NCBI GenBank assembly: GCA_046758445.1
Contig: JBHIAE010000073.1
Coordinates: 1-12,494, forward strand
Length of the DNA: 12,494 nucleotides
DNA from: Candidatus Thorarchaeota archaeon
GTDB lineage: Archaea; Asgardarchaeota; Thorarchaeia; Thorarchaeales; Thorarchaeaceae
Direction: 5' to 3'
The position numbers were made by a program, and so were the translations under genes. The notes below the pieces were generated by a model, which saw nothing but the letters and a program-made list of their open reading frames with translations, did no database searches and was not told the origin of the DNA. The number at the start of each line of letters is the position of its first letter. Position 1 is the first letter of the stretch. Below are positions 1 through 12,494 of this stretch, piece after piece.

Positions 1-993
1 TGGAAGAAGTATGGTGTTCTCTCCAGGATTTCCAAAGATGAGCTGTCTGCGGGAGCCCGCGTAGAGGTTGATGAGAAGAAGCAAGATCCGCGTGACTTTG
101 CACTCTGGAAAGCCGAAAAGCCAGGAGAACCATCTTGGGAAAGTCCGTGGGGCAAGGGGAGACCTGGCTGGCATGCTGAGTGCTCAGTTATGGGGAAGCA
201 CTATCTCGGCATCCCGTTCGACATCCATGGTGGTGGGCAAGACCTGATATTCCCACATCACGAGAACGAGATAGCTCAGTCAGCGGCCGCATATGGCATT
301 GACACACCTGTCAAGTACTGGTTGCATAATGGTTTCCTTACCCTCGACGCTGAGAAGATGTCCAAGTCTGAAGGGAATATGTTCACTGCCCGAGAGGTGC
401 TTGACAAGTACGACTATCAGGCCGTTCGGCTGTACCTCGTGTCCGGGCAGTACCGTCAGCCATTAGACTACAATGATGATGCTCTCAAACAGGCTACTCA
501 ATCAGTTGAGAGAATCAAGAACGCGGCTGACAACGTTCGGGGAAGAATCTCAATTCTTGAGAAGACCGGTAGTAGAGAATCGGAAGCCGACAAGAAGCTG
601 TCAAAGGCAACCCAGAAAGTCAGAGCCGGTTTCGAGAAGGAGATGGACGACGATTTCAACACACCCGGAGCTCTTGCCGAGGTCTTCACATTTGTTAGAG
701 AAATGAACACTCTGACGAACGATGTGGGAGGAGCAGCCGTACTAAGAGAGGCTCTGGCCACTCTTGTGGAGTTGATGGGCATATTGGGAATAGATCTTGC
801 TGCGAAGGAGTTGGAAGATTCTGGTGTGGCTGCCGAAGCGCTGAAAGGTGTCGTGGAGTTTCTGCTGGAACTCCGTGAAGAGGCGAGGAAGGCCAAAGAC
901 TTCGCCACGTCGGACAGAATCCGGGATAGACTAGGTGAGATAGGAATCATCGTTACCGATACGAAGGATGGTCCAACCTGGAAGATAGGCTAG
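1..993 (+). CDS. cysS: Cysteinyl-tRNA synthetase (5'-truncated by window edge)
   Basis: Frame 1 is open from base 1: ...DFALWK...SPWGKGRPGWHAECSVM, then DIHGGGQDLIFPHHENEIAQS, KMSKS, MDDDFNTP and SDRIRDRL. These are hallmark CysRS motifs. The ATG at 190 is internal. Confidence 0.98.
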   Translation, partial: WKKYGVLSRISKDELSAGARVEVDEKKQDPRDFALWKAEKPGEPSWESPWGKGRPGWHAECSVMGKHYLGIPFDIHGGGQDLIFPHHENEIAQSAAAYGIDTPVKYWLHNGFLTLDAEKMSKSEGNMFTAREVLDKYDYQAVRLYLVSGQYRQPLDYNDDALKQATQSVERIKNAADNVRGRISILEKTGSRESEADKKLSKATQKVRAGFEKEMDDDFNTPGALAEVFTFVREMNTLTNDVGGAAVLREALATLVELMGILGIDLAAKELEDSGVAAEALKGVVEFLLELREEARKAKDFATSDRIRDRLGEIGIIVTDTKDGPTWKIG

Positions 994-1122
994 GCAGGAC
1001 CCACACTATTTTCAGAACCAGAACCTGCTCCTGAGGTCCTAGCCACAGGCTCGAGCCACTTGCTGAGGTACTAGGGCTTAATAACGCTACAACGAACTGA
1101 TGCCTAGGTAAGGTGCATAGCG

Positions 1123-1482
1123 GTGCGGCTCACGTGGGTCAGAAGGAAGTTGTCTAGTAGGTCCCTTGTGTTGAGGATCCTAGTCGGCTCTCTCTTCCTC
1201 TATTTGCTATGGATGTTTCCTTACACCCTTGCTATGATGGGTGACTGGGGCAGCGTGGTGATGTGGACCAGTGCGCCCGCTGGATCTCTATTTCCCTTTC
1301 CAACCATGCCAGGTCCATTGATGATGCTAGTTCCAGCGAATGAGGTTGATTCGTTCATCTATCTATACGTATTCAAGACCTGGTTATGGTTGATCTATGG
1401 TGCGTTTGCGGGCCCTTATGCCCTCTCGCCATATAGACCTAGTACCAAGCCTGAGAGTCAAGCTATTTGGGACGATTCTTGA
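1123..1482 (+). CDS. Small hypothetical membrane protein
   Basis: 119-aa ORF with a basic N-terminus and 2-3 hydrophobic segments. TATA-like CTTAATAA at 1077-1084. Its 3' end overlaps the convergent LarA gene by 20 nt. Confidence 0.65.
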   Translation: MRLTWVRRKLSSRSLVLRILVGSLFLYLLWMFPYTLAMMGDWGSVVMWTSAPAGSLFPFPTMPGPLMMLVPANEVDSFIYLYVFKTWLWLIYGAFAGPYALSPYRPSTKPESQAIWDDS

Positions 1483-2854
1483 CATCCACCAGCAGTCCTG
1501 CGTCAGGAAGCACATACACCCTCGGACTGGGAATGTCTGGGTTATCGCGGATGAACCTATCAACTAGCTCGCGCATAATCCTCTGAGCGTCACCGGGATT
1601 TTCAGGGTTGATCCCCTCCATCCTGTAAACATCCCAGAGCTCTTTCGGATCTAGTTGCGTTACGACCTTGATGTTGTGCTCAGCAACATCCAGGAATATC
1701 CTAAACAGGTCCGGAGGCTTTTGATTGCCGATCTTGAAGGTCTCTTCGGTGCCGTACGTTTGTATTGTGAACTTGAGAGCGTCCTTCACCATCATGTCTT
1801 TGGACGCCATCATAGCCTCTTCATATCCTTCGCTCCCAATACCTTCCTGACATGGAGCCAGCAAGACAATCCAGCCCTTCAAGTCGTGCCGCACAGCATT
1901 CCAGGCGGCATGGATGCCCTTTCCTGCCTGGTAGAGGTTCAGTCCTAACTCACCAACCGACACGAACACAATGTCTCCCGGTTCCTCCACCTCTACGACC
2001 CTCAGTTTCTTCAGTGGTCCAGCCGCTGCCTTGTGACATTCAATGAGGTCACCGGCTTGGAGATAGACAATCTCTCCGTGGTTCACGATTGTATCGACAC
2101 AGAACATAGGGAGCTTCTCTTTGACGTTTGATGCGATCTCAATCATGTCCTCGATGACCGGATTGCCCTCAACATTGCCAAGCCTGCACCCAGGTACAAA
2201 TCCTCGCTCTAAGTCAAACATTCGTGGATGATTCACACGGATCGTTTCTCGTCCTGCAACTCCCGGACAGAAAAGCTTCACAGTGCCTGCCTGTCCAGCG
2301 AAGTAGTGGTACTCAGAATCAGAAAGAGGGATGAGCAATGCTGCGTCCATCACCTGCTCGTCTATGAATATCGGTGTGCCCCTTGATGTTTTGCCAAGCT
2401 CTCGGTTTCCTGCATCACAATCATGAAGCAAGACGTGGTCCTTCCATTCTTGGTGTATCTGAGACCCAAGTATTCTCTTCTCTATTGCTTCAGCACTTGG
2501 CTTCTTGTGTGAACCACTGGCCACTATTATCTTGATGTCCTCTTTTCGAACGCCGATGTCCAGCAATCTCGTGGTAAGACGTGGTAACAAGACTCTCGTG
2601 TGTATGTTGGGACGAGTATTGTCGTCCACGATGAACATTATTGTCCGGCCATGTTCGTAGACTTCCTTCACGAGCTCGTTGAAGGAATTCGATCCGATTG
2701 GGTCTTCCAGCACCTGCTTGAGCTTAGCTTCGAAGTCATCAAAGTCAGGCTTGTACTCCTCAACCTGGAGGACAGTGACATCCTCCAATGTTGTCGGAAT
2801 GAACTCATCTACAAAAGAGGCACCATACTTGATAGGAGTCTTGTAGTAGGACAT
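1463..2854 (-). CDS. larA: Nickel-pincer-dependent lactate racemase family (LarA superfamily) alpha-hydroxyacid racemase/epimerase
   Basis: Motifs DDNTRP, ASGSH, HYFAGQAGTVKLFCPG, NH and NLYQAGKG match the LarA catalytic and cofactor-binding residues. Start placed at ATG 2854 because GGAGGAGG lies 5 nt upstream. Substrate cannot be determined from sequence. Confidence 0.88.
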   Translation of the reverse strand: MSYYKTPIKYGASFVDEFIPTTLEDVTVLQVEEYKPDFDDFEAKLKQVLEDPIGSNSFNELVKEVYEHGRTIMFIVDDNTRPNIHTRVLLPRLTTRLLDIGVRKEDIKIIVASGSHKKPSAEAIEKRILGSQIHQEWKDHVLLHDCDAGNRELGKTSRGTPIFIDEQVMDAALLIPLSDSEYHYFAGQAGTVKLFCPGVAGRETIRVNHPRMFDLERGFVPGCRLGNVEGNPVIEDMIEIASNVKEKLPMFCVDTIVNHGEIVYLQAGDLIECHKAAAGPLKKLRVVEVEEPGDIVFVSVGELGLNLYQAGKGIHAAWNAVRHDLKGWIVLLAPCQEGIGSEGYEEAMMASKDMMVKDALKFTIQTYGTEETFKIGNQKPPDLFRIFLDVAEHNIKVVTQLDPKELWDVYRMEGINPENPGDAQRIMRELVDRFIRDNPDIPSPRVYVLPDAGLLVDVKNRPK

Positions 2855-2936
2855 TTTATCCTCCTCCGTAGACACGTTTCCATCCGCATGTAACGATTAC
2901 GGTACGAAGCGCAAGTAGAACGTCGCAAAGCCGTTT

Positions 2937-2950
2937 AGAAAACTCTTATA
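2937..2950 (+). promoter_or_regulatory. BRE/TATA-like promoter of the feo operon
   Basis: Purine run AGAAAA followed by CTTATA (2945-2950), about 26 nt upstream of the operator palindrome. Confidence 0.55.
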
Positions 2951-2975
2951 TCTGCATGATGTGTCCTCATGGAAT

Positions 2976-2991
2976 GTTAGAGTCCTCTAAC
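2976..2991. promoter_or_regulatory. DtxR/MntR-family metal-responsive operator
   Basis: Perfect inverted repeat GTTAGAG-TC-CTCTAAC (core TTAG-N6-CTAA) at the expected transcription start of feoA. Confidence 0.7.
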
Positions 2992-3036
2992 TTTCAAACG
3001 ATTTAGTTGGATAGACAATTACAGAGAGCGTGTGTC

Positions 3037-3411
3037 ATGTCGGACGAAGTGACGCCCACACTGGATTCACAACAGCTGAAGAGGCTTACAGATGTAAGTC
3101 CAGGCACCAAATGTGTACTCGTTGGAATCGAAGGGCTACGTCCAAGCAGACACTCACCCCGGGAAGGTCGTCACAGAAAACGCAGAGGTCGTCACTCTTC
3201 TCCTGATGAAGACTGCCGCTTCCGTGATTCTCACAGACCGGAAGGCAGAGGGTTGATGAGAAGACTGATGGACCTCGGCATTACGAAAGGATGCGTCTTC
3301 ACAGTCGTTCAAGGGAGAGGCCACGGTCCCGTACTTGTTGAGGTGAGGGGAACAAGAATCGCACTTGGCCACGGAATGGCCAGCCGAATACTTGTCGAGG
3401 AGGTTTCGTAG
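3037..3411 (+). CDS. feoA: Ferrous iron transport protein A with Arg/His-rich insertion
   Basis: LTDVSPGTKCVLVGI...RRLMDLGITKG...GPVLVEVRGTRIALGHGMASRILV is the FeoA SH3-like signature. It lies directly upstream of feoB. ATG 3037 is preferred over TTG 3007. Confidence 0.93.
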   Translation: MSDEVTPTLDSQQLKRLTDVSPGTKCVLVGIEGLRPSRHSPREGRHRKRRGRHSSPDEDCRFRDSHRPEGRGLMRRLMDLGITKGCVFTVVQGRGHGPVLVEVRGTRIALGHGMASRILVEEVS

Positions 3412-3415
3412 TCAG

Positions 3416-4231
3416 GTGAAGATCAAGATTGCTCTAATTGGTAATCCCAACGTAGGCAAGTCTGTGGTCTTCAACAATCTCACAGGCTCCAGACAGCATA
3501 CAGGCAATTGGCCAGGCAAGACTGTAGAACGAAAGGAAGGATACTTTGTGCACGAGGGCTATGAGTTCGAAGTAGTTGATCTGCCTGGCGTCTACAGTCT
3601 CAGTACTCTGTCAGAGGATGAGGAAGTCGCCAGACAGTATCTGATTGACGATCGACCAGATGTTGTAGTCGACATTCTCAATGCGTCTCAACTTGAGAGG
3701 AACCTGTATCTCACACTTCTGCTCCTCGAGATGCAATTGAACCTCGTTGTGGTCTTGAACATGCATGATGTTGTGAAAGCGAGAGGTGACACCATAGATG
3801 TTGACGCCTTATCGAACAGAATCAGAACACCGGTCGTCGTTACCACTGCTACGAGGAAAGAGGGCATGGATGACCTGAAGGACGCCATTCTGAAGGGAAC
3901 TCCCGATCATGTCCTTAGGGACTCGAAGGAGGATGTTGACAAGGCTGACCATGTAGTTGGAGAACCGGACGGAGAAGACCTTCTACACTACCACCCGAGG
4001 CATCATCACCACGGTGAGTATGAAACCTTGGAACCGCCCGCCATCAAGTATAGCAAGAGAGTCGAGGACAAACTAGACCAGATTGTCGCAATAATGAGCG
4101 AGGAGAAAGTGCTCCTCGATAGATTCCCGCCTCGTTGGCTTGCGTTGAGAGTATTGGAACGAGATAACGAGATACTCCTGATGATACAGAACCCTATCAT
4201 TCGAAACAGAGTCTTGGAGGTCTCATTGTGA
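3416..4231 (+). CDS. feoB: FeoB N-terminal cytosolic GTPase/helical domain (split FeoB, part 1)
   Basis: G1 GNPNVGKS, G2 GNWPGKTVE, G3 DLPG, G4 NMHD, plus LERNLYLT. GTG 3416 follows an SD-like GAGGAGGT. No TM segments. Confidence 0.93.
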   Translation: MKIKIALIGNPNVGKSVVFNNLTGSRQHTGNWPGKTVERKEGYFVHEGYEFEVVDLPGVYSLSTLSEDEEVARQYLIDDRPDVVVDILNASQLERNLYLTLLLLEMQLNLVVVLNMHDVVKARGDTIDVDALSNRIRTPVVVTTATRKEGMDDLKDAILKGTPDHVLRDSKEDVDKADHVVGEPDGEDLLHYHPRHHHHGEYETLEPPAIKYSKRVEDKLDQIVAIMSEEKVLLDRFPPRWLALRVLERDNEILLMIQNPIIRNRVLEVSL

Positions 4232-5553
4232 ACACCCCCCGCCAGCTGAGCGAGGAAGAGGTGGAAGCGCCGATTCCAGACGACATTGATGCGCAAATCC
4301 TCTTGGCAGATGAGAGGTACAAGATCATTGGGGACATCCTCTGTGAAGTCTACGAGCCTGGACAAGAGAAATGGATTCTCAGCGACCTTCTTGACAGTGT
4401 CTTTCTTCACCGCTACCTTGGACTGCCCATCTTCCTCGTCATTGTCTGGGCAATGTTTCACTTCACCTTTGCAGCTTCAGAGGTCTTCATGGCCATGATC
4501 GAAGAGGCATTCATATGGCTCGGATCTCTGACCTCCCAGATTCCCGTTCCCTGGTTGGCGTCCCTCCTCACTGACGGCGTGATTGGTGGTTTAGGATTCA
4601 TCCTTGTCTTCGTACCTCCAATCATGTTCATGTATCTGACAATCTCTATTCTTGAGGATAGTGGATACTTAGCGAGAGCTGCGTATGTCATGGATCGTAT
4701 CATGATGAGAATTGGACTTCATGGGAGATCTTTCATTCCGCTGTTGTTGGGCTTCGGATGTAGTGTGCCCGCGATAATGGCTGCGAGAACAGTCGATGGG
4801 CAGGAGAATCGGCTGACAACAATCATGGTGACACCCCTCATGTCCTGTGCAGCAAGGCTCCCGGTCTACGTCGTAATTGCCGGAGTCTTCTTTCCGGCGT
4901 TTGCAGGAACCATGGTCTTCGTGATGTATATTCTGGGCATAGTGATGGCTGTGACTATGGCCCTCCTATTCAAGAAGACCCTGTTCAGAGAAGAAGCAAC
5001 ACCACTCATCATGGAGCTTCCCACATATCAGACTCCAACAATTCATGGCTCCCTCAGACATGCTTGGGATCGAGGCTACTTGTTCCTCAGAAAGGCTGGC
5101 ACCTATCTTCTGGCCGGTGCCATCGTTCTGTGGTTCTTGTCGTCGATGGGACCGGGAGGTTTCGGTGTCCCTGTTGACGACTCATTCATCGCAGCCATTG
5201 GGAATCTTGGTGCTCCTCTCTTTTCACCACAAGGCTTCCCCTGGCAGATTGTCGCTGCGTTGATCTTTGGCCTTCTTGCAAAGGAGGTAGTTGTTGAGTC
5301 ACTCGGAATCATCTTCTCAGCACAGGGCGAGGCCGCTGTCGCCACAGCTCTTGCAGCTAGTCTGACTCCATTGTCTGCCTTTGCTCTGATGGTATTCGTC
5401 TTGCTCTATACTCCGTGTATTGCCACTGTGGGTACTATTAGAACTGAAACCGGATCTTGGAAATGGGCGGGTGTGTCAGTTGCGTATCAGCTTGTCCTCG
5501 CGTATCTTGTTTCACTGCTCGTGGTGCTTGCGGGAGGTCTGTTCATTGGCTAA
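4228..5553 (+). CDS. feoB: FeoB membrane domain (split FeoB, part 2)
   Basis: LADERY linker, LEDSGYLARAA, GFGCSVPA, MSCAARLP, MELP and LYTPCIAT gate motifs. The GTG start overlaps the upstream TGA (GTGA) and is preceded by GGAGGT. Confidence 0.95.
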   Translation: MNTPRQLSEEEVEAPIPDDIDAQILLADERYKIIGDILCEVYEPGQEKWILSDLLDSVFLHRYLGLPIFLVIVWAMFHFTFAASEVFMAMIEEAFIWLGSLTSQIPVPWLASLLTDGVIGGLGFILVFVPPIMFMYLTISILEDSGYLARAAYVMDRIMMRIGLHGRSFIPLLLGFGCSVPAIMAARTVDGQENRLTTIMVTPLMSCAARLPVYVVIAGVFFPAFAGTMVFVMYILGIVMAVTMALLFKKTLFREEATPLIMELPTYQTPTIHGSLRHAWDRGYLFLRKAGTYLLAGAIVLWFLSSMGPGGFGVPVDDSFIAAIGNLGAPLFSPQGFPWQIVAALIFGLLAKEVVVESLGIIFSAQGEAAVATALAASLTPLSAFALMVFVLLYTPCIATVGTIRTETGSWKWAGVSVAYQLVLAYLVSLLVVLAGGLFIG

Positions 5554-6004
5554 AGAGAACAATACTCCTAGCTGGCCAGTGTTGTTGGCGCTTGGAGAGG
5601 GACTGCTCTATCTTACAGTCGGCCTCATCTGGCTCCTCTCAAGCATTGGAGTTGCCATTCTGGATATGGGCACACCTGATCCGATTGCGGCACTGGTGAT
5701 GATGATCGTGTCAGTGACACTCCTCGCAGGGACCAGACCTTTGCGCAGGAATGAGAAGGAAGGATATGCCTTCCTAATTGTTGGCCTGTTTCTTGCGGGC
5801 ATTCTGTTCCTTCTCGAGGTCATAATCATCAGTACAAACCTGCTAGGCTGGATTCTGCACCTAGATGGCTGGACTGAATGGCAACTGTCCAGCTCATTGG
5901 TACCTCCAGTGTGGCTGTTCTTGATAACCATCGGAGTCCTTGGTGTACTTCGTGTGACAGGAAAGACAGAGGGGATGTGGAGTCTTCTGCCCCCGGGAGT
6001 GTAA
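5546..6004 (+). CDS. Uncharacterised 4-TM membrane protein inside the feo operon
   Basis: TTG 5546 follows GGAGGT (5533-5538) and overlaps the feoB stop. The 152-aa product has four hydrophobic helices and ends 4 nt before feoC. Confidence 0.8.
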   Translation: MAKENNTPSWPVLLALGEGLLYLTVGLIWLLSSIGVAILDMGTPDPIAALVMMIVSVTLLAGTRPLRRNEKEGYAFLIVGLFLAGILFLLEVIIISTNLLGWILHLDGWTEWQLSSSLVPPVWLFLITIGVLGVLRVTGKTEGMWSLLPPGV

Positions 6005-6008
6005 TGTC

Positions 6009-6275
6009 ATGTTCAAGAAGATACTCCAGACCATCCTGTCGCGTGGGACCGTTCACAAGAGTGAGCTCGCTAAGGAGGTTGGAGTTCAGACGGCAACACT
6101 TAACGACATGTTTCGAATCTTGTTGGAGAGAGGCTACCTGCGACTTGCTGACTGTGATGTGATTGAGGCTGACCACTGTTCAAGCTGTCCTAGTTCGGCC
6201 GGATGCCACACGGACGACGCTCTCGGAAAAGCCTACTATGTGACTGAGAAAGGAAAGCGATTTGCAGAAGCATGA
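6009..6275 (+). CDS. feoC: FeoC-like winged-helix Fe-S protein
   Basis: 88 aa with a wHTH (ELAKEVGVQTATLNDMFRILLERGYL) and a Cys cluster C-x7-CxxC-x5-C in the wing. Last gene of the feo operon. Confidence 0.85.
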   Translation: MFKKILQTILSRGTVHKSELAKEVGVQTATLNDMFRILLERGYLRLADCDVIEADHCSSCPSSAGCHTDDALGKAYYVTEKGKRFAEA

Positions 6276-6346
6276 ACTGTTCCACATGAAGACTCAACCC
6301 GTTCATTTTATCTCATAGTGGCAATAGTGTCATAAGGGGTGAGCAT

Positions 6347-7135
6347 TTGCCCAAGTCAAATCAGGTAGGAAATGAGGAGTCTGCAACCTCTAATGGAGTC
6401 AAGTCCGTCGCTCTCAAGTTCGTAGATTGTATCAATGCGGGGGACTCCATAGGACTCATGGCACTCCAAACAGAGGATTTCACATTCATCGACTACGATG
6501 GAGATGCTCATCATGGTCGCGATAGTTGGCACAGCTACTTTCGGGATTACCCTGACTATAAGATTCACGTCAGACACCTAATCACCAGTGGAAATGGAGT
6601 GGCCATCATCGGTGACACTACGGGCTGTCATGTCGGGCCTGATGTTGAGAAGAAGTGGACAATACTGTGGACTGCTGAGGCACGCGATGAATCAGTGGCC
6701 AAATGGAGAATCTACTCCGATGTACACGAGGTTAGAGAGAACCTAAGGCTGGAAAAGGCTCCCAAAGAGTATAGAGAGAAAATCGCTGCTGTCAAGTCCA
6801 CTGCATCCGACTTCATAGATTGTATCAATAGAGGTGACTCTGAGGGTCTCATGGCACTCCAGACTGAGGACTTTACACTAATGGACTATGACGGTGGAGT
6901 GTTCCGAGGCCGAGATGGTTGGTACGACTACTTTAGCGAGTGCCCCAACTACATGATCCATGTTAGGCACGTGATCACGAGCGGCAACGGTGTTGCATTG
7001 TTCGGAAGGACTACCGGTTCCCACGTGAGCAGAGAAGCCGAAAACAGAGAAACAATCCTATGGACCGCTGAGATTCGTGACAGACTAGTCGCTGAGTGGC
7101 GACTCTATTCAGATATTCATGAAATAGAAAAGTAG
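6347..7135 (+). CDS. Tandem SnoaL/NTF2-like domain protein
   Basis: Two homologous ~111-aa units with the NTF2/SnoaL pattern (F.DCIN.GD..GLMALQTEDFT...YF...P.Y.IHVRH.ITSGNGVA...WR.YSD). Confidence 0.85.
   Translation: MPKSNQVGNEESATSNGVKSVALKFVDCINAGDSIGLMALQTEDFTFIDYDGDAHHGRDSWHSYFRDYPDYKIHVRHLITSGNGVAIIGDTTGCHVGPDVEKKWTILWTAEARDESVAKWRIYSDVHEVRENLRLEKAPKEYREKIAAVKSTASDFIDCINRGDSEGLMALQTEDFTLMDYDGGVFRGRDGWYDYFSECPNYMIHVRHVITSGNGVALFGRTTGSHVSREAENRETILWTAEIRDRLVAEWRLYSDIHEIEK
6398..7123 (+). repeat. Intragenic domain duplication (6398-6730 and 6791-7123, offset 393 nt)
   Basis: Nucleotide-level similarity is visible, for example tagattgtatcaat and ctcatggcactcca occur in both units. The units are colinear without indels. 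Confidence 0.9.
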
Positions 7136-7309
7136 ACAAGAGGTATTCTGTGCCAATAGGTTCTCTCGTCAGGATCGATTCGGCCTTCAGCCTGTATGTG
7201 TTCCGAAAGTATTGAGTTTCATGCACCGTCTGCATCTCCGTTCAATACAGAAATCGGGCAAGGTTCATATCGAAGGTCGTGAGTAGAGAAAGCGTGATGG
7301 GAAGCAGAC

Positions 7310-7900
7310 ATGAAGAGGTCACTGTTCATAGGACTAGCCGTGCTAGTGGTCATTCCATTCAGTTTCGTTTCCGCAGCTGAGCCTCCAGAACCAAGTCAAC
7401 TTCAGCCACTTGATAACATCGACATTTGGGTAAGCCCAAGTGGTTGGCATCACTTCTGGTGGACTGACCTCGACCGAGATGACACAATCTACTTTGATTT
7501 TAAAGTCACAGAAGGAGGATCAATAGACTTCTTCTTCTGTGACCAGGCAACTTGGAACACATGGTCCTCAGGGGGCTCCGGGCAGGGCAACATGGGAGCC
7601 ACCAACGTAGGCAGCGCGTCGGGCGCTTTCGCCGTGCCTTACTCTGGAACATGGCATCTGGTCTTCTCTAATACTAACCTCCTACTGAGCACACGTGTCG
7701 AAGGGTATGTGGGCCTTATCCCGCAGTGGCTATCCCTCGGAATGGTGGCTGTCGTTCTTCTGGTGGTCATACTTGTGTTTGGTGGAACAGCAGCATGCGC
7801 GTACAAGCACAAGCCATCGCTTGGTTCTCCAGTAAGACACCATCCGGACGAGCCATCTGATCGCTTCTGTTCAGAATGTGGCGCCTTTCTGGAGAGCTGA
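7310..7900 (+). CDS. Secreted single-pass membrane protein with a GOLD/p24-like beta-sandwich ectodomain and a C-terminal CxxC
   Basis: Signal peptide, then FDFKVTEGGSIDFFF...FAVPYSGTWHLVFSN, a TM helix and a terminal FCSECG. The fold call is pattern-based. Confidence 0.75.
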   Translation: MKRSLFIGLAVLVVIPFSFVSAAEPPEPSQLQPLDNIDIWVSPSGWHHFWWTDLDRDDTIYFDFKVTEGGSIDFFFCDQATWNTWSSGGSGQGNMGATNVGSASGAFAVPYSGTWHLVFSNTNLLLSTRVEGYVGLIPQWLSLGMVAVVLLVVILVFGGTAACAYKHKPSLGSPVRHHPDEPSDRFCSECGAFLES

Positions 7901-8259
7901 CCAACACTCAGAGGGCGAAGGAACAGACACAACAGTCCGGTCAGTGCTCAAGTCGCGTACTGTCCAACATGGCTATGTGTTGCCATGGAGTATAGCTCTG
8001 AGTCCGAGTATGCAAAGTCCTGCCCATTCCCAATAAGCAAACCCTGTTGGACAGACCCATCGCCTGCAGCCTCTCGATGTTGGTATGGAGGTCGCACCAA
8101 TCCACCCCAAGTAGTCCTCACAACAGCCGACGCGTGTCGACCCTGGCCCTTCATATGAGGGTCTAGTGTTCCTCTTCCTCGGACTACCACCTGTGCACGC
8201 AAGACCTTAAGAGGAGGGAACGCAGAAGGGCGGACTAACGCTTAGAAGGGGTGCACTAG

Positions 8260-8538
8260 ATGACAGACACACTCGAAGTCAGCGATGACGCTATCATATC
8301 TCAGATTGGGAAGGCACTCTCAAGCCCCACTCGGTTGAAGATCCTACAGCTGCTTCTCAAGGAGGAGCTTAATGTGACGGCTGTCGCCCGGGCACTCAGA
8401 ATGACAGACGCCAACGCCAGCGCTCAGGTCAAGATACTCCTTGACTCGGGTCTTCTGGAGTGTCGCTATGAGCCTGGAATGCATGGCCTCAAGAAGCTGT
8501 GTCGCGCCTCAGTCAACCGAATAGACGTCCACCTCTGA
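8260..8538 (+). CDS. ArsR/SmtB-family HTH transcriptional regulator
   Basis: KALSSPTRLKILQLL...NVTAVARAL...ASAQVKILLDSGLL. SD-like GGGGTG upstream. Confidence 0.88.
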   Translation: MTDTLEVSDDAIISQIGKALSSPTRLKILQLLLKEELNVTAVARALRMTDANASAQVKILLDSGLLECRYEPGMHGLKKLCRASVNRIDVHL

Positions 8539-8764
8539 CCACGAGTTTCGTTTCCGGAAGAAACCAAGTGTCAGAAAGAGGCCCTGGGTTCTTCTTGTCC
8601 ATCCAATAGGTGATAAGCTCACAGACCAAGTACAACGTAGACTCCTCACTTCACAACTGAGGTGTCCACGCCTCAGTGGAGGCGTCCTGACAGGGATACA
8701 GGATGACAACGGTGGCGCACTATTGACTTCTTGCGATGAATATTGCGAGTGAGAGATTTCACAG

Positions 8765-9466
8765 ATGATTCGAAGACTTGAGGCCATAACATTTGACGAT
8801 TTCCTTACGCTGCGGTATTCGACTGGTGAGGAAGAGGATATCATCTTTCCAATTCTGCGTTCATTGAAGCAGCAGAATCTTGATATCGATGATGAAGGAT
8901 TTCTGGATCAGTACTTCGAGTTAGACAGCCAATACCGGGAACGGCTGAAGCAGACTCTGCGGGAGTCTACTCTTGATGAGGTTGTTCTCAGCACATTGGT
9001 GGCCTGTGGTCACAACCGAGAAGGGATGAGTGGCATTGTGAGAAATGCTGTCGAGTGTGGACTTGAAACGAGGAGGACCAAATGGTTTTCTGATGCTAAG
9101 CCAACACTTGCCACTCTTCGAGAGAGAGGGTTCAAGCTAGGAGTAATATCGAATACGCACTGGGGGTGGCTACCGAAAGTTAGGAGAGAGTTTGAACGGT
9201 CTGTTGATGTGGTAATCTTGTCTTGTGAACATGGGTTTGCCAAACCGCATCCATCAATCTTCACCACGACACTCAACCAGTTGGAAGTAAGACCGGACCA
9301 CGCCCTGCATGTGGGTGATGATTATATTGCTGACATTGAAGGAGCTCGGGGCGTAGGAATGAGAACTGCGTTTGTTAGAAGAGCTGAAAGAAGAGTGAAT
9401 GCGGACTTTGACATTCGACAGTTAAGGGAGTTGGCACGACTCATATCATGCCGGATGAAACACTAA
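8765..9466 (+). CDS. HAD-superfamily hydrolase (subfamily IA)
   Basis: Motif I TFDDFLTL, II ISNT, III KP, IV HVGDDYIADIEGA. Confidence 0.9.
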   Translation: MIRRLEAITFDDFLTLRYSTGEEEDIIFPILRSLKQQNLDIDDEGFLDQYFELDSQYRERLKQTLRESTLDEVVLSTLVACGHNREGMSGIVRNAVECGLETRRTKWFSDAKPTLATLRERGFKLGVISNTHWGWLPKVRREFERSVDVVILSCEHGFAKPHPSIFTTTLNQLEVRPDHALHVGDDYIADIEGARGVGMRTAFVRRAERRVNADFDIRQLRELARLISCRMKH

Positions 9467-9606
9467 AGCTCATAATGGCAATATTACCTTCTATCGATTA
9501 CTGGTTCGGAGGGGATGCGACCGTCGTTTCCAGAGATGCTTACTCAGATGACAGCATTGAGATTGAGTGCGAAGAATGATGAGGAATATTGACACGTGGC
9601 ATGGGC

Positions 9607-9687
9607 GGCGAGCACGCAGGAAGTCGCGGTAGGAGGGAAATCTCGTAACTGAGGGCATGTGACGGAAAACATATCCACATACTCGCC
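9607..9687 (-). ncRNA. Candidate structured ncRNA, copy 1 (unknown family)
   Basis: The minus strand reads GGCGAGUAUGUGG...CUGCGUGCUCGCC, giving a ~13-bp terminal stem that needs G-U pairs (C-A mismatches on +). Homologous to 11631-11713. Confidence 0.6.
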
Positions 9688-9915
9688 AGGATGTACTTTC
9701 ATGCTCTGACTCACGTAGCTATTGGCTGGGAACTTAAGCAGCCGTATAAATGAATGCACGGTCTGGGTCGCCCTCAAGATTGATAAGGAGCCTAGTTCGA
9801 ATCTCATCCGAGGGTTGTGTTTGCCAATGGCTCCTTCACTTCGGCCTTTTCTTGCCCCACTTCTTGACAGAGGGTCTTCTGGATTGCATATGACCCGGAT
9901 TGCTTACAGCGTGAT

Positions 9916-11241
9916 TTGAGGAAGATTCTGATGTCATCTGGAAGGATCCTTGTTTCAGGATTGATGTTGATTCTGGTGGTAGCTCTGGTCGGTCCCGCCA
10001 AATCCATTAGTGCTGTCGTAAGCTCATACGACTACGTTGTTGGGGAGTTGGTGGAGCCTTTGCACAATGGCACATCCATAACTGACCAGGATGTCCAGTG
10101 CAAAGACATGGCTATTGCAGAAGACGGCTCTGCTTACATCCTAGGTACGACTGATCCCTATGTTGGTGGAGGATATGCTCCGGATGTCGTTCTTACTAAG
10201 TGGAACTCTAATGCGGAATTGGTCTGGACAAAAGTATGGGACAATGGCTTTGGTGCAGAGGGTTTCGCCTTGGCAACAAGTGGCGACTTTGTTTATGTAG
10301 CTGGGAGATACTTCGATGAATCCAGCGCGAGGATGTTACTCATGAAGTGGGGTGCGGACGGTAGCCTAGTTTGGACCCATTATGGGTTTGACGACGAGAA
10401 GGGCTACTTGTTGAGTGATGTGGCAGTCGCGCCTGACGGTTCTGTCTTTGTTGTGGGGGCTGGCGACTTCCATGACCCAGGTCTCGATACCGCTTACCTG
10501 CTTAGGTACAGTTCTTCAGGCAGTATGCTGTGGTATAGGGAGCTTGGAGATGTTTCACTTCGAATGGGCCTTGTTACAGTTACTGGCACAAGTGAGGTCT
10601 ACACTTACTTCCAGAGAGAGGTCGTCAAATGGACACCATCAGGGGATAGAGTTCATAACTTCACCACTACTTGCATCTTTGTTGACGGAAGCCCGACGGG
10701 AGCACTGTATACGGCTACGACAGGGTCCAACGCAGATCCATTCATTCTTGCACGTTGGAACTCAACGAGCGCGCAAGACTGGAGCAGGACTATGCACGTT
10801 GATTGGCACAACAGCATGTATCCACTTCACATGGTTGGAGCCCTTGATGCAGTCCCTGACGATGCCACGTATATTCTATTCTCACTTATCGAGGTTTGGC
10901 CCGACCTGGTTCTGGCCAGGTATGACCCCAGTGGTCTCCAGGCATGGAACAGGTCCATCTCATATCCATTTCCGCAATTGGGCATTAAGCAGATGGAAGT
11001 GTCATCGACAGGTGTAGTCTACGTCGCTGGGACCAACTACAACCAGGAGGAGGAAGACTCAGTCATGGGACTTGGGCTCTCAATCTACAAAGTAGAAGAT
11101 CTTACACCAATCCCAATCACAATCCCACCTCCCGGGGACCGTCAGATTCCAGTTCTTGCCATTGGCATTGCCGGTATTGGAGTAGTAGCCGTGGTGGGGG
11201 CGTACATAGTCATAGGAAAGAGAAGACACAGCACTTCCTAA
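9916..11241 (+). CDS. Secreted beta-propeller surface protein with C-terminal TM anchor
   Basis: Signal peptide, repeated blades (DMAIAEDGSAYILG / DVAVAPDGSVFVVG / L.KW...G.LVW), a Pro/Thr linker, a C-terminal TM helix and a KRRH tail. Confidence 0.85.
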   Translation: MRKILMSSGRILVSGLMLILVVALVGPAKSISAVVSSYDYVVGELVEPLHNGTSITDQDVQCKDMAIAEDGSAYILGTTDPYVGGGYAPDVVLTKWNSNAELVWTKVWDNGFGAEGFALATSGDFVYVAGRYFDESSARMLLMKWGADGSLVWTHYGFDDEKGYLLSDVAVAPDGSVFVVGAGDFHDPGLDTAYLLRYSSSGSMLWYRELGDVSLRMGLVTVTGTSEVYTYFQREVVKWTPSGDRVHNFTTTCIFVDGSPTGALYTATTGSNADPFILARWNSTSAQDWSRTMHVDWHNSMYPLHMVGALDAVPDDATYILFSLIEVWPDLVLARYDPSGLQAWNRSISYPFPQLGIKQMEVSSTGVVYVAGTNYNQEEEDSVMGLGLSIYKVEDLTPIPITIPPPGDRQIPVLAIGIAGIGVVAVVGAYIVIGKRRHSTS

Positions 11242-11386
11242 GTTTAGGATATTCCGAGAAGGAAAGCCGCCACATAGAAGAGGAAAGATCTGTGTCCGCA
11301 CGTTTCGTATCTAGCGATAGGTAGATACACTAGAATGATTCGAGGAACCGGTGTGGGCTTGAAGGTACGTGAGGATGGGATTTGAT

Positions 11387-11572
11387 ATGAGCGATGTTGA
11401 GGAGCCAAAAAAGAGTAACAGGACTGTCTACAATGCCTCCGTCTGTCTTATGGCGTTCAGCGCGTTCCTGACATGGTGAGGCTCGCGCACAGACTACATA
11501 TTGATGCTCGTGTGACTTGCCTTGTTCATATCGTTCTTCGCTCTGACGATGATGAACAGGCCCAAGAAATGA
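11387..11572 (+). pseudogene. Two-TM micro-protein ORF interrupted by two in-frame TGA codons (pseudogene or recoded)
   Basis: MSDVEEPKKSNRTVYNASVCLMAFSAFLTW*GSRTDYILMLV*LALFISFFALTMMNRPKK*, with TGA at 11477, 11513 and 11570. TATA-like CTTGAA at 11358-11363. Confidence 0.55.
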
Positions 11573-11630
11573 TGGTCGACAGAGAATGTGTGCTGTGGTC
11601 TTCGTATACCTTGGACTATCGACCATAGGT

Positions 11631-11713
11631 GGCGAGCACACGGGAAATCGTGGTAGGAGGGGGGAGTTTCGTAATTGAGGGCATGTAACGAAAAACTAGC
11701 CCGCATGCTCGCC
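11631..11713 (-). ncRNA. Candidate structured ncRNA, copy 2 (unknown family)
   Basis: The minus strand forms a 14-bp stem GGCGAGCAUGCGGG/CCCGUGUGCUCGCC (2 G-U), an inner helix UUUCGU/ACGAAA, and loops AUGCCCUCA and CCCCCCUCCUACC. Confidence 0.65.
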
Positions 11714-11864
11714 ATAGATGGCACGCGTACCCTCACTCAAGTATCTATCTGTCAGTACTTCCATTCGTCTGTCTTCTCTTCCTCTTCTTCTGCTAAGGAA
11801 GGTCTTCATGACGCTTAATTCTCAATCTCCACAAAGTGTCATGATTAGGATGACGCATTAGTAC

Positions 11865-12491
11865 TCAGAAAATCTGGATGTTGGACACAATCCACATCAT
11901 GAGAATCACGAGAGCACCTGCTGTTACAGTCTTCAGCCCGTAGATGATGACATTGGTCCTTGAAACTCTCCCAAGGAATACTCCGAGGGCAAATAGAACG
12001 AAAAGACCAACTGAAATCGAGAGGTAGAAAGAGAACTCAATCGGAAGAGTTGTGAATAGTGGGAGAAATAGGGGTACGACAGTTGCAAGAGCAGCCATAG
12101 ATGGGGAAAGTCCGTTGATCAAGGAAACTACCATGGTAGTCGTTCTTGCAGCCCGAGAGATTCCGCTTTTCTTGAGGTCAGTAAGCATCGAGTGTTCAAG
12201 CTCCTTGATCTCACGCTCTCTCTCCGCTGTTTCAGTGAGATATGAAGATGTTATTCCAGATATGAGCATTGCAAAGCTTGTTCCAAGAATGGCCAGTAGA
12301 GTTGTTTGATAGACAAAAACCGGGTTCTGATACGCAAGAGCAATCACACCACCCATGAGAATACCAATGACTGGAAGCACACCATCGAACGCATTCATTG
12401 CGAAGTATCGACGGGCAATCTCCTCGCCATGGGCGACTTTGAGTTGTATTCGAATTCTGTCAAGAAAGCTACATTCTTCGTTGAGTCCCAT
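11865..12491 (-). CDS. VIT1/CCC1-family Fe/Mn transporter (archaeal type)
   Basis: IARRYFAMNAFDGVL, AMLISG...YLTETAERERE...LEHSML and five TM segments. The start is at the window edge, so the gene could extend further. Confidence 0.88.
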   Translation of the reverse strand: MGLNEECSFLDRIRIQLKVAHGEEIARRYFAMNAFDGVLPVIGILMGGVIALAYQNPVFVYQTTLLAILGTSFAMLISGITSSYLTETAEREREIKELEHSMLTDLKKSGISRAARTTTMVVSLINGLSPSMAALATVVPLFLPLFTTLPIEFSFYLSISVGLFVLFALGVFLGRVSRTNVIIYGLKTVTAGALVILMMWIVSNIQIF

Positions 12492-12494
12492 TGG

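Follow-up and report, generated by a model that had tools for sequence, protein, structure and literature searches.

The DNA stretches at positions 9607-9687 and 11631-11713 of the analysed window (the whole stretch of 12,494 nucleotides, from a Candidatus Thorarchaeota archaeon) are predicted to be two gene copies, one diverged (copy A) and one canonical (copy B), of a new family of small RNAs, encoded on the minus strand. The probability that they belong to a real small RNA gene family may be put at about 85-90%. The evidence consists of covariation, of an asymmetry in G-U pairs between the strands, of clade-wide conservation, of synteny and of promoter boxes lying on the same strand, and bears out the original prediction of a new multicopy structured archaeal RNA family.

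The two stretches share about 80% identity, and each corresponds to a hairpin element of 81-83 nt, in which a closing stem (P1) encloses an inner helix (P2) and two C-rich loops (L1 and L2). When slightly wider intervals are compared (9600-9695 versus 11624-11720), about 92 nt can be aligned, with an identity of 78-84% and one 2-nt indel, in agreement with the alignment on which the prediction was based. The resemblance of the two copies is far above chance, and matches within the family reach E-values between 1e-14 and 1e-27 in nhmmer and covariance model searches. Upon folding of the minus strand, a closing stem of 14 bp is obtained for copy B and one of 13 bp for copy A, as expected from the terminal stem of 13-14 bp originally described. 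The loop words ACAUGCCCUCA and CCCUCCUACC, also indicated as invariant unpaired segments, do not differ between the two copies, nor across 110 or more relatives. No other copy of the host genome is as diverged as copy A by covariance model score; its L2 is shortened, reading UUUCCCUCCUACC, and, with this loop and a weaker fold, copy A may be decaying. Coordinates and scores are reported in Table 1. An ORF of 441 aa, with no Pfam match, lies between the two copies.

Table 1. Features of the two copies found in the window. Folding z-scores refer to the minimum folding energy compared with dinucleotide shuffles; CM, covariance model.
Feature	Position	Strand	Evidence and remarks
Copy B, canonical type-1 gene body, 83 nt (read 11713 to 11631)	11631..11713	-	CM R1 114 bits, E 2e-24; fold -29.1 kcal/mol, z -4.7
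Copy B, P1 5' strand GGCGAGCAUGCGGG	11700..11713	-	Partner 11631-11644; in the family, 11/14 pairs covary in type 1 and 14/14 across types
Copy B, P1 3' strand CCCGUGUGCUCGCC	11631..11644	-	Fold, alignment, covariation
Copy B, P2 5' strand UUUCGU	11688..11693	-	Partner ACGAAA 11667-11672; RNAalifold consensus
Copy B, loop L1 UACAUGCCCUCAAUU	11673..11687	-	UGCCCUCA part retained even in the sister family
Copy B, single-stranded C-rich L2 CUCCCCCCUCCUACCACGAUUU	11645..11666	-	Includes CCUCCU, matching the 16S anti-SD
Copy B, 3' tail ACCU, immediately 3' of P1	11627..11630	-	ACC after P1 in 34/47 type-1 copies
Copy B, upstream leader/promoter region	11714..11753	-	Weak: ATAGATA the only TATA-like word; family TTWWTWRG box absent
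Copy A, diverged type-1 copy, 81 nt (read 9687 to 9607)	9607..9687	-	CM 73.6 bits; fold z -1.75; alignment
Copy A, P1	9674-9687 with 9607-9620	-	
Copy A, L1	9647-9661	-	
Copy A, L2	9621-9640	-	
Copy A, TATA-like word ATTTATAC, candidate promoter only	9744..9751	-	57 nt upstream of P1; inexact match to the family motif

The copies of the family fall into three types. RNAalifold, run on 31 non-redundant type-1 copies, returned both P1 (14 bp) and P2 (UUUCGU/ACGAAA). Within this set, both sides have changed in 11 of the 14 P1 pairs, and 97.6% of the P1 cells are paired, compared with 33-56% when the 3' partners are slid. In none of 500 shuffles was the observed value attained for any of five measures, a statistic which overstates independence, because the loci are related by descent. 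When 52 copies of the three types were aligned to the model, an alignment on which RNAalifold also succeeded, two-sided changes were found in all 14 P1 pairs and in 4 of the 6 P2 pairs, and 90.9% of the cells were paired, versus 34-49% after sliding; being fitted to the model, this alignment leans toward the structure. P2, which had been described as imperfect, proved to be a real helix, invariant within type 1 and showing a clean switch from C-G in type 1 to U-A in types 2 and 3. A small alternative hairpin (CACG/CGUG), also proposed, is not conserved among relatives in the family alignment. No structure was obtained by RNAalifold from a plain MAFFT alignment of the three types mixed, because stems of unequal length are misaligned: P1 measures 14 bp in type 1 and is longer in types 2 and 3. 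The P1 ends given by automatic folding are unreliable in the latter two types, since internal loops break the stem, and were taken from the alignment instead.

Closing stems differ widely according to the type of copy (GGCGAGCAUGUGGG..., CCUGGUGGCGUGGGC..., GUGGUCA...GUCAGUAGGGC, GGUGGUCAGGGUGCCAGCAGGGC); every variant found in the host pairs, and the interior enclosed is the same throughout. Orthologues lying at one syntenic locus differ in P1 with compensation, which indicates that P1 is a purely structural clamp.

The strand is fixed by the wobble pairs. In the type-1 alignment, P1 contains 53 G-U or U-G cells and 2 A-C cells, so that the opposite strand would have 53 mismatches; the same preservation of minus-strand pairing through G-U is seen between the two copies of the window, where it had first been noticed. 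The element strand also folds better than the opposite one in 83 of 112 copies. Taken by itself, the asymmetry is insufficient to establish an RNA, since G-T wobble stabilises hairpins of single-stranded DNA as well, and is compatible with a REP- or attC-like element. The GTTRRRY core of attC is absent, and the promoter boxes and the synteny described below favour an RNA over a single-stranded DNA hairpin.

The interior of the element is G-free and nearly invariant, and contains a U-tract (GUUUUUCG), located between P1 and P2, of L1 (UGCCCUCA) and of L2 (ACUCCCCCCUCCUACC). The nearly invariant loops UGCCCUCA and ACUCCCCCCUCCUA both lie outside P1 and P2, and each displays a conserved unpaired C-rich motif, as do small RNAs of the UCCC-type class; CCCUC is present twice, once in L1 and once in L2. 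The spacing between L1 and L2 ranges from 29 to 47 nt across the family, and in two relatives (L043 and G037) an extra hairpin is found between them, as expected for a tolerated RNA junction. Both copies had been reported to be followed by RCCYAUG: the ACC(U) immediately 3' of P1 is kept in the family, and the AUG is not. The CAUG of L1 is not retained in the sister-family copy, which weakens a reading of this loop as an "anti-start-codon".

The element extends beyond the two copies and beyond the window. In the host genome (3.25 Mb in 113 contigs, 92.7% complete), BLAST, nhmmer and a covariance model identified 8 complete copies and a ninth that is truncated by the end of its contig. The all-type model (R2) detected the RNA family in each of the other genomes searched from the host's family (26 of 26) and in the single genome representing the sister family, which belongs to the same order, giving 27 out of 27 other genomes of the order. 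The type-1 model alone was positive for 25 of the 26 and for the sister family, and neither model matched any of 123 genomes from 25 other families of the phylum. The genomes are samples of their groups, and beyond the order the absence holds for those searched; among the genomes searched, the RNA family is restricted to the Thorarchaeota order of Asgard archaea. Relatives carry between 1 and 8 copies, commonly 2-4, and the host 9. With these numbers, and with the compensatory changes in P1, the genome search and covariance model proposed as a check came out in favour of the prediction. The two loop words, combined into one search pattern, matched at least 116 contigs in a collection of species-representative genomes. 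Nearly all of them are labelled Candidatus Thorarchaeota and several carry the phylum name Promethearchaeota; the one match labelled Hermodarchaeota hardly differs, even in its flanks, from a Thorarchaeota copy.

Most copies (117 out of 125) are intergenic, being free of overlap with ORFs of 100 aa or more. For type 1, a gene for a radical-SAM protein is located upstream of 37 copies and a PhzF-like gene downstream of 21; for type 3, 20 copies adjoin an OsmC gene, with a VWA protein gene on the other side. Further copies adjoin genes coding for a PAS histidine kinase, a methyltransferase or an MFS transporter. The functions of the neighbours have no relation to each other or to RNA biology, and all four combinations of orientation are seen. 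Neighbours that are conserved and unrelated, in all orientations, point to independent genes, vertically inherited at about three ancient paralogous loci, with lineage-specific extras; the same pattern argues against a mobile repeat and against the leader of one regulon.

A miniature mobile repeat (MITE-like) had been put forward as the alternative, and could account for the multiple copies with terminal inverted repeats, for the lineage-specific expansions (9 copies in the host, 8 in the relative genome G108) and for the tandem or direct copies which flank a gene in this window and in two other cases (L121 and G027). In this family, however, the inverted repeat is variable and the interior invariant, the opposite of what a MITE would show. 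Moreover, target-site duplications are missing from the flanks, the copy number is low, orthologous copies occupy syntenic positions across genera and 2.9 million viral contigs gave no match. An origin as a MITE or as the end of an IS was rejected on these grounds and, taken together with the single-stranded DNA hairpin, we hold it to be very improbable.

Upstream of the copies, a TATA-like box with consensus TTWWTWRG (cTTAATAGG, cTTATTAGGAA, aaacTTTAATAAG) occurs 68 times in the sense orientation, against 14 in antisense. In the relatives the box clusters tightly at fixed distances from the stem: for types 2 and 3 it stands about 29 nt ahead of the first base of P1, and for type 1 about 75 or 54 nt ahead of it, which would leave a leader of roughly 25-50 nt; the sister-family copy features TTTATATG about 30 nt before P1. 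A canonical TATA word is absent from both copies of the window, which show weak TATA-like words only. The leader of copy B is shared with the copy located on contig C82, and includes UGAGGG, complementary to L1. More generally, type-1 leaders contain G-rich boxes (GUAGG, GGAGG or GGUGG, then GGGCA), complementary to L2 and L1, and the resulting leader-loop duplexes are stronger than those formed by shuffled leaders (mean z -2.2, 19 out of 21 below -1); since the loci share descent, this complementarity is to be taken as suggestive.

The position of the copies relative to genes also bears on the possibility of a cis-acting element of neighbouring mRNAs, either a 5' leader or riboswitch, or a stabiliser or terminator hairpin within a 3' UTR. 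For 70 out of 109 cases the gene downstream lies on the same strand, often at a distance of 50-80 nt (PhzF is an example), and copy B is located about 150 nt beyond the stop of a VIT1-like gene on the same strand. Against such an element stand the unrelated functions of the neighbours, the four orientation combinations, the TATA-like box lying directly upstream at a fixed distance, and copy A, which is antisense to its two neighbours. A role in cis was rejected, and appears quite improbable.

No match to known RNAs was obtained when the whole window was scanned on both strands by cmscan against Rfam 15 (E <= 1), the vault model included, nor was any tRNA or tmRNA gene found in it by ARAGORN, in line with the absence of a recognisable class in the original prediction. 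The sole likeness to a tRNA acceptor is the G-C closed helix followed by an ACC tail. Box C/D sRNAs are characterized by two conserved motifs, a C box (RUGAUGA) close to the 5' end and a D box (CUGA) close to the 3' end: neither is found in the conserved columns of the family, and CUGA occurs only on the plus strand of copy A. In box H/ACA sRNAs, an ACA immediately follows the lower stem, the upper stem harbours a K-turn or K-loop, and a symmetric guide pocket shows complementarity to rRNA: in the element the tail is ACC, the loops are devoid of GA pairs, and pairing to rRNA does not exceed that of shuffles. Y RNAs were discarded as well, since PF05731 (Ro60/TROVE) is absent from the host genome, at its completeness of 92.7%, and there is no Rfam Y_RNA match. 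A search of the full-text literature returned no description of this Thorarchaeota RNA.

Two minus-strand ORFs, of 87 and 80 aa, overlap the two copies of the window, and the element might be regarded as a remnant, or a small ORF, of a protein-coding gene. The products of the two ORFs are unrelated (BLASTP E 4.8). Indels in the core are not multiples of three: the two copies are separated by a 2-nt indel, and within the family the C-run varies between 4 and 8, the U-run between 4 and 5, and the distance between L1 and L2 over the range reported above. UAA is also found in type 2 and 3 cores. A coding origin was rejected, and is hardly credible. An Rfam match, a lack of covariation and a coding remnant had been named as grounds for abandoning the prediction; each was tested, and none held.

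As to the function of the predicted RNA, the 3' end of the host 16S rRNA reads AUCACCUCCU (also written CACCUCCU), and its CCUCCU is identical in L2. Upstream of host ORFs, GGAGG, GAGG and GGTG are most frequent at roughly 10 to 16 nt before the ATG, indicating that the host uses Shine-Dalgarno (SD) pairing, so that an RNA holding C-rich loops open could mask ribosome-binding sites. In the mechanism that we propose, each gene would be transcribed independently, to give an RNA of about 90-150 nt in which P1 would act as a clamp, keeping the C-rich loops open. The loops would pair in trans with purine-rich, GGAGG-type ribosome-binding regions of mRNAs, and would block or tune translation initiation, like the UCCC-loop small RNAs of Firmicutes. 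For type 1, the G-rich 5' leader may fold onto the loops or be trimmed. In RsaE, from Firmicutes, unpaired UCCC loops bind SD regions and block the initiation complex, a well-established mode of action (PMC2790875).

Complementarity of the loops to host rRNA had been suggested as a further check: the best duplexes of L1 and L2 with 16S and 23S rRNA have energies of -14 to -23 kcal/mol, which are not beyond those of shuffled loops. In the host genome, complementary 9-11-mers occur at chance level, none of them at start sites, and the 10-mer complements of the loops number 58 and 66, about as many as expected. Generic SD pairing is indistinguishable from an effect of composition. The anti-SD mechanism acting in trans may be regarded as a rather doubtful possibility, and the explanation as a whole, small RNA gene family and mechanism together, as a tentative one, somewhat short of even odds.

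The same small RNA family could use its C-rich loops as a protein-binding platform, either as the RNA of a Y- or vault-like RNP, or as a sponge titrating a protein of the poly(C)/KH or Sm-like type. The loops are invariant throughout the order while an extended RNA target was not found; the double CCCUC would suit a dimeric binder, and the U-tract between the helices, the long terminal stem with a large pyrimidine-rich internal loop and the presence of about three ancient paralogues per genome are also in favour. On the other hand, no partner protein emerged, the genes adjoining the copies have no link with RNA biology, and the results on Ro60/TROVE, Y_RNA and vault reported above speak against known particles of this kind. 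A role as protein scaffold is doubtful too, and nearly as likely as the anti-SD role.

The G-C closed helix, the ACC and the variable leaders suggest maturation by RNase P, which is speculation. Extending it, the RNA might be a clade-wide housekeeping RNA of Thorarchaeota mimicking two ribosomal ligands simultaneously. One would be a helix that resembles an acceptor stem, ends in an ACC tail and is processed by RNase P and RNase Z as a tRNA minihelix would be; the other would be a 16S-like anti-SD loop. The RNA would then serve as a global decoy or chaperone in the initiation of translation, or form the core of a eukaryote-like particle of the Y or vault type. We consider this extended version improbable.

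Among known systems, RsaE/RoxS and the other UCCC small RNAs of Firmicutes (RF01820; Geissmann et al. 2009, PMC2790875) resemble the Thorarchaeota RNA in their size, about 100 nt, in the conserved unpaired C-rich motifs of their loops and in their own transcription, which is predicted for the Thorarchaeota RNA. RsaE is bacterial, without sequence or covariance model similarity to the family described here, and folds into two short hairpins, whereas the Thorarchaeota RNA has a single clamp of 14-28 bp. The C-rich segments of the latter (CUCCCCCCUCCUACC) are much longer than those of RsaE, of which SD binding and the block of initiation are a feature. In archaea, sRNA154 and sRNA162 of Methanosarcina mazei are trans-acting RNAs, encoded in intergenic regions under their own promoter, and their conserved loops have been proposed to base-pair with the leaders of mRNAs; they are single-copy and conserved at genus level. 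The Thorarchaeota RNA is not homologous to them, and differs in being order-wide, in having about three ancient paralogues and in its clamp helix of free sequence. Y RNAs and the bacterial Yrl RNAs (RF00019) share with it a length of about 85-110 nt, a long stem formed by the 5' and 3' ends around a large pyrimidine-rich internal loop, and several paralogues per genome. The Thorarchaeota RNA differs from them by the lack of an Rfam match, of a conserved bulged-C Ro site and of a tRNA-like module, in a host devoid of Ro60/TROVE.

Asgard archaea are the closest archaeal relatives of eukaryotes and, to our knowledge, almost nothing is known about their non-coding RNAs. The family described here, with its textbook covariation, is found in every genome of the order that was searched and is absent from the catalogues. 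It offers the first Thorarchaeota transcriptomes something concrete and inexpensive to look for, lends itself to in vitro binding assays with 30S subunits, mRNA leaders or proteins, and its covariance model improves the annotation of Thorarchaeota MAGs. Judging from its sequences, this is a strand-specific, strongly covarying, clade-restricted family of predicted small RNA genes, new to the catalogues, whose invariant C-rich loops look as if made to grip either ribosome-binding sites or a protein. If the loops mask ribosome-binding sites, the RNA would represent an archaeal counterpart of the C-rich small RNA mechanism of Firmicutes; should a protein be their partner, a new RNP may emerge.

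The two type-1 copies of the candidate small RNA in the window, A (9607-9687, minus strand) and B (11631-11713, minus strand), lie in direct orientation and are separated by a single gene, the product of which, as judged by eye, has a hydrophobic N-terminal stretch, a proline-rich segment and a hydrophobic C-terminal anchor. In some relatives, tandem pairs of copies are found about 330 nt apart. Two relatives carry a type-3 copy, a paralogous form, in which an additional hairpin, CCCGC-loop-GCGGG, is placed between the C-rich loops L1 and L2. The coordinates of these features are reported in the table.

Selected features of the window and of copies in relatives
Feature	Location	Strand	Remark
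Cysteinyl-tRNA synthetase, 3' part	window 1-993		
LarA-like lactate racemase	window 1463-2875	-	
Iron transport cluster, FeoA / split FeoB	window 3007-5553		
441-aa ORF between both copies	window 9916-11241	+	without Pfam family
Type-3 copy with additional hairpin, relative 1	L043:71-195		
Type-3 copy with additional hairpin, relative 2	L139 (G037:C64:18682-18786)		
Tandem copy pair	L121:4227-4649		
Tandem copy pair	G027:C26:68230-68649		
Tandem copy pair	G098:C166:1027-1537		

The gene content of window positions 1-5553 is ordinary; FeoB is split over two ORFs, corresponding to the N-terminal GTPase and the membrane part. A direct repeat of 104 nt (74% identity, units 6398-6501 and 6791-6894) falls within ORF 6347-7135 and is an internal domain duplication, since the product contains two SnoaL-like domains.

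The sole copy from a MAG labelled as Hermodarchaeota (L033, JBHLLF010000039.1) is nearly identical to a Thorarchaeota copy, L026. The near-identity includes the flanks, and the contig may thus have been mis-binned or mislabelled; this is favoured over an occurrence of the family in another class.

The host rRNAs contain insertions or expansions, as the matches span 1588 nt for 16S and 3331 nt for 23S, against models of 1478 and 2987 positions, respectively. At the 16S 3' end (L131:3100-3150, contig C2), GGAUGGA and the terminal AUCACCUCCU are separated by a hairpin-like insertion, AGAAGUAGAGAGUCACUCUCGCUUCCAUCA, with a length of about 30 nt.

In type-1 genes, a very conserved aaacTTTAATAAG box is found about 75 nt 5' of the closing stem P1 (stretches L014-L129; for example L081, L098 and L026). 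These genes also feature a leader hairpin with G-rich boxes, GUAGG/GGAGG and GGGCA, complementary to L2 and L1. The leader may represent a fold-back or self-masking domain, or a part that is trimmed off.
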